Positions 1-63,081 are shown, numbered from the whole stretch's first letter. The stretch is DNA of 63,081 bases, filler included, from Deltaproteobacteria bacterium (GCA_030698575.1; 14 parts of 14 records of this genome joined end to end with filler, not necessarily neighbours in it); one strand, 5' to 3'. The notes: generated by a model from the sequence alone, not told the origin. Program-made: numbers and translations.

Positions 1-1443
1 GGCGGGCTCGCGCGCATCGCGACACTGGTGAAGGCGGTTCGTGCGGAAACCGATGCGCTCATTCTCGTCGATGCCGGCGAGCGACTCTTTCAGGAAGCGG
101 ACCTCGTGGAGGTGATGGCCGATCAGTGGCGGACGAAGGCCGACTTCGTCCAGAAGGCCTACGGGGCACTGGGCGTGGCGGTTGTGAACCTGGGGGCCGA
201 CGATCTCGCCGCCGGGTCCGCGCTGGCGCTGGAGGGGTCGCGGGGCATCGGCGCCGTTCCGATCTCCGCAAATCTGTTCGAAAAGGAAGCCAACCGAAAG
301 ACGCTCACGCAGGCCGCGACCATCCTCGAGGCCGGCGGCGTGCGGGTGGCCTTCCTGGGAATTGCCGACCCGGCCTCGCTCGGGGAAGAGGCCGCCGGAC
401 TGCTCCGGGCCGAGGAGCCGCTGAACCGCGTGCGCGTCACCGTGGCGGAGCTCCAGGCCGAGGCCGACGTCGTCATACTGCTCTCCACCCTCCCGCTCGC
501 GTCGAACCGCGCGCTCGCGGCGAAGGTGGCCGGTCTCGATCTGGTGATCGGCGCGGTCGGCAGCGGCGAGGGAGAAAACGTCGTCGTGCCGGAGCGTGCG
601 GGGAACAGCCTCGTCGTTCAGGTGAAGCCGCTCGGCGAGTTCGTCGGGCGCATCGATCTGACGTTGCCGCCGCGCGGGGCTAAGAGCGAGGAGGGGTTTC
701 AGGATGTGACCCCCGAGGACCCCATCTGGGGCATGCCTCCCGAAGGGGGCGCGCCGGGAGGCGGCATCAGCTTCGGCGACGATCTCGATCTCCGAGGCGC
801 GCCTGCGCGTGAATCGGCGCGCTCCGTCCCTCCTGTCCCGCCGCCGGCGCCGGGGACAATCCGCCACACGGTCTATGCAATCGGGTCCCCGCTGGTGGAG
901 GACGCAGGCATCCAGCGCCTCATGAACGAATACAAATTGAAGGTCGCGGAGATGAACCGGAACGCGCCGGTGACGGCCGAGCGAATTCCGACCGACGGTC
1001 CGGCCTACGCGGGGGCCGAGGCCTGCAAGAGCTGTCATGCGCCCGTTCACGAATTCGTCGGCACGCTCGCGCACGCCCGGGCCTACGCCACACTCGAGAA
1101 GCGCAACTCACAGTTCGATCTGGAGTGCGTCGGCTGCCACGTGACGGGGTGGGACAAGCCCGGCGGGTTCAATCATCCGGCGGCGGTCGGCAACCTGAAG
1201 GATGTTCAGTGCGAAGCCTGCCACGGACCGGGGAGCGTTCACATCGCCAGCGGCGGCGCCCGGGGCGTGGGCAACATGCACGCCGAGGTTCCGCGGGAGA
1301 CATGCCTCGGCTGCCACACCCCCGAGCACAGCACGCGGTTTGCGCCCGAGGAGAAGGTCTACCTCGAACGCATCCGCTGCTCGCAGGCGATCCTGACGGG
1401 CCTGACCGACAGTGCCGCGAAGCCGCCGTCCACACCGGAGTAG
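1..1443 (+). CDS. 5'-nucleotidase/UshA-like (metallophosphoesterase-fold) N-terminal domain fused to a tetraheme cytochrome c554-like domain; 5' truncated
   Basis: Frame is open from base 1 (GGLARIATLVKAVR, typical of UshA-like proteins). It has LILVDAGE, ISAN and DLVIG motifs and four CxxCH motifs (CKSCH, CVGCH, CEACH, CLGCH). Confidence 0.75.
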   Translation, partial: GGLARIATLVKAVRAETDALILVDAGERLFQEADLVEVMADQWRTKADFVQKAYGALGVAVVNLGADDLAAGSALALEGSRGIGAVPISANLFEKEANRKTLTQAATILEAGGVRVAFLGIADPASLGEEAAGLLRAEEPLNRVRVTVAELQAEADVVILLSTLPLASNRALAAKVAGLDLVIGAVGSGEGENVVVPERAGNSLVVQVKPLGEFVGRIDLTLPPRGAKSEEGFQDVTPEDPIWGMPPEGGAPGGGISFGDDLDLRGAPARESARSVPPVPPPAPGTIRHTVYAIGSPLVEDAGIQRLMNEYKLKVAEMNRNAPVTAERIPTDGPAYAGAEACKSCHAPVHEFVGTLAHARAYATLEKRNSQFDLECVGCHVTGWDKPGGFNHPAAVGNLKDVQCEACHGPGSVHIASGGARGVGNMHAEVPRETCLGCHTPEHSTRFAPEEKVYLERIRCSQAILTGLTDSAAKPPSTPE

Positions 1444-1453
1444 GTGGAGCTTT

Positions 1454-1483
1454 TTGACAGCCGGCGCGGCTTTTGGCTAGCAT
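1454..1483 (+). promoter_or_regulatory. Candidate sigma70 promoter for the polyprenyl synthase
   Basis: TTGACA (1454-1459), 18-bp spacer, TAGCAT (1478-1483), upstream of a GGAGG RBS. Confidence 0.45.
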
Positions 1484-1505
1484 TCCTGGCGGGAGGAATT
1501 TCTAC

Positions 1506-2480
1506 TTGGACTACGCGCAGATCACCGCCCCGATCGCCGAAGACCTCGAAGCGGTCGAGCGCGTCATCGTCGAGAACCTGGGCTCCGATGTGCCGGTCAT
1601 TCCGCGCGTGGGGGAGTACGTGTTCTCGGCGGGCGGCAAGCGCTTCCGCCCGGCGCTCCTTCTCCTCGCCGCGGAGCTGGCGGGCTACCGCGGCGCGCGC
1701 GCCCACAACCTGGCCGCGGTCATCGAGTTCGTGCACACGGCGTCCCTCCTGCACGACGACGTGGTCGACAACGCAGGGCTTCGCCGGGGGCAGGAAGCCG
1801 CCAACCTCGTCTTCGGAAACCAGGCCAGCGTGCTGGTGGGCGATTTTCTCTACGGGCGCGCCTCGTCGATGCTCGCCGACGACAACGACATCCGCACGGT
1901 GAAGGTCGTGGCCGAAGCGCTGCGCGCGATGGCCGAGGGAGAGGTGCTGCAGCTCGGCCGCCAGCACGACGTCGACGCCACAGAGGCCGGTTACATGGAA
2001 GTGATTGAGCGGAAAACGGCCGTGCTCATATCGGCGGCCTCGGAGCTTGGCGCCATCCTGGGAGAATGCGACGGCGCCAGCCGCGATGCGCTCCGCCGCT
2101 TCGGGCTCGGCATCGGACTGGCCTTCCAGCTCATGGACGACGCGCTCGACTACGTGGGCGACGATGCCCGCGTGGGAAAGAGTCACGGCAATGATCTGGC
2201 CGAGGGGAAGGTGACGTTGCCCCTCATCCTGACGCTCCGGGTCTGCACGCCGACGGAGCGGGAAACCGTGAGCGCGGTGCTGAAGGCCGAGCAGGTCGGT
2301 GCCGCGGAGTTCAAGACGGTGGCCGGGCTCATCCGCCGCTACAAAGGGATCGAAGGCACCGTAGCCCGCGCCCGCGCGCAGGTGACGGCGTGCGAGAAGC
2401 TGATCGAGAAGTTCCCCGACGGCCGGGAGAAGCGTTCCCTCCTCGACCTGGCCGGCTACGTGGTCGCGCGAGACCGCTAG
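1506..2480 (+). CDS. ispB: Polyprenyl (octaprenyl-type) diphosphate synthase
   Basis: GGKRFRP, first Asp-rich motif LLHDDVVD..LRRG, KTA, second motif FQLMDDALD, and DLAEGKVTLP. TTG start at 1506 follows GGAGG. Confidence 0.9.
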   Translation: MDYAQITAPIAEDLEAVERVIVENLGSDVPVIPRVGEYVFSAGGKRFRPALLLLAAELAGYRGARAHNLAAVIEFVHTASLLHDDVVDNAGLRRGQEAANLVFGNQASVLVGDFLYGRASSMLADDNDIRTVKVVAEALRAMAEGEVLQLGRQHDVDATEAGYMEVIERKTAVLISAASELGAILGECDGASRDALRRFGLGIGLAFQLMDDALDYVGDDARVGKSHGNDLAEGKVTLPLILTLRVCTPTERETVSAVLKAEQVGAAEFKTVAGLIRRYKGIEGTVARARAQVTACEKLIEKFPDGREKRSLLDLAGYVVARDR

Positions 2481-2589
2481 CTACACCCACCGCTTGGAGC
2501 ACCCTCCCTGATCCTCCGGGCCTTTTGGCCCCGTCGCGCCGCTTCGCATCGCCGGAAGTCCGGCGCGGGGCCTTGAAGGAGGATCCACC

Positions 2590-2931
2590 ATGCACCACTC
2601 TCATCCGACCACCCGGCGCCCCGCGCCGCCCGTCGCGCTCCTTGCGGCTTTCCTGCTCGCCCTTTTCGCGGCTTCGGCGGCGGCCCCGGCCGCGCACGCA
2701 GCGGCTGCGGAGAGCGGCGTGACCGTCAACGTCAACACCGCCACGGCCGACGAGCTGATGGCCATTCCCGGCATCGGCCAGGCCAAGGCGTCGGCCATCG
2801 TCGCGCACCGCGACGCGAACGGCCCCTTCACATCACCTGAGGATCTCCTGCAGGTGAAGGGGGTCGGCGAGGCGCTCCTCGCGAAGATCCGCCCCTACGT
2901 GACCACGGGCGGCACCACGAGCGCCCGCTAG
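2590..2931 (+). CDS. comEA: ComEA-family helix-hairpin-helix DNA-binding protein
   Basis: Signal peptide, then VNVNTATADELMAIPGIGQAKA..IV..R..NGPF..PEDL..VKGVG. Confidence 0.9.
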   Translation: MHHSHPTTRRPAPPVALLAAFLLALFAASAAAPAAHAAAAESGVTVNVNTATADELMAIPGIGQAKASAIVAHRDANGPFTSPEDLLQVKGVGEALLAKIRPYVTTGGTTSAR

Positions 2932-2960
2932 CACGCCCCGCGATCTCGCGCGATCCCATG

Positions 2961-3000
2961 CGGCCCCGCCCGGAAATCCCGGGTGGGGCCGTCTTGCTGT
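2961..3000 (+). terminator. Possible intrinsic terminator hairpin after comEA
   Basis: CGGCCCCGCCCGG-AAAT-CCCGGGTGGGGCCG stem followed by a weak T-rich tail. Confidence 0.4.
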
Positions 3001-3008
3001 GGGGTTGC

Positions 3009-3037
3009 TTGACGGCCCCCGGCGGCAGGTCTATCCT
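3009..3037 (+). promoter_or_regulatory. Sigma70 promoter for the riboswitch-btuF transcript
   Basis: TTGACG, 17 bp, TATCCT immediately upstream of the riboswitch. Confidence 0.6.
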
Positions 3038-3051
3038 CCGGGCAGTACAGA

Positions 3052-3240
3052 CCCGCCAGGGTGCCCGCGCCCCGGATCGCTCGGTGAAAGGCGCGGGTGA
3101 AAAGGGAAGGCCGTGAAACCCGGCCGCGGTCCCGCCACTGTGATGGGCGAAGGGGGCTGACGCGAGAATCCGCGTCGCCCCGGCCCGCACGCCAGACGCG
3201 TGCGGCGCACGCCCTCAGCCAGGAGACCTGCCCCGGCGCG
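3052..3240 (+). promoter_or_regulatory. Cobalamin (AdoCbl) riboswitch
   Basis: AAAAGGGAAG-GCCGTGAAACCCGGC, CCCGCCACTGTG and the B12-box AGCCAGGAGACCTGCC; directly upstream of a cobalamin-binding protein gene. Confidence 0.92.
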
Positions 3241-3369
3241 CCTCTAGCACCATAGCCACGCTCTTCGCGGAAAGAGCCGGGGAAATTCGCCCTGCTCCGG
3301 ACCCGAAACGGCGCGGGGCATTTTCTTGCCCGCGCCCACCGGCTCCGCCGCGATCCATCCGGAGCCACG

Positions 3370-4233
3370 ATGGGCGCCACCGAGACACGACGCCGGTTTA
3401 CTCGCCTCGCGGTCCTGCTTGCGGCCGCCGCATGCCTCGCGGCCACACCCGATACCCGCACACTCACCGACGACCTCGGCCGCCGCGTCACGGCTCCGCC
3501 CCACCCCGCGCGCATTCTTTCCTACGCCCCCAATCTGACCGAAACCGTCTTCGCCATCGGCGCGGCCGATCGCCTGGTGGGACGCACGCGATTCTGCGAC
3601 TGGCCCCCGGAGGTGAGCAAGGTGCCGAGCTTCGGGGGCCTCCTCGACCCCGACTTCGAGAAGATCGCCGTGCTCCGGCCCGATCTGATCCTTGCGACGA
3701 CAGCGGGCGATCCGCGCGACAAGGTCGACGCCCTGTCGCGGCTCGGCTACCCGGTTTTCGTCACTTCGCCGGAGGACGTTGGCGACGTGATCGCCGACAT
3801 CGAAGCGATCGGCGCCGCGGTGGGCGCGGAGCGGGATGCCACGCGCGTCGCGGCCGGGATGCGCGCCGAGCTGGCGGATGTCGCGCGGCGGGTCGCCGGG
3901 CGCCCGCGTGTGCGCACCCTCGTGGTCATCTGGCAGGACCCGCTCAGGACCATCGGGAACGGCAGCTTTCTCGCGGATGTCCTCCACCGCGCGGGAGGCG
4001 AGCCCGTGCCGGGCGGCGGCGACGCCGACTATCCGCAGGTCAACATGGAAGCCGTCCTGCACGCGGCCCCGGAGGTCATCCTGCTCGGCCGTCCGGGAGA
4101 GCCGGGGCGCGGCGAGGAGAGTTTCTGGCGGCAGTTCAAGACGCTGCCGGCGGTGCGCGACGGGCGAATCCTCTCGGTGGACCTCGAGGTGGCCAGCCGC
4201 CCCGGCCCTCGCATAGCGGGGGCGGTTCGCGAG
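3370..4233 (+). CDS. btuF: Cobalamin ABC transporter substrate-binding protein (BtuF-like); 3' truncated
   Basis: TDDLGRRV, RILSYAPNLTETVFAIG, FCDWP, PDFEKIAVLRPDLIL and SRPGPR motifs; downstream of a B12 riboswitch. Confidence 0.85.
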
Positions 4234-4333
4234 NNNNNNNNNNNNNNNNNNNNNNNNNNNNNNNNNNNNNNNNNNNNTTAATTAATTAANNNNNNNNNNN
4301 NNNNNNNNNNNNNNNNNNNNNNNNNNNNNNNNN
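4234..4333. other. Assembly gap with artificial linker (first of 13)
   Basis: N44-TTAATTAATTAA-N44. The same linker is at 7739-7838, 18012-18111, 21887-21986, 26571-26670, 30329-30428, 34486-34585, 37765-37864, 40727-40826, 46430-46529, 49299-49398, 53221-53320 and 58451-58550. Confidence 0.98.
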
Positions 4334-7095
4334 CCGCCCTCGCCGGTATTGCTCTTCCCGCCGATGCGGTTCATGGCGATCGCCAGGTTCTCGTGCGCTT
4401 CTTTACTGATCGACCCGAAAGACATGGCGCCGGTGCAGAACCGCTTCACGATTTCCGAGATCGGCTCCACCTCCTCCAGAGGCACGGGTTGCGCGCCCGG
4501 TTTGAATCGCAGGAGCCCCCTCAGCGTGCACAGCGTCTCGCTGCTCTCGTTGGCGATCCGGGAGAACTCCTTGAAGGTCGCGTAGCTCTCTTTCCGCACC
4601 GCGTGCTGCAGCATCGCCACGGATTCCGGATTGAACATGTGTTTCTCGCCGTCGCGTCGCCACTGGTAGATGCCGCCGGCGTCGAGATCGGATTCCGAAT
4701 CCACTGCACGGGCGATGTCGAATGCGCTGGCGTGTTTCATTGCGGCCTCCTCGGCCAGCACATCGAGCCCCGCCCCGTCCACGCGCGACGGCGTAGCGGT
4801 GAAGTACTTGGCGACCAGACTGCGGGAAAGCCCGATTGCTTCGAAGATCTGAGCGCCCTGATAACTCGCCACCGTCGAAATGCCCATCTTGGAGAAGACC
4901 TTCAGCAGGCCCTTCTTGATGGCCTTGATGTAATTCGTCGCCGCCTCTTCCCGCCCGATATTCCCCTCGAAGTAACTGCCGTCCCGGCGCAACTCCTCAA
5001 TCGTCTCGAAGGCGAGGTAGGGATTGATCGCGCCCGCGCCATAACCGACCAGAAGCGCGTAGTGCGCAACTTCACGTGCCTCGCCGGACTCGACGATGAT
5101 CCCCGCCTTCGACCTTAGCCCCTCGCGAATCAGGTGGTGATGCACGGCGCCCACGGCCAGAAGGCTCGGAACGGCCGCCAGATCCGGCCCCACCCCCCGG
5201 TCGCTCAGGATCAACAGGTTCTTGCCGGCGCGCACGGCCTCCGCCGCTTCGGCGCAGATCTTGTCGAGCGCGCTCTCCAGGCCGGCTGCACGGTCAGCCA
5301 CCTTGAACAAGACCGGAATGGTTACGGCCGAAAAGCCGGGGCTATCGATACCGCGGATGCGCTCGAGTTCGTCATTCGTGAGGATCGGGTGGTCGAGGGT
5401 GAGGAGCCTCGCGTGCCCGGGGGTCTCCTCGAGCAGGTTATGCTCGGTCCCGAGAGCGCTCCGCAGGGACATCACCAGTTCCTCGCGGATCGGGTCGATG
5501 GCCGGATTCGTCACCTGCGCGAAAAGCTGCTTGAAGTAGTCGTAGAGCATCCGCGGGCGATCGGAGAGCGCCGCGAGCGCGGTGTCGTCGCCCATGGATC
5601 CGATGGGCTCCTGCCCCTGGGCGGCCATGGGGGCAAGCAGGATTCGAAGATCCTCGCGCGTGTAGCCGAAGGCCACCTGGCGCTGGACGAGCGTTTCCGC
5701 GTTGTCCTCATGCGGCGACGTCACCGCCGGCAGATCCGCCAGCCGGAGGCGGTTCTCCGCCACCCACTGCCGGTAGGGGCGCCGGGTCGCCATCTCTTCC
5801 TTCAACTCGGCATCGTCCACGATGCAGCCGCGCTCGGTGTCGATCAGGAACATCCGGCCCGGTTGCAGTCTGCCCTTGTAGGCGACATCCTCGGGCTCGA
5901 TGGGGAGGACCCCGACCTCGGACGCCATCACCACGAAGTCGTCCTTCGTCACGACGTAGCGGGAAGGGCGCAGACCGTTCCGGTCGAGCACCGCGCCGAT
6001 GCGAACGCCGTCCGTGAAAGCGATCGAGGCGGGCCCGTCCCAGGGCTCCATGAGGAAGGAGTGGTACTCGTAGAAGCCGCGCTTGTCCTCGTCCATCGAC
6101 TCGTGCCCTTCCCAGGCCTCCGGGATGAGCATCATGATCGCGTGTTCGATGGAGCGCCCCGTGTGCATGAGGAACTCGAGCGCGTTGTCAAAGGTCGCCG
6201 AATCGCTTCCCCGCATTGTGACGATCGGAAAGATTTTCTGAAGGTCATCGCCGAAGAGATCGGAGCGGAGGATCGCCTCGCGGGCCCGCATCCAGTTCCG
6301 GTTGCCGCGCAGCGTGTTGATCTCGCCGTTGTGCCCGATGCAGCGGTAAGGGTGGGCCAGCTCCCAGGTCGGATGCGTGTTGGTGCTGTACCGCTGATGG
6401 ACGAGCGCCAGCGCGGTCACGAAGGTCGGGTCGGTCAGATCGGTGTAGAAGCCGCGGATCTGATGTGCGAGCAGCAAGCCCTTGTAGACGATCGTCCGGG
6501 AAGAGAAGCTCGGGATGCTGAAATGAGTGACGTTCTTCCGGTCAACCTCGAAAACCTTCTTCTCGATCAGGCGGCGAATAACGTAGAGCTTGCGCTCGAA
6601 GGCGGCCTGATCGGCCATCCCCGGACCCATGCCGACGAACAACTGCCGGACGATGGGCATGTGAATGCGCGCCAGCCGTCCGATCTTGCCGGGCTCGACG
6701 GGGACGTCCCGCCAGCCCAGTAACGCCTGCCCCTCGGCCTTGACGATATCCCGGGCAATGCGCTCCCGCCTTCGGCGCTTCCGCACATCGGGCGGGAGGA
6801 ACATCATCGCGACGCCGTACTCACCCGGCTCGGGGAGGCTGAATCCCAGCCGCTCACACTCCTTCTGAAAGAACGCATGGGGAATCTGAACGAGGATCCC
6901 CGCACCGTCGCCCGTCTCCGGATCACACCCCGTCGCACCGCGGTGCGTGAGGTTGACCAGAACCTGGAGCCCCTTCTGCACCATATTGTGGGACTTACGC
7001 CCGCGGATATCGACGACGAATCCGACGCCGCACGCGTCGTGCTCGAGCGACGGATCGTAGAGCCCCTGCTTCCTGAGCGGTTTGACGATTCGCAT
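4334..7095 (-). CDS. gltB: Glutamate synthase large subunit; 3' truncated
   Basis: EHDACGVG (N-terminal amidotransferase Cys), HQRYSTNT, HNGEINT, EPWDGPA, LDRNGLRP, FAQVTNP, TGAMSFGSIS and KSNTGEG. Confidence 0.97.
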
Positions 7096-7493
7096 CTGAC
7101 CATCCGTTGTCGTGGCGCCCTGCCTGCCGCCGCACCGGCGCACAGAAAACCCCTTCCGGATTCTCCCCTCGGGAGCCTGCCGAATTCATTTTACAATGCT
7201 GGGTCGGGATCGGGAGGTTCCTTTGTCTGTCCCGGGATCCGGGCGCCAGGAACTCCCCCGAACAGGACGAACGGTCCCGCCGACGCGGTCGGGGCACTCC
7301 CCTCGCGGGAGCGCCGCCTCGTTCTGAATCCTCGTGCGGGCTTCGAGAATATTACGTTACGTCGCGCCCTCCGGGCTGTCAAGCGCCGGAGGGACTTGCG
7401 TGTTGCCGGGCGAGCTACTCATTTCGCTATAATTTCAGGCAGTTGGCGTGATCACGTTGTGCACAGTATGCCGCATTGAGGCCCCCCCCGCGC

Positions 7494-7738
7494 TCAGTCG
7501 TTGCGGGCGGGCCAGCGGCGGAGCAACGGCCCAGGATCGTTGGCGAAGACGCCGTCCACGCCGATGCGCTGAAGGCCCGCGACCGCCTCCTCGCCATCGA
7601 CCGTGAAGACATAGACGCGGAGGCCGAGCGCATGAAGGGCCCCTACTGTATCCGGAGCCGCGAGACGGTGCTGCAAGTTGGCCGCTTCGAGAGACAGCCC
7701 CTCCCAGCGGCCGATGCGCGCCATGATCCGCCCATGGA
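7494..7738 (-). CDS. Glycerophosphodiester phosphodiesterase, C-terminal fragment
   Basis: LHALGLRVYVFTVD...IGVDGVFANDP matches the GDPD C-terminal signature. Confidence 0.7.
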
Positions 7739-7840
7739 NNNNNNNNNNNNNNNNNNNNNNNNNNNNNNNNNNNNNNNNNNNNTTAATTAATTAANNNNNN
7801 NNNNNNNNNNNNNNNNNNNNNNNNNNNNNNNNNNNNNNCA

Positions 7841-10714
7841 ATGCATTCGACGCCTTCCCATCTGGGGACGGACCCCGCTGCCCTGATGGAGCTGGTCGAC
7901 GCGCTCTCAGTCCGAACCATCGATACCCGAGTCGAGACACCCTTCGCCGGGCCCGGTCACGTACTGGAGGCGCTGACGCAGCTCGAGTTCTACCGGCTTG
8001 GCGGCGCGGCACGGCGCGAAGGTCAGGCGCCGACAACCATCCCGGCGTCCGTTCTCGCCGGGCTGGCGACGGGCGAGGCTCCCCTCGGCTTCGTTGCGGC
8101 CGGCGACGGCCAGGAAGTTGTGCTCGCTGTGGGCAGCACACGCTCCCGTGCGGCCTCCCTCGCGGCCACCGTCCACGCGGCCATGGGCGGGCCGCCACCG
8201 TACAGCCTGTCTCTCGGGCACGCGCAGATAGACCTCCCCGTCTTCGGCTGTCTCACCGGTGTCCCCTCCACTGCGGTACCACCGGATTCAGCGCTCGACT
8301 TATTTCTCGACGGCCTTCGGGGCGTTCCGTTCCTCTATCTGGTCTACGCAACACCAGAGCCCGTGTCTGCGGTCCGCCGAGACTTCGACCGCATGCGCGA
8401 GGCCGTAAAGGAGGTTGATCGCACGCATCTTCTCCTGCCACAACAGTCGAACGTGGATCGGGGCGCGCTGCGCGCCCGCGAGTTACTCGATGCGTGGTTG
8501 CGCCGCTTGGAATCCGGCCTCAGCGGCGGCCTCTGGCGCGTTTCCGCCCTGCTCGGCGCTGATAGCCGTGATCACGTTCGGCATGGACTCGAGCTTTTGT
8601 CCGGTCAGCTCCGCAATGATCAAGAACACGCTTTGGCGCCCGTTCGGGGCTACCTGTGCGGCCACGACCGGAACGGCGCGGACGTGCATGCGAACTTGCT
8701 CTCACCAGCAGAGCTCGCGGCGCTCTGCCCTCTTCCTCACCGTGATCGGGTCGGCTTTGCGCTGCGTCAGGAGACCCGATTCGACGTAGACCACCGGAGC
8801 CCAGAGGGCGCGCGGATCGGACAGATCGTCGATGCCGAGGTGCCCACCGGCCGCTGGTACGCCGTCGACGACGCGGCGCTTTGCCGCCACACCCTTGTTG
8901 CGGGGCACACCGGCTCCGGCAAGAGCACGACCGTGAAGGGCCTCCTGCTTGACCTGGCCGGCAGGGGCCTACCGTTCCTCGTGCTCGAGCCGGCGAAGGC
9001 CGAGTACCGAGCGCTCGCGACAAGCATGCCCGGACTCTGCGTCTTCCCGGTGGGTGCGCCGCCGCGTGCCGGACAGATGCCCTTCCTCCTCAACCCGTTC
9101 GCTTTCCCTGTGGGCTTCCCGCTGCACACGCACATCGACTTCTTTACGCAGGCGTTCGTCGCCTCATTCGGACTCCCTCCGCCGACACCGTACTTGCTCC
9201 AAGGTGCCATCTACCGCACTTACGAGGCTCGGGGGTGGGACCTGGTCACCGGCAGGCATCCCAACGGTCACGACCAGATGTCCTTCCCCACGCTATCGGA
9301 TCTCCTTGAGCAGATCGATCCCGTCATGGACGAAGCCGACTACCACGGCGAGATCTCCGCGAACCTGCGCGCCGCTCTTCGCACCCGCATCGGAAATTTG
9401 TGCCTCGGACCGAAGGGTCTCGCGCTCAACACCCGCCAGGGGCTACCGGACGAGATGTTATTTGGAGGACCGGTCGTCCTCGAACTCAGACACCTCGGCT
9501 CTGATGAGGAGAAGGCCCTCCTGATGGGGCTGGTCATCACGCGCCTCTACGAGCTACGCGAAACCAGCCGACCTGAAACAAGTGACCGGCTCCGGCACCT
9601 CCTCGTCGTCGAGGAGGCACACCGCCTTCTCAAGCGCACAGCGGAGCGCTCCTCGGAGGAAAGCAACATGGCGCACCAGGCCATCCAGACCTTTGCCAAC
9701 CTCCTCGCGGAGCTCAGGGCATACGGGCAGGGCGTGGTCCTCGTCGAGCAGCTTCCCTCAAAACTTGAACCGGATATGGTTAAGCACGCCGGCACCAAGG
9801 TCATTCACCGCCTGACGCCCCGCGACGACCGAGACGTGGTCGGAGACGCCATGGTCCTCACGGAGGCGCAGAAGCGAGCGCTCGCTGCCCTGCCCACTGG
9901 TGAGGCGGTCGTATACGGGGAAGGAATGGATGGCGCCGTGCGCGTCAGGGTACCGAAGCGCGACGAGCGCGGCCCGACGACCGCGGATCTCGCCGCTCGC
10001 CCGTGGCGCCGGATCGAGGAAGCGCAGGCCGATCGGCTACGTGCTGTGCTCGAACGATCGCAACTCGCCGGCTTGCTCGCGCTGAAGGAAATCCGAGACG
10101 CAGCGGAGCGAAGCTGGTTCGCCGCGTTTGCCGGGTTGTCGGTCGAAGAGCACGTTGCCTATCTGAAGGCTGAAACGGACCGCCTCCTCGATCCGGAGAC
10201 CAAGGCAAGGGACACTGCCGTCGCGTTCGCCCTCGAGGACGCGCTCCTGCGCCGTGCGCTCTTTCACGGTTGGAGCGAAGCCGCATTCGAGGCCGTAAGG
10301 AGCACCCTGCGCAGCAATGGGCCAGCGGGGGCTGCGCGTTGTCCGCAGGCGCTCGCCAGCCATCGCCGAGTCTGCTCCCGCAGGTGTTCCTTCTGCTACG
10401 AGGGGGCGCAGCTTGCGGCGGATACGCTGTTCCGCGAGGACGTGACGGCCGTGGCGGAGATGGACAGCGATTTGTGGCAGGACGCGCTGTTGCAGGCGGT
10501 CGCCGACTGTGCACGCCGGCGCCTCGGCTGGGAAAAGTCCCTGCCCGATGTGATCATCGCGTGTGGGATCGGGCAGGTAATGACGCGTGCCGGTGTCTCG
10601 CGCCGCGCGGTGGATAAGGTTCTCAACCACGTGCTTGTTGAGCGGGATGACGCCCCCAGTCCTGGCACGCCGCTTGCAGTCTCGCCGGTTACTCGGGGGG
10701 CACGGACCGAATGA
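7841..10714 (+). CDS. HerA/FtsK-superfamily (DUF87-type) P-loop ATPase, 957 aa; may be 5' truncated at the contig edge
   Basis: RHTLVAGHTGSGKS (Walker A), LVLEPAKAEY, LLVVEEAHRL (Walker B), ELRAYGQGVVLVEQLPSKL (Arg finger/Q motif). C-terminal extension has CSRRCSFC. Confidence 0.88.
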   Translation: MHSTPSHLGTDPAALMELVDALSVRTIDTRVETPFAGPGHVLEALTQLEFYRLGGAARREGQAPTTIPASVLAGLATGEAPLGFVAAGDGQEVVLAVGSTRSRAASLAATVHAAMGGPPPYSLSLGHAQIDLPVFGCLTGVPSTAVPPDSALDLFLDGLRGVPFLYLVYATPEPVSAVRRDFDRMREAVKEVDRTHLLLPQQSNVDRGALRARELLDAWLRRLESGLSGGLWRVSALLGADSRDHVRHGLELLSGQLRNDQEHALAPVRGYLCGHDRNGADVHANLLSPAELAALCPLPHRDRVGFALRQETRFDVDHRSPEGARIGQIVDAEVPTGRWYAVDDAALCRHTLVAGHTGSGKSTTVKGLLLDLAGRGLPFLVLEPAKAEYRALATSMPGLCVFPVGAPPRAGQMPFLLNPFAFPVGFPLHTHIDFFTQAFVASFGLPPPTPYLLQGAIYRTYEARGWDLVTGRHPNGHDQMSFPTLSDLLEQIDPVMDEADYHGEISANLRAALRTRIGNLCLGPKGLALNTRQGLPDEMLFGGPVVLELRHLGSDEEKALLMGLVITRLYELRETSRPETSDRLRHLLVVEEAHRLLKRTAERSSEESNMAHQAIQTFANLLAELRAYGQGVVLVEQLPSKLEPDMVKHAGTKVIHRLTPRDDRDVVGDAMVLTEAQKRALAALPTGEAVVYGEGMDGAVRVRVPKRDERGPTTADLAARPWRRIEEAQADRLRAVLERSQLAGLLALKEIRDAAERSWFAAFAGLSVEEHVAYLKAETDRLLDPETKARDTAVAFALEDALLRRALFHGWSEAAFEAVRSTLRSNGPAGAARCPQALASHRRVCSRRCSFCYEGAQLAADTLFREDVTAVAEMDSDLWQDALLQAVADCARRRLGWEKSLPDVIIACGIGQVMTRAGVSRRAVDKVLNHVLVERDDAPSPGTPLAVSPVTRGARTE
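10662..10678 (+). promoter_or_regulatory. Sigma54 (-24/-12) promoter
   Basis: CTGGCACG-CCGC-TTGCA matches the YTGGCACG-N4-TTGCW consensus exactly. It sits about 33 bp upstream of the ATG at 10711, inside the 3' end of the ATPase gene. Confidence 0.6.
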
Positions 10715-10803
10715 GCAGCGAGGATCTCGATTCCGTCATCGAACACGAGACCTATGACATGATGAAAAATCGCGTGCAGGGAAATCGGAGGCGCACCGAA
10801 TGA
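10711..10803 (+). CDS. 30-aa micro-ORF (MSSEDLDSVIEHETYDMMKNRVQGNRRRTE)
   Basis: ATGA overlap with the ATPase stop and with the next ORF start; G-rich RBS upstream. Confidence 0.45.
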   Translation: MSSEDLDSVIEHETYDMMKNRVQGNRRRTE

Positions 10804-11117
10804 CGAGGTCCACAAAGGCGCTTGAGCCGTTCGCCGTCGAGCCAGTATCGGTCGAACCAAGCGGCCCCGAGCGACGTCCCGCGGCCGCCATCGAGACTCC
10901 CAAGCTCAACGAAGGGACCCGCATGGGGCCACTCACAATCATAAGGACGGACGCTAGTGTTGGACAACGGCTGCGGGCCGAACCATGGGCACTATATGTT
11001 GTGTCTTTCCACAAAATGGATCATATGCGATGTCTGTTTCACGGCGTCTGCAATCCAGTCGTCCTATTTCCTAACACACCGCCTGCCGTGCAGGAAACCA
11101 ATGAGCAAACGCATTAG
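10800..11117 (+). CDS. Hypothetical protein, 105 aa
   Basis: GGAGG RBS and ATGA coupling to the upstream micro-ORF; no recognised motif. Confidence 0.4.
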   Translation: MTRSTKALEPFAVEPVSVEPSGPERRPAAAIETPKLNEGTRMGPLTIIRTDASVGQRLRAEPWALYVVSFHKMDHMRCLFHGVCNPVVLFPNTPPAVQETNEQTH

Positions 11118-11178
11118 TGTGGGTCCTTCGGATTATCGATCCCCTGACCGCCAGCTCCGAAACGAGGAGGTAGAATAA
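11101..11178 (+). CDS. 25-aa micro-ORF (MSKRISVGPSDYRSPDRQLRNEEVE)
   Basis: AGGA RBS; TAATG overlap with the next gene; N-terminus resembles that of the 11712 ORF. Confidence 0.4.
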   Translation: MSKRISVGPSDYRSPDRQLRNEEVE

Positions 11179-11507
11179 TGAGCGACCGGACAGACGAAAC
11201 CCCCGACGGAAAGGAATGGCGGCGCAATTATGTCCGCACCGAGGTGGACCGCCTTCTCCGCGAGCATCGCGAACACCCTGAGCGCGGGTCGCGCCCTGAG
11301 GATCGGGTCGCGCGGCTCGAGCGGATCGTAACTCGCGACGCGGCACGCCATCTGCCGGACTTCAATCCCGAGCGAACTCGCGAGCTGGAAGATTTCGAGA
11401 TCCGTTCGAACCCAGAAGGCTACCTGGCGCGGCACGCCGGCGAGGGGCTGGACCCCGCGACCGAGCGCGAGGTGCGTAGGGCTCTGGCGAAGCGACGGAG
11501 CGGGTAG
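11178..11507 (+). CDS. Hypothetical charged helical protein, 109 aa
   Basis: Strong GAGGAGG RBS, clean ORF, coupled to its neighbours. Confidence 0.7.
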   Translation: MSDRTDETPDGKEWRRNYVRTEVDRLLREHREHPERGSRPEDRVARLERIVTRDAARHLPDFNPERTRELEDFEIRSNPEGYLARHAGEGLDPATEREVRRALAKRRSG

Positions 11508-11711
11508 TGCCCGGAGTTGACACAATGTCCCTGGAGGACGAAAGTAGTCTGTTCCCAGAATTGACGATGCCGGCACCGCATCCGTTAATCGCGAACAGAT
11601 GTGTCCATCGTGCTCAACAGGACGTCATGCTATACCGCGTGAGTTCGACAGAGGATGCTAGCGGGCTTTGCGATCACCCAGCCAAGCGCCGTAGGGCCTT
11701 GGAGGAACCCC

Positions 11712-12797
11712 ATGAGTAAAGTATCGATCGGGCCGCCTGGAATTAAAGTAAGCCCCGAGGCCGCAGTCAACATCAAGGTTGGCCAGGAACTGATGACGGC
11801 CAGGGAGGAATGCGAGGGTGAGAGCGACCAGCATGTTGATCGCGATCCCTTGGAACCTCCTCAACTCGAAGACAAGGGAGACAGCACGGAGTTTGTCGAA
11901 GATGAGCCGCCAGGAAGCAGCTTCGAGCTGCCTTGGAAGGGAAAGTTGCCGCTAATGCACCAGATTCCCAAGCGCCTGCGTCCCCCCTTGCGCTACCGGA
12001 TCGACGGCGACCTGACCGTCCATCCCCTCTACCGAGAGCGATCAAAGAGCGAGGATCTCGAGCACGCCGTTGCGGAGGCGATCGCGGTGCACCTCTGGCG
12101 GACAGGCGTCCGCCTCGTGCAAATAGGAGACTGGTGCCGCATCCCTTCTATAGGCAGCGACGACGAACTCGCCGCCTTGATCCCGGGGACACACAGAAGA
12201 CAGTTGACCGCAAGCCGGATCCACGCCGTAGGCAACGTGCTCAAGGACTTCGCGATCGAGTTGCCAAGTCGCGATGTTGTAACGCCGCAGGCCCTCATCG
12301 ATATCGCCAAACGCCCCCAGGTCCGTTACCAGATCGACGGGAGCTTCGTGGTTCACAAGAAGCGTCGAAGGAACGTAAAGCGCGAGGCCCTTGAACAAGC
12401 CGTCGCCCAAGCCATCGCGCGGCATCTCCAGAACACGGGGTATACCCCGAACGACCCTGGAGACTGGCGTCAGATCCCGGGAATCGGGGCAGATTTCGAT
12501 CTCGCGGTGTTGGTGCCCGAGAGCCACAGGGCCGCGCTCGTCCAGGAATTCGCTGACGTGGTGAAGGCATTCGCCGTCGAATTGCCGAACGGCGATAAAG
12601 TGACCCCTGGGGATCTCATCGAACCAAACAGCATAATAAAGCGCACCACTCGGGGCGCTGCACTCAGGCTTGCGGCACAGCGCCCTGAGGCAATGCCGAG
12701 CGGCGAAACCTGGTCCTCCGCCGACTGGGACGCCTTTGAAGATACGCAGCGGAGGAAGGAGCCCAAGGACGGGAGGCAGGGAGGACTCGAGCCGTGA
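11712..12797 (+). CDS. Hypothetical protein with acidic N-terminal region and a tandemly duplicated ~105-aa domain; possible divergent sigma54-like factor
   Basis: GGAGG RBS before ATG 11712. Repeat units RYRIDG..LEHAVAEAIA.HL..GDW..IP.IG...FAIELP (~11988-12302) and RYQIDG..LEQAVAQAIA.HL..GDW..IP.IG...FAVELP (~12321-12623). Its stop overlaps the GTG of the RNA polymerase gene. Confidence 0.75.
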   Translation: MSKVSIGPPGIKVSPEAAVNIKVGQELMTAREECEGESDQHVDRDPLEPPQLEDKGDSTEFVEDEPPGSSFELPWKGKLPLMHQIPKRLRPPLRYRIDGDLTVHPLYRERSKSEDLEHAVAEAIAVHLWRTGVRLVQIGDWCRIPSIGSDDELAALIPGTHRRQLTASRIHAVGNVLKDFAIELPSRDVVTPQALIDIAKRPQVRYQIDGSFVVHKKRRRNVKREALEQAVAQAIARHLQNTGYTPNDPGDWRQIPGIGADFDLAVLVPESHRAALVQEFADVVKAFAVELPNGDKVTPGDLIEPNSIIKRTTRGAALRLAAQRPEAMPSGETWSSADWDAFEDTQRRKEPKDGRQGGLEP

Positions 12798-15700
12798 TTA
12801 ACGCCGAACTTTACCGGAAGTGGGCCGAGCAACGAGGGCTCGCAGGCCTTGAGTTCCCGGTGAAAAGACGCGGCAAGAAAGTGTTGGCCCGGCTTCCGCT
12901 TCCGGATGACCGCGGAATCTTCTGGCGCGGGAGCATACCCTGCCTGCTGCCGTATCTCCGCGCATACTGGAAGGCCGATTCGAGTGACAGTGACGGCGTG
13001 CCCGAGATCCCATCGTGGCAACCAGATAGCTGGATCAAGCTTACAAGTTCGACCGCCGCCGAGTTGCGACGAATCGCGGACCGGAGCGAAACATGGCCTC
13101 TCGCGTGGCAGTCGAGGCAGCTGAAGAACATCCACCAAGCGCGCAAGCTCGCCCAATCCATGGACGGTGGCCTCGGATACCTGCGATTCTTGCGCGCCGA
13201 CCAGCTTCTCGAATGCATCCTGGGCATGCTCGGGTGCTCTCCCGGGGACGAAACCTTCCTCGCATCGGTCCATAAATACCTCGGGGCCTGGCTCGTGCCG
13301 CTTGATGAAGCCATTCGGGATCGCATCGAAATCCTGGATCGGCGTGTCGAGACGGTACGTATGTATGTTCGAAAGGGGGTACTTAAGTGGACCCGCAGGC
13401 CCCGTTGGTTCCCCGACGAGCTACGCGTCTCGATCATCGATGGTATCGATCCAGTTCATACGCCTGAGAACGCGCGGGCCGGGCTTACCCGTTACCTATG
13501 CGAGGGATGGGGGATTGACGACCATGGCCGGCTCGTGTCTGGCGAAATGGCGACTGGTTGGGGCCCGTCTTCGGCTCTCATCCCACACCGCCACCACGAT
13601 GCACCGCGTCGCCTCATGCTCGGCGCGTCGCTCCAGTCCCGCGGTGTGCCGCTCATCGATCCCGATCGACCCAGCGAACCTGACAAGCTGGGGGGGTGGC
13701 TTCCCGAGGGAAGAAACCTGCGGGCCTCCTTCAGGATGCTCGGCGGCTGGACGCATGAAGACGCTGTCGTGCTGTCGGAGTCCGCGGCTAACAAGCTCTG
13801 CTCTCGGACTGTGCGGCAGATCCGCGTGCTCGTGCCGTCAGTTGCGTCGCGTGTGGAGATCGCGGAGCCTTCGGACGCGCCAATCCCCATCAAGCACCAG
13901 CAGGCCCTCGCACGGGCGTACATCGATGCGTACGCTCTCGGGCTGCGCCGTCACGATGCGAAGGATCTCGGCGCCGATGACGGGTGGATCGAGGTCGCTC
14001 TTCCAGCAGCCTCCGCCCCCTTCGACGGCCAACTCTGCAAACTGACACGACAAGCGCTTCGTACGCCAAAATGGCGCGAGATGATAACGTTCGAGATCGA
14101 ACGCAGTGCCCCAGTGCGCGTCGGCGACAAACTGTCTACGCGACACGGCATCAAGGGTGTCGTCAGCCGCATACTTCCGGATGGGGAGATGCCGCCTGCG
14201 GATGAGCACTCCGCCGAGATCGTACTCTCCCCGCTGAGTATCGTCCGCCGCGGCGCCATGGGGCAGCTTCGAGAAGCCGTGTCGCCTGGTGCCACGGACC
14301 TCCCGCGTGCAGGGACGATCTTCGTCATGCGGCAGCCTCAAGACGCAGACTTGCCCGAGCGCTGCCGCGTCCGGGGTCCCGAGCGAATGGGGAACGAGCA
14401 CCTCCACCACGGCCAGCGATACGGTGAGATGGAGTTTTGGGGGCTGATGGCGCACGGCGCCGCGGCGATCGCGAAGGAGCTGCTCTCGGTCGAGCGCTCG
14501 ACTGCGCCATGGTTGGCATGGGAGGAGAGGATCAAGCCCGGTGGACATCACAAGCTTGCGACGAGAGCGCTGAACCGCTTCCTCGCGGTCGCCGGCGTCC
14601 AGATTCAAGGCGGCTGCTTCGTAGCAAATAGGGAACCTCCCGGTGTCTTCAAGATCGAGCCGAAGTGGAAATTGCGTGGCGACCCTCGCGAGAAGCTGGA
14701 GGACGCGAAATACTTCTATGAGAATGGCGGGCTTGGGGAGCTACCCCTCGGAAGGAGGGTGAGGGCTGCCCTCGACGAGGACTGGCCGATTCCACCCGAC
14801 TTTGAAGAGAGGAGCGTGACGCAAGCCCTGGGCGGGAAGGTCAGGATTGTCCTCGAGAAGCGAATGAACGGTGGAGACGAGCGCTTGATCCCTCGCTTTA
14901 TCGAGCTCGACCAAATCTACATTCTGCCGCCGTGGCTCCGCCCCTCGAGTCCGTCGGAACGTCACGAACTCACGCAAGCGTACTGGCGGCTCATGACTAA
15001 ACTCGCTTGGCCATGGTCGAAACAAGACGAGATCGATCAAGCGGTTGGCAAGTGCATCCGGCTGATGTTCCAGGACAGGCAGGGAGCCGGGGGGTTCCTG
15101 CGTCGAGAGATCCTCGGCAGAAGACTCACACGTTCGGCACGAGCGGTCATCGTGCCCCGGCCAGACCTGCGCATCGACCAGGTGGCAATCCCGCCCTGGA
15201 TGGCGGATCAACTGTTCGAGGGACTCCCTGACACCAACCGCAGCCTCGTACTCGTGAACCGTAACCCGACCCTCCACCGCCAAGGATTACTCGCTCTGCG
15301 CCCTGTTGTAGACCCTTCGAATGAGCCCCATGTGTTCGGACTATCGTTAGGAATCTTGCGTGCGCTCAACGCCGACTTCGACGGTGACCAGGCCAGCGTT
15401 GTCGCGCTAGAAACCGAGGCGGCGCTCGCTGAAGCGGAGCGCTTGCTTCCTGGCGCGGCCGAACTCCGAAGCGACCCGTTCCGATCGGGACAGCCTGCGT
15501 TCCCCTTCGCAGGTGAACTGGCCGACCCCTCCAACGAGAAAGCCCTGGCCCGCAATGCGTCATTGGCACAAGAGGACTGGTGCGAGAAAAATCGTGAACT
15601 ACAGAACGCGCGACTGCAAAGCCTCGGCGACGGCTGGCAACTGCCCTTGATTAAAGATGCAATTGCGAAGAACATCGAGCTATGGCAAGGAATGAACGAC

Positions 15701-16171
15701 GACGACTGGCGCACGTTCGCGGCGCAGGAGATGGAGAAGGTCTTCCGCGGAGTCCGGCGCAAAGGCCAGCTTGGCGGCGTCCTCCGACGCGAGGTATATC
15801 GACGGTCCTACACCGACGACGACTCCTTCGGGCGCTCGGTCCAGGCTCTTCAGGCTGTCACCGAGCGGATGACGCAAACGGCTCTCTCGGTGAAGTCCGG
15901 GGCAGGTCCTACTACCTTCAACGCTCGGCGGTACTTCGACGATCCGGCGGGCGCCAAGGCGATGCTCGCCATCCTCTCCGAAAGAATGGAGGAAAGCCTC
16001 GACGCAGACCTACTCGCGGACTCCCTCGGCGCCCCCAATGACCCGAATGGGTTGCTCGCCTGGATGGCAAAGCCCAACCTTCACACATTACTCGAGCTTG
16101 CTGTTGGGAACCTCCACGACCCGGCTGCCCAGCCCGAAGCGGATCCTCGGATGGCATGGTTCCTGGACTGA
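12794..16171 (+). CDS. Single-chain, miniaturised two-barrel RNA polymerase (RpoB-like core fused to RpoC-like core), 1125 aa
   Basis: Beta motifs in order: IDPVHTPENARAGL, SALIPHRHHDAPRRLMLGASLQ, GRNL..GWTHEDAVVLSES, GDKLSTRHGIKGVVS, SPLSIVRRGAMGQ, GQRYGEMEFWGL. Beta' motifs follow: ILPPWLRP, ILGRRLTRSARAVIVP, LVNRNPTLHRQG, NADFDGDQ (15368-15391), and a trigger-loop-like QAVTERMTQTALSVK. Confidence 0.92.
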   Translation: MINAELYRKWAEQRGLAGLEFPVKRRGKKVLARLPLPDDRGIFWRGSIPCLLPYLRAYWKADSSDSDGVPEIPSWQPDSWIKLTSSTAAELRRIADRSETWPLAWQSRQLKNIHQARKLAQSMDGGLGYLRFLRADQLLECILGMLGCSPGDETFLASVHKYLGAWLVPLDEAIRDRIEILDRRVETVRMYVRKGVLKWTRRPRWFPDELRVSIIDGIDPVHTPENARAGLTRYLCEGWGIDDHGRLVSGEMATGWGPSSALIPHRHHDAPRRLMLGASLQSRGVPLIDPDRPSEPDKLGGWLPEGRNLRASFRMLGGWTHEDAVVLSESAANKLCSRTVRQIRVLVPSVASRVEIAEPSDAPIPIKHQQALARAYIDAYALGLRRHDAKDLGADDGWIEVALPAASAPFDGQLCKLTRQALRTPKWREMITFEIERSAPVRVGDKLSTRHGIKGVVSRILPDGEMPPADEHSAEIVLSPLSIVRRGAMGQLREAVSPGATDLPRAGTIFVMRQPQDADLPERCRVRGPERMGNEHLHHGQRYGEMEFWGLMAHGAAAIAKELLSVERSTAPWLAWEERIKPGGHHKLATRALNRFLAVAGVQIQGGCFVANREPPGVFKIEPKWKLRGDPREKLEDAKYFYENGGLGELPLGRRVRAALDEDWPIPPDFEERSVTQALGGKVRIVLEKRMNGGDERLIPRFIELDQIYILPPWLRPSSPSERHELTQAYWRLMTKLAWPWSKQDEIDQAVGKCIRLMFQDRQGAGGFLRREILGRRLTRSARAVIVPRPDLRIDQVAIPPWMADQLFEGLPDTNRSLVLVNRNPTLHRQGLLALRPVVDPSNEPHVFGLSLGILRALNADFDGDQASVVALETEAALAEAERLLPGAAELRSDPFRSGQPAFPFAGELADPSNEKALARNASLAQEDWCEKNRELQNARLQSLGDGWQLPLIKDAIAKNIELWQGMNDDDWRTFAAQEMEKVFRGVRRKGQLGGVLRREVYRRSYTDDDSFGRSVQALQAVTERMTQTALSVKSGAGPTTFNARRYFDDPAGAKAMLAILSERMEESLDADLLADSLGAPNDPNGLLAWMAKPNLHTLLELAVGNLHDPAAQPEADPRMAWFLD

Positions 16172-16533
16172 TCTGGCAGGCGACACGGCGCAAGGCCGAT
16201 TGGAGCCGTCATATTCGGTGTCTGCGCGAGACTGGCTCCACCTTTCGACCCGCTTCTCGAGCACTCTCATGTGGATGGCGAATTGATACTCAGGCTGATA
16301 TCGGGCCTCATATAGCTGTGCGTGGTGAATTCTGAATCACGCTGCCATCGGGAGCTTGTGCGGCCTTCGGCAATGGGCTTCGAGCGGCTAGGTTTCAGAA
16401 GCCGGGCGATCGTGGTCAGCGCGGTGCCCCAGGACTGTAAACAGGGACTTCATGGTGCGGAAGCCTTCGGTAATCGCGATGGTGAATCTGTCACAGGTCC
16501 TCACACAGGCCGGCACACCGATCCTAGATCCAC

Positions 16534-17532
16534 ATGGTTTTTCGAATGAATGGTACACATTCAAGTCGCCGCCGAAACCCTTCGGGGGCTAGCCAGTCAA
16601 GGTCCTCACGCCTCCGGGAGGCCCCGGCCGGTCATGCGTACCGGCTGGTACTCGCAATCTGGGACCGCATGCGCCGGAATGCTCGCGTCCGACCGGAATG
16701 GCGACGCGTAGTGGAGAGGGCCGTTCACGCAATGGAAGCCGCCTCGGGATTAGCGGCCGAGAAACTCCTCACAGCCCCTGATCGTCCGTGCGCAGCCCTT
16801 GCGGACCAATTCGACTTGGGAGCGATCCTCGAGTTTTCGGGTGCCGTCCCTATCTGGGAATCGGCAGTACGTACGGGGCGGCGGCCAGCGCAGTCGATCC
16901 CACAAAACCAGAAGCTCTTCCATGGCACCACCGATGCGGCGACCCACTACTTCAACGGCATCCGCAAACTCGCCCTCCGCAATGCCCCGCAACTCTTCGA
17001 GGCGCTCAGTGCCCGTCGGGTACAGTTTGGACGAGTTCTTGACCTTGGAGCGGGAACCGGCGACTACGCTGCCGCGATGATCGATCGTGGCATTGCGAGG
17101 GATGTTCTTTGTGTAGACCAACAGTACGTTATCGACCTGCCGGCCAGGCAGCGACGGAGCAGTCTACGCTGGCAGGCAGCAGATCTTCGGCGACTGTCTC
17201 TACCGAGCGAGGAGCCGTTCGATGCGGTATGGATCAGCAACGTGCTTCATCACTACTCCGCGCGGACTGACGCGGAGATCCTCCGCCGTTGCGCGCGGAA
17301 TCTAGCATCGGACGGCAGCTTGCTCATCCACGAGTACCTCCTTGACGGGGCAGGCACGCAAGCTCTCGCAGCCGGGGTGCTTGGGCTGCACTTTGCTCTC
17401 ACAACAGGTGGTGGCCGCTGTTATTCCCTCCAAGAATTGCTGGATCTCTGCGCCCGAGCCACCCCGTTCAATTCGATTGAGTTCTCACTGACCTTACCGA
17501 TTTCGACCGTGGTTATCCTCCGTCGGGGCTGA
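16534..17532 (+). CDS. Class I SAM-dependent methyltransferase (O-methyltransferase-like); start uncertain
   Basis: RVLDLGAGTG, VLCVD, FDAVWISNVLHHYS..IL..L..DGSLLIHEY and GGRCYS. Confidence 0.8.
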   Translation: MVFRMNGTHSSRRRNPSGASQSRSSRLREAPAGHAYRLVLAIWDRMRRNARVRPEWRRVVERAVHAMEAASGLAAEKLLTAPDRPCAALADQFDLGAILEFSGAVPIWESAVRTGRRPAQSIPQNQKLFHGTTDAATHYFNGIRKLALRNAPQLFEALSARRVQFGRVLDLGAGTGDYAAAMIDRGIARDVLCVDQQYVIDLPARQRRSSLRWQAADLRRLSLPSEEPFDAVWISNVLHHYSARTDAEILRRCARNLASDGSLLIHEYLLDGAGTQALAAGVLGLHFALTTGGGRCYSLQELLDLCARATPFNSIEFSLTLPISTVVILRRG

Positions 17533-17546
17533 ACTACCGACGTCCG

Positions 17547-18011
17547 CTACTTCCTCCACTTCCTCGCTCGCCTCCCTCTTGCTCGCAGATGCTGCAACGC
17601 CTTCGCCGCCCCGTCCTCTGAGTCGAATTTAACGATTGCAAAGGGTTGCTTACCGTCAGGCTGAATGATGGAGATCTTTGTTGCCCTCAGCGGAAGCCAC
17701 CTCTGGATCGTCTTCTTGTCTACGTTCGCCGCACCACCGAGATCGAGAAACAGTTCCCCTGGTCGTTTGACGGTTGCCGGTCCTCCCGCGCCGGAACCCT
17801 CAACCATGACGCGCTGGGCCGCTACGACCTCCCCGCAAGCATCCACGAAAGTCGAACCCGTCGATTCGAGGACCGCTCCCGCGACCGTAGCGGCGCATCG
17901 CTGCCGAAGCGGCGACTGCACCCTGGGCTGTTGCGCTGCAATTAAGCCGGATGCAGCGCGAATGATTTCACCTCGCAGAGTCCAGCGCGCAAGTTGTAGG
18001 CTTTGCTCCAG
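17547..18011 (-). CDS. C-terminal part of a protein ending in an RRM-like domain; 5' truncated
   Basis: Frame is open to the contig end (LEQSLQLARW...). ELFLDLGG (RNP2-like) and PFAIVKFDSEDGAAKALQHL (RNP1-like). Confidence 0.55.
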   Translation of the reverse strand: MEQSLQLARWTLRGEIIRAASGLIAAQQPRVQSPLRQRCAATVAGAVLESTGSTFVDACGEVVAAQRVMVEGSGAGGPATVKRPGELFLDLGGAANVDKKTIQRWLPLRATKISIIQPDGKQPFAIVKFDSEDGAAKALQHLRARGRRARKWRK

Positions 18012-18124
18012 NNNNNNNNNNNNNNNNNNNNNNNNNNNNNNNNNNNNNNNNNNNNTTAATTAATTAANNNNNNNNNNNNNNNNNNNNNNNNNNNNNNNNN
18101 NNNNNNNNNNNTCCATGAAATCGA

Positions 18125-18307
18125 TCATTCCAGCCCCCTCTTGTCGCGGCACGGGGCACAGGCATCGAGCACGAGGCGCGCGCTCTCTTCCCCGCAGAGG
18201 GAGCACACGCCAGGGTAGCCCGCGGCGAGCGGCCTCGCGCGCGCCCGCGCGATTCCCTCATCGATGCGGCGCTGGTTGCGCTCCGTCGCTTCGTCGACGT
18301 CATCCAT
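18125..18307 (-). CDS. Phage TraR/DksA-like C4 zinc-finger protein
   Basis: N-terminal DDVDEA, then CSLCGE...CAPC. Confidence 0.75.
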   Translation of the reverse strand: MDDVDEATERNQRRIDEGIARARARPLAAGYPGVCSLCGEESARLVLDACAPCRDKRGLE

Positions 18308-18896
18308 CGGTCTTCCCCCAGGTCAATTCGTAGAAACGTTCGAGGAACTTCTTCTCGGCGGCCCGCCAGTCCCAGCACTCGATCTTCACCTTCGGCACCT
18401 CGGTCACGCCCCAGTCACCCCAAGGCAGGTGCGACGGGTTCATAACCGCCGCCTTCTCTGCGAAGCAGATGGCGATGTCCATCTTCTTGACCGACGAATC
18501 GAGCTCGTACGGGAGCCCGAAGCGGCGAGCGAACGCGCGCCAGTTCAGGTCCTCGAGCGCCCGGTAGTCAGGGAGGTCTTCCTTCGCCGGCCGGTTCACG
18601 TCGTTCAGGACGTACTCCGGCCCGTCGTGCATCAGGCCTTGGAACGCAAACGGCCGTGGCACCAGGTATGAGATGTGGTAGCTGTGCTCCGCGACGCTGT
18701 AGTGGTCGCGGCAGGCGCCCGTGTACCGGCACAGCATCGCGAGGTGGTGCGCTACATCCTCGATGAAGATGTCCTCGGGCCGCGGGTCGGAGGGCCAGTA
18801 CGGGCGGCCGCTGACGGTCTGCATCCAGCGGCCTTTGCGCGCGGGCGTTCTTGGCGCGTACTCCTCGTACTTCGACCAAGGAGAGGTGTCGATCAT
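18300..18896 (-). CDS. HD-domain nucleotidase (YfbR/YfdR-like)
   Basis: IEDVAHHLAMLCRYTG, HYSVAEHS and LMHDGPEYVLNDV; start coupled by ATGA. Confidence 0.85.
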   Translation of the reverse strand: MIDTSPWSKYEEYAPRTPARKGRWMQTVSGRPYWPSDPRPEDIFIEDVAHHLAMLCRYTGACRDHYSVAEHSYHISYLVPRPFAFQGLMHDGPEYVLNDVNRPAKEDLPDYRALEDLNWRAFARRFGLPYELDSSVKKMDIAICFAEKAAVMNPSHLPWGDWGVTEVPKVKIECWDWRAAEKKFLERFYELTWGKTDG

Positions 18897-19540
18897 GCGG
18901 ATTCCTCTATCTCCGTCTGGAGGTTGGCGAGCGCACGCCACGCCGCCGCCGTGCTGTGGCGTACGCGCCTCGCATACTCCCCCTCGATCCACGTCCCGCG
19001 ATCTAGCAGGTGCCGCGCGCAGCAGTCCGCGTGGTCGTTGCTCTTGCCCTTCGACCAGTGCATGGGTTCGCCGGGGTTGTGCTTCTCGTTGGCGAGGAAG
19101 GAGAGCTCCGCCACCGCGAGCAACGCGTCGGGGAAGTAGTCCATGCAGCCGCGCGCCAAGGGCATCTCTTTGCGCCGCCGGGACTCGCTGACCGACTGAT
19201 CGTCGGCATCCCGCGCCCGGGCGAATCCGGGCGGCAAATGGATCTTCGCGACGCCGGTATCGTGGTTGCCGTCGTGGTTGCCGGGCTCGTACGCGATCGT
19301 TGTTCTACCCCCGGCCGGCCACAGCGGCGGTACACCCGTCGACTGATCATCGGCATCCCACACCGGGCTGCCGCCCGGGATCGGGCCGAAGTCGTACGCG
19401 ACGATGTCACCGCTACTCTCGCCGTGGGTCCAGTCAAAATCACCCACCCTGGACTCTATCTCGCCGCCGTCCCGGAGGCGGACCCGCACCTTTTTGTCCA
19501 AGTTCGTTGTCGGCTGCCCGATACCGTTCCAGCTGATCAT
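18893..19540 (-). CDS. DUF5664-like (dATP/dGTP diphosphohydrolase N-terminal-type) phage protein
   Basis: PDALLAVAELS..ANEKHN....HW.KG....HADCCARHL.......RH...AAWRALA in the C-terminal half. Confidence 0.7.
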   Translation of the reverse strand: MISWNGIGQPTTNLDKKVRVRLRDGGEIESRVGDFDWTHGESSGDIVAYDFGPIPGGSPVWDADDQSTGVPPLWPAGGRTTIAYEPGNHDGNHDTGVAKIHLPPGFARARDADDQSVSESRRRKEMPLARGCMDYFPDALLAVAELSFLANEKHNPGEPMHWSKGKSNDHADCCARHLLDRGTWIEGEYARRVRHSTAAAWRALANLQTEIEESA

Positions 19541-20997
19541 CGCCTTCTCCTGTTCATCGCCGCCAGTAAAATGTCCTGCACGCTTCTCTTGCTCACGCGC
19601 CGCTCCATGACGTCTTCATCGAGGGTGTCGCGCGCGAGAATGTGGTTGATGCGGACGGCGCGGTCGAAGCCGGCCTGGATCTGGCGCACGGGGCCGATGC
19701 GCTCGTTGATCTGGTCATAGCTATCGAGCGACCACCCGTGACCAAAGTGCGTGATCGTGTAGCAGACCTGCTGCATGCCATCGACGCCATGTCCGAGCGA
19801 GTCCGGGTGGCAGATGCCGTAGTCGATGCCGCCCCGTTTAAACGCGAGCTCGTTCGCCTGCTCGCTCAGGTCGATCGCCTTCGGGAGAAGTTTCTTGATC
19901 CGCGCGAGGTCGCTCCGGAATGAGTAGACGATCATCATCGGGCTCCCGTCATGCTCGGAGATCACCGACTCAAGGGCCTCGATCTTCGCGTCATGCACGG
20001 CCTTCCACTTCTTCGCGCGCGGGTCGCGATCATCAGCGGCCTCTGGGTCGATGTAGACGGCGCCATTCGCGAGCTGCAGGCACTTCTGGGACTTCGCGGC
20101 CGCCCCGAAGGCTTCGACGGTCGCCCCCTCGAGCTGGATGAAGAGATCTTTTTCCATCTCCCGATAGAGCTTGCGTGCCGCGGGCGGGAGCTCCACATAG
20201 ACGTCGTTCACGATCGGCTCCCGAAGATCGAACCAGTCTTTCGGGTCAAGGGTCAAACAGACGTCCTTCAGGCGCGCATGGATCTCGGCCTCGGCCCCCT
20301 GCAGGGGCTCGACCCCATAGCCGTCGTACTTCGGCCGGAACCAGCGCCTAACGAAGCCCTCGTACGTACGCCCGAGGCGCTCGCCACGATCGAGGAACCA
20401 GGCCTGGGCCCACAGGTCGGTGAGTCCATTCGGCGCCGGCCGGCCAGTGAGCTCGATGAAGCGGCTCGTGCGCTCGTGGGCTACCTTTGCGAGGGCGCGG
20501 GCCCGCGTGCCGCCTGCGCCCTGGAGGAACACCTTGCCGCTCTTCGGATGCGTCCGGTAGCTGCCGCGGTACCCCTGCAGCTTCCGGGACTCGTCAGCGA
20601 TAATCGTCCTGAAGGGCCACCGATCGGTCCCGACATACTCGATTAACCACTCCAAATTTTCGTAGTTAATCGAGTAAAGCGGTGCCTCGACCTTTAGCGC
20701 CCGGCGGCGCGCGTCCTCGTCCCCGATCACCGCGGAGGTGTGGATGTGGGCGAGGTGGTCCCACTTCTGGGGTTCCCTCGTCCAGACATCGCGGGCGACG
20801 CGCAGCGGCCCGATCGCGAGCGCCGGCCAGACCTCCTCCGTGAGCTCGAGCTGCGAGAGCGCGGTCAGCGCCATCACGCCCTTACCCATCCCCATGCCGG
20901 CCCAGAGGGCGCAGCGACGGTGCTCCGATATGTGGTCGGTGCCCAGCGGCTGGTACTCACGCGGGCTGTAGGGGCGGGGGGTCAACGCGTCATCCAA
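19537..20997 (-). CDS. Phage SNF2-type DEAD/H helicase
   Basis: PREYQ, LWAGMGMGKG, PLRVARDVW, IIADES, LTGRPAPNGLTDLW, LQLANGA and QINERIG. Confidence 0.9.
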   Translation of the reverse strand: MDDALTPRPYSPREYQPLGTDHISEHRRCALWAGMGMGKGVMALTALSQLELTEEVWPALAIGPLRVARDVWTREPQKWDHLAHIHTSAVIGDEDARRRALKVEAPLYSINYENLEWLIEYVGTDRWPFRTIIADESRKLQGYRGSYRTHPKSGKVFLQGAGGTRARALAKVAHERTSRFIELTGRPAPNGLTDLWAQAWFLDRGERLGRTYEGFVRRWFRPKYDGYGVEPLQGAEAEIHARLKDVCLTLDPKDWFDLREPIVNDVYVELPPAARKLYREMEKDLFIQLEGATVEAFGAAAKSQKCLQLANGAVYIDPEAADDRDPRAKKWKAVHDAKIEALESVISEHDGSPMMIVYSFRSDLARIKKLLPKAIDLSEQANELAFKRGGIDYGICHPDSLGHGVDGMQQVCYTITHFGHGWSLDSYDQINERIGPVRQIQAGFDRAVRINHILARDTLDEDVMERRVSKRSVQDILLAAMNRRRR

Positions 20998-21043
20998 TAG
21001 ACGGCGAAGAAGGCAAAGAGCACGATCACGAGCTCGGCGGGGG

Positions 21044-21205
21044 TCACTGGTTCTCCTCGTTCGCCAGCACGAACAGGTTTAGGAGGACGTCCACCACGTA
21101 CAGCGCAGCCGACACCCGCCAGAAGCGGCCCGCATGAAACGCGAACTCGGACGCATCGACCCCGCCGGTGATGTTCATCTGCAGCGAATAGAACCCGGGA
21201 TTCAT
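21044..21205 (-). CDS. Small hypothetical phage protein with hydrophobic C-terminus
   Basis: ATGA-coupled to the VRR-NUC stop. Confidence 0.4.
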   Translation of the reverse strand: MNPGFYSLQMNITGGVDASEFAFHAGRFWRVSAALYVVDVLLNLFVLANEENQ

Positions 21206-21522
21206 CGGTTCGCCTCTATGTACGCGTCGATCCTTTCCTTCGTATCGAGGACGAAGACCTGGCACCCTAGCTTCCGGAGGCGTTTGTGCTCTCGCTTCTG
21301 TCCGCCACGAGCGCTCTTACCTGGTGCTTTCGTTTCGACGAAGTGGATCTCGGCCTCGATGCGCTCGACGCGCGGCGTCACGAGAACGACTCGTGGCCAG
21401 ATCACAATCTGGTCCGGAACGTTGGGCCGGCCGGGGGATACGAACTTGCGCGTGGCTCCGCCAGCGAGCGCGACCTGCTTCTTCAGGCGGGCCTCGACGC
21501 CGTAGCGGCCGGTCTCTCTCAC
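21202..21522 (-). CDS. VRR-NUC domain nuclease
   Basis: KFVSPGRPNVPDQIV...FVETKAPGK...Q...H..LRKLGCQVFVLD; GTG start overlaps the upstream TGA. Confidence 0.88.
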   Translation of the reverse strand: MRETGRYGVEARLKKQVALAGGATRKFVSPGRPNVPDQIVIWPRVVLVTPRVERIEAEIHFVETKAPGKSARGGQKREHKRLRKLGCQVFVLDTKERIDAYIEANR

Positions 21523-21716
21523 AGCCAGAACCTTGCGACGCCGAAGACGCTCACGTAGATCACCTCGGGCGTAGGGATAGTCAGCATCGGGACGTAACCC
21601 TCGTCCCACGAGAGGACGCGCGCCCGGATGTAGTCGTCACTCTTGTGCCTCATGAGGTGGCGCGCGTCCCAGCCGCACCAGTCACCATCCGGCCACTCCG
21701 CAATGAACCACTCCAT
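21519..21716 (-). CDS. Small hypothetical phage protein
   Basis: AGGAG RBS; first gene after a promoter; coupled to VRR-NUC. Confidence 0.55.
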   Translation of the reverse strand: MEWFIAEWPDGDWCGWDARHLMRHKSDDYIRARVLSWDEGYVPMLTIPTPEVIYVSVFGVARFWL

Positions 21717-21754
21717 GCTCTGTTGCTCCTGTGAATTAGCAAACTGGGTTGCGT

Positions 21755-21783
21755 AGACTAGCAGATGCTAGATCAGATGTCCA
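21755..21783 (-). promoter_or_regulatory. Phage sigma70-type promoter with overlapping palindromic operator
   Basis: Minus strand TGGACA, 17 bp, TAGTCT; palindrome CTAGCA-GA-TGCTAG at 21758-21771. Confidence 0.55.
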
Positions 21784-21790
21784 AAAAATT

Positions 21791-21886
21791 TTAGGGTAGG
21801 TGCTTCCAGTGCCTGCGAAGGATGATATTGTCCACTTGGGAAACGCAGATGCCGAACTGCGCCGCGAGGGCGCTTCTGGTCTCCGC
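21791..21886 (-). CDS. C-terminal HTH tail typical of phage HNH homing endonucleases; 5' truncated
   Basis: AETRSALAAQFGICVSQVDNIILRRHWKHLP*. Confidence 0.55.
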   Translation of the reverse strand, partial: AETRSALAAQFGICVSQVDNIILRRHWKHLP

Positions 21887-21986
21887 NNNNNNNNNNNNNN
21901 NNNNNNNNNNNNNNNNNNNNNNNNNNNNNNTTAATTAATTAANNNNNNNNNNNNNNNNNNNNNNNNNNNNNNNNNNNNNNNNNNNN

Positions 21987-22787
21987 CGCAAGCAGCTCGA
22001 GCAGCGGGGAGATAAGTTTCCGGTTCGACGTGATGCATCCCTCGAGCAGCGTGTCGGGCCGGTTGAAGCGGATGGGGGCCCCGTTGCGATCCGTGAGCGG
22101 CAGGTTGCCCGCGGCGAGAATCCCCGCGCCTCCAGCGATGTCCCATTCGTTCTTGGGGGTGAGGCTGAAGGTGATGTCGCCGGCTCCCGCCGCGATGAGC
22201 CCCAGCTTGTACGCCACGCTGCCGATCGGCTCGACCTTCGAGAAGTGACCGTCGCGCGTGAAGCGATCGAACCATCCCTTCTCGCATTCGGTCCGGCTGG
22301 CGAGGCAGACGGCCTCGGAGAGCGTCGCGGTATCGGTGGGCAGCGCGGGGCGATCGTTCAGCGTGGGGGCGATGCCGGCCGCGCCCGCGATCATCTCGTC
22401 GCGTGCGGGATTGTAGAGCACGCCCAGCGCGGCCTCGCCGTCCACGGAGAGGCCGACAGAGACGCAGAACTGGGGGATGCCGAGAATGAACTCCTTCGTT
22501 CCGTCAATCGGATCGACCACCCAGACGCGCCGCTTCTCCAGGCGATCCCGCGAGTCGGCCGTTTCCTCCGAGAGCCAGCCGTCGTCCGGATAGGCGTTCA
22601 GGAGCTGCTCCTTCAATACCCCGTTGGCGGCGAGATCCGCGGAAGTGACGGGATTGTCCTCACCCGGCGTTCCGCCCTTGTCTCGGACCTGGTAGCTCGA
22701 CTTGAAGTAGCTCATGATGACCTTGCCGGCCGCCCGGGCCGCGGCGACCGCGACTTCAAGATCCTTGCTGTAATCGTTCCGGGGCAC
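21987..22787 (-). CDS. cysQ: 3'(2'),5'-bisphosphate nucleotidase / inositol monophosphatase family; 3' truncated
   Basis: NPVTSAD, WLSEET, WVVDPIDGTKEF, GSVAYKLG and EWDIAG. Confidence 0.85.
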
Positions 22788-22802
22788 GGGCCCTCCTTCG
22801 AA

Positions 22803-22830
22803 AACCGGGGTCAGGCTTGACTTATTGACT
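22803..22830. repeat. REP/MITE-like 28-bp element; further copies at 52994-53013 and 53049-53076
   Basis: AACCGGGGTCAGGCTTGACTTATTGACT matches the reverse complement of 53049-53076 with one mismatch. Confidence 0.8.
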
Positions 22831-22919
22831 TGTTGGACGGGACGCGAGGCAAGCCGCCGTGGCAGAATGGGGCGCCCGCGCAGGACGGGGGAATATACCC
22901 CATCAGTTCCGGAGCCGCG

Positions 22920-23576
22920 ATGAGACGAGACACCGCCCGCAAGACCCGCATTCGCCACGCCCTGATCCTGCTCCTTGCTCTGCCTGCCGCCGCGGGGGCG
23001 GAGGGGGAGGGCCGTGACGCGCTCGTGATCGATTCGTCCCGGAGCGAGGTCCGGTTCTTTCTCGATGCGCCCCGGCACGGAGTCGAGGGGCGGTCGCGCG
23101 CCGTCGAAGGGGGTGTTCAGGTTCGCGGCGGCGCGCTCCTGGACGCTCAGGAAGGCGTCGCTCGCCTGCAAGTTGCCTCCCTTCACGCCGGCAACCGGCT
23201 CATCGATCGGAACATGCGCGGAGCCCTCGACGCCGATCACCATCCGGAAATCCTGTTCGAGGCGACGCGCTTCGAGCCAGCCGGCGAAGCGGCCCCCGAA
23301 GGCGCGCCCTGGCGCGGCGTGGTGACTGGCAACCTGACGGTGCGCGGGGTGGCGCGGCCGGCGGCGTTCGACGTCGAGGCGACCCGGCAAGGGGCGGCGC
23401 TGCATGCGACGGGCTCCGCCGTCTTCACGCTCACCGAATTCGGCGTCGATCCCCCCCGGTTCATGGGATTCCTGCGCGTGAAGGACTGGGTACGGGTGGA
23501 ATTCGACATCCTGGCCGCACCGGAGGCGGACGGCGGGCCTCCGAGCCCGATTGCCACGCCGCCGGAGGCCCCTTAG
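22920..23576 (+). CDS. YceI-family lipid/polyisoprenoid-binding protein
   Basis: Signal peptide, IDSSRSEVRF, SLHAGNRLIDRNMR..LDA..HPEI.F and GNLTVRGV. Confidence 0.85.
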   Translation: MRRDTARKTRIRHALILLLALPAAAGAEGEGRDALVIDSSRSEVRFFLDAPRHGVEGRSRAVEGGVQVRGGALLDAQEGVARLQVASLHAGNRLIDRNMRGALDADHHPEILFEATRFEPAGEAAPEGAPWRGVVTGNLTVRGVARPAAFDVEATRQGAALHATGSAVFTLTEFGVDPPRFMGFLRVKDWVRVEFDILAAPEADGGPPSPIATPPEAP

Positions 23577-23625
23577 AATACGGACCCTCGAAGCTCCGGA
23601 GGGAACTGGTGAGAAGGAGTTCACG

Positions 23626-24114
23626 ATGAAACGACACGTTCTCGTGAAAGCTGCGGGTATCCTTGTGGCCTCGGCGCTGGTTTTGACCGGTTCGGCCTGC
23701 ACGAAGTACGAGGACCGGATGCTCGGCAACCTGGCCGGTGGGCCGATGGTGCGCGACTGGAACAGCCTGGCGCTGGCTTACGCGAAGGAGCCGGGAGTCA
23801 ACATCCTGAACCTCGGGGCGTCGCGCTCGCAGTCATCCCACCTGTTCGTGATCCCGAGCGCCCTCGCGTCGCAGGTGAATGCCGACCACGATCTCACCTT
23901 CACCATCCTGAAGGGGAAGGGAATCGCGACCGTGAAGGGAGAGACGATGAAGGTCAAGAAGGGCGCGGTGGTTTTTGTTCCCGCCGGCGATCCCTTCGAG
24001 TACGTCAACAATGGAAAGAAGCCGAGCCTGGCTCTGGCGGTCTTCTCACCGCCCTTCGAGCAGGCCGGCACCAATCGCATCGATGGCATGACGCCGCCGA
24101 GCAATCTGCGGTAA
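23626..24114 (+). CDS. Cupin-domain lipoprotein with degenerate metal site
   Basis: Lipobox-like GSAC; ILKGKG...VKKGAVVFVPAG..F...N.G; His ligands absent. Confidence 0.65.
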   Translation: MKRHVLVKAAGILVASALVLTGSACTKYEDRMLGNLAGGPMVRDWNSLALAYAKEPGVNILNLGASRSQSSHLFVIPSALASQVNADHDLTFTILKGKGIATVKGETMKVKKGAVVFVPAGDPFEYVNNGKKPSLALAVFSPPFEQAGTNRIDGMTPPSNLR

Positions 24115-24131
24115 GTGACCAGGGGGGGGCT

Positions 24132-24821
24132 TTGTCAACGCGACACTCCGTTTTGTCCACGGCCGCCGCGGCCGTTCTCGTCCTCGGCCTGCTCGTCCTG
24201 GGCTGCGCCACCACAGACTCGACGATCGTGGGGAGCTACTCCGGCACGCTCGCGTTCCAGGACTGGCGGACCATCGCGCGGACGAATCAGCCGCGGCGGG
24301 GAGAGATCGTGCGAATCGTCGACGCGGGGCGCAGCGACGCCCTGTCGAACCATTTCGTCATCGTGCGCTCTCGTGAGCTTCCGCACCGACACCTTCGCCA
24401 TGACTCGACGGTCGTCATCCTCGAGGGGGAAGGGACGATGACCATCGGCAAGGAAAAGAAGAAGGTCAGGCCGGGCGCAGTCATTTTCATTCCGCGGGGA
24501 AGGGTGCATAGTTTCGAGAATGACGGCGACAATCCGGCCGTCGCCCTCGTCGTCTACGCGCCGCCCTTCGATCCCCAGGACCGCGAGCTTGTCGGTTTGG
24601 GGACCGAGCCGCGCAGGCGTCCCGGTCCTGCCGATCTCCGCAAAGGCGGCGGGCCCGAACCGCCGGGAAGTTCCGGGGCGTGGGATGAAGGGGCGTCGTT
24701 TGAGAGCACGCCGGAGAGCACGCAAGAGAGCACGGCGCCGGACGAGTCGGAGCGTCTTCCGGGCCATCCTCTGTCCTCTCCGGGCGCCGCAGCGGAAGAG
24801 GAAGCGCCGCCGCTGTATTGA
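24132..24821 (+). CDS. Cupin-domain lipoprotein with acidic low-complexity tail
   Basis: LVLGC lipobox; HRHLRHD..VILEGEG...PGAVIFIPRGRVHSFEN. Confidence 0.8.
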   Translation: MSTRHSVLSTAAAAVLVLGLLVLGCATTDSTIVGSYSGTLAFQDWRTIARTNQPRRGEIVRIVDAGRSDALSNHFVIVRSRELPHRHLRHDSTVVILEGEGTMTIGKEKKKVRPGAVIFIPRGRVHSFENDGDNPAVALVVYAPPFDPQDRELVGLGTEPRRRPGPADLRKGGGPEPPGSSGAWDEGASFESTPESTQESTAPDESERLPGHPLSSPGAAAEEEAPPLY

Positions 24822-24895
24822 CAGGCCGGGCGAAGCTGTCGAAAATGCGCAGGAGCGGCCGGGCCCGATGGCCCGTCGGCGATGGAGGAGACGGA

Positions 24896-26083
24896 ATGAA
24901 GCGCGCCCCCGGCATGCTGACGCTGCTGGTTCTTGCACTCTTTGTCCTGCAGGCGACGACAGGCTGCGGCGGTCCCGCTGAGCCGCCCGCGCCTCCGGCC
25001 GCGGATGCCGGGGATAGCGAGCCGGCGCCCCCCGCCGCGCCCGAAGCCGTGTCGTTGGCTGTGGGCGAGCCGGTCGAGGCTTCGCCCCCGATGGCCGAGA
25101 TCAATGCCGACGGCAAGCTGGTCTGGCGCCCCGATCTCTGGAAATCGCCGCCGCGCGGCCTCCCGCCCGTTCCGGATCCGGCCTACAACGGGATCAGCGT
25201 CGAGAAGGTCGAACTCGGCCGGCTGCTCTACTTCGACAAGCGGCTCTCCAAAGACGGTACGGTTTCCTGCGCAAGCTGCCACCATCCGGCCACGGGTTTC
25301 TCCAACGCCCAGCGCTTCGCAGCCGGTATCGGGGGGCAGCTCGGGGGCAGGAACTCCCCGACGGTCTACAACGCCGCCTACCAGAACGAGACTTTCTGGG
25401 ACGGACGGGCCAAGTCCCTCGAGGAGCAGGCCATGGGGCCCATCGAGAACCCCATCGAGATGGGTCAGCCGCTTCACGAGATGATCGCAACCGTGAACGC
25501 GATTCCCGACTACAAACCTCTCTTCGTGAAGGCATTCGACAATCGCAAGATCAACGAGAACTGGGTGGTGCAGGCCATCGCGGCCTTCGAACGGACCATC
25601 CTGACGGGCGACGCGCCCTTCGATCGCTTCAGGGCCGGCGACAATAACGCTCTTTCCGAGGGCGCGCAGCGAGGGCTCGCGGTCTTCGAGGGCAAGGGCC
25701 GCTGCCTGCTCTGCCACATGGCGCCGCTTTTCACCGACAATGTGTTCCACAATCTGGGTGTAGCTTCGGAGGGCGACAAAGCGGACGCAGGGCGGATGGA
25801 TGTGACGAAGAACGAAAAGGACTGGGGGAAGTTCAAGACGCCCACGCTCCGCAACGTGTCGGTGACCGGTCCCTACATGCACGACGGCAGCGAAACGACG
25901 CTCGAGTCGATAGTCGAGCTTTACGACAAGGGCGGCGTGGCCAACAAGAACCTCGATCCGCTCATGCAGCCGCTCGGCCTGACGCCGGAGGAGAAGGCGG
26001 ATCTCGTGACGTTCATGAAGGAAGGGCTGACACGGGAGATCGAAATTCTGATCCCGCCCTCAGCTGAAGCGGCGAGCAACTGA
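24896..26083 (+). CDS. Di-heme cytochrome c peroxidase / MauG family lipoprotein
   Basis: LGRLLYFDKRLS, SCASCH, RNSPT, FWDGRA, CLLCH and FKTPTLRNV..TGPYMHDG. Confidence 0.92.
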   Translation: MKRAPGMLTLLVLALFVLQATTGCGGPAEPPAPPAADAGDSEPAPPAAPEAVSLAVGEPVEASPPMAEINADGKLVWRPDLWKSPPRGLPPVPDPAYNGISVEKVELGRLLYFDKRLSKDGTVSCASCHHPATGFSNAQRFAAGIGGQLGGRNSPTVYNAAYQNETFWDGRAKSLEEQAMGPIENPIEMGQPLHEMIATVNAIPDYKPLFVKAFDNRKINENWVVQAIAAFERTILTGDAPFDRFRAGDNNALSEGAQRGLAVFEGKGRCLLCHMAPLFTDNVFHNLGVASEGDKADAGRMDVTKNEKDWGKFKTPTLRNVSVTGPYMHDGSETTLESIVELYDKGGVANKNLDPLMQPLGLTPEEKADLVTFMKEGLTREIEILIPPSAEAASN

Positions 26084-26143
26084 GCCGCGGCGTCGTCGGC
26101 GGGAGGCCGGCGGCGGAAGTGGTCGGGGGGCGGAGAAAGAATC

Positions 26144-26570
26144 TTGGCAAGGATCGGAATCAGCCTGGAGGCTTCGAGCTGGCGGGGCGCCTATGTGGCG
26201 GGGATTCTCGAAACGTTCGGGCGCCGCGGCATCTTCCCTGACATCGTGAGCGGCTCATCAGCGGGCGCCTGCAACGGCGCCGCTTACGTTGCGTGCAACT
26301 TCGATCTCCTCATCGACAACTGGATCGAACTGGCCTCGGAGCCGATGTTTGATCTTCGCCGCGAGGCGCGCCGGGCGAACGGCGGCTCGATTTTCAACAT
26401 GAGCCGCATCTTCAACGCCGCCCTCGACAACGGCTTGTCCGCCGGCTCCCTGAAACGGCTGATTTCCGCGCCGGTCGAACTGCTCGTCGCCTGCACCCGC
26501 ATTGCAGGGGATTTCACCGGTTCCGACTACTGGAACGACCGTTTCCTTGTTCACTATCCCATTGCCAGCC
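26144..26570 (+). CDS. Patatin-like phospholipase; 3' truncated
   Basis: RGAYVAG and the GSSAGA nucleophile motif. Confidence 0.75.
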
Positions 26571-26670
26571 NNNNNNNNNNNNNNNNNNNNNNNNNNNNNN
26601 NNNNNNNNNNNNNNTTAATTAATTAANNNNNNNNNNNNNNNNNNNNNNNNNNNNNNNNNNNNNNNNNNNN

Positions 26671-27138
26671 TTCATTCCGGAACAGTACCTCTTGAATTCT
26701 CCGGACGTGCGGCTCGCGGTTCTTCAGGGCCTGCTCGACACGGACGGGGGTCCCACGCAGCAGGATGCACGGAGCTGCCGCGTGCAGTATTCGACGACCT
26801 CGGCAAGGCTCTGTGAGGACGTCGTTTTTCTCGTTCGATCTCTCGGTGGGGTTGCGCGTCAGCGTTCTCGAGCGGCGATCGGCCGACCTCCGGGACGCGC
26901 TAGAGGGCGCGCGGTAATCCACCGTACTGATGCTTACATCGTCGACATTCGGTTGCCCAAAGGGATTGCCCCGTTCCGACTGAAGCGTAAAGCCAGGCGG
27001 TACGTCGCCTCTGGTGGCGGGCGTCCCATGCGATTCATCACCTCGGTCGAGACAAAGGGTTTCGAGGAAACAGCGTGCATCCGTGTGGCGGCGACCGACT
27101 CGCTATACGTCACGGATGACTTTCTCCTTACCCACAAT
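26671..27138 (+). mobile_element. Intein with LAGLIDADG homing endonuclease (C-terminal part)
   Basis: [10 protein letters not shown] (block E), LVRSLGG (block H), [16 protein letters not shown] followed by +1 Thr. Confidence 0.9.
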
Positions 27139-27429
27139 ACGCTGAACGACTCGTTCGTCATCCTGGATGAGGCGCAGAACACGACGTCGGAGCAGATGAA
27201 GATGTTTCTCACGCGCCTGGGGTATAATTCCAAGGCGGTCATCACGGGCGACGTGACGCAGACCGATCTTCCCGAGGGGAAGCGCTCGGGTCTCATCGAA
27301 GCGCGTCAAATCCTTTCCGACGTGGAAGGGATCAAGTTCGTGTACTTCACGGAGCTCGACGTGGTCCGGCACCGGCTCGTCCAGGAGATCATCCGCGCCT
27401 ACGATCGCGCGTCGGGGAAGCCCTCATGA
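26671..27429 (+). CDS. phoH: PhoH-family ATPase interrupted by an intein; 5' truncated
   Basis: C-extein [36 protein letters not shown] and DVVRH.LV; upstream of HD-ybeY-lnt. Confidence 0.92.
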
Positions 27430-29810
27430 TACTGATGAAGTGGCCGGCAATTCTGGCGCGCTTCCGCCCGGGCCCGAAGGCCCCGAGCGCCTCCCCGGGG
27501 CGGCCCCTGCTCTCATCGGAGACGCTCGGGCGGCCGTCGACGATTCAGGCGCTGCTCATACTGGTGAGCAGTGTGCTGCTCGCTTTCCTGGTCGCGCCCA
27601 ATCTCCCTTTCCTGACAATCGTGCCCGGGATCGGTGAGGTTGCGACCCAGACGATCAAGTCGCCGGGGGAGTTCCTCATCGAAGACGTTGCGAGCACGAC
27701 GGAGAAGCGGGGCGAAGCCGAAGACGACGTGCGCGCCGTATACGATCTCGACCGGGGTGTGTCCCTGGAGCTCGAGTCGCGCATCGAACCGGCTTTCGAG
27801 GGAGCGCGAAGCGCTCCGCCCGAGGCCGCGGGTGAGCGCTTTCTCGAGATCCTGGGGACCTCGATGCCTGCAGCCAGGACAGAGCCTCTGGCGCGGCAAG
27901 GCTTCGATCCCGAGGACGCGCGTATGTTGCGCGCCATGGTCGCCCAGGCGATGGCTGGCCGCATCGTCTCGAACCAGGAACTGCTCCAGGATGAATCCCG
28001 AAAGGGAATCATTGTGCGCGAGGTCGACTCCCGGAAGGAGCAGGTCCTGTCCGACCTGGGCGCCATCATCGATCTCGAGAAGGCGCGCGCGAACCTGAAG
28101 ACGAGAGCGGCGGAGAACGCCGCGAGCATCCCGCCGGAACGCCTCAAGGCGCTGGTGGCGCTCGCCCAGGCGCTCGTCCGCCCCAACCTCACGCTCAACC
28201 GCATCGAGACCGAGGAGCGGAAGAACGCGGCACGCGAGAACGTCAAGCCCGTGACGATGATCCTCAAGAAGGGGGAGATCATCGTCCGCGACGGTGATCC
28301 GGTGGATGCGCGCCACGTGGTGATCCTCCAGGCCATCCGCGATCAGAGCCTGAACCGCAGCTTGGGGACCCTCATCGGCGCGCTGACGCTGTTCTTCGTT
28401 CTCCTGCTGGGCACCACCTTCCGCTTCGCGCAGAGCAGCATCCGGAAGTTCCGCGGCGATCTCCGCTCGACCGTCTTCTTCCTCGGAACGCTGCTCGGCA
28501 TGATCGTCCTGAGCCGCGTCCTGCTGTTCGTCGCCGAAGCGGTTGGAAGCGCGTTTCCGTTCATTCCACCCGACGCTTATCGCTACGCGATTCCCGTGGC
28601 CGCCGGGGCGATGCTGGTGCGGATGGTTCTCAACTCCGAAACCGCCGTCCTGTTCGCGGCCCTGCTCAGCCTGATCGTCGGGATCATGGTCGAGCGCAGC
28701 CTGTTCTTCGCCTCCATGACATTCCTCTCGAGCCTCGTCGGCGCGTATGCGGTGGGGCAGGTGCAGACACGCTCGCGCATTCTCACCGCGGGGGTCGAGG
28801 TGGGGCTGATGAACGCCGCCCTGCTGGCCCTCTGGGCGCTCATGGACGGGCGGCTGCTCGAGCGCGAAGTCGTGGCGGGTCTTGTAACGGGTTTCGGCGG
28901 CGGGCTTGGCGCCGCGGTCATCGTGACCGCGGTCACGCCGCTCGTCGAGTGGGCGCTGGGCACGGTGACGGGGCTCAAACTGCTCGAACTGTCGAACAAC
29001 GATCATCCGCTGATGAAAGAGCTGGCGTTAAAGGCGCCGGGCACGTTCCACCACAGCATGATTATGGCCAGCCTGGTCGAGGCGGCAGCGGAGCAGATCA
29101 ACGCGAATCCGTTGCTTGCCCGCGTATCGGCCTACTACCACGACGTCGGAAAGACGCTGAAGCCGCACTACTTCGTCGAGAACATGCCGCCCGGCGAGAA
29201 CAAGCACGACAAGCTCAGTCCGTCGATGTCCGCGCGCATCGTGAAGGCCCACGTGAAGGAGGGCATCGAGCTCGGAAAGAAGTACAAGCTTCCCGAGATC
29301 ATCATCGACGCCATCCCGCAGCACCACGGCACCAGCCTCATCAAGTACTTCTACGATAAGGCCATTCAATCGAGCGATCCCGATACGGAAGAGGTGAAGG
29401 AGATGGACTACCGGTATCCCGGCCCCAAGCCGCGGAGCCGTGAGTGCGCGATCCTCATGCTCGCCGACTCGGCTGAGGCGGCCCTCCGCACGCTCTCCGA
29501 TCCCAATCGGGCCCGGATCCAGGGCGCCGTCCAGAAGATCATCAACAACATCTTTCGCGACGGCCAGCTCGACGAATGCGATCTCACGCTCCGGGATCTG
29601 AACAACATCGCCCGGAGCTTTACCGACACGCTCACCGCCATCTACCACGGCCGCATCGCTTATCCTGAACCGGTGGCCAAGGGGGAGGCGGCCCGCAAGA
29701 AGAAGGCAGATGAGGGTCCGGCAGATCGATCAGCAGAAGGTGGCAAGGATCGACCGAAGCGCGGTGACGAAGTTTCTGAGGACGATCTTAAGCGACTCGG
29801 GATGTCCTGA
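27426..29810 (+). CDS. 7TM-HD (HDIG) phosphohydrolase, PgpH/YqfF family
   Basis: Extracellular 7TMR-HDED region, multiple TM helices, [19 protein letters not shown] and LADSAEAA. Confidence 0.92.
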
Positions 29811-30186
29811 GGCGGAGCTGAGCGTGGCATGGGTGGATGACGAGGCCATCCGTGCGCTCAACAGCCGCTGGCTCGGGCGCGACCGCGCCACCGACGTCCT
29901 GTCCTTCCCGATGCGCGAGGGACCTTTCGCGGAAAGCGCCGGCGCGCTCCTTGGCGACGTCGTGGTGAGCCTCGAGACCGCCCTCAGAATGGCGCGCCGC
30001 CGCCGCGCCTCCCCGGACCGCATCGTGGCCCACCTGCTCGTGCACGGCGTCCTCCACCTCCTCGGGCATGATCACGTTGGCAACGCCGCCCGGCGCAACG
30101 CCATGCGGGCCGAGGAGCGGCGGCTGCTTCGCCGTGCCGCCGCGCTTGTTCCCGCGCTCGGGGTGACCCCCCGCCGATCCGGATAG
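29710..30186 (+). CDS. ybeY: rRNA maturation RNase YbeY
   Basis: TDVLSFP, LGDVVVS and HGVLHLLGHDH. Confidence 0.93.
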   Translation: MRVRQIDQQKVARIDRSAVTKFLRTILSDSGCPEAELSVAWVDDEAIRALNSRWLGRDRATDVLSFPMREGPFAESAGALLGDVVVSLETALRMARRRRASPDRIVAHLLVHGVLHLLGHDHVGNAARRNAMRAEERRLLRRAAALVPALGVTPRRSG

Positions 30187-30188
30187 CC

Positions 30189-30328
30189 ATGAGCCGCCGC
30201 GAACTGCTTCTCTGCGCCGCATCGGGGATCCTGGTCGCCCTTTCCTTTCCCCCCCTGGGAGCCTGGCCGCTCGCCTGGTTTGCATGGGTCCCGCTCCTTG
30301 CCGCCCTGCACGGCAAGCCGGCGGGCTC
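30189..30328 (+). CDS. lnt: Apolipoprotein N-acyltransferase N-terminus; 3' truncated
   Basis: SGILVALSFPP...LAWFAWVPLL and its conserved position after ybeY. Confidence 0.75.
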
Positions 30329-30428
30329 NNNNNNNNNNNNNNNNNNNNNNNNNNNNNNNNNNNNNNNNNNNNTTAATTAATTAANNNNNNNNNNNNNNNN
30401 NNNNNNNNNNNNNNNNNNNNNNNNNNNN

Positions 30429-32051
30429 GTAGTTCTTGGGCGACCAGACGGTGCCAACGAGATCCCGATAACTCACCGGCGAGTCGAGCAGGATCGTCGT
30501 GGGCCCGAATCCGCGGTCGAGCGCAGTCGCATAGACGAAGGGTTTGAAAGCCGAGCCGGGCTGGCGCCGGCTCTGGATGACGCGATCGAACTGGGTCTTG
30601 CGGAAGTCGCTCCCGCCAACCCAGGCGTATATGTGTCCCGTGACCGGCTCCAGGGCAACGAGCGCCGCCTGCACGAGGGGCTCCTGATCGAGTTCGAACT
30701 GGACCGTGTCGGCTTTCGCCCCCTTCTCATCCTTATCCTTGATCTTCACCAGGATGACGTCGCCCACCTCGAGGGCCTGGTCCACGCGGGTGATCTGGTA
30801 GGACGCCCGTTCCGGGTTGGGCGGTCGCGCCCAGGACATGTCGGCCAGCGCCAGCGTTCCGCGGCGGTTCGTCCCGAGGCTCACTTCGCAGCCCTGCCCG
30901 TCACGCGCGATCGAAGTCACCACGCCGCGAAGCGATTCGCCTTCCTTCGGGGCCTTCCACTTATCGTCGAGCTGGACGAGCATTTCGGGGATCCCGGACG
31001 GCCCCAACTTGTTGAGCGCACCGCGGTAGCCCTGGCGCTTGTCCAGTTCCCTGAGCCCCCTTGCCACGGCAGCCGTCGCGGCTGCCTGGCCGGCACGGTT
31101 GAGCGTGGTGTAGATCTTGAGACCGCCTTCGAAGGTCTCCTTCTCGCCGTAGGCCTTCACCATGTACTGGCGTACGACTTCGGTGAAGTAAGGCGCCTCG
31201 TCGAGATTCGGATTGGGCCGCGGGTTCACCACCAGGCGCCTGCGCCGCGCTTTCTCGGCCTGGACCTCAGTGATGAATCCCGAGTCGAGCATCCGGCCTA
31301 TGACGTATCGCTGGCGATTCACAGCGCCCGTCGGATTTCGGTAGGGGTTCAGGCGGCTGGGCGCCTTCGGCATGGCCGCGATGAGAGCCATCTCGGCGAC
31401 GTTCAGCTCGTGAACCGTCTTCCCGAAGTAATTTTCCGCCGCGGCCTCGACGCCGTAGGCCCCGTGCCCCAGGTAGATCTGGTTCATGTAGAGATTCAGG
31501 ATCTCTTCCTTGCTCAGGAACGCTTCCATCCTCGTGGAGAGGATCGCCTCCCGGAGCTTGCGGACGATGCTCTTCTCGCGTGAGAGGAAGAAGGTGCGGG
31601 CAAGCTGCTGGGTGAGCGTGCTGCCGCCCTGGCGCGTCTCGGAGGCGCGCAGGTTCGTGATGAAGGCCCGCGCGATGCCAAAGTAGTCCAGTCCCCCGTG
31701 CTCGAAGAACCGCTGATCCTCAGCCGCGACGAATGCGTTCACCATCATTCGCGGCATCTGCTCGATCGGCACCAGGCGCCTGCGCTCCTTGTAAAACTCG
31801 CCGATCACCTCGCCGCTGTCGTCGTGTACGGTCGTCACGAGCGGAACCGTGTCAGCGTAGTCCTTCAGCGAGGTGATGTTGGGCAGATCGTAGGTCAGGT
31901 AGTAGTAGAGACCCCAGACGAAGGCGCCTCCGAGGAGGGCGAGGAGGATCGCCAGCCCGATCACGACGCGCCCGAACGTGACGCGCCAGCGAGGCCGGCG
32001 GGCCTGGGGCGCGCGGCCCTTTTCACGGGAGGTTGTGGGGCGTCTGGGCAT
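30429..32051 (-). CDS. mrcA: Class A penicillin-binding protein 1A; 3' truncated
   Basis: AAEDQRFFEH, QGGSTLTQQL, RKLRE, IYLGHGAYG, an OB insertion and RQPGSAFKP. Confidence 0.92.
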
Positions 32052-32148
32052 TGGCCTTCGAGGAGAGGGGGTGGGAACCCCGCCGTAGCGAGGAACTATA
32101 GCTCAGGCCCCCCGGCAGATGCCAAGAAAATCAAGGAAGGACAATGGT

Positions 32149-32177
32149 TTGACTCCCCTCGGGGGGCAAGCTACGAT
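32149..32177 (+). promoter_or_regulatory. Sigma70 promoter upstream of gshA
   Basis: TTGACT, 17 bp, TACGAT. Confidence 0.55.
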
Positions 32178-32361
32178 TCCCTCGAGCGACGCCCGGCATC
32201 GGGGGAACCGTCTGTCCTTGCCGGACGGCGGGTCCGGCGCCGGCGCAACCGGCGTCCCGGCGTGGCATCTAAGGGCGCCACACATTACCTTTCGGAACTC
32301 ACCATTCGCGGGCGTTGGGCGGCGTTCGGGCGGCGGTGACGAACCAGCAGAGGGGTTTGCC

Positions 32362-33618
32362 ATGTCGTTGGACCGCATCCACGAGATCGAAGCCCGCATC
32401 ATCGAGCGCCGCACCAAGATTGACGAGTGGCTTCACGGCCGCTCGGCTGACGTGCGCATCCCCTTCTATGCTTCGACGGACCTCCGCAACGCCGGCTACA
32501 AGATTAGCGTGGTCGACGCGAACCTCTTCCCGGCGGGCTTCAACCTGCTCTGCGGCAAGTTCTTCGATCACCAGGTGGACGCTGCGCGGCGGTTCATCGA
32601 GCAACGGTTCAAGGGAGCACGGCGAGTCCTCGTCCTTCCCGAGGCCCACACCCGCAATCCCGGCTACGTGGACAACATTGGCGCCATCGAAAAGATACTC
32701 ACGTCGGCAGGCTTCGAGGTGCGCCTCGGACTCCTCGCAGAGACGCGTGATCGCACTGTAGAAGTCCGGGGCACGCAGGGCGACGAGCACACCTTGCACG
32801 CGCTCCAGCGCGAAGGCGACGTTCTTGCGGCTAACGGCTTCGAGCCTGATCTCATCCTGCTGAACAACGATCTCACGGACGGGCCCCCGAAAATCCTCGA
32901 GGGGATCTCGCAGCCCGTGACCCCGCCCGTGGCGATGGGGTGGCACAAGCGCCGAAAAGACGTCTACTTCGACGTGCTCCACCGCCTGACCGACGAGTTC
33001 GCCGCCATCCTCGATCTGGATCCGTGGTGGCTCACCACCATCACCGATTTAGAGCAGGGGGTGGATTTCCAGACAGGCGAGGGGCTGGATCGACTTGCCG
33101 CGCGGACCAACTCGGTGATCGATCGGATTCGCGCGAAGTACACGGAGCATCAAATCAAGGAGACGCCCTACGTCTTCATCAAGCACAACACCGGCACCTA
33201 CGGCATGGGTGTGATCGCGGTGGAGAGCGCGGACGAACTGGTCAACATGAAGCGCAAGATGCGGCAGAAGATGCGCGCGGGGAAGGGCAACGTGCCTGTC
33301 ACCGATGTGCTGATCCAGGAAGGCGTTCCTTCGACCGACATCATCAACGGATGCACCGGAGAGCCGGTGATGTACCTCATTGGCCTCGATCTCATCGGCG
33401 GCTTCTTCCGGCAGCACTGCGGCAAGAGCGAGCGGGAGAACCTGAATCAGAGCGGGTCCACCTTTGCTCGGCTCTGCTTCCGCGGCGAGGACACCGCCCC
33501 GCCATCCGACCAGTGCTACCGGGACACCTGCCTGCGAACCGTTTATGGAGTGCTCGCCCAGGTGGCCGTGCTCGCCGCGGGCCACGAGATCGAGCAGATC
33601 GCCACCGACACCGCCTGA
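32362..33618 (+). CDS. gshA: Glutamate-cysteine ligase (divergent ATP-grasp-type GshA)
   Basis: PFYASTDLRNAGYK..VDANLFPAGFN, PEAHTRN, LLNNDL, GTYGMGV, QEGV and NLN; adjacent to gshB. Confidence 0.88.
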   Translation: MSLDRIHEIEARIIERRTKIDEWLHGRSADVRIPFYASTDLRNAGYKISVVDANLFPAGFNLLCGKFFDHQVDAARRFIEQRFKGARRVLVLPEAHTRNPGYVDNIGAIEKILTSAGFEVRLGLLAETRDRTVEVRGTQGDEHTLHALQREGDVLAANGFEPDLILLNNDLTDGPPKILEGISQPVTPPVAMGWHKRRKDVYFDVLHRLTDEFAAILDLDPWWLTTITDLEQGVDFQTGEGLDRLAARTNSVIDRIRAKYTEHQIKETPYVFIKHNTGTYGMGVIAVESADELVNMKRKMRQKMRAGKGNVPVTDVLIQEGVPSTDIINGCTGEPVMYLIGLDLIGGFFRQHCGKSERENLNQSGSTFARLCFRGEDTAPPSDQCYRDTCLRTVYGVLAQVAVLAAGHEIEQIATDTA

Positions 33619-33630
33619 CGGGATCGCGGA

Positions 33631-34485
33631 ATGCCCAGCGCAACGTCGCTCCACATCGCCGTTATCATGGACCCGCTCGACCGGGTCGACATCGACAAGG
33701 ACACCACGTTCGTTCTCATGCTCGAGGCGCAGGCGCGCGGGCACGAGGTGCTCTACACCCGGGCCGAGGAACTCTACCTGAAGGGCGGGAAGGTGTGGGC
33801 CAGGCTCTGGCCCATCCGGCTGGAGCGGTCCGAAGACTTTTACAGGCTCGGTCCGGCCAAGGAGTTGCAGCTCGACTCCCTCGACGCCGTCCTCATGCGG
33901 AAAGACCCACCGTACACGATGGACTACTTCTACGCCGCGCACCTGCTCTCGCTCGTGCGCGGCGCATTCGTCATGAACTCGGGGCACGGGCTCCGGGAAG
34001 CCAACGAGAAACTCTTCGCGCTGCGCTTCACGGAGGTAACGCCGCCGAGCTTGGTCACAAAGGAAGCACGGCGGATCCTGGAGTTCCTCGACGAGCTTCG
34101 GGGCGAGGCGATCGTCAAGCCCCTGGACGGCTGCGGCGGCGGCGGCGTGTTTCATCTGCGGCGCGATGACACGAATCTCACGAGCCTCCTCGAGACGAGC
34201 ACGAAGGAGGGGACGGAGTACGTGCTGGTGCAGAAGTATCTGCCGGAAGTGCGGCAGGGCGACAAGCGGGTGATCGTACTGGACGGCGAGCCGCTCGGAG
34301 CAGTCCTGCGCGTGCCGCGGGCGAACGAGGCTCGCTCGAACATCCACGTGGGGGGCGAGGCGGTCAAGGCTGTGGTGACGCCCCGCGACCGCGAGATCTG
34401 CGAGACACTGAAGCCCTCTTTCCAGCAGCTCGGCCTCTGGTTTGTGGGGCTCGACGTAATCGGCGACTGGCTCACCGAGGTGAAC
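33631..34485 (+). CDS. gshB: Glutathione synthetase; 3' truncated
   Basis: MDP..KDTT..LMLEAQ.RG, MRKDPP, NEKL, KPLDG.GG and GLDVIG..LTEVN. Confidence 0.93.
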
Positions 34486-34585
34486 NNNNNNNNNNNNNNN
34501 NNNNNNNNNNNNNNNNNNNNNNNNNNNNNTTAATTAATTAANNNNNNNNNNNNNNNNNNNNNNNNNNNNNNNNNNNNNNNNNNNN

Positions 34586-34912
34586 CCCATCGAATTCGTA
34601 AACGTAATTCCATGACCAAGTCTGAAGCAATGGCTCGCGGTACAGAAAGTCAACCAGCTCATCATCGAAATCGGTAGGGCGATCCTTGGCCTTCCAGACC
34701 ACCGTACCTTGTTCATCGATCGCCACAACGTTCGTCTTGGATTGGGACAGCCGGCCGCGTACTAGGACAAAGATCCTGTCTTGGCTATTGGTCTCGACCT
34801 TTTTGACCTCAGCCTCGGGATCCGCCTCGAAGAGAACCCGCTCCTCCTCTGGCAACCACACGTGCCGCATGTCGAACCGAATAGGCTTGCCGGCCACGCG
34901 CATTTCTCTCAT
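34586..34912 (-). CDS. Putative immunity protein for the orphan toxin module; 3' truncated
   Basis: ATGA-coupled directly behind the orphan toxin ORF. Confidence 0.55.
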
Positions 34913-35478
34913 GGGAAGGGCACCCCGGGACCGAAGATGATCTCGGCATCTCGTTGACCGGGGAGGATCTCGAACTGCTCAGCACCACCTCTGCGGCCAT
35001 TGAGCGCAGCTGCACGGGACCGTTGCAGCCGCACACCAGCTGGTACCCGCACTTCCTGGATGAACCGAGCTGTGTTGTCCTTGGGCAACGCCAAGGCCTC
35101 CTGCGCAAAGGCCCGCGAGCGCGGCGGAACAGCGGTGAGGAACCCGCCTTGTGGGCGATCGGTGAAAACTCGGAAGAAGATTCGCTCCTCCGTGGTTACG
35201 AACGACCGGATGACACCCGCCGCATTCTTGTCACCCCCAGCGGCGAGCAGCTTAGGTCCCGCCCTCGCCGCAAGCCCCTCCGCCTCCCTGATCGCCGCCG
35301 CCACCCGCGGCACCGGGCTCGCGCCCAGCGGGCCGCCCGTAAAGTCGCTCGTGACGGACTCCAGAACGGTCGCCGCCTTCGGCGCCGCGGCGTACACCGC
35401 CACGATGATCCCGGGTACGCCGGCGCTGAGCAGCCACGCGCCACCCACCGCGATGGCAAGCGCTACCGCGGGGCCCAT
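34909..35478 (-). CDS. Orphan Rhs C-terminal toxin cassette
   Basis: Shares the pre-toxin segment (WLLSAGVPGIIVA...AAIREAEGLAAR) with the main Rhs gene, then has a different tip ending in GGAEQFEI. Confidence 0.75.
   Translation of the reverse strand: MGPAVALAIAVGGAWLLSAGVPGIIVAVYAAAPKAATVLESVTSDFTGGPLGASPVPRVAAAIREAEGLAARAGPKLLAAGGDKNAAGVIRSFVTTEERIFFRVFTDRPQGGFLTAVPPRSRAFAQEALALPKDNTARFIQEVRVPAGVRLQRSRAAALNGRRGGAEQFEILPGQRDAEIIFGPGVPFP
35262..35439. repeat. ~178-bp direct repeat, second copy at 36760-36937
   Basis: Collinear near-identical DNA (CCCTCGCCGCAAGCCCCTC...CAGCCACGC) at a constant 1498-bp offset. Confidence 0.9.
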
Positions 35479-35531
35479 TTACCGGGGCCCACGAGGGAGC
35501 GGCCCACCCCTTGCGGCAACTCATCTTGCCC

Positions 35532-35774
35532 TCAGGGATTGAACTTCCACTTGTCGTGGGTCACTCGCATCTCAACGATCTCCTCTGGCTCAAAAGGCAC
35601 TTGCCCATGACCATGTACCTGAGTGATAAGCCCGTTGTTCACCACTACTCGATCGAAGGAACGCCCATCGTTCAATCGTACAGACACGACCCAGTAGCCC
35701 ATGCCGGTTTCGGGTTGCGCCACTAGGTAGTCAACCCACTCGTCCGGCACCCGCTCCCCCTCCGATCCGCTCAT
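35532..35774 (-). CDS. Small hypothetical, probable orphan immunity protein (MSGSEGERVPDEW...)
   Basis: GGAGG RBS; located within the toxin-immunity array. Confidence 0.55.
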   Translation of the reverse strand: MSGSEGERVPDEWVDYLVAQPETGMGYWVVSVRLNDGRSFDRVVVNNGLITQVHGHGQVPFEPEEIVEMRVTHDKWKFNP

Positions 35775-36047
35775 TTGACCCTCCCTGGTCGAGTCCCAAA
35801 GGGGAAGAGAACCTCGCTTCCCGTCCCTCCCGAGACTTGAACCGCCGGTCACCGTACTCCGGAACCGGTTGACGCTCGCGTCAAATATGGCGTTACCGAC
35901 AAGCTCCTCCGCCGCCTGGGTCGCCGCCGCTCCAACCCGCTCCACCGCGCTCGCAGCCGGCGCGACTGATGCGCCTCCGCGGGACTCCGCGGTAATCCCT
36001 TCGATGAGGTGAGCGACTTCGGGCGCCCTGCGGCGATGCGTATTGCT

Positions 36048-36419
36048 TCAGTCCTTCCAGATCGGCTCTCGATCCCCGTCGATCAATCGGCCCATGATCA
36101 CGTAGTGCATTGGCGACGGCAGCGCTGGCTGGAGCGAACCCCCGCAGTGAGGACATTGAGGTGGACTACTGAACGAGAACGAGCCGCCGCACGGGCACGC
36201 GATCAGATGCTCTTCGACCTCGGCCTTCTGGTCGAAGTCAAGCATCCAGGGGTGAACGTCTCCCACGATTCGCACGTAGGCGGGATCGTATGTGCTGAAA
36301 ACGAGGACCGTGGAGTCACGATCGCAGTACAGGAAGCCCTGGTTGCTCCGAGCCGCGTGGTAGAAGTACCGCTGATCAAGCTCAACTCTTTTCTTGCAGC
36401 TCGGGCACTCGATGTCCAC
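36048..36419 (-). CDS. Cys-rich putative immunity protein of the main Rhs toxin
   Basis: Starts 2 bp after the toxin stop; CPSC, C.., CPCG and CPHC motifs. Confidence 0.6.
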   Translation of the reverse strand: MDIECPSCKKRVELDQRYFYHAARSNQGFLYCDRDSTVLVFSTYDPAYVRIVGDVHPWMLDFDQKAEVEEHLIACPCGGSFSFSSPPQCPHCGGSLQPALPSPMHYVIMGRLIDGDREPIWKD

Positions 36420-36421
36420 CG

Positions 36422-37764
36422 CTAGGGCTCCGTCCTTCCAAACCTCGTGGGATCGATCGAGAGATCCCGCCTGAGCTGGAACTGCCTCGCACCACCGCTT
36501 GTAAACGGACCGCCATGCTGGGGGCCCGGGATCACCAGATCTTCTGGATCGACGAATCTGTCGATGAAGTTCTGGCCTCGCCCCGGCGCGATCTCAAGCA
36601 GCTCTTCGACCTGGCGTGCAGTAGAGCCTGCCGGAACCTCCCGCGGCAAAGTGACGAAGGTGCCCTGACGCAGGTTCCCGCTCTTAGAAATTGCCTCACG
36701 GGCAACGTCGTCGGTGAAGTGGAGTACACGGGTCGGTGCGCCCCTTATGGAGGTGGCTCCCCTCGCCGCAAGCCCCTCAGCCTCCCTGATCGCCGCCGCC
36801 CCCAGCGGCACCGGGTTCGTGCCCAGCGGGCCGCCCGTAAAGTCGCTCGTGAGCCCTTCAAGGACCGTCGCCGCCTTCGGGGCCGCGGCGTAGCCCGCCA
36901 CGATGATCCCGGGCACGCCGGCGCTGAGCAGCCACGCCGTACCGGTCGCGACGGCCAGCGCCACCGCCGCCGTCCCCGCCGCAATCGCCAGCCCCCCGAA
37001 CACCGCCTTCGTGGGCGTGTCGAGCTTTAGCGCGAGCGCAGCGGGATCGAAAGCGGCGGCCGCTCCCCCCGTGCTCCCCGCCGACCCGCCCGCAGCCGCA
37101 AACCCCGCCCCCACGGCGAGCCCCTGCGCCCCGCCCGCGGGGGGGCTTACTGCGCTGCTCGTCGCGCTCGGGCCCCCGATCGCCCCAGGACCCGTCGGGA
37201 GGAACACACCCCCGGGCGGGAACGCCGCCCCCGTGTCCGCACCGAAGTTAGGGGACCCGAAGCCGCCCGACGTGGACGTGAACAGTTCGAAGCTGTAGGC
37301 CCCGCTCGGATCGATCGCCCCGGAGGGGTTGTTGCGGACGTAGGTGTAGCGGTTCAGGAGCTGCGGATCGTACGGATCCGCCACGATCGGGTCCGCCTGC
37401 AGGAACCGCCCGAGGGCCGGATCGTAGTAGCGCGCGCCGAAGTAGTAAAGCCCCGTCTCCTCGTCCCACTCCTGCCCCGTGAACGCGTACCTGAGCGCCC
37501 CGCCCGACTCGCTCCACACCTCCCCGAAGGGGGCGTAGACAATCTGCTGCGTGGTCGTCGTGCCGGTCCTTCCCAGGCGGGCGCTGCCGAGGTGATCCTC
37601 GTTCAGGTAGGTGACGGTGGACGCGAGGGCCCGCTGGGCCTGGTGGATGTGCGCGACCACGAGGAAGAGCACGAGCGTCGTGCGCGCCGCGCGATCGAGC
37701 GCGCCCCGCCTTCGGCGCAGCACGACGGCGGCCGAGGAGAAGAGAAGGAGCGCGAGGATCGCCG
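36422..37764 (-). CDS. Rhs-repeat polymorphic toxin (core and C-terminal toxin); 5' truncated
   Basis: DHLGS, YAPFGE, FTGQEWDEETGLYYFGARYYDPALGRFLQADP and NRYTYVRNNP..IDPSG; tip begins RVLHFTD...ISKSG.L..GTFVT. Confidence 0.9.
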
Positions 37765-37864
37765 NNNNNNNNNNNNNNNNNNNNNNNNNNNNNNNNNNNN
37801 NNNNNNNNTTAATTAATTAANNNNNNNNNNNNNNNNNNNNNNNNNNNNNNNNNNNNNNNNNNNN

Positions 37865-39205
37865 CGTTATCTTTGGAGAACCAGGATCCCATCGGCTTTG
37901 GAAGGAATTGTGCGAGGCGAACTTGTCGATCACGAAGCTCAAGAGATGAACGACTGCTTCTCCCAAGTCCGCCCCTTCGGCCGCGATCACCTCGGGCCGA
38001 AGGCGGCGCAACTCCTCAACCAGTACCCCGAAGCACAGAAGTTGGCGGGATGAGAACATGTCTGCCCAGAGGGGCATTCCGTAAAGTCGTGGCCTCTCAT
38101 CACTGCTCACTTCTGGGTAGGTCTCGGTGGGGAGCACGTACGCCTTCTCCCAGCCGGGTCGAAGCCTTGCGATCTCCTTCTCGGCTTCCTCCAAGGCGGC
38201 AAGGTCCGCTGGTTCCGGAGGCTGAAACCGCAACCCCTGCGGAGTCTTCACGGCCACAGCGTAGAGTGCAGCCTTCATCTCGCCGGCTTGAGCTTTGGCC
38301 TTGATGTAGTCGTCGGGGATTTGGAGGTTGGTGAAGAGGGACACGCCCTTCCCATCGCCGTAGGTCGGCCGGGGGGGCTCGCGAAGCTGTCCCGCGCCCC
38401 CTCCAATTTCTCTGATCCGCGCAGACCAGGTGCCCTTCTTCTTGTCGACCACCGGCTCCGCCACGATTCGTCGGCCGGACTTCGGCTTGAGCAGGTGCCA
38501 GTCCGGCACCAGTGGCGTGTGGTGCTGCGTGTCAGGGCACGGCACTGTCCGAGCGAACAGATAGCAGTGTGGCGGGAGGACTCCAGCCTTCGGGAAAAAC
38601 GTCTCAAGCCGCACGTTGAACCGACGGCGGAGTTCTGCAGCCCAGGCCCTGGCACGCTTTCCGAGCTCCTCCCCGAAACGGAACGGGTAGTCCACGGTGC
38701 CTTCGAGCACGGAGCAGGCCACGGGGTTGTACTCATTCGCCAGGGTCCTGAACCCTAGCCGGGCGGATTCGAGTGGAATAGCCCCCCCTCCAGCCATGGG
38801 ATCGATGACCAGGAGGTGGTCGCCCCAAAGCGCTGCGGCTGCCCGGTGCGCCCTCTCAAGATCTTCGGATCTGAGGCCTCGCCTGAATGCGCGCCCCCCG
38901 TGCGGGTTCTTGACTCGCTCTCCCGTGGCTCGCGCCCAGTCGAGAACTTCCTGAGCTTCGAGGATCTGCCTCGAAGTGCCCCAGAACCCCATCAGCCGCT
39001 CGAAGACGTCCCGCGGGAAGTCCGCCGGAAGGAGGGAGCCCAGCACCGCAGCCCGGGCGGCGGCGAGCGGGCGCCGGGCCCACCAGACATGGAGGCGCTT
39101 GTCAGGCGGCTGCTGGCCGGTGGAGCGCTCGCGGATACACTCCACCCCGATGGCGGCGGCCGGAAGCCAGTCCTCGATGAGCACTCGCGGAGGCTTGCCG
39201 CTCAT
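37865..39205 (-). CDS. DUF1156-domain adenine DNA methyltransferase; 3' truncated
   Basis: LIEDWLP, LHVWWARRPL..ARA, DPMAGGGAIPLES.RLG, YNPVA and ARTVPCP. Confidence 0.88.
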
Positions 39206-39275
39206 TGGGAACACCCTCCTCTGGGAATGTTCACTGATTCATTTCAATGTTCGTCGAACATTCTGCCCAAAATTG

Positions 39276-40726
39276 TCACCGTGCCTGGCGAGACGGCCCC
39301 CCGCGCCAGCGGCTCCCCCGGCCCCGCCCCTCCATGTGGGCGCGCCCCTCGCGCTCCAACGCGCGCATCAGCCGGACCACTTGGAGCCGCTCAAGCTGGG
39401 TGATCTCCCGGATCTCCGCATTGGTCAGGGGGCGGTCGGCCAATACCTGGAGCACCCGCGCCTTCGCGTTCTCGAGGCTCAGCCGGCGGTCCACGTGGTA
39501 GCGGAGAGCCCCCTCGAGCAATTCATAGGCCCCGCGAGACAGACGATAGTAGCGGCCGCGACCAGAGCCACCGCCGGCCTCGAGCAATCTCCAGCGGGAC
39601 GTGAGCTGGCCCAGGACTTCCCGGACATCCTCAAGCGGGCGCTGGCACAGGTCCGCCGCCGTGCGGGCCGTGATCTCGCGGTGACGGGTCAGATAGTGGA
39701 CGATCAGCAGGTGGTCGACGTCAAGCCCAGGGTTGCGGTGGACCAGCTCGACGAACTCCCGGCTGGTCTCCTGCCCCTTGACCGAGACCCGGACGGCCCG
39801 GCCCGACGACCAGTAGGTCGGCGGCTCCTTGCCCTCGCTCAGCAGGTCGCGGAACACTCGGGGAACGCCCAGGTTGGCGGCGTTCGCGAGCCGCATCCGG
39901 GTGAGGGCCTGGAAGAGCGTCGGGTATCGCGGGGCGGAGGGATGATGCAGGATGTTCTCGGGCGTCACGCCTCCCACGAAGCCGCCGGCGTTGCTGATCT
40001 CGAGCCGGTCCGGGTAGAGCTTCACGGACACCGGGCCCGGAACCGCGTAATCGCGGTGCACCAAGGCATTGACCAGCAGCTCCCGCAGGGTAAGGGACGG
40101 ATACCGGGGGAACTCGGGCTGCACCAGCCAGCCGGGGATCGTGACGATGGGGTTATGCGCGCCCACGAGCTCGCGCAAGCGTCGGAGGGCGACGGGCAAA
40201 CAGTCGGCGCCGTCCTCGGCCTGCTCGTACGCAGTGTCCGACACCATGCGGCGGAACTGCCACTGGGCATCGGGCACGTGCTGGCGGATAGCCTCCGCAG
40301 TGCCGGCCAGGAGCAGACCGGCAACGGTCAGCCGGTCATCGGGGGTCAGGACACCGAGGGCTCGGAGCAGGTCGAGGTCTGCAAGCCGGACCAGGTCGTC
40401 GGAGGCACTCGCTTCGCGCATCAGCCGGCGCAGCTCCTCCATGCCGGTCGCACTCAGTAGCTCTCGCGCAGGGCTCGCCACCGGGGTCGCGGTGAACTCG
40501 CGCCCCGCCTCGGCACGCACCGCATCGATCTCTTCGACTGTCATGCCGCGGAGCTGGTCGCCGAGACGGACCAGGTACTTGCCCGCATTCGTGTGGAACG
40601 GGACGCCCCTGGGCCGGGGTGGCAGCCGCGCAACGAGCACCTTTCCTTCGCCAGTCGGCACCACCTCCAGGGCGATGTGGATGCCCGTCGCGTCGGCGAC
40701 ACTCTCTCGGATCCGGCCGAGTTCCT
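39276..40726 (-). CDS. AlbA_2/Schlafen-like + HATPase_c_4 + HTH protein ('RecG-like' regulator); 5' truncated
   Basis: LRELLVNALVHRDY, RLEISNAGGF, GSGRGRYY and a C-terminal LTNAEIRE...GRGRGSRW winged helix. Confidence 0.8.
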
Positions 40727-40826
40727 NNNNNNNNNNNNNNNNNNNNNNNNNNNNNNNNNNNNNNNNNNNNTTAATTAATTAANNNNNNNNNNNNNNNNNN
40801 NNNNNNNNNNNNNNNNNNNNNNNNNN

Positions 40827-43657
40827 CCCATCAGCCCGACCTCAACTTCGAGAACCCGGCCGTGCATGAGGCCGTCTTCGACGCCCTCGACTTCTGGCTC
40901 GAAGCCGGCGTCGATGGCCTCCGGCTCGACGCCATCCCCTACCTGTTCGAACGGGAAGGCACCATGAGCGAGAACCTTCCCGAGACCCATGACTTCCTGA
41001 AGGAGCTGCGGGCCCGGGTCGACGCCAAGTACGAGGACCGGATGCTGCTCGCCGAGGCGAACCAGTGGCCGGAGGACGCGCGGGCCTACTTCGGCGACGG
41101 CGACGAATGCCACATGGCCTTCCACTTTCCGCTCATGCCGCGAATCTTCATGGCCACGCGGATGGAGAGCCGATTCCCGATTGTCGAGATCCTGGCGCAG
41201 ACCCCCGAGATCCCCGACAACTCGCAGTGGGCGATCTTCCTACGCAACCACGACGAGCTGACGCTCGAGATGGTGACGGACGAGGAGCGCGACTACATGT
41301 ACCGGGTCTACGCGAACGACCCGAAGGCGCGCATCAACCTCGGCATTCGCCGCCGTCTGGCCCCGCTACTCAGCAACGACCGGCGGAAGATCGAGCTTCT
41401 GACCGCGCTGCTGCTCTCTCTTCCCGGCACACCGGTCATCTATTACGGCGATGAGATCGGGATGGGCGACAACATCTACCTCGGTGATCGGAACGGCGTC
41501 AGGACGCCCATGCAGTGGAGCGTCGACCGCAACGCGGGCTTCTCGATGGCCAACCCGCAGAGCCTCTTTCTCCCCGTCATCATCGATCCGGAATATCACT
41601 ACGAAGCGCTCAACGTCGAGGGGCAGGAAAAGAACCTCAGCTCGCTTCTCTGGTGGACCCGGCGGGTGATCGCCACCCGAAAGCAGTACGCCGCTTTCGG
41701 GCAGGGGAAGATGGAGATCCTCCACCCCGACAATCACAAGGTGCTTGCTTTCATCCGGCGGGACGGCGAGGAGATCATTCTGGTCGTGGCGAACCTTTCC
41801 CGCTTCTCGCAGTGCGTCCAGCTGGACCTCTCGCCTTTCAACGGGATGGTGCCGGTCGAGCTGTTCGGCCACACCCACTTTCCGGGGATCAGCAAAGAGC
41901 TCTATCCGATCACCGTGGGCCCGCACGGTTATTTCTGGTTCGTCCTGGAGCGCCCCAAGGCGGGGGCAGCCGCGCTTGCGGCCGCCGAATGGAAGCCTCC
42001 CGTCCTCGAAATCAGTGATCGATGGGCCGATCTCCTCGGCGAAGATGCGAAGGATCGGCTCGAGCGCGGCCTTCCGGGCTACCTGCGGACCTGCCGGTGG
42101 TTCGGGGCGAAGGCCAGGGTGGTTCGCAAGGCCGAGCTGATCGAGGTGATTCCGGTGTCGCCGGACACGCGCCTCACCTTCGTCCGCGTCTTGTTCGTCG
42201 ACGGCGAGCCGGAGACGTACGTCCTGCCGCTTGCCCACGCGGCGGGAGAGGCGGCCGGCAGGATCCGGAAGGCGCACCCCCGCGCCGTGGTTGCGGAAAC
42301 GCGATCCCCCAAGGGGAAGGGAGTTCTCTACGATGCCCTCTACAGCCCGGATTTCTGCAACCTCCTGCTCGACGTGATCGAGCGGCGCAGGCAGCTGCGC
42401 GGCGAGACCGGCCGGGTCACGGCGCGCCCCACCAAGGCGCTCCGGCAGATCATGGAAGGCGCCGACAAGACGCAGCCGCCCGCCCTCCTCGGCGCGGAGC
42501 AGAGCAACACCTCGGTGCTCTTCCAGGAGCGCGCGATACTGAAGATCTTCCGCCGGGTCGAGGCGGGGGTAAACCCCGATCTCGAGATCGGGCGTTTCCT
42601 GACCGAGAAGACCACTTTCACGAGCATGCCGCCCGTGGGCGGTTTTCTGGAGTACGCGGCGGGGCGCGAAGCGCCCATGACCCTGGGCTTTGTCCAGGGG
42701 TACGTTCCGAACGAGGGAGATGCCTGGCGCTACACCCTCGACGAACTGGGGCGCTACTTCGAACGCGCCCTGGAGCACCGCTCCGATGAGCAGCGCCCCG
42801 ACACCCGGGCGCGCGCCCTCCTGTCACTCACCTCCGAGGAGGTTCCCCCGCTCGCGAACGAGATCATGGGAGGCTACCTGGACTCGGCCCGCCTGCTCGG
42901 GCAGCGCACGGCTGAATTGCACATTGCGCTGGCCTCGAGCACGAGCGTTCCCGATTTCGCCGTCGAGCCCATCACCCCTTTCTACCAGCGGTCGATGTAT
43001 CAGACGATGCGCGGCCAGGCGTCACAGGCCTTCAGGCTACTCCGCAAGAGCGCTGCGGGCCTCAAGGACGGCATCCGCCAGCAGGGCGAGCTGCTCATCG
43101 AGCGCGAGACTGAGGTTCTCGATCGCTTCGAACGCGTGCTCGAAAAGCGAATCAACGCCTGCCGGACGCGCGTTCACGGCGACTACCACCTCGGGCAGGT
43201 GCTCTTCACGGGGAAGGATTTCGTCATCATCGACTTCGAGGGCGAGCCGGCCCGGTCGCTCTCCGAACGCCGCTTGAAACGCTCGCCGCTCAGGGACGTG
43301 GCCGGCATGCTCCGCTCCTTCCACTACGCCGCCTGCACCGCGCTCTTCCACCAGACCGAAGGCGCGGGCGCCGTCCGGGATCTCCTCGGCCCGCAGGCGC
43401 AGGCGGTTCTCCTTCCCTGGGCGCGCTTCTGGAACGACTGGGTCTGCACCGCCTATCTGAAAACCTATCTCGACACCGCTGACGGACATCCATTCCTTCC
43501 GAAAACGCGCGAGGGGCTCGGCGTGCTGCTCGACGCGTTCCTGCTCGAGAAAGCGGTCTACGAGCTCGGCTACGAGCTGAACAACCGCCCCGACTGGGTC
43601 TTCATCCCCATCCAGGGGATCCTCCAGATTCTCGACTCGCCTCTATCCGCCGAATGA
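40827..43657 (+). CDS. treS: Trehalose synthase fused to maltokinase (TreS-Pep2/Mak); 5' truncated
   Basis: GLRLDAIPYL, LLAEANQWPED, FLRNHDELTLE; C-terminal RWFGAK, EQSNTS, HGDYHLGQ, DFEGEP and EKAVYEL.YELNNRP. Confidence 0.95.
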
Positions 43658-45774
43658 AGCCTGCCGAACTGCGGACGCTGCGCGCGCTTGCCGCGCTACA
43701 CGGCGTGGAGACGGAGTTCCGGGACGCCTTCGGCCACCGTCGCGCCGCCACGCCCCAGGCGCTGCTTGCCACGCTTCGCGCGCTCGGCGTGAACGTCGAT
43801 CGCGCCCGCGACCTGGCTCCGGCGCTCGACTTGCGGCAGCGGGAGATCTGGAGCCGGGCCTGCGAGCCGGTGACGGTGGCCTGGGAAGGAGAGGCTGTGC
43901 GCGTCACGCTTCGCCTTCCGGAGGAGCGGGCGGGCGAGATTGTTTCGTGCCGTTTGCAGACGGAGGACGGGGAGAGCCGCTGCTGGCGCGCACTCCCGGG
44001 CGAAATGCCCGCTTCCCGCGCCGGGCGGGTCGACGGACGAAGATACGTGCAAAAGGAAATCGTGCTCCCCCGCCGGTTGCCGCGCGGCTACCACCGGCTG
44101 TCGCTCGAGACGGGGGGAAGGGAATTCGAGACGCTCCTGATCTCCGCCCCGGCCCGCGCCTTCGAGCCCCCGGCCCGGAATCAGCGGAGCTGGGGGGTGT
44201 TCCTTCCGCTCCACGCGCTCGGCTCCGCGCGAGGCTGGGGGAGCGGTGATTTCACCGATCTGGCCTCGCTCCTCCGCTGGACCGCCGCGCGGGGCGGGCG
44301 CCTGGTGGGAACCCTTCCGCTTCTCGCCGCCTTCCTCGACGAGCACTTCGAGCCGAGTCCGTACTCCCCGGCGAGCCGCCTGTTCTGGAACGAATTCTTC
44401 ATCGATGTGGCGCGCGTGCCCGAGCTGCGTCGCTGTGCCGGCGCGCGGCGCCTCATCGGGAGCGGCGCTTTCCGGCGCGAGATCGATCGCCTGCGCGGGG
44501 GTGATCAGGTCGACTACCGGCGCGGCATGGCGCAGAAGCGGCGTGTGCTGGAACTGCTCTGCCGGTCCTTCTTCGCGTCGGCCCCGGTCGCGCGGCGGCT
44601 CGAGTTCGAACGCTTTGTCGCGGCCCGGCCCGCGCTGCCCGACTACGCGCGCTTTCGCGCCGTGAACGAGCGGCGCCGGACGGCCTGGGAACGGTGGCCG
44701 CGCCGCCTCCGGGAAGGGGCGATTGTCGCGGGGGACTACGACCGGGCGGCGTACCGCTACCATCTCTACGCGCAGTGGATCGCCGACGCGCAGCTCGCCC
44801 GCGCGTCGCGGGCGGGGCGGGGGGCGGGGCTCTATCTCGATCTTCCCCTGGGCGCGAGCCGGCATGGCTACGACGTGTGGCGCGAGCGCGGTTCGTTCGC
44901 GCTCGGCGCGAGCACGGGCGCGCCGCCAGATCCGGTTTTCACCGGCGGGCAGGACTGGGGATTTCCGCCGCCGCACCCGGACGGAATACGCGAGGAGGGC
45001 TACCGTTACTTCATCGCCACGCTTCGCCACCATCTTGCGCGCGCTTCCGTGCTTCGCATCGATCACGTGATGGGCCTGCAAAGGCTTTTCTGGATCCCGA
45101 GCGGGCTCGACGCATCGCAGGGCGTCTACGTGCGTTACCGCGCGCAGGAGCTCTATGCCATACTCTGTCTCGAATCATGGCGCGCCGGCGCTGTCATCGC
45201 GGGGGAAAACCTGGGAACGGTGCCGCCGGAGGTGGACGAAATGATGGCGCGGTGCGGGGTGCAGCGCCTTCACGTGCTGCAGTACGACGTGGAAGGACAC
45301 GCGCGCGGCCCCGGGCCGGTGCCGCGGGGGGCGGTGGCGAGCCTGAACACCCACGACATGCCGACCTTCGCAGCTTTCCTCTCGGGCGACGACATCGAGG
45401 ATCGGGCATCCCTGGGCCTGCACGCGCCCGCCGGGGCGCGCAAGGAGCGCGCGCGGCGCGTCCGGATCGTCGGAGCGCTGAGGCGTTTTCTCGTCCGGCG
45501 GCGCCGGCTGGCGAAGGGGAAGGGGGGCGCCGCGTCCCTTCTCGACGCCTGCCTCGCGTTCCTCGCGGCGAGCCCGGCGCGCATCGTGCTGGTGAATCTC
45601 GAGGATCTCTGGGGCGAGCGGCGGCCCCAGAATGTTCCCGGCACCGGCCGGGAACGCCCGAACTGGCGGCGGAAGGCGGCGCTCACCTTCGAGTCTTTCA
45701 GCCGCTCGCCGCGCGTCGTCGAAACGCTCCGGCGGATTGCGGCGCTCCGGAGAAAGGGGGCGGGGGGACGATGA
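43654..45774 (+). CDS. malQ: 4-alpha-glucanotransferase
   Basis: SPYSPASRL, YLDLPLG, GAPPD, GQDWGFPP, RIDHVMGL.R, ENLG, THDMPT and NWRRK. Confidence 0.93.
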   Translation: MKPAELRTLRALAALHGVETEFRDAFGHRRAATPQALLATLRALGVNVDRARDLAPALDLRQREIWSRACEPVTVAWEGEAVRVTLRLPEERAGEIVSCRLQTEDGESRCWRALPGEMPASRAGRVDGRRYVQKEIVLPRRLPRGYHRLSLETGGREFETLLISAPARAFEPPARNQRSWGVFLPLHALGSARGWGSGDFTDLASLLRWTAARGGRLVGTLPLLAAFLDEHFEPSPYSPASRLFWNEFFIDVARVPELRRCAGARRLIGSGAFRREIDRLRGGDQVDYRRGMAQKRRVLELLCRSFFASAPVARRLEFERFVAARPALPDYARFRAVNERRRTAWERWPRRLREGAIVAGDYDRAAYRYHLYAQWIADAQLARASRAGRGAGLYLDLPLGASRHGYDVWRERGSFALGASTGAPPDPVFTGGQDWGFPPPHPDGIREEGYRYFIATLRHHLARASVLRIDHVMGLQRLFWIPSGLDASQGVYVRYRAQELYAILCLESWRAGAVIAGENLGTVPPEVDEMMARCGVQRLHVLQYDVEGHARGPGPVPRGAVASLNTHDMPTFAAFLSGDDIEDRASLGLHAPAGARKERARRVRIVGALRRFLVRRRRLAKGKGGAASLLDACLAFLAASPARIVLVNLEDLWGERRPQNVPGTGRERPNWRRKAALTFESFSRSPRVVETLRRIAALRRKGAGGR

Positions 45775-46429
45775 CAGCCAGGGGGACGAAAAAGCCGGCG
45801 CGCGGCGCTGCGGGGCCCCGCGCGAAGAAACCCGGCGCGAGGAAACCTGATGCGGCCGGCGCTCCGGCCGTTCAGGACGGTGGCCTTCTCACGAAGGACG
45901 ATCTGTATCTTTTCAACGAGGGGAGCCACTGCCGCCTCTACGACAAGTTCGGCGCGCGGCCGATCACCCTCGACGGAAAGGCCGGGACGCAGTTCACCGT
46001 CTGGGCGCCGAACGCGCGCCAGGTGTCGGTGGTCGGGGACTGGAACGGCTGGAACCGTGAGAGCCACCCGCTCCGGGCCCGGGAGTTGTCCGGGATCTGG
46101 GAGGGGTTCGTTCCCGGCGTGGGAAAGGGGAGCATCTACAAGTACCACATCGTTTCGCGGCACAAGAATTTCCGGGTGGACAAGGCCGATCCCTTCGGCG
46201 TTCATCACGAGACGCCGCCGAAGACCGGGTCGATTGTCTGGGACACAGCCTATGACTGGGGCGACGCGGAGTGGATGGCGGGGCGGAAGTCGCGCCAGTC
46301 GCTCGACGCGCCCGTCGCGATCTACGAGATGCACCTGGAGTCGTGGCGGCGGGTGCCGGAGGAGGGGAACCGCTAGCTCTGTTACCGCGAAATGGCGCCC
46401 CGGCTCGCCGAGTACATGAAGAAGATGAA
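45771..46429 (+). CDS. glgB: 1,4-alpha-glucan branching enzyme N-terminus with in-frame TAG at 46374-46376; 3' truncated
   Basis: DLYLFNEGSH, FTVWAPNA..VSVVGDWN.W, GIWE.FVP, KADPF and IYEMHL.SW; homology continues after the TAG (LCYREMA..LAEY). Confidence 0.85.
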
Positions 46430-46529
46430 NNNNNNNNNNNNNNNNNNNNNNNNNNNNNNNNNNNNNNNNNNNNTTAATTAATTAANNNNNNNNNNNNNNN
46501 NNNNNNNNNNNNNNNNNNNNNNNNNNNNN

Positions 46530-47156
46530 GGGGGTGCTCAGAAATTCGACGATCTCCTGGAGCTCCGCCTTGGCCTCGTCGATGCCGGCCACATGCTCGA
46601 AGGTGACGCCCGTGTCTGCCTCGGCGTAAATTTTGGCCCGGCTCTTCCCGAAGCTCATGATTCCGGACGCGCTGGACCCCATGCGGCGGAGCAGGAACGA
46701 CCAGAGGAGAAACAGGAGCCCGATGGGGATGACCCACGCGAAGAGGAAATCTCGGATAAAGGTGTTCTCGACGCGGCTACCGTACCGGATTCCCGATTTG
46801 TCGAGAAGCGGCACCAGTTCCGGGTCCTCCACGCGAACGACCTCAAAAGGGACCGGTCCGCCGGTGCGCGGATCCTTCTCCTTGAGCGTGCCGCGAACCC
46901 GATCCGCCGTGAGGACGACCTCCTCGACCCCCTTCTGCTTCACGAGGGCCTTGAACTCGCTGTAGGTCAGTTCCGAAGTACCGGGCAAACCCGAGACGTT
47001 GTGGAATACCGCGAGGATCAGCAGTGCGAGGGCCACGTACCAGAGCGAGAAGGTGAAGCGGCGATCCTTTCCAAAGGGCGACTTGTCGCCGCCGTCTCCG
47101 GATCTGCCCCTGCCTGGCTTCTGTGGGGTCCGCTCGCCCGGGAAGCGGAAGGACAT
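46530..47156 (-). CDS. ftsH: ATP-dependent zinc metalloprotease FtsH N-terminus; 3' truncated
   Basis: Two TM segments, LTYSEF, MSFGKSRAK and VTF..VAGIDEAK.EL.EIVEFL. Confidence 0.92.
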
Positions 47157-47231
47157 GTTGTCGTTCCTCCCTGTGGTCTTATTCTAGCCCAACCCCCCGT
47201 CACTTCAACCGGAGGCAGAGGGAGCGCGAGG

Positions 47232-47948
47232 TCAACGGGCGACGAGCGGAACCTCGGCGCGAAAAATGGGAGGGGCGAGTGGAGCGCCGACGGCCGTCAC
47301 CGGGCGAATGTCCCAGATAACGCGGAAACGACGCGCGCGCTCCGCGGGCTGAAGCGGGCTCTCGAAGAAGAGATAGCCATCCACGGAGGCGCCCGGATCG
47401 AGCCGCCCCGGGCGCAGGCCGACTTCGAGCGCCTCAACGTCATTCTCGCTTTCGGCGCCGGGGCCCGCGCCGAATGGCCCGCTTCCCATGCCGAGCCCGC
47501 CGATAGAAATTCCCATGCCCCCGACCCCGATCCCCTGGGAGATGGAGACGCTCGGTCGAATTCCAGGCCCGACGGATGCTTCGCCCGCCGTGCGAGCCGC
47601 CCGCTGCACGGCGTCTCCGGGCGGAAGCGCGATACGCCGAAGTCCGCGGTCGTCGATGAGCGTTGCGTCCTCGAGCGTGAGGAGCACGGGCTCGGACCGG
47701 TTGTTCGTCACCTTGACACGAACCGGCGTAACGTGGTCTGGAAGGTTTCCCGGCGAGTAGCGCCACTCGTCCGCCACGCCCACGACGGTAATTCCCGAGG
47801 CGGCGCCGGAGCGCGAGTCCGGCAGGGAGCGGGGGGCCAAACCGATCTCGGGCCCGAGCGTGGGTGTCCCGGCGCAGCCGGCGGCTAGCCAGCAGCCCGC
47901 GACGAAGGTGAAGATTGCCGCACCCCTTCCGAGGTCGGGACCAACCAT
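47232..47948 (-). CDS. Hypothetical lipoprotein
   Basis: LAAGC lipobox; Gly-rich segment; PGASVDGYLFF. Confidence 0.6.
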   Translation of the reverse strand: MVGPDLGRGAAIFTFVAGCWLAAGCAGTPTLGPEIGLAPRSLPDSRSGAASGITVVGVADEWRYSPGNLPDHVTPVRVKVTNNRSEPVLLTLEDATLIDDRGLRRIALPPGDAVQRAARTAGEASVGPGIRPSVSISQGIGVGGMGISIGGLGMGSGPFGAGPGAESENDVEALEVGLRPGRLDPGASVDGYLFFESPLQPAERARRFRVIWDIRPVTAVGAPLAPPIFRAEVPLVAR

Positions 47949-48041
47949 GGCAGTATCCCCCTGAGCGCGGGGCTCGCCCGCGCGCGAAATCCATGCTAGA
48001 TCGCGCGTCCCTGCCCCACAAGGGGCCGCCGGAAGGAGAGC

Positions 48042-49106
48042 ATGGCCCAGTCGCCCCGGAATCTCACGCGCCTCGCCACCGCGGTGCTGATACCAATCCT
48101 GCTCCTCGGCGCATGCATTTATTTCTTCAAGATCGACCTCAATACCTTTCTCGAGACCTGGACGGAACTTAATGCCTGGTACCTCCTCCCCGCCCTCGCT
48201 CTCAACGTGGCCATGTTGCTGCTTCGCGCCCGGCGCTGGCAGCTCATCCTGAAGAGCACGCCCGACGGCCCCCGGGACATCGGGTTCCGGAGCGTGTTCG
48301 GCGTGCTCACCATCGGCTACCTCGCCAACCAGCTCTTTCCCGCGCCCTCCGGGGAAGTCGCGCGCGCCGTCGTGCTTTCCCGGCGCCAGGACCTGACGAA
48401 GGTTCACGTGCTCTCCACGATCGTCGTGGAGCGCGTCATGGACGTGCTCGCCATGGCGCCGATCGTGCTCTTCGTCGTGGCGGTCATTCCGCTGCCGGCC
48501 TGGCTCGAGCGGCTGGTTTTCCTCGCGGGCCTCGCACTACTGGCGATGGCTGTCGCCGGGGTTGTCGTGCACAACCAGAGAGCACGCTTTCTCCAGGCGG
48601 CGGAGGCCGTCATCCGGCGTTTCAGCGCGGGGGCCCACGGCCGCTTCGTGGCGTTCAGCGATTCGCTCGGAGAGGGCATGCACATCCTGCGCGATCTAAG
48701 AGGGCTGTCGGCCGTGTACGGCTACTCGCTGGGCGCGTGGGTGCTCCAGCTCGCGGTGGTGGAGATGGTGGCGCGATCCCTCAACAAGCCGCTGGATCTG
48801 GGGCTGGGCGTGATCCTCATTCTGCTCGCCAACATGGGGAGCGTAATGCCGCTCGGGCCGAGCAATCTGGGCACCTTCCAGGCGCTCGCCATCACGGTCC
48901 TCGCCATCTTCCGGATAAAGCCGGAGCTTGCCCTCTCACTCTCGCTCGTGCTCCAGGCGGTGCTGTTCCTGCCGGTGGCCGTCCTCGGACTCGAGGCGCT
49001 CTGGGCGCGGGGCCTGTCCATCGAGAGCGTGAAAGAGGAGAGCACGCTGGCCGGGCCGCAGGGCCCGGGCAGCGAAGACTCAGGCCCGGCGCCGCCGCAC
49101 GCCTGA
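48042..49106 (+). CDS. Lysylphosphatidylglycerol synthase TM-domain / flippase-like membrane protein
   Basis: LRARRW, GYLANQLFP..SGEVAR, STIVVERVMD and P..LGTF; multi-TM. Confidence 0.85.
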   Translation: MAQSPRNLTRLATAVLIPILLLGACIYFFKIDLNTFLETWTELNAWYLLPALALNVAMLLLRARRWQLILKSTPDGPRDIGFRSVFGVLTIGYLANQLFPAPSGEVARAVVLSRRQDLTKVHVLSTIVVERVMDVLAMAPIVLFVVAVIPLPAWLERLVFLAGLALLAMAVAGVVVHNQRARFLQAAEAVIRRFSAGAHGRFVAFSDSLGEGMHILRDLRGLSAVYGYSLGAWVLQLAVVEMVARSLNKPLDLGLGVILILLANMGSVMPLGPSNLGTFQALAITVLAIFRIKPELALSLSLVLQAVLFLPVAVLGLEALWARGLSIESVKEESTLAGPQGPGSEDSGPAPPHA

Positions 49107-49183
49107 ATCGAAAAGCACGGCGGAGACCGCGCGCTTCCAGCGCCCGGACACGCCGTGCTCTTGATCTCGCCCTCTCCGTCGGC

Positions 49184-49298
49184 TCAGTCCAGGTCGAGCG
49201 CCACATAGAACGAATTGTCGCCGCGGCGGATGAGCAGGAGGGCCGATTCCTTCCCCTCGACGTCCTTCATTGCGGCTTCATAGTTCTTGATGTTCTCG
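49184..49298 (-). CDS. C-terminal PDZ fragment of a DegP/DegQ-like protease
   Basis: ENIKNYEAAMKDVEGKESALLLIRRGDNSFYVALDLD*. Confidence 0.6.
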
Positions 49299-49398
49299 NN
49301 NNNNNNNNNNNNNNNNNNNNNNNNNNNNNNNNNNNNNNNNNNTTAATTAATTAANNNNNNNNNNNNNNNNNNNNNNNNNNNNNNNNNNNNNNNNNNNN

Positions 49399-50019
49399 GG
49401 CAACCACGCCGGACAGATCGCCATCGACGCCGCGATGGTCGGGACCGCCATGATCCTCGAAGGCGTGCCGCCCCGGGTTCCGCGCGGCCTGGGCGAGTTC
49501 TGGCTGCCGCGGCTCCCCTGGTTCAACATCTACATGGACCGGATCGGGGGCGTGGTGGGAACGCCCAAGAACTGCGTGGATCTCCTCCACCATGGCGAAG
49601 CGGTTTCGGTCTTTCCCGAAGGGGTGCGGGGGGTCAACAAGCTCTACAAGGATCGCTACAAGCTCCAGCGGTTCGGGCTCGGCTTCATGCGGCTGGCGCT
49701 CGAAACCGACACGCCGATTGTTCCCGTCGGCATCGTCGGATCCGAGGAGCAGGCCATCGCCATCGCGAACCTCCGGCCCCTCGCGAAGCTCCTCAACATG
49801 CCGAACTTCCCCATCACGCTGACCTGGCCGCTGCTCGGGCCGCTGGGTCTCATTCCCTTCCCGTCGCGCTACTACATCTATTTCGGCGAGCCGATACACT
49901 TCACCGGGAGTCCCGACGAGGACGATCTCCACATCGAGGAGAAGGTCGACGAGGTGAAGAACCAGATCGGCCGCCTTATCGACGACGCGAAGCACGACCG
50001 GAAGCACATCTACTGGTAG
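49399..50019 (+). CDS. Lysophospholipid/glycerol acyltransferase; 5' truncated
   Basis: ANHAGQIAIDA at the contig edge, VFPEG, GFMRLAL..PIVPV and FGEPI. Confidence 0.85.
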   Translation, partial: GNHAGQIAIDAAMVGTAMILEGVPPRVPRGLGEFWLPRLPWFNIYMDRIGGVVGTPKNCVDLLHHGEAVSVFPEGVRGVNKLYKDRYKLQRFGLGFMRLALETDTPIVPVGIVGSEEQAIAIANLRPLAKLLNMPNFPITLTWPLLGPLGLIPFPSRYYIYFGEPIHFTGSPDEDDLHIEEKVDEVKNQIGRLIDDAKHDRKHIYW

Positions 50020-50039
50020 GAGCCGCGAAGGAGCAGCCG

Positions 50040-50990
50040 ATGGCCGAGAGGAAGCGCGTTTTCATTCTGGGAGGCGGGGCGTCTTTCGGTGCGCATCACG
50101 TGGGGGCGATGCAGTATCTGGACGAGCAGGGAATTCGCCCCGACGCGATCATCGGAAGCAGCATCGGGGTGATCAACGCATGCCTCTATGCCACGGGCGG
50201 CGTCGAGAACATGATCCAGAGCTGGAGCGATTTCGACTCCAGGCGGCACCTCTTCACGCCTTCATTGCGCCACAACTTGATCACGGGACTGTCGGTCTCG
50301 TCGGTCTCGCGGCTTGAGAGAAGCATCGAGCGCTTCGTCGACTACGAGAAGATCATGTTCAACCCCGTCGAGACGGCCTTCATCATCCTCAATCTGTCGC
50401 AGGGGGCCGGGCAGATCTGGTCGTCCCACGACGCCCAGTCGCCGGCGGAGCTTCAGAAGATCGTCCGGGCCGGCTACGCGATCCCCTTCCTCTATCCACC
50501 CGTTCGGATCCGGGGCGACTGGTGCGTGGACGGCGGCTTCGCCTGGAACATTCCGCTCGATCACGCCATCCACATGAAGGCGACGGAAATCTACGTTCTC
50601 ACGGTCATCCCGCACCAGCTCCCCTTCAAGCGGAAATTCACCTCCATCGTCGATTACGCCGGGCGGTTCATGGACGTGATGTGGCGCACCCTGGGGAACG
50701 CCGGCTATCTGAACCAGCCGATCGTCGACGGCAAGTACCAAGGAATTCCCGTGACCCTCATCCAGCCCGGCGAGGAGATGGCCGGGCTCCCACTGCTCGA
50801 CCTCTTCAACGTGCACGCCAAGAAGAGCCGGCGGCTCATCAAGCTCGGCTATCGCGACGCCAAGCGGATTCTCTCCCGCGGCCGGCAGGGCTCGCGCAAG
50901 GCGGCGAGCGATGCGTTGAAGACCGCCACCCAGCAAGCCGCGCTCACGCAGCCCCCCCGAGTCAAGAACCCTCGCCGCGCCAGGCGCTGA
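50040..50990 (+). CDS. Patatin-like phospholipase
   Basis: LGGGASFGA, GSSIG and DGG. Confidence 0.88.
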   Translation: MAERKRVFILGGGASFGAHHVGAMQYLDEQGIRPDAIIGSSIGVINACLYATGGVENMIQSWSDFDSRRHLFTPSLRHNLITGLSVSSVSRLERSIERFVDYEKIMFNPVETAFIILNLSQGAGQIWSSHDAQSPAELQKIVRAGYAIPFLYPPVRIRGDWCVDGGFAWNIPLDHAIHMKATEIYVLTVIPHQLPFKRKFTSIVDYAGRFMDVMWRTLGNAGYLNQPIVDGKYQGIPVTLIQPGEEMAGLPLLDLFNVHAKKSRRLIKLGYRDAKRILSRGRQGSRKAASDALKTATQQAALTQPPRVKNPRRARR

Positions 50991-51036
50991 GCTGATTGCC
51001 ATTTCGGCTGCGCGCTTCTATAGTTGCTTCCGTGTT

Positions 51037-51492
51037 GAACCAAGGCGGGCGGTCGCCGTCGGGTTGACTGGGGGCGCGATCTCTCGCGCCATCCGGCGCC
51101 CGGGGGAGGAAAGTCCGAGCTCCGCAGGGCAGGGTGGTCGGTAACGCCGACCGGGGGTGACCCTAGGGAAAGTGGCACAGAAAACACACAGCCGATGGTT
51201 GCGCGGTCGCGAGGCCGCGCTTCACAGGCAATGGTGAAAACGTGCGGTAAGAGCGCACGCGCGACAGCCGGGTGACCGGCGGCGAGCTAAACCCCACCCG
51301 GAGCAAGACCGAATAGGCTGGCTTTCCGGAACGGCCGGGTAACCCCGGCACGCCGGATCGTAGGGTTGCCCGCCCGAGACCAGCGGGTAAGGTCGCTCGA
51401 GGCGGCTGGCAACGGCCGTCCTAGATGAATGATCGCTGCCCCGCACCGGGAAACCGGTGCCGGGAACAGAACTCGGCTTACAGCCCTGGTTC
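51037..51492 (+). ncRNA. rnpB: RNase P RNA (bacterial type A)
   Basis: GAGGAAAGTCCGAGCTC, GGAAAGTGGCACAGAAA, GGTAAGAGCGCAC, AAACCCCACCCGGAGCAAG, CTAGATGAATGAT and ACAGAACTCGGCTTA; the ends pair as P1. Confidence 0.95.
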
Positions 51493-51576
51493 GACACTTC
51501 GTGGCGAGGCCCGGTCCCTTCAAAGGATCGGGCCTCGTTCCGCGAACTCATTCCTCGCCAGCCCACCGGAGTCCGA

Positions 51577-52128
51577 ATGCCTTTCTCAACCGCGCTGCGT
51601 CTGGGTGCGGCCATCCTGTGCCTGTCGCTCGCCGGCTGCGCTTCGCGGGCGCTCGACATCGTCAATCCCGCCGACAGTTCCCCCCGCCTCGCCGCGCGCG
51701 TCGGCGGCGTGACCGTCACCGGAGGCGGCACGGCAACCTCCAGAGGCTGGGACCGCGGCCTCATCGTTTCGTTCACGCTGCGCAACGAGGGAAAGCAGGC
51801 GCTTCATCTCGCGCGGAAGGATCTCGTGCTGAAGCTGGGCTTCCGGCGGGTGGCCGCGCACACCCTTATCGGTTCGGAGAAGTCGGGGGCGGCCGAGGCC
51901 GTCGAGGTTCCGCCGAAGGGCAAGGTCGATTTCATCGCGCAGTTCTCGACGGCGCTGGGGATCACCAAGAAGGGGAGCATCCTGCTGCGCGTCCGCCGCG
52001 CCGGTGAGGAGAAGCGCATCGAGATCGAGGTGCCGATCGTGCTTCGAAAGCCGCCGGACCTCGAGAAAGAGCCCGCGCTGATGGATCGCGCCGGCGCTCC
52101 GCCGGACGAGGACGAGCGAGGGGGGTGA
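51577..52128 (+). CDS. Hypothetical lipoprotein
   Basis: LAGC lipobox; beta-rich body. Confidence 0.6.
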   Translation: MPFSTALRLGAAILCLSLAGCASRALDIVNPADSSPRLAARVGGVTVTGGGTATSRGWDRGLIVSFTLRNEGKQALHLARKDLVLKLGFRRVAAHTLIGSEKSGAAEAVEVPPKGKVDFIAQFSTALGITKKGSILLRVRRAGEEKRIEIEVPIVLRKPPDLEKEPALMDRAGAPPDEDERGG

Positions 52129-53057
52129 TCGTGGGAGGTCCGGACCTCATGGGCTTCGACGATCTTGCGGCCGAGCAGGTGCGAGTGAACGGCGCCGATC
52201 TCTGGGTGCGTCGCGGCGGCTCAGGGCCGCCCTGCCTCCTGCTTCACGGTTACCCCGAGACCGGCGAGACCTGGCGGCACGTTGTTCCCGCCCTCCTCCC
52301 GCACCGCACCGTCTACGTGCCCGATCACCGCGGCTGGGGCCGGTCGGCCACACCCGGCGGCGGGCCCTACACGGCGCGCGGCATGCTCGAGGATGCGGTC
52401 GCGCTCATCGAGAAGCTCAGCCTCGGGCCGCTCGATCTCGTGGGGCACGACTGGGGCGCGGGTGTGGTGCTGGGCATCATCGTCTCGCGGCCCGAACTTG
52501 TGCGCCGCGCCGTGAACCTCAACATGGGCTTCCGGCGGTTCGTGAAATCGGCTCCGCTTCACTTCTATTTCTTCGCCCTCCCCTTTCTCCCTGAACTCGC
52601 CTTTCGCTTCGCCAACGACCCCTGCGTCCGTTTTCTCTTTCGCTGGTGGGGGGCGCGGCAGGAGGCCTTTCCCGAAGAGTGGCTTCGCTTCTACGCCGAG
52701 GCGCACGGCCAGCCCGTCTCACGCAAGGCCACCATCGCCTACTACCGCAGCATCCGCCCGTTGCGCATGCGCCGTCGTGGACGCGGCGGCGCGGCAGCCG
52801 ACCGCATGAAGCGCGTGCCCGTGCCGTACCGTGTGATCTACGGGGAAGCCGATCGCGTCTCGCCGCTGCAAAACGCCAGGTGGATGATGGAGGATCTGGA
52901 AGGGGTCGACCTCGTCACGCTCCCCGGCATTGGCCACTTCCCGCAGGAAGAGGCGCCGGAGGAAACCGCGCGGCTGATCGTGGAGTTCCTAGGGGGGTCA
53001 GGCTTGACTTATTCAATTAACACCGCGCCCCGGCATAACGGAAAAAAGAGTCAATAA
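52125..53057 (+). CDS. Alpha/beta hydrolase (epoxide hydrolase-like)
   Basis: LLHGYPE, PDHRGWG.S, GHDWGA and GHFPQEEAP. Confidence 0.9.
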   Translation: MIVGGPDLMGFDDLAAEQVRVNGADLWVRRGGSGPPCLLLHGYPETGETWRHVVPALLPHRTVYVPDHRGWGRSATPGGGPYTARGMLEDAVALIEKLSLGPLDLVGHDWGAGVVLGIIVSRPELVRRAVNLNMGFRRFVKSAPLHFYFFALPFLPELAFRFANDPCVRFLFRWWGARQEAFPEEWLRFYAEAHGQPVSRKATIAYYRSIRPLRMRRRGRGGAAADRMKRVPVPYRVIYGEADRVSPLQNARWMMEDLEGVDLVTLPGIGHFPQEEAPEETARLIVEFLGGSGLTYSINTAPRHNGKKSQ

Positions 53058-53076
53058 GTAAAGCCTGACCCCGGTT
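52994..53076. repeat. Inverted-repeat pair of the REP/MITE-like element
   Basis: GGGGTCAGGCTTGACTTATT (52994-53013) and AATAAGTAAAGCCTGACCCC (53053-53072), located between convergent genes. Confidence 0.8.
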
Positions 53077-53220
53077 CTACGAACGCCTCTTCTCGATCGC
53101 CAGCAGCGCGCGCTTGCGCTTTTCGCCGTAGCGGTAGCCGCCGCTCACGCCGTCCTTGCGAATCACGCGATGGCAGGGAATGACCAGCGCCACCGGGTTG
53201 GTCGCGCAGGCGCGGGCCAC
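53077..53220 (-). CDS. Methylated-DNA-protein-cysteine methyltransferase (Ogt/Ada) C-terminus
   Basis: VARACATNPVALVIPCHRVIRKDG...GGY. Confidence 0.85.
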   Translation of the reverse strand: MARACATNPVALVIPCHRVIRKDGVSGGYRYGEKRKRALLAIEKRRS

Positions 53221-53660
53221 NNNNNNNNNNNNNNNNNNNNNNNNNNNNNNNNNNNNNNNNNNNNTTAATTAATTAANNNNNNNNNNNNNNNNNNNNNNNN
53301 NNNNNNNNNNNNNNNNNNNNTGGGGTCTGTGGGCAACGCCGCACGGCGCTGCACGGTTGCGTACCACTCAAGAAGCGTCCCACCGCCCCGGCGTCGAGCA
53401 AGCTCGACGCCATCGAAGAACATCACCGTGGTTCGGGAGCAGTTCCTCCCAGCCCACACCCGACCCGGCTCCCTCTTTGTGTTCTGAGATGAGAGCCGTG
53501 CGCGCCACCACACTTCCACACGACTTCCCTGCGCGACACAGGACGATACTCTCATCTCGAAGCTCGCTGCTCTGGAGTGTCTGTAAGGCAAGAGCGGTGC
53601 CACAGACGCAGCCGAGCCGACGTGTGCGGGTAACCACTTACTGTTGCAGTGTTTCGCGGG

Positions 53661-55313
53661 CTACGAAGGGAATGTCGGGGGTGCCGGGCACGCGCCCGCG
53701 TGTAATCGCGGGTTCACACATCGCGCCCGGAATGGAGACGGCGTTGACAGCTGCTCGTTGGATCGTGGCTCGGTGACGATCATCTCGCTGCCTTTGCTGC
53801 GAACGTAATTGACGAAGACGCGGACGATCCGCGGATCAAACTGGGTGCCCGCCGCGCCTTCGAGACGCCGCGCGGCCTCGTCGACGGAAAGGGCCTTGCG
53901 GTAGGAGCGGTCGGTGGTCATGGCGTCGAAGCTGTCGGCGACGGTGATGATGCGCGCGCCCAATGGGATGGCCTCGCCCTTTATTCCGTCGGGGTAACCG
54001 CGGCCATCCCAGCTCTCGTGGTGGTGTTTCACGATCTCGGCCACACCGGAGAGAAATTCCATTTTCTCGACGACGCGCGCGCCGACGACGGGGTGCTCTT
54101 GGAGGAGCTTCCATTCGTCTTCGTCGAGCTTGCCTTTCGTGTGGAGGACGTTCTCGAGCACACCGACTTTACCAATATCGTGGAGCAGCGCGCCGAACAT
54201 GACGCGACGACGGTGTTCCTCCTCCAGTTTCAGCCGCGCGGCGATGGCGTTCGCGTAGGAGGCGACGCGCTCGGTGTGCCCGCGCGTGTACGTGTCTTTG
54301 GCCTCGATGATGGAGATCAGCGACCTGAGGGTGGACACGTATGTGATCTGGAGCTGCTTGAACATGCGCGCATTTTCCAGACCGATGCCGGCGGAGTTGG
54401 CGACGTACATCATCATGTCGAGGTCGTAGTCGTTGTACTCTTCGGACGTGATCTTGGGCCCGGTGAAAATGAGCCCCTTGGTGGCGCCACGAACCTTGAT
54501 GGGCGTCACATATTCGAAGACCGCCAACCGCAGGTCGGGAAGCAGACGCGTCCATCGGCGGTCGGGGTTGCGCGCGATCTTGCGCGGGCGCTGGTCCACT
54601 TCGAGGAGCGAGACGAACCGGCCCTGACGCTCGATATCCACGCCCGTAAACTTCTCGCGGTTGAAGCCCTTGACCCCGAGCAGGCTGAATTTCCTGCTGT
54701 TCTCGCGCTCGAGCGCAAACATCGCCATGCTCGAAACCTGGAGCTCGCCGAGGAGCGTGAGCGACACGACGTTTACCAGCTCCGTCGCGTCGAGCAGGCG
54801 GTTGATGTCCTGGGACACGGAGAACAAGGTGCGCATGGACAGAAGCTGGCGCTTGATCTCCTTGTTCATCTTGGACTGATCTTCGCGGCGGCGGGAGAGC
54901 TGGGTCTGGAGCGAGCTGCTCTTGTCGCGCAGCGCGCGCGTGCGCGTGCTTCGGGCCAGTATCTTCTCGACCTTGGAGTTGAGTTCGCGCAGCGAGACGG
55001 GCTTGACCAGGTACTCCTCCGCGCCCTGCTCGAGCCCCTCGACGCGCATATCGACGTCGCCATTGGCCGACAGGAACACGACGGGAACGTCCGATCCGCC
55101 GTGGGCGCGGAACTCCTTGAGGACATCGAACCCGGTCATATCGGGCAGGGCCATGTCGAGGATGACAAGCTGGGGCGTGCTGTGCTGGTAGGTCTCCAAG
55201 GCCTCGCGGCCGCTTATGGCCTGCCGCACGTGGTAGCCGTTGCGGTGGAGGGACTCGGAGAGTATCTCCAGAACCCTCGTGTCGTCGTCGACGACCAGGA
55301 TTTCAGCTGTCAT
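53661..55313 (-). CDS. Response regulator: REC + GAF-like + HD-GYP c-di-GMP phosphodiesterase
   Basis: ILVVDDD, LVILD, YLVKP; YTRGHTERV, LLHDIGK, HHHESWDGRGYP and VADSFDAM. Confidence 0.9.
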   Translation of the reverse strand: MTAEILVVDDDTRVLEILSESLHRNGYHVRQAISGREALETYQHSTPQLVILDMALPDMTGFDVLKEFRAHGGSDVPVVFLSANGDVDMRVEGLEQGAEEYLVKPVSLRELNSKVEKILARSTRTRALRDKSSSLQTQLSRRREDQSKMNKEIKRQLLSMRTLFSVSQDINRLLDATELVNVVSLTLLGELQVSSMAMFALERENSRKFSLLGVKGFNREKFTGVDIERQGRFVSLLEVDQRPRKIARNPDRRWTRLLPDLRLAVFEYVTPIKVRGATKGLIFTGPKITSEEYNDYDLDMMMYVANSAGIGLENARMFKQLQITYVSTLRSLISIIEAKDTYTRGHTERVASYANAIAARLKLEEEHRRRVMFGALLHDIGKVGVLENVLHTKGKLDEDEWKLLQEHPVVGARVVEKMEFLSGVAEIVKHHHESWDGRGYPDGIKGEAIPLGARIITVADSFDAMTTDRSYRKALSVDEAARRLEGAAGTQFDPRIVRVFVNYVRSKGSEMIVTEPRSNEQLSTPSPFRARCVNPRLHAGACPAPPTFPS

Positions 55314-55324
55314 GAGACTCGGTC

Positions 55325-57172
55325 CTATACACTGAAGAGTTCGAATCTCTTGTTGGCCACGGTCTCGCCCGAGCGAATTTCATCTTCCACGAGATCGATG
55401 AACTGCTTGACCACGTCGGGGTCGTAGCGCATTCCCCAGTTCTCTCGGAGCGCGTTGAGCGCTTCCTCCTGGGTCAACGCGGGGCGCGTCGGCCGAAGCT
55501 GCAGCATGGCCGCGTAGCTCTCTACCACCGATACGATGCGCGCACCGAGCGGGATGGCCTGACCCTGAACTTCGCGCGGGTAGCCCTCTCCGTTGAACCG
55601 CTCGTGGTGGCACAGGACGACGTTGACGGCGTGGTCGGAGAAGTTCATCTTACGCAGCATGTCGGCGCCGTCGCTCGGGTGATGCTTGATGACCTCCCAT
55701 TCTTCCGGCATGAGCTCGCGCGGGCTACGCACGATGAGATCGCTCACCTTGATCATGCCGATGTCACGCAGCACGGTGCCGTACATGCAGTCGCGCAGGT
55801 GTTCCTCGGGGTAGTGGATCTTCTTCGCCAGCGCGTACACATAGTTGGAGACCAGCTTGGTGTTGCCGCGCCCCAGCGTGTTTTCCTCGATCAGGGAGAT
55901 CAGCGTGCGTACCACGCCCAGCGTGCGCTCGTTTTCTTCCTCTACGCGCGCGGTGCTCTCGTAGGCGATGGCGGCCTGGTTGACGAGAATTCTCAGGAAG
56001 TCGATGGTACTCGGGTCGAGTTCGTTGCGGATCGGCGGTCCGAGCAATACGATGCCTCGGAAGGTGCCGTGGACGATGAATGGCGCCACGTGGTGACAAC
56101 CGACCAGCATCAACGCCGCCTTGGCCTCGGCGTCGAATGGAGCGTCCTCCAGCGCCAGCACGGCGCGCGTCGGGAGCCATTCGTCGAGTCCCAGTCTCCC
56201 CTCCTCGAGGGCGAGGCCTCGGATCTCCTCGGGATCGACACCCTTCATCGCAGCGGGGTAGAAGTAGCCCTGGCTGCGCTGTAGAAACACCGCGCTCTCG
56301 ACGCCCACCTGGGCGATGGTCGTGAGCAAGAACGCGTCGAGCAGGCCCTTGCGGTCGTGCATGCGGGCGAAATCGTTGTTGATCGAAAGCAGCGTGTTGT
56401 ACTGGACTACCCGGCGCTTGAGCTCCCGTGACTTTGCGTCGTCCCCGGGCTCCGTGCTGGGCGCAGCAGGCGGCGGCACCTCCGCGCGTTCCGGCGCGGG
56501 GGCGGCCTCCGCTTCCACATGGGGCTTGGGAGAGGGCGCCGAGGCCGGCGTGGGGCTGGTGTCCGCGGTGCCCTCGCCCGCCATCCCGAGGACGTCCTCG
56601 AGCACTTCCTCGCTGATAAGGGCCTCGTCGGACTCCATGTCTACTTCGACGGTCGGGCGCGGTGCCTTCGGTGGATCCACGGGTGCGGCGGCCGCCGGCG
56701 CTCCATTCGGGTGCACCAACTCATCGTCGGGCGCTGGGGCGGGGTGCGACGATCCGTCCTCGGCGGTGGATTCATCCGGTACCACGACTTCGTCCGGCTC
56801 GACGACCTCGCTCGCTGCGGCGACGCTCGCAAGCACGCCGGCTATGGCGGCCTCGACGGAGTCCGCGGTCACGATACCGGTATTTTGATCCGTGTCCTGA
56901 AGGAACTTGAGGACGGTCTTCTTGGCGGCGGCGACGCCTATGCGGACGCCGCCTGCAGCCGCTTCGTTCCGGATGATGGTAGCGCATCCGCCGCCGAGCG
57001 ACGTGAGGCGTTCAACATCCAGAACGACGTGGCTTATGTTCCTCTTCCTGCATTCGCCAAAAAGTTTCTCAAGCGTTTCTTTCTCGTGAAATCCGAGAGT
57101 TCCGGATATCTTGAAAACCATTACATCCGGGGAGGACGCAGGAGACTTTTCAATGATTGTCTTCGGCGGCAT
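55325..57172 (-). CDS. STAS + Pro/acidic linker + GAF-like + degenerate HD-GYP protein
   Basis: N-terminal ISGTL...VVLDVERLTSLGGG; HD replaced by RD (VLRDIG), HHERFNGEGYP retained, VESY in place of ADxF. Confidence 0.8.
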   Translation of the reverse strand: MPPKTIIEKSPASSPDVMVFKISGTLGFHEKETLEKLFGECRKRNISHVVLDVERLTSLGGGCATIIRNEAAAGGVRIGVAAAKKTVLKFLQDTDQNTGIVTADSVEAAIAGVLASVAAASEVVEPDEVVVPDESTAEDGSSHPAPAPDDELVHPNGAPAAAAPVDPPKAPRPTVEVDMESDEALISEEVLEDVLGMAGEGTADTSPTPASAPSPKPHVEAEAAPAPERAEVPPPAAPSTEPGDDAKSRELKRRVVQYNTLLSINNDFARMHDRKGLLDAFLLTTIAQVGVESAVFLQRSQGYFYPAAMKGVDPEEIRGLALEEGRLGLDEWLPTRAVLALEDAPFDAEAKAALMLVGCHHVAPFIVHGTFRGIVLLGPPIRNELDPSTIDFLRILVNQAAIAYESTARVEEENERTLGVVRTLISLIEENTLGRGNTKLVSNYVYALAKKIHYPEEHLRDCMYGTVLRDIGMIKVSDLIVRSPRELMPEEWEVIKHHPSDGADMLRKMNFSDHAVNVVLCHHERFNGEGYPREVQGQAIPLGARIVSVVESYAAMLQLRPTRPALTQEEALNALRENWGMRYDPDVVKQFIDLVEDEIRSGETVANKRFELFSV

Positions 57173-57234
57173 TAAGATCCCCCACGAACGCTAAGAACAC
57201 AACAGAATGCTGACAGGAGAGCATCAGCCGACGA

Positions 57235-57459
57235 TTAAATCACCTCTTGCGAGAGCCACTTATCCAACACGCTCTTGAGGAATCTCCACTCACTGCCGAC
57301 TTTCTTCGCGGGAATCTTCTTCTCCTTCGCGAGGCGGCATACGGTCTTGACGTGCATCTTCAGATACTCCGCGGCTTCGATGGACGTCATCACGACGTCC
57401 TGGTCGTCGGGTCCGCCGATCACGATGTTCGAATAGTCGGTGTCTCTCCACTTGCTCAT
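57235..57459 (-). CDS. Excisionase-like helix-turn-helix (HTH_17) protein
   Basis: MTSIEAAEYLKMH.KTV.RLA....IPA.KVG.EWRF....LDKWL. Confidence 0.85.
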   Translation of the reverse strand: MSKWRDTDYSNIVIGGPDDQDVVMTSIEAAEYLKMHVKTVCRLAKEKKIPAKKVGSEWRFLKSVLDKWLSQEVI

Positions 57460-57517
57460 GTTGCGCCATCCTTTATCTTGACGGATTTGCTTGAGTTCCC
57501 ACCCTGCTGCGAGACTA

Positions 57518-57533
57518 AGCACGAAGCATACCA
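57518..57533 (-). promoter_or_regulatory. Candidate sigma54 promoter for the HTH/STAS/HD-GYP genes
   Basis: Minus strand TGGTATG-CTTC-GTGCT has correct GG/GC spacing, with an AT-rich IHF-like tract just upstream (57534-57570). Confidence 0.4.
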
Positions 57534-57663
57534 ATGCTAACTTGCTTTATTTACAACGATTTAAGTTGTTCCGGTGCCGCTTTTTGCGCCCGGCACGAAG
57601 GCACTTTGCACCATCACGATCCTCGGTGCGCCGTCACTGTCGTTTCCGCGAAACCTCGGAGGT

Positions 57664-58450
57664 TTAGGGAATGACCCCCTCGCCGAGATACGTGTTGACT
57701 GCAGTTGTGACCTGGGCCGGATCGAGCGGCTTGCTCAGATAACCCGAGACGCCGAGCTTCTCGACCAGCAGGTCCGCGGTGTTCCCCGTCTGCGACGTAG
57801 TCACGAGCACGGGGGTCCTCTTGCCCCTTCGATTGAGCGCGTCCACCACCTGTTTCGCGGCCATGGTGGGCATCCTGAACTCGCTAATGATCAAGCGCGG
57901 TTCCCGCGATTCGATCAGATCGATGGCCTCGTCAATGTCACGAACGCACGTGGCCCGCACGTGTCGATCGCTTAGAATCGTCGAGAGTGCGTCCCGCATG
58001 GACTCGCTCTGCTCGACTACCAACACATCCACTCCGTTCTCCCCTTTATCCTCAGAATAGGAATCTGGAGGAGCCGGAACGTCCACCCTGGACGCTGCCT
58101 GATGCGGAGTTTGTAATTCCGTCTCATCCTGTACTCCCCCAGAAACAGTCTCCGTGTTCATCGTGCCGGTGGCGGCGTGGTATGCCTCGACGACGTGATC
58201 GGCGTCGAGAAGCGGCAGCCGCCGCCCGTCCAGGCGCACGACCTGCGACGGCGCGCCGTGCCAGGCGGGCACGGCGTCGTGGGACACGTGAGCTTCTTTT
58301 GCCGCTCCCGGGCCGGGAGCGAAGAATGCGATTCGTTTTTCCACCGAACCGATAACAACGATGGTGTCCCCACCGGTCGGGGCCTCGTTGTAGAGTCCGT
58401 CCAGACGGAACAGCGCCACGCGCCCGCCGTCGACCTCGACGTGCTGCCCG
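57664..58450 (-). CDS. C-terminus of a CheA-like/chemosensory protein (CheW-like + atypical REC); 5' truncated
   Basis: LDGRRLPLLD; REC domain VLVVEQS...LIISEFRMP...YLSKP with Glu at the phospho-Asp position. Confidence 0.6.
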
Positions 58451-58832
58451 NNNNNNNNNNNNNNNNNNNNNNNNNNNNNNNNNNNNNNNNNNNNTTAATT
58501 AATTAANNNNNNNNNNNNNNNNNNNNNNNNNNNNNNNNNNNNNNNNNNNNAGCCCGCCATCCGGGGGCTCCAGCGGGTCTCCCCGAACGAGAGCCCGCGG
58601 CTCGTCACCGAGATCCGGAAAACCTTCGGGCTCGAAGCGCCCGACGGCTGCCCCCTCGACGAGCAAGTGGGCCTTCAGGTGCGCCTGAGCACGGTCACGG
58701 GCGGGTGCCCGCAGATTTCAGCCACCGCGAACGGCGTGCGCCTCCCGGAGCGGCAGCGCGCCTAGCGCGCCCCGTTCCTGATTTTCGATCTTCCCTCACC
58801 ACCGCACCCGGAACTGCCCCCGAAAGTATCCA

Positions 58833-60659
58833 CTACCCTCCCGGCAGATAGTCCATCCCGCGCGTCATTTCCGTACCGTGGCAGGAGAGCAGGCAATAGG
58901 CCCCGCCGTTGTCACCACCCCCCGACCGCCAGATGGTCTGCGCGTTGGGCGGGACGGGGCGCACGTTCGGCGCGAAATTGATGAGGTGCGGCGCGTTCGG
59001 CGGGTCGGTGTTGACCGCGCCCATGGTGCTGTGAACGTTGTAGTGGCACTCGTGGCAGCTCGCGTGCGTCTTGCCCGCCAGGTGGAGGGCATGGAGGTTG
59101 TCGCGCAGGTCCTTGGCGTCGGGACCGAAGTTCGTCGCGGTCGTGTCGGTCGCGGCCGTCAGACTGCGGACGTCGTGGCAGAGAAAGCAGAGCTCGAAGT
59201 TCGATTCGTTGAACACGTTGAAGGGCGCCTGGTTCAAGGTTCCGATGCGCGTGCTGTAGGCCGCGCGCAGGAGGCGCTCGTTGACGGACCCGTGAGGCCC
59301 CTTCGGACCGCTCGGGGAGCGCTCGGCGGGGCCCTGGGTGTCCGCGGTGACCTCGTTGTTGTGGCAGTCGGTGCACTTTATGCGCGAACTGGTTGTCAGA
59401 CCGCTGCCCGATCGCGAAAGTTGCGTGCCGAGCCGAATGCTGCGGTTCCTGCCGATCTCGGCCACCGGGTGGAAGGAGCCCACCGCGGGAGAAAACTCGA
59501 GCCGTTTGTTGCTGGCGCCGGGCGGCCTGATCGGGGCCGGGGGGAGAAATTGCTGGAAGGTATCGCCGTGGCAGCGGAGGCAGATCTCGTACTCCTCGAC
59601 GGGGGCGCCCGAGACGTGCTGTGAAACCGAGCCATCGATATTGATCCCCGCGGCGCCCTCGAGGACGTCACCCCGCCGGGCGCGATGGGGGTCGTGGCAG
59701 TCGCCGCACTCCACGTGCTCCCGGTCCAGCAGCACCGGCTCGGCGGGAACAACGGTGGTCACCGGTTCATGATCGCCGGTGACCAGGTCGAACGGGTGCC
59801 GCCAGGGCTTCAGAGCCTCGCTCTCAATGTCCGAGGCAACCCCCAGGGGCGCGGGCCCATGACATGCGTAGCAGACTTGCTCTTCCATCTCCGACGTGAG
59901 CAGGCGCTTGGAGCCGGGCGCGCCGTGAACATCGTGGCAACCCATGCACGAGAGGTCCGACACCCTCGTCCCGGCGCCGGTCGCCGGGTAGAGCACCGAG
60001 GAGGCTTCGTGCGCGCTGCCGGGCCATCCGATCTTCACGTGACAGGTGAGGCAGAGCTCTCCGTTATCCAGCTCACGCACGAGAAACTTGGGATTCTCGA
60101 ACGAGTGCGCGTTGTGGCAGGAGCTGCACTGCATCTTTCCGTTGCTGTCGAGCAGGACGTGACTTCCTTCAGGCGGCAGCCGCGTCTCGGGGTCGCTGCC
60201 CGGATCAGGAATGAAGGAGATGGGGTGATCATCCGCCAGGTCGGTCGTGAGATTTGATTCCCCGGGAGGCAGGCCTCCTCCCATGGCAAGCCCCGTCATC
60301 GGGATGGATCCACGCGTAGCGGTCAGGCCCACCGCCACGGTGCCGTCGTGGCAACCCAGACACAGTTTCGACGATCCATCGGGCTGGCCCACGGCGGCGT
60401 CCATCGTCGAGGTCTCGTAGGTGAGGTACGTACCGGCGGCGGAAGGCGTGTGATTCCAGAGGGGGGTCTGGGGCGCCGCGTTGTGGGGCGCGTGGCAGAA
60501 GATGCAGACCTCGTCCTCCGACGCGGCGCGAACGGGACCGGGGCCCGACACCGACAGATTATGCTTGGTCCGGCTTATGTCCTCGGGCGCCGCCGAAACG
60601 ATGGGCGCCACGGCAAGGGCCACGCAGACGACGAACAATCTGACAATCAATCGCCTCAC
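58833..60659 (-). CDS. Periplasmic multiheme cytochrome c (about 12 hemes)
   Basis: Signal peptide; 11 CxxCH (CIFCH, CLGCH, CSSCH, CLTCH, CMGCH, CYACH, CGDCH, CLRCH, CTDCH, CFLCH, CHECH) plus CLLSCH. Confidence 0.93.
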   Translation of the reverse strand: MRRLIVRLFVVCVALAVAPIVSAAPEDISRTKHNLSVSGPGPVRAASEDEVCIFCHAPHNAAPQTPLWNHTPSAAGTYLTYETSTMDAAVGQPDGSSKLCLGCHDGTVAVGLTATRGSIPMTGLAMGGGLPPGESNLTTDLADDHPISFIPDPGSDPETRLPPEGSHVLLDSNGKMQCSSCHNAHSFENPKFLVRELDNGELCLTCHVKIGWPGSAHEASSVLYPATGAGTRVSDLSCMGCHDVHGAPGSKRLLTSEMEEQVCYACHGPAPLGVASDIESEALKPWRHPFDLVTGDHEPVTTVVPAEPVLLDREHVECGDCHDPHRARRGDVLEGAAGINIDGSVSQHVSGAPVEEYEICLRCHGDTFQQFLPPAPIRPPGASNKRLEFSPAVGSFHPVAEIGRNRSIRLGTQLSRSGSGLTTSSRIKCTDCHNNEVTADTQGPAERSPSGPKGPHGSVNERLLRAAYSTRIGTLNQAPFNVFNESNFELCFLCHDVRSLTAATDTTATNFGPDAKDLRDNLHALHLAGKTHASCHECHYNVHSTMGAVNTDPPNAPHLINFAPNVRPVPPNAQTIWRSGGGDNGGAYCLLSCHGTEMTRGMDYLPGG

Positions 60660-61768
60660 AGGGCCGCCCCGCTCGGATCCAGAACCTGCACCCGGCCGTT
60701 GTAGGAATCAGCCACGTAGACCCGCCCGTCAGCGCCCATGGTGACGCCCGCCGGCAGCCAGAACTGGCCGGAGGATCGTCCCGGCCCACCGACCACGAGG
60801 AGCAGTTGACCGTCGGGCTGAAAGAGCTGGATGACGTCGAACATCCCGTCGGCGACCCAGACGACATTCCCCGGCCCGACGGCAATGCCCTTGGGCCGCC
60901 CCAGATTTCCGGTCCCGTCACCCGCCTTCCCGAAGGCCGACAGGAATTTGCCGTCGGCGTCGAGATGCTGCACACGGAAGTTCAGGGTGTCCACGATCCA
61001 GATTCCGCCGGACGCATCGATCGCAAGGTAGCTCGGACGGTTGAACTCTCCCGGCCCCACGCCCCGCCGTCCATAGCGGGCCAGTTCCCGGCCGCCCGCA
61101 TCGAAACGGACGATCTGATCCGCCGACGAGTCAACCACGTACAGCGAGCCATCGGGCGCCGCGGCGATCCCCGCGGGCCGCTTGAGGACGCCCTCACCCC
61201 AGACGCCCTCCGCCTTGCCTTCGGCCGAATAGATCACGATGAGATTGAGCGTTGAATCCGATACCTGGAGCCGCCCCGCCCGATCAACGGCAACACCGAC
61301 AGGGCTCTGCAAGGAACGCCCGCCGGGGACGTCGCGAATCTGGCGGTAGCGGCCCAGCCGCTCGTCAATTACGTGGACGCAACCGGCCCCCGGATCGGCG
61401 ACAAAAATTCTCCCCCCGGCGTCCACCGCCACGTCCATGGGCTTGGCGAAGCGCTCGTCCTCCGACTGCCCCGCAAGGATCTTCAGCAGCCGCGACCACC
61501 AGGAACGCCCGATCTTCTTGTTGACGAAACGCTCGCCGACGATGGAGGTCACGTATCGTACCCGTGGAGGATCAGGGGGCATCGGCCAGACAATTTCGAC
61601 CAGCGGCTCGGCGGATCTCGCTTCGGGCTGCGACGCGCAGGCTGCAAGACAAACCGCCAGCACAACGGACAGGGTCCCGGCCAGGACGGAGGAACCGCCG
61701 CGCGCGGGCGGGGGAGCGCGCCGCGCTGAGACAACGGGCGCGTCCTGGCCCATCAGCGGATTCTCCAT
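60656..61768 (-). CDS. NHL-repeat beta-propeller lipoprotein
   Basis: LAAC lipobox, WP.PP.PPR..Y, and repeated P.GVAVD..G..YV.D. Confidence 0.9.
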   Translation of the reverse strand: MENPLMGQDAPVVSARRAPPPARGGSSVLAGTLSVVLAVCLAACASQPEARSAEPLVEIVWPMPPDPPRVRYVTSIVGERFVNKKIGRSWWSRLLKILAGQSEDERFAKPMDVAVDAGGRIFVADPGAGCVHVIDERLGRYRQIRDVPGGRSLQSPVGVAVDRAGRLQVSDSTLNLIVIYSAEGKAEGVWGEGVLKRPAGIAAAPDGSLYVVDSSADQIVRFDAGGRELARYGRRGVGPGEFNRPSYLAIDASGGIWIVDTLNFRVQHLDADGKFLSAFGKAGDGTGNLGRPKGIAVGPGNVVWVADGMFDVIQLFQPDGQLLLVVGGPGRSSGQFWLPAGVTMGADGRVYVADSYNGRVQVLDPSGAAL

Positions 61769-63081
61769 TCGAAGTTTCGGCGTACGGTCAGGAAGGTTCG
61801 ATTCTGCTCCAGATCGGTGAAGCCGATATCAATCTTGTTGCGAGTATACCCCAGCAGCACTTCCCAGGAACGCAGCCGGTAGATGGCCTGAAGGTCGAGG
61901 TAGTCCTGAGTTTCCTCGAGGTCTCTGGGCTGCGTTCCGCGCTGGAAGCGCCCGATGGCGACCAACCGGAGATTCCTGATCGGCTGCACGTTGAGAGAAG
62001 CGGCCAGGTAGTTGTTGTCGCTTTCGAGTTTGTTTCTATTGCCCGAGGTCTCGAGGGTTCTCGAGGTGTGCGATGTGCGGCCGACCGCCAGGCTGCCGTA
62101 GACGTTGCGCGCCATGAGATAGGAGAAACCGATTTCAGCCGCGTACTGGCGGATCTCGAGGTCTAGACGTCTTCTTGTACTGGCGGGGCCGCTGATAAAC
62201 CGGTTCCCGTTTTCCTTGAAGTCCATGGCCAGGGCGAAGCCCCTTAGCTGCAGCCGGTTCCCCAGGTTCGAGGTGGCCACCACCTGGCCGCGGATCACCT
62301 GCTCATCCAGGGAGAAAGTCGAATTGTCATTGTGGTCTTCATAGGCAGCGTTGAAATCAAGGTTGATCCTTCTGAAGACAGTGCCGCCCAGACCGGCGCT
62401 CGCGTCTATGTCGGATCTGGCGCCGCTATCGCCGGGCGAAACGCTCGCGTAGCCGGCGCCCAGGGCAAGGCTCGTCACAGCCAGCCAGTCGCCGATGGGG
62501 CGGTTGTAATCCACCCCGGCCGTGAGATCGCTGACGTTGAAGTCCCGGCTGGCCGATGAAGCCAGCCCCCCCGAGTTCTCGCGGTTGATCTCGTTGTCCC
62601 CTTCCACGAAGAAGACGAGGTTGGGGCGGGCCCGATGGCTGACGCGCGCCACAATACGCTGATCGAATGTGTCTGCAAGATCCCCGTTCGAAAGCAGAAG
62701 GCTGTAATCCGTCGCCACGGTCGTCTCGGCCGAAGGGAGATAGGCCAGGCTCACCGTTGCGACCTGCTCAGTCCGTGAAAAAAACTCCTCATCGAAACGC
62801 CTGATCTCGTACTCCCCGTCCCCTTCGAACCGGTCGGCCTGGTAATGGAGCCCGAAGCCCGCGCGCAGCTCCTTGTCTTCGCGATCGGACGATCTGAGCA
62901 CGCTCTGCGAGGTTCCGGGCGGTCCCACGGGAACGGTTGCAAAACTAACGGACGGACCGCCCCGCTCCGTTTTCGTGCGAATGAAGTCCGCATACACATC
63001 CGTGAACAGGTTTTTCGTCAGGAATTTTCCCGCGTAAAAGTCAGCGATATCACTCTTTACCTTGTACCCGAAGTCGTTTGA
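61753..63081 (-). CDS. Outer-membrane beta-barrel (putative porin of a porin-cytochrome complex); 5' truncated
   Basis: Alternating amphipathic beta-strands, ends ...TFLTVRRNF; frame open to the window end; operonic with NHL and multiheme genes. Confidence 0.7.
   Translation of the reverse strand, partial: SNDFGYKVKSDIADFYAGKFLTKNLFTDVYADFIRTKTERGGPSVSFATVPVGPPGTSQSVLRSSDREDKELRAGFGLHYQADRFEGDGEYEIRRFDEEFFSRTEQVATVSLAYLPSAETTVATDYSLLLSNGDLADTFDQRIVARVSHRARPNLVFFVEGDNEINRENSGGLASSASRDFNVSDLTAGVDYNRPIGDWLAVTSLALGAGYASVSPGDSGARSDIDASAGLGGTVFRRINLDFNAAYEDHNDNSTFSLDEQVIRGQVVATSNLGNRLQLRGFALAMDFKENGNRFISGPASTRRRLDLEIRQYAAEIGFSYLMARNVYGSLAVGRTSHTSRTLETSGNRNKLESDNNYLAASLNVQPIRNLRLVAIGRFQRGTQPRDLEETQDYLDLQAIYRLRSWEVLLGYTRNKIDIGFTDLEQNRTFLTVRRNFEWRIR

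Follow-up and report, generated by a model that had tools for sequence, protein, structure and literature searches.

A 361-aa protein encoded directly ahead of a one-chain mini-RNA polymerase (mini-RNAP) is, with a probability of roughly 0.6, a dedicated and much reduced sigma-54-like initiation (promoter-specificity) subunit of that polymerase. Its gene, hereafter the factor gene, is coupled through its stop codon to the polymerase gene, and its predicted shape is most like the DNA-reading portion of bacterial sigma-54; in combination, these two features make it probably the polymerase's own promoter-finding subunit.

The analyzed stretch of DNA (the window, 63,081 nt) is not one genome stretch: it links 14 or more contigs through paired 44-N runs (4234-4333, 7739-7838, 18012-18111, and ten more pairs). 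The true context of the finding is therefore only 7839-18011, a single 10,173-bp contig (G000:C550) that carries both the factor gene and the mini-RNAP. The source assembly comprises 4.1 Mb in 653 contigs and is 91.6% complete; the searched collection holds only three genomes in its phylum. Public DNA runs containing the stretch are groundwater metagenomes, and no RNA runs with it are listed among the public runs. The + strand of the contig carries, in this order, genes for a HerA/FtsK-type ATPase, small unassigned ORFs, the factor, the mini-RNAP, and a SAM-dependent methyltransferase (Table 1).

Table 1. Features of the window, by position, and activator-type ATPases at three other loci encoding the factor and the mini-RNAP
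Feature	Location	Strand	Basis and remarks
HerA/FtsK-type ATPase, 957 aa	7841..10714	+	Pfam FtsK_SpoIIIE/DUF87
Perfect sigma-54-type -24/-12 promoter-like element, CCTGGCACGCCGCTTGCAG	10663..10677	+	TGGCAC-N5-TTGC
Factor gene, 361 aa plus stop, sigma-54-like mini-RNAP partner	11712..12797	+	ORF, Shine-Dalgarno, family, model
N-terminal segment, aa 1-29	11712..11798	+	Starts predicted helix aa 15-38; region-I-like position
Acidic linker, aa 30-76	11799..11939	+	Conserved EPPxLEDxGDS and F-x-x-x-W motifs, kept across the family
Conserved anchor motif LPLMHQIPKRLRPPLRYRIDG, aa 77-99	11940..12008	+	Family consensus LPxxxxLPRRxRPxVRFxID
Repeat 1, aa 91-197, ELH-HTH-like domain	11982..12302	+	Repeat alignment, domain HMM, fold match
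Repeat 2, aa 202-304, more divergent second domain copy	12315..12623	+	
C-terminal tail, aa 305-361, KRTTRGAALRLAA...W..DWD.FE.TQRRK	12624..12794	+	Tail HMM in most members
Fused beta::beta' two-barrel mini-RNAP, 1125 aa	12794..16171	+	Pfam, NADFDGD and GDKLSTRHGIKG motifs
SAM-dependent methyltransferase, 332 aa	16534..17532	+	Pfam Methyltransf_25/11
Activator-type ATPase	Locus L004	Not co-directional	E 3.5e-53; L1 loop GAFDGA
Activator-type ATPase	Locus L009	Not co-directional	E 2e-29; L1 loop GAFTGA
Activator-type ATPase	Locus L040	Co-directional with the module	E 2.4e-36; L1 loop GGFSGA

The factor ATG is preceded by the Shine-Dalgarno sequence GGAGGA at a spacing of 5 nt; an alternative upstream ATG at 11655 would yield a protein of 380 aa. 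The stop codon TGA (12795-12797) overlaps the GTG start of the polymerase gene (12794-12796) as GTGA, confirming an overlap noticed in the preliminary description of this DNA. That description had also read the protein as a short N-terminal segment, an acidic linker, and two tandem repeats of ~105 aa, and the same parts were recovered here: AAVNIKVGQELMT occupies residues 17-29, the 47 residues of the linker include 16 D/E versus 4 K/R, and the two repeats (aa 91-197 and 202-304) share 51/107 identities (48%, BLASTP E 7e-29), far above chance. Since no DNA-level similarity is left between the repeats (blastn), the duplication is old. Of the two copies, repeat 1 more closely resembles the lone domain that most homologs have, and in the domain tree it falls beside single-domain proteins, with P0003 as its nearest neighbor, repeat 2 being more divergent. 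A canonical RpoN box had been noted as missing, and indeed the factor translation contains no ARRTVAKYR-type motif and has no Sigma54_DBD match; the corresponding conserved stretch reads KRTTRGAALR.

The factor belongs to a previously unnamed family, matching none of the known families in Pfam, NCBIfam, PADLOC, or PHROGs. An exhaustive phmmer search over 1.84 billion cluster representatives yielded 71 relatives at E ≤1e-3, including 60 at E ≤1e-10. Weak Beta_protein and DacZ_P rows were dismissed, having E-values of 0.02-0.06 only, and Pfam produced single scattered matches among 56 members. The common plan begins with a variable N-terminus, often Q/K/R-rich and predicted to be helical, followed by an acidic linker with EPPExEDxGDS and the motif FDxEW...LPxxxxLPRRxRPxVRFxID, and ends with a ~107-aa domain and the tail KRATRAAALR...W...DW..F...Q; domain HMMs detect the linker-domain-tail arrangement in 58/74 proteins. 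Two full domain copies are present in five proteins (the window protein, P0014, P0030, P0041, and P0067) and three copies in one (P0002). The scatter of the multi-copy proteins over the domain tree suggests repeated independent duplication, so that the tandem arrangement would be a lineage-specific elaboration and not a family-defining feature. No relatives of the factor were found in IMG/VR by pattern search or among viral structure models by Foldseek, the ESM Atlas gave no usable match, and the PLSDB plasmids contained canonical rpoB/rpoC only. In full-text literature searches, with most subscription journals outside their reach, no publication on either the factor or the mini-RNAP family was found.

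The product of the downstream gene matches the Pfam domains RNA_pol_Rpb2_6 (5e-14), Rpb2_7, and Rpb1_2 (2e-18), and the NCBIfam rpoB and rpoC models give partial matches far under their cut-offs. Its NADFDGD and GDKLSTRHGIKG motifs are both invariant in 36 homologs. Judged by its sequence, the protein is a genuine two-barrel enzyme with beta-type and beta'-type double-psi barrels, the metal site, and the beta lysine motif. The family includes 46 proteins at E 1e-150 or better, annotated, where named, as 'hypothetical protein' or in generic terms (polymerase or a domain name). Fused beta::beta' proteins of a second, distant family (P0122-P0130, ~1010-1060 aa) additionally carry Rpb2 domain 3 and occur in Armatimonadetes and Roseiflexaceae MAGs.

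Other loci were collected with pattern scans built on a 12-row alignment (A2) of the factor family, which returned 3 genome loci, all in Acidobacteria MAGs, and 12 metagenome loci. Five metagenome loci (L014-L018) encode GGDEF/GAF/HD proteins and were dropped as false positives before adjacency was counted. A mini-RNAP homolog is the next same-strand gene after the factor in 11/11 loci with significant homologs, the window included, and L040, a twelfth locus, shares this gene order; the 4-nt gene overlap is frequent among these module loci. The coupling of the two genes, like the factor family and the repeat, is directly observed. At two loci (L007 7119-9742 and L012 1031-1812) the mini-RNAP frame is split into two overlapping ORFs, by frameshift or assembly error.

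The factor/RNAP pair is rare: it was detected in 3/401 sampled genomes of the Acidobacteria phylum, likewise in 3/401 of the class, and in neither of the two phylum-mates of the source genome. Its neighborhoods differ widely, with ParB and Replic_Relax genes in L013, transposases in L002 and L040, and HerA and methyltransferase genes in the window, and this variety fits accessory or mobile DNA. On the L013 metagenome contig (84-4235 and 8365-10662), ParB and a replication-relaxation gene come before the pair and the gene of a TPR protein after it, a context suggestive of a plasmid or integrative element. At four loci (L003, L004, L007, and L009), the opposite strand encodes a classical AAA (PF00004) ATPase at a distance of 3-5 kb on the upstream side of the factor, accompanied in 3/4 of them by a DegT-type aminotransferase; several uncharacterized genes recur there as well. 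The genes flanking the pair in the window are reminiscent of a methylation-associated defense system, the upstream ATPase matching HerA (4.5e-22) and mad8 (8e-19) in PADLOC and the downstream methyltransferase matching mad2 (2.9e-7). Neither of them recurs at other module loci, the HerA/FtsK-type ATPase being seen at the window locus only, and PADLOC recognized no known defense system among the neighbors, giving generic RtcR/PspF-type AAA+ matches only. The interval from the promoter-like site to the factor also contains an ORF of 109 aa (11178-11507, +) equipped with a strong ribosome-binding site (GAGGAGG); its product has no family match, and the other loci lack a counterpart.

For the comparison of folds, two template-free AlphaFold2 models were built, one of the single-domain homolog P0003 (pLDDT 84.2) and one of the window protein (83.5), with the domain mostly above 90. 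Foldseek against the PDB produced no match at E ≤0.001, and sigma-54 accounted for 6/49 weak rows among the matches listed. In a ranking of 48,161 PDB representatives by an aligner independent of Foldseek, sigma-54 chains took ranks 1-3 for both models, 3-4 Z units over the next match, and the other weak matches were HTH or winged-helix DNA binders. When the Foldseek candidates were re-aligned, the top 10/180 and the top 15/223 were all sigma-54, followed by matches with Z of 3.1 and 3.0, respectively. The repeated domain (model residues 91-197) superimposes on the ELH-HTH domain of Aquifex sigmaN (chain residues 204-332) over 89 residues with an rmsd of 2.9 Å and 16% identity, so the predicted models contain the ELH-HTH fold, the -12 recognition domain that is a feature of sigma-54. 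The whole-chain alignment is collinear (model 1-357 to sigma-54 5-477), with the N-terminal helix of the modeled factor at the same position as in sigma-54 and its tail in the place of the RpoN domain (model 91-348 to sigma-54 272-467).

Sequence comparisons gave a different outcome. The reference set comprised 15 canonical sigma-54 genes, taken from the host genome and from others, the host's own being recognized at 1.4e-134. Comparison of the factor family with this set by hhalign gave a probability of 4.8%, and part-wise comparisons gave 0.2-3.6% (3.6% for the N-terminal parts). The earlier proposal that the repeats resemble sigma-54 is supported by the predicted fold, with the limit that homology is not detectable by sequence. 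Neither the window protein nor 56 family members matched Sigma54_AID, CBD, or DBD at E ≤1. A search of all PDB sequences with the family HMM returned 13 matches at E ≤10, among them 12 sigma-54 proteins aligned N-terminus to N-terminus; their E-values range from 0.97 to 5.4 in a compositionally biased region, and hence the likeness to sigma-54 region I that had been suggested for the N-terminal segment is not significant.

Given the negative sequence tests and the absence of the core-binding domain and the RpoN box, the factor falls outside the sigma-54 family in its present definition; in the models, it resembles sigma-54 in architecture and fold. Both proteins have an N-terminal helix, a low-conservation acidic linker, a long-helix-plus-HTH domain, and a C-terminal DNA-binding-type tail, and sigma-54 is the best structural match of the factor in the PDB. 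The differences include the size of the single-domain form (240-300 aa, about half that of sigma-54), the lack of detectable sequence homology, and the duplication or triplication of the ELH-HTH-like domain in some members. In place of the core-binding domain (Sigma54_CBD, about 130 aa), the acidic linker and the first domain are only ~23 residues apart, and the tail bears a conserved basic motif, KR(A/T)TR(A/G)AALR (commonly KRATRAAALR), instead of the RpoN box. Moreover, the partner of the factor is a one-chain mini-RNAP, whereas sigma-54 works with the host core enzyme, and the host of the factor retains a canonical sigma-54 as well.

It is rather unlikely that the factor is a DNA-binding initiation factor unrelated to sigma-54, in which a winged-helix or HTH domain arose by convergence, as in the extended winged helices of the TFIIE/RPC62 type. 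Convergence is difficult to reconcile with the lead of sigma-54 over every other HTH protein in two independent models, with a match that is collinear through the N-terminal helix, domain, and tail, with the prevalence of sigma-54 N-termini among the PDB sequences reached by the family HMM, and with the sigma-54-activator-type ATPases in the genomic context.

Binding of the factor to the polymerase was modeled on the homologous pair from L002 (factor residues 1-253 and RNAP residues 353-1099, i.e., 747 residues) and not on the window's own proteins. The median ipSAE was 0.75 versus 0.00 for the best of three controls; this mark was reached by 58/80 solved complexes and 2/110 mismatched pairs, counts that apply only approximately here because the L002 pair was modeled with our own alignments. 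The runs had at least 76% of contacts in common and a partner pLDDT of at least 76. The prediction, although made on a homologous pair, speaks in favor of the polymerase interface expected from the preliminary description; both the fold likeness and the RNAP binding are supported in silico. The predicted interface of the L002 factor (residues 20-42, 53-66, 69-80, and 84-97) coincides with the most conserved non-domain motifs of the family, namely the N-terminal helix (20-31), the acidic GDS stretch (56-66), FDREW (74-78), and LPRRARP (84-97). By direct reading, the window counterparts are residues ~17-28, LEDKGDS (52-58), FELPW (71-75), and LPLMHQIPKRLRP (79-91). On the polymerase side, contacts are predicted with the helix after PPWLRP (663-686), which presumably corresponds to the beta' clamp helices, where sigma factors usually dock, as well as with the NRNPT loop (767-769) and the DFDGD loop (806-810), the GDS stretch of the factor touching the NPT and DFDGD loops. 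In the model, almost no RNAP contacts involve the ELH-HTH-like domain or the tail, as expected if they are free for DNA binding. In sigma-54, according to a review, region I together with the ELH contacts beta', and the acidic region II.3 lies in the RNA exit channel (PMC7057263). The predicted arrangement of the factor, which would bind the polymerase with an acidic segment in the cleft, is analogous.

An acidic segment modeled in the active site fits an inhibitor equally well as an initiation factor. The factor could accordingly be an RNAP-bound regulator or safety catch, whose linker plugs the cleft and keeps the polymerase of a mobile element silent until an ATPase or another signal releases it, the HTH-like domains serving another purpose or non-specific tethering to DNA. 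The predicted contact of the GDS stretch with the NPT and DFDGD loops, the strongly acidic linker, and the several kinds of ATPases recurring nearby (bEBP-like, classical AAA, and HerA-like) are compatible with such a role, which we nevertheless consider improbable, as a pure inhibitor would need neither one to three conserved DNA-binding-type domains nor a conserved basic tail. Besides, sigma-70 region 3.2 and TFIIB enter the polymerase cleft too. The review describes the same for region II of sigma-54, a true initiation factor (PMC7057263). A co-transcribed protein whose role has nothing to do with the polymerase, e.g., a DNA binder for plasmid partition or replication, as the ParB and Replic_Relax genes upstream in L013 and the HTH-like look of the domain might suggest, is highly improbable in view of the constant adjacency to the RNAP in very different neighborhoods (11/11), the overlap of the factor stop with the RNAP start, and a complex model that passes its controls.

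Proteins of the Sigma54_activat type recur with the module. Three loci (L004, L009, and L040; Table 1) encode orthologous AAA+ proteins of this type, at a distance of about 3-7 kb from the RNAP on its downstream side. Four loci extend 5 kb or more beyond the RNAP, and among them only L002, which has a transposase there, lacks the ATPase. The ATPase of L004 and L009 has as its partner an uncharacterized protein of about 900-1000 aa, and the same ATPase/~900-aa gene pair is present on another contig of G023. In a search with one query, the ~900-aa protein was not found in two module-less relatives or in G022 and G124. The source genome contains a contig open at both ends (G000:C587; locus L047, 1-4607) with an activator-type ATPase followed by a ~960-aa uncharacterized protein, similar to the L009 proteins at 8e-48 and 7e-45; the ends of this contig and of the window contig have no overlap, and no join was obtained.

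The promoter-like element in the window (Table 1) falls in the 3'-terminal part of the HerA-like gene, at a distance of 1035 nt from the downstream factor ATG, and faces the factor and RNAP genes. In L010, a perfect TGGCAC-N5-TTGC site is found 58 nt ahead of the factor ATG on the same strand. These are the 2 perfect sites in 11 module loci (128 kb, both strands), both upstream of the factor gene and on its strand, versus about 0.24 expected with equal base use. One-mismatch sites are not enriched (in the window, 3 found versus 3.18 expected). The 63-kb window contains 2 perfect matches, the second of which (53588-53602, -) is located on another contig and is probably an ordinary host sigma-54 promoter. 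A near-consensus site with one mismatch, TGGCACGGCTCTAGC, is present in a divergent intergenic region of L004 (8222-8236, -), where it points to an operon of uncharacterized, VWA, and AAA genes.

Sigma54_activat ATPases nearby and TGGCAC-N5-TTGC sites in two loci give the factor a sigma-54-like context. The host, however, encodes at least 17 activator-type matches beside its own sigma-54, and for this reason the ATPases and sites may reflect host control: an operon simply governed by the host sigma-54 and a bEBP explains both equally well.

Under the preferred reading, that of a dedicated initiation subunit, we infer that the factor binds DNA, confers promoter specificity, and depends on an ATPase. 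The N-terminal third would dock on the polymerase through its amphipathic helix, the acidic EPPxLEDxGDS linker, and the FxxxW/LPxxxxLPRRxRP anchor, the linker reaching the active-site cleft like sigma-54 region II. The ELH-HTH-like domain (two copies in the window protein) and the basic tail would be left free for reading DNA, and having a second domain probably lengthens or changes the DNA site that is recognized. The ATPase of the sigma-54-activator (bEBP) type recurring with the module may gate initiation. More tentatively, the whole could be a self-contained enhancer-dependent system on accessory DNA, made up of the mini-RNAP, a stripped-down relative of sigma-54, and a bEBP-type AAA+ protein with its ~900-aa partner. 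It is equally tentative that, within such a system, a factor lacking the core-binding domain and varying in the number of ELH-HTH domains reads -24/-12-like promoters, including its own.

To our knowledge, no sigma-like partner has been reported for YonO of the Bacillus prophage SPbeta. YonO is a single-polypeptide RNAP related to beta and beta' (PMC5467207), and Orf6 of the K. lactis plasmid pGKL2 is a single-chain two-barrel RNAP on accessory DNA (PMC2919709). The mini-RNAP is like both in being a one-chain, beta/beta'-related enzyme on accessory or mobile DNA. The non-virion multisubunit RNAPs of the phages AR9 and phiKZ have a small dedicated promoter-specificity subunit (PMC5449584, PMC4666361), and the factor would be comparable as a small, dedicated protein for promoter recognition by a non-canonical RNAP; those subunits, however, are unrelated proteins that serve split beta/beta' subunits in jumbo phages. 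The mini-RNAP itself differs from YonO and Orf6 in keeping clear Pfam-level similarity to Rpb2_6 and Rpb1_2 and in its obligatorily linked sigma-54-like partner.

We know of no relatives of sigma-54 and of no explanation of its origin. If the proposed reading is true, the factor would be the first sigma-54 relative outside the canonical family, either a relic of the origin of sigma-54 or the product of radical reduction. A second family combining sigma-54 architecture with a one-chain RNAP would give a comparison point for the evolution of enhancer-dependent initiation and would reveal which parts of sigma-54, such as the core-binding domain and the RpoN box, are dispensable. It would also supply an orthogonal transcription system encoded by just two genes and totaling about 1,500 residues, and would assign a function to about 70 'hypothetical' protein clusters and to an undescribed family of bacterial mini-RNAPs.
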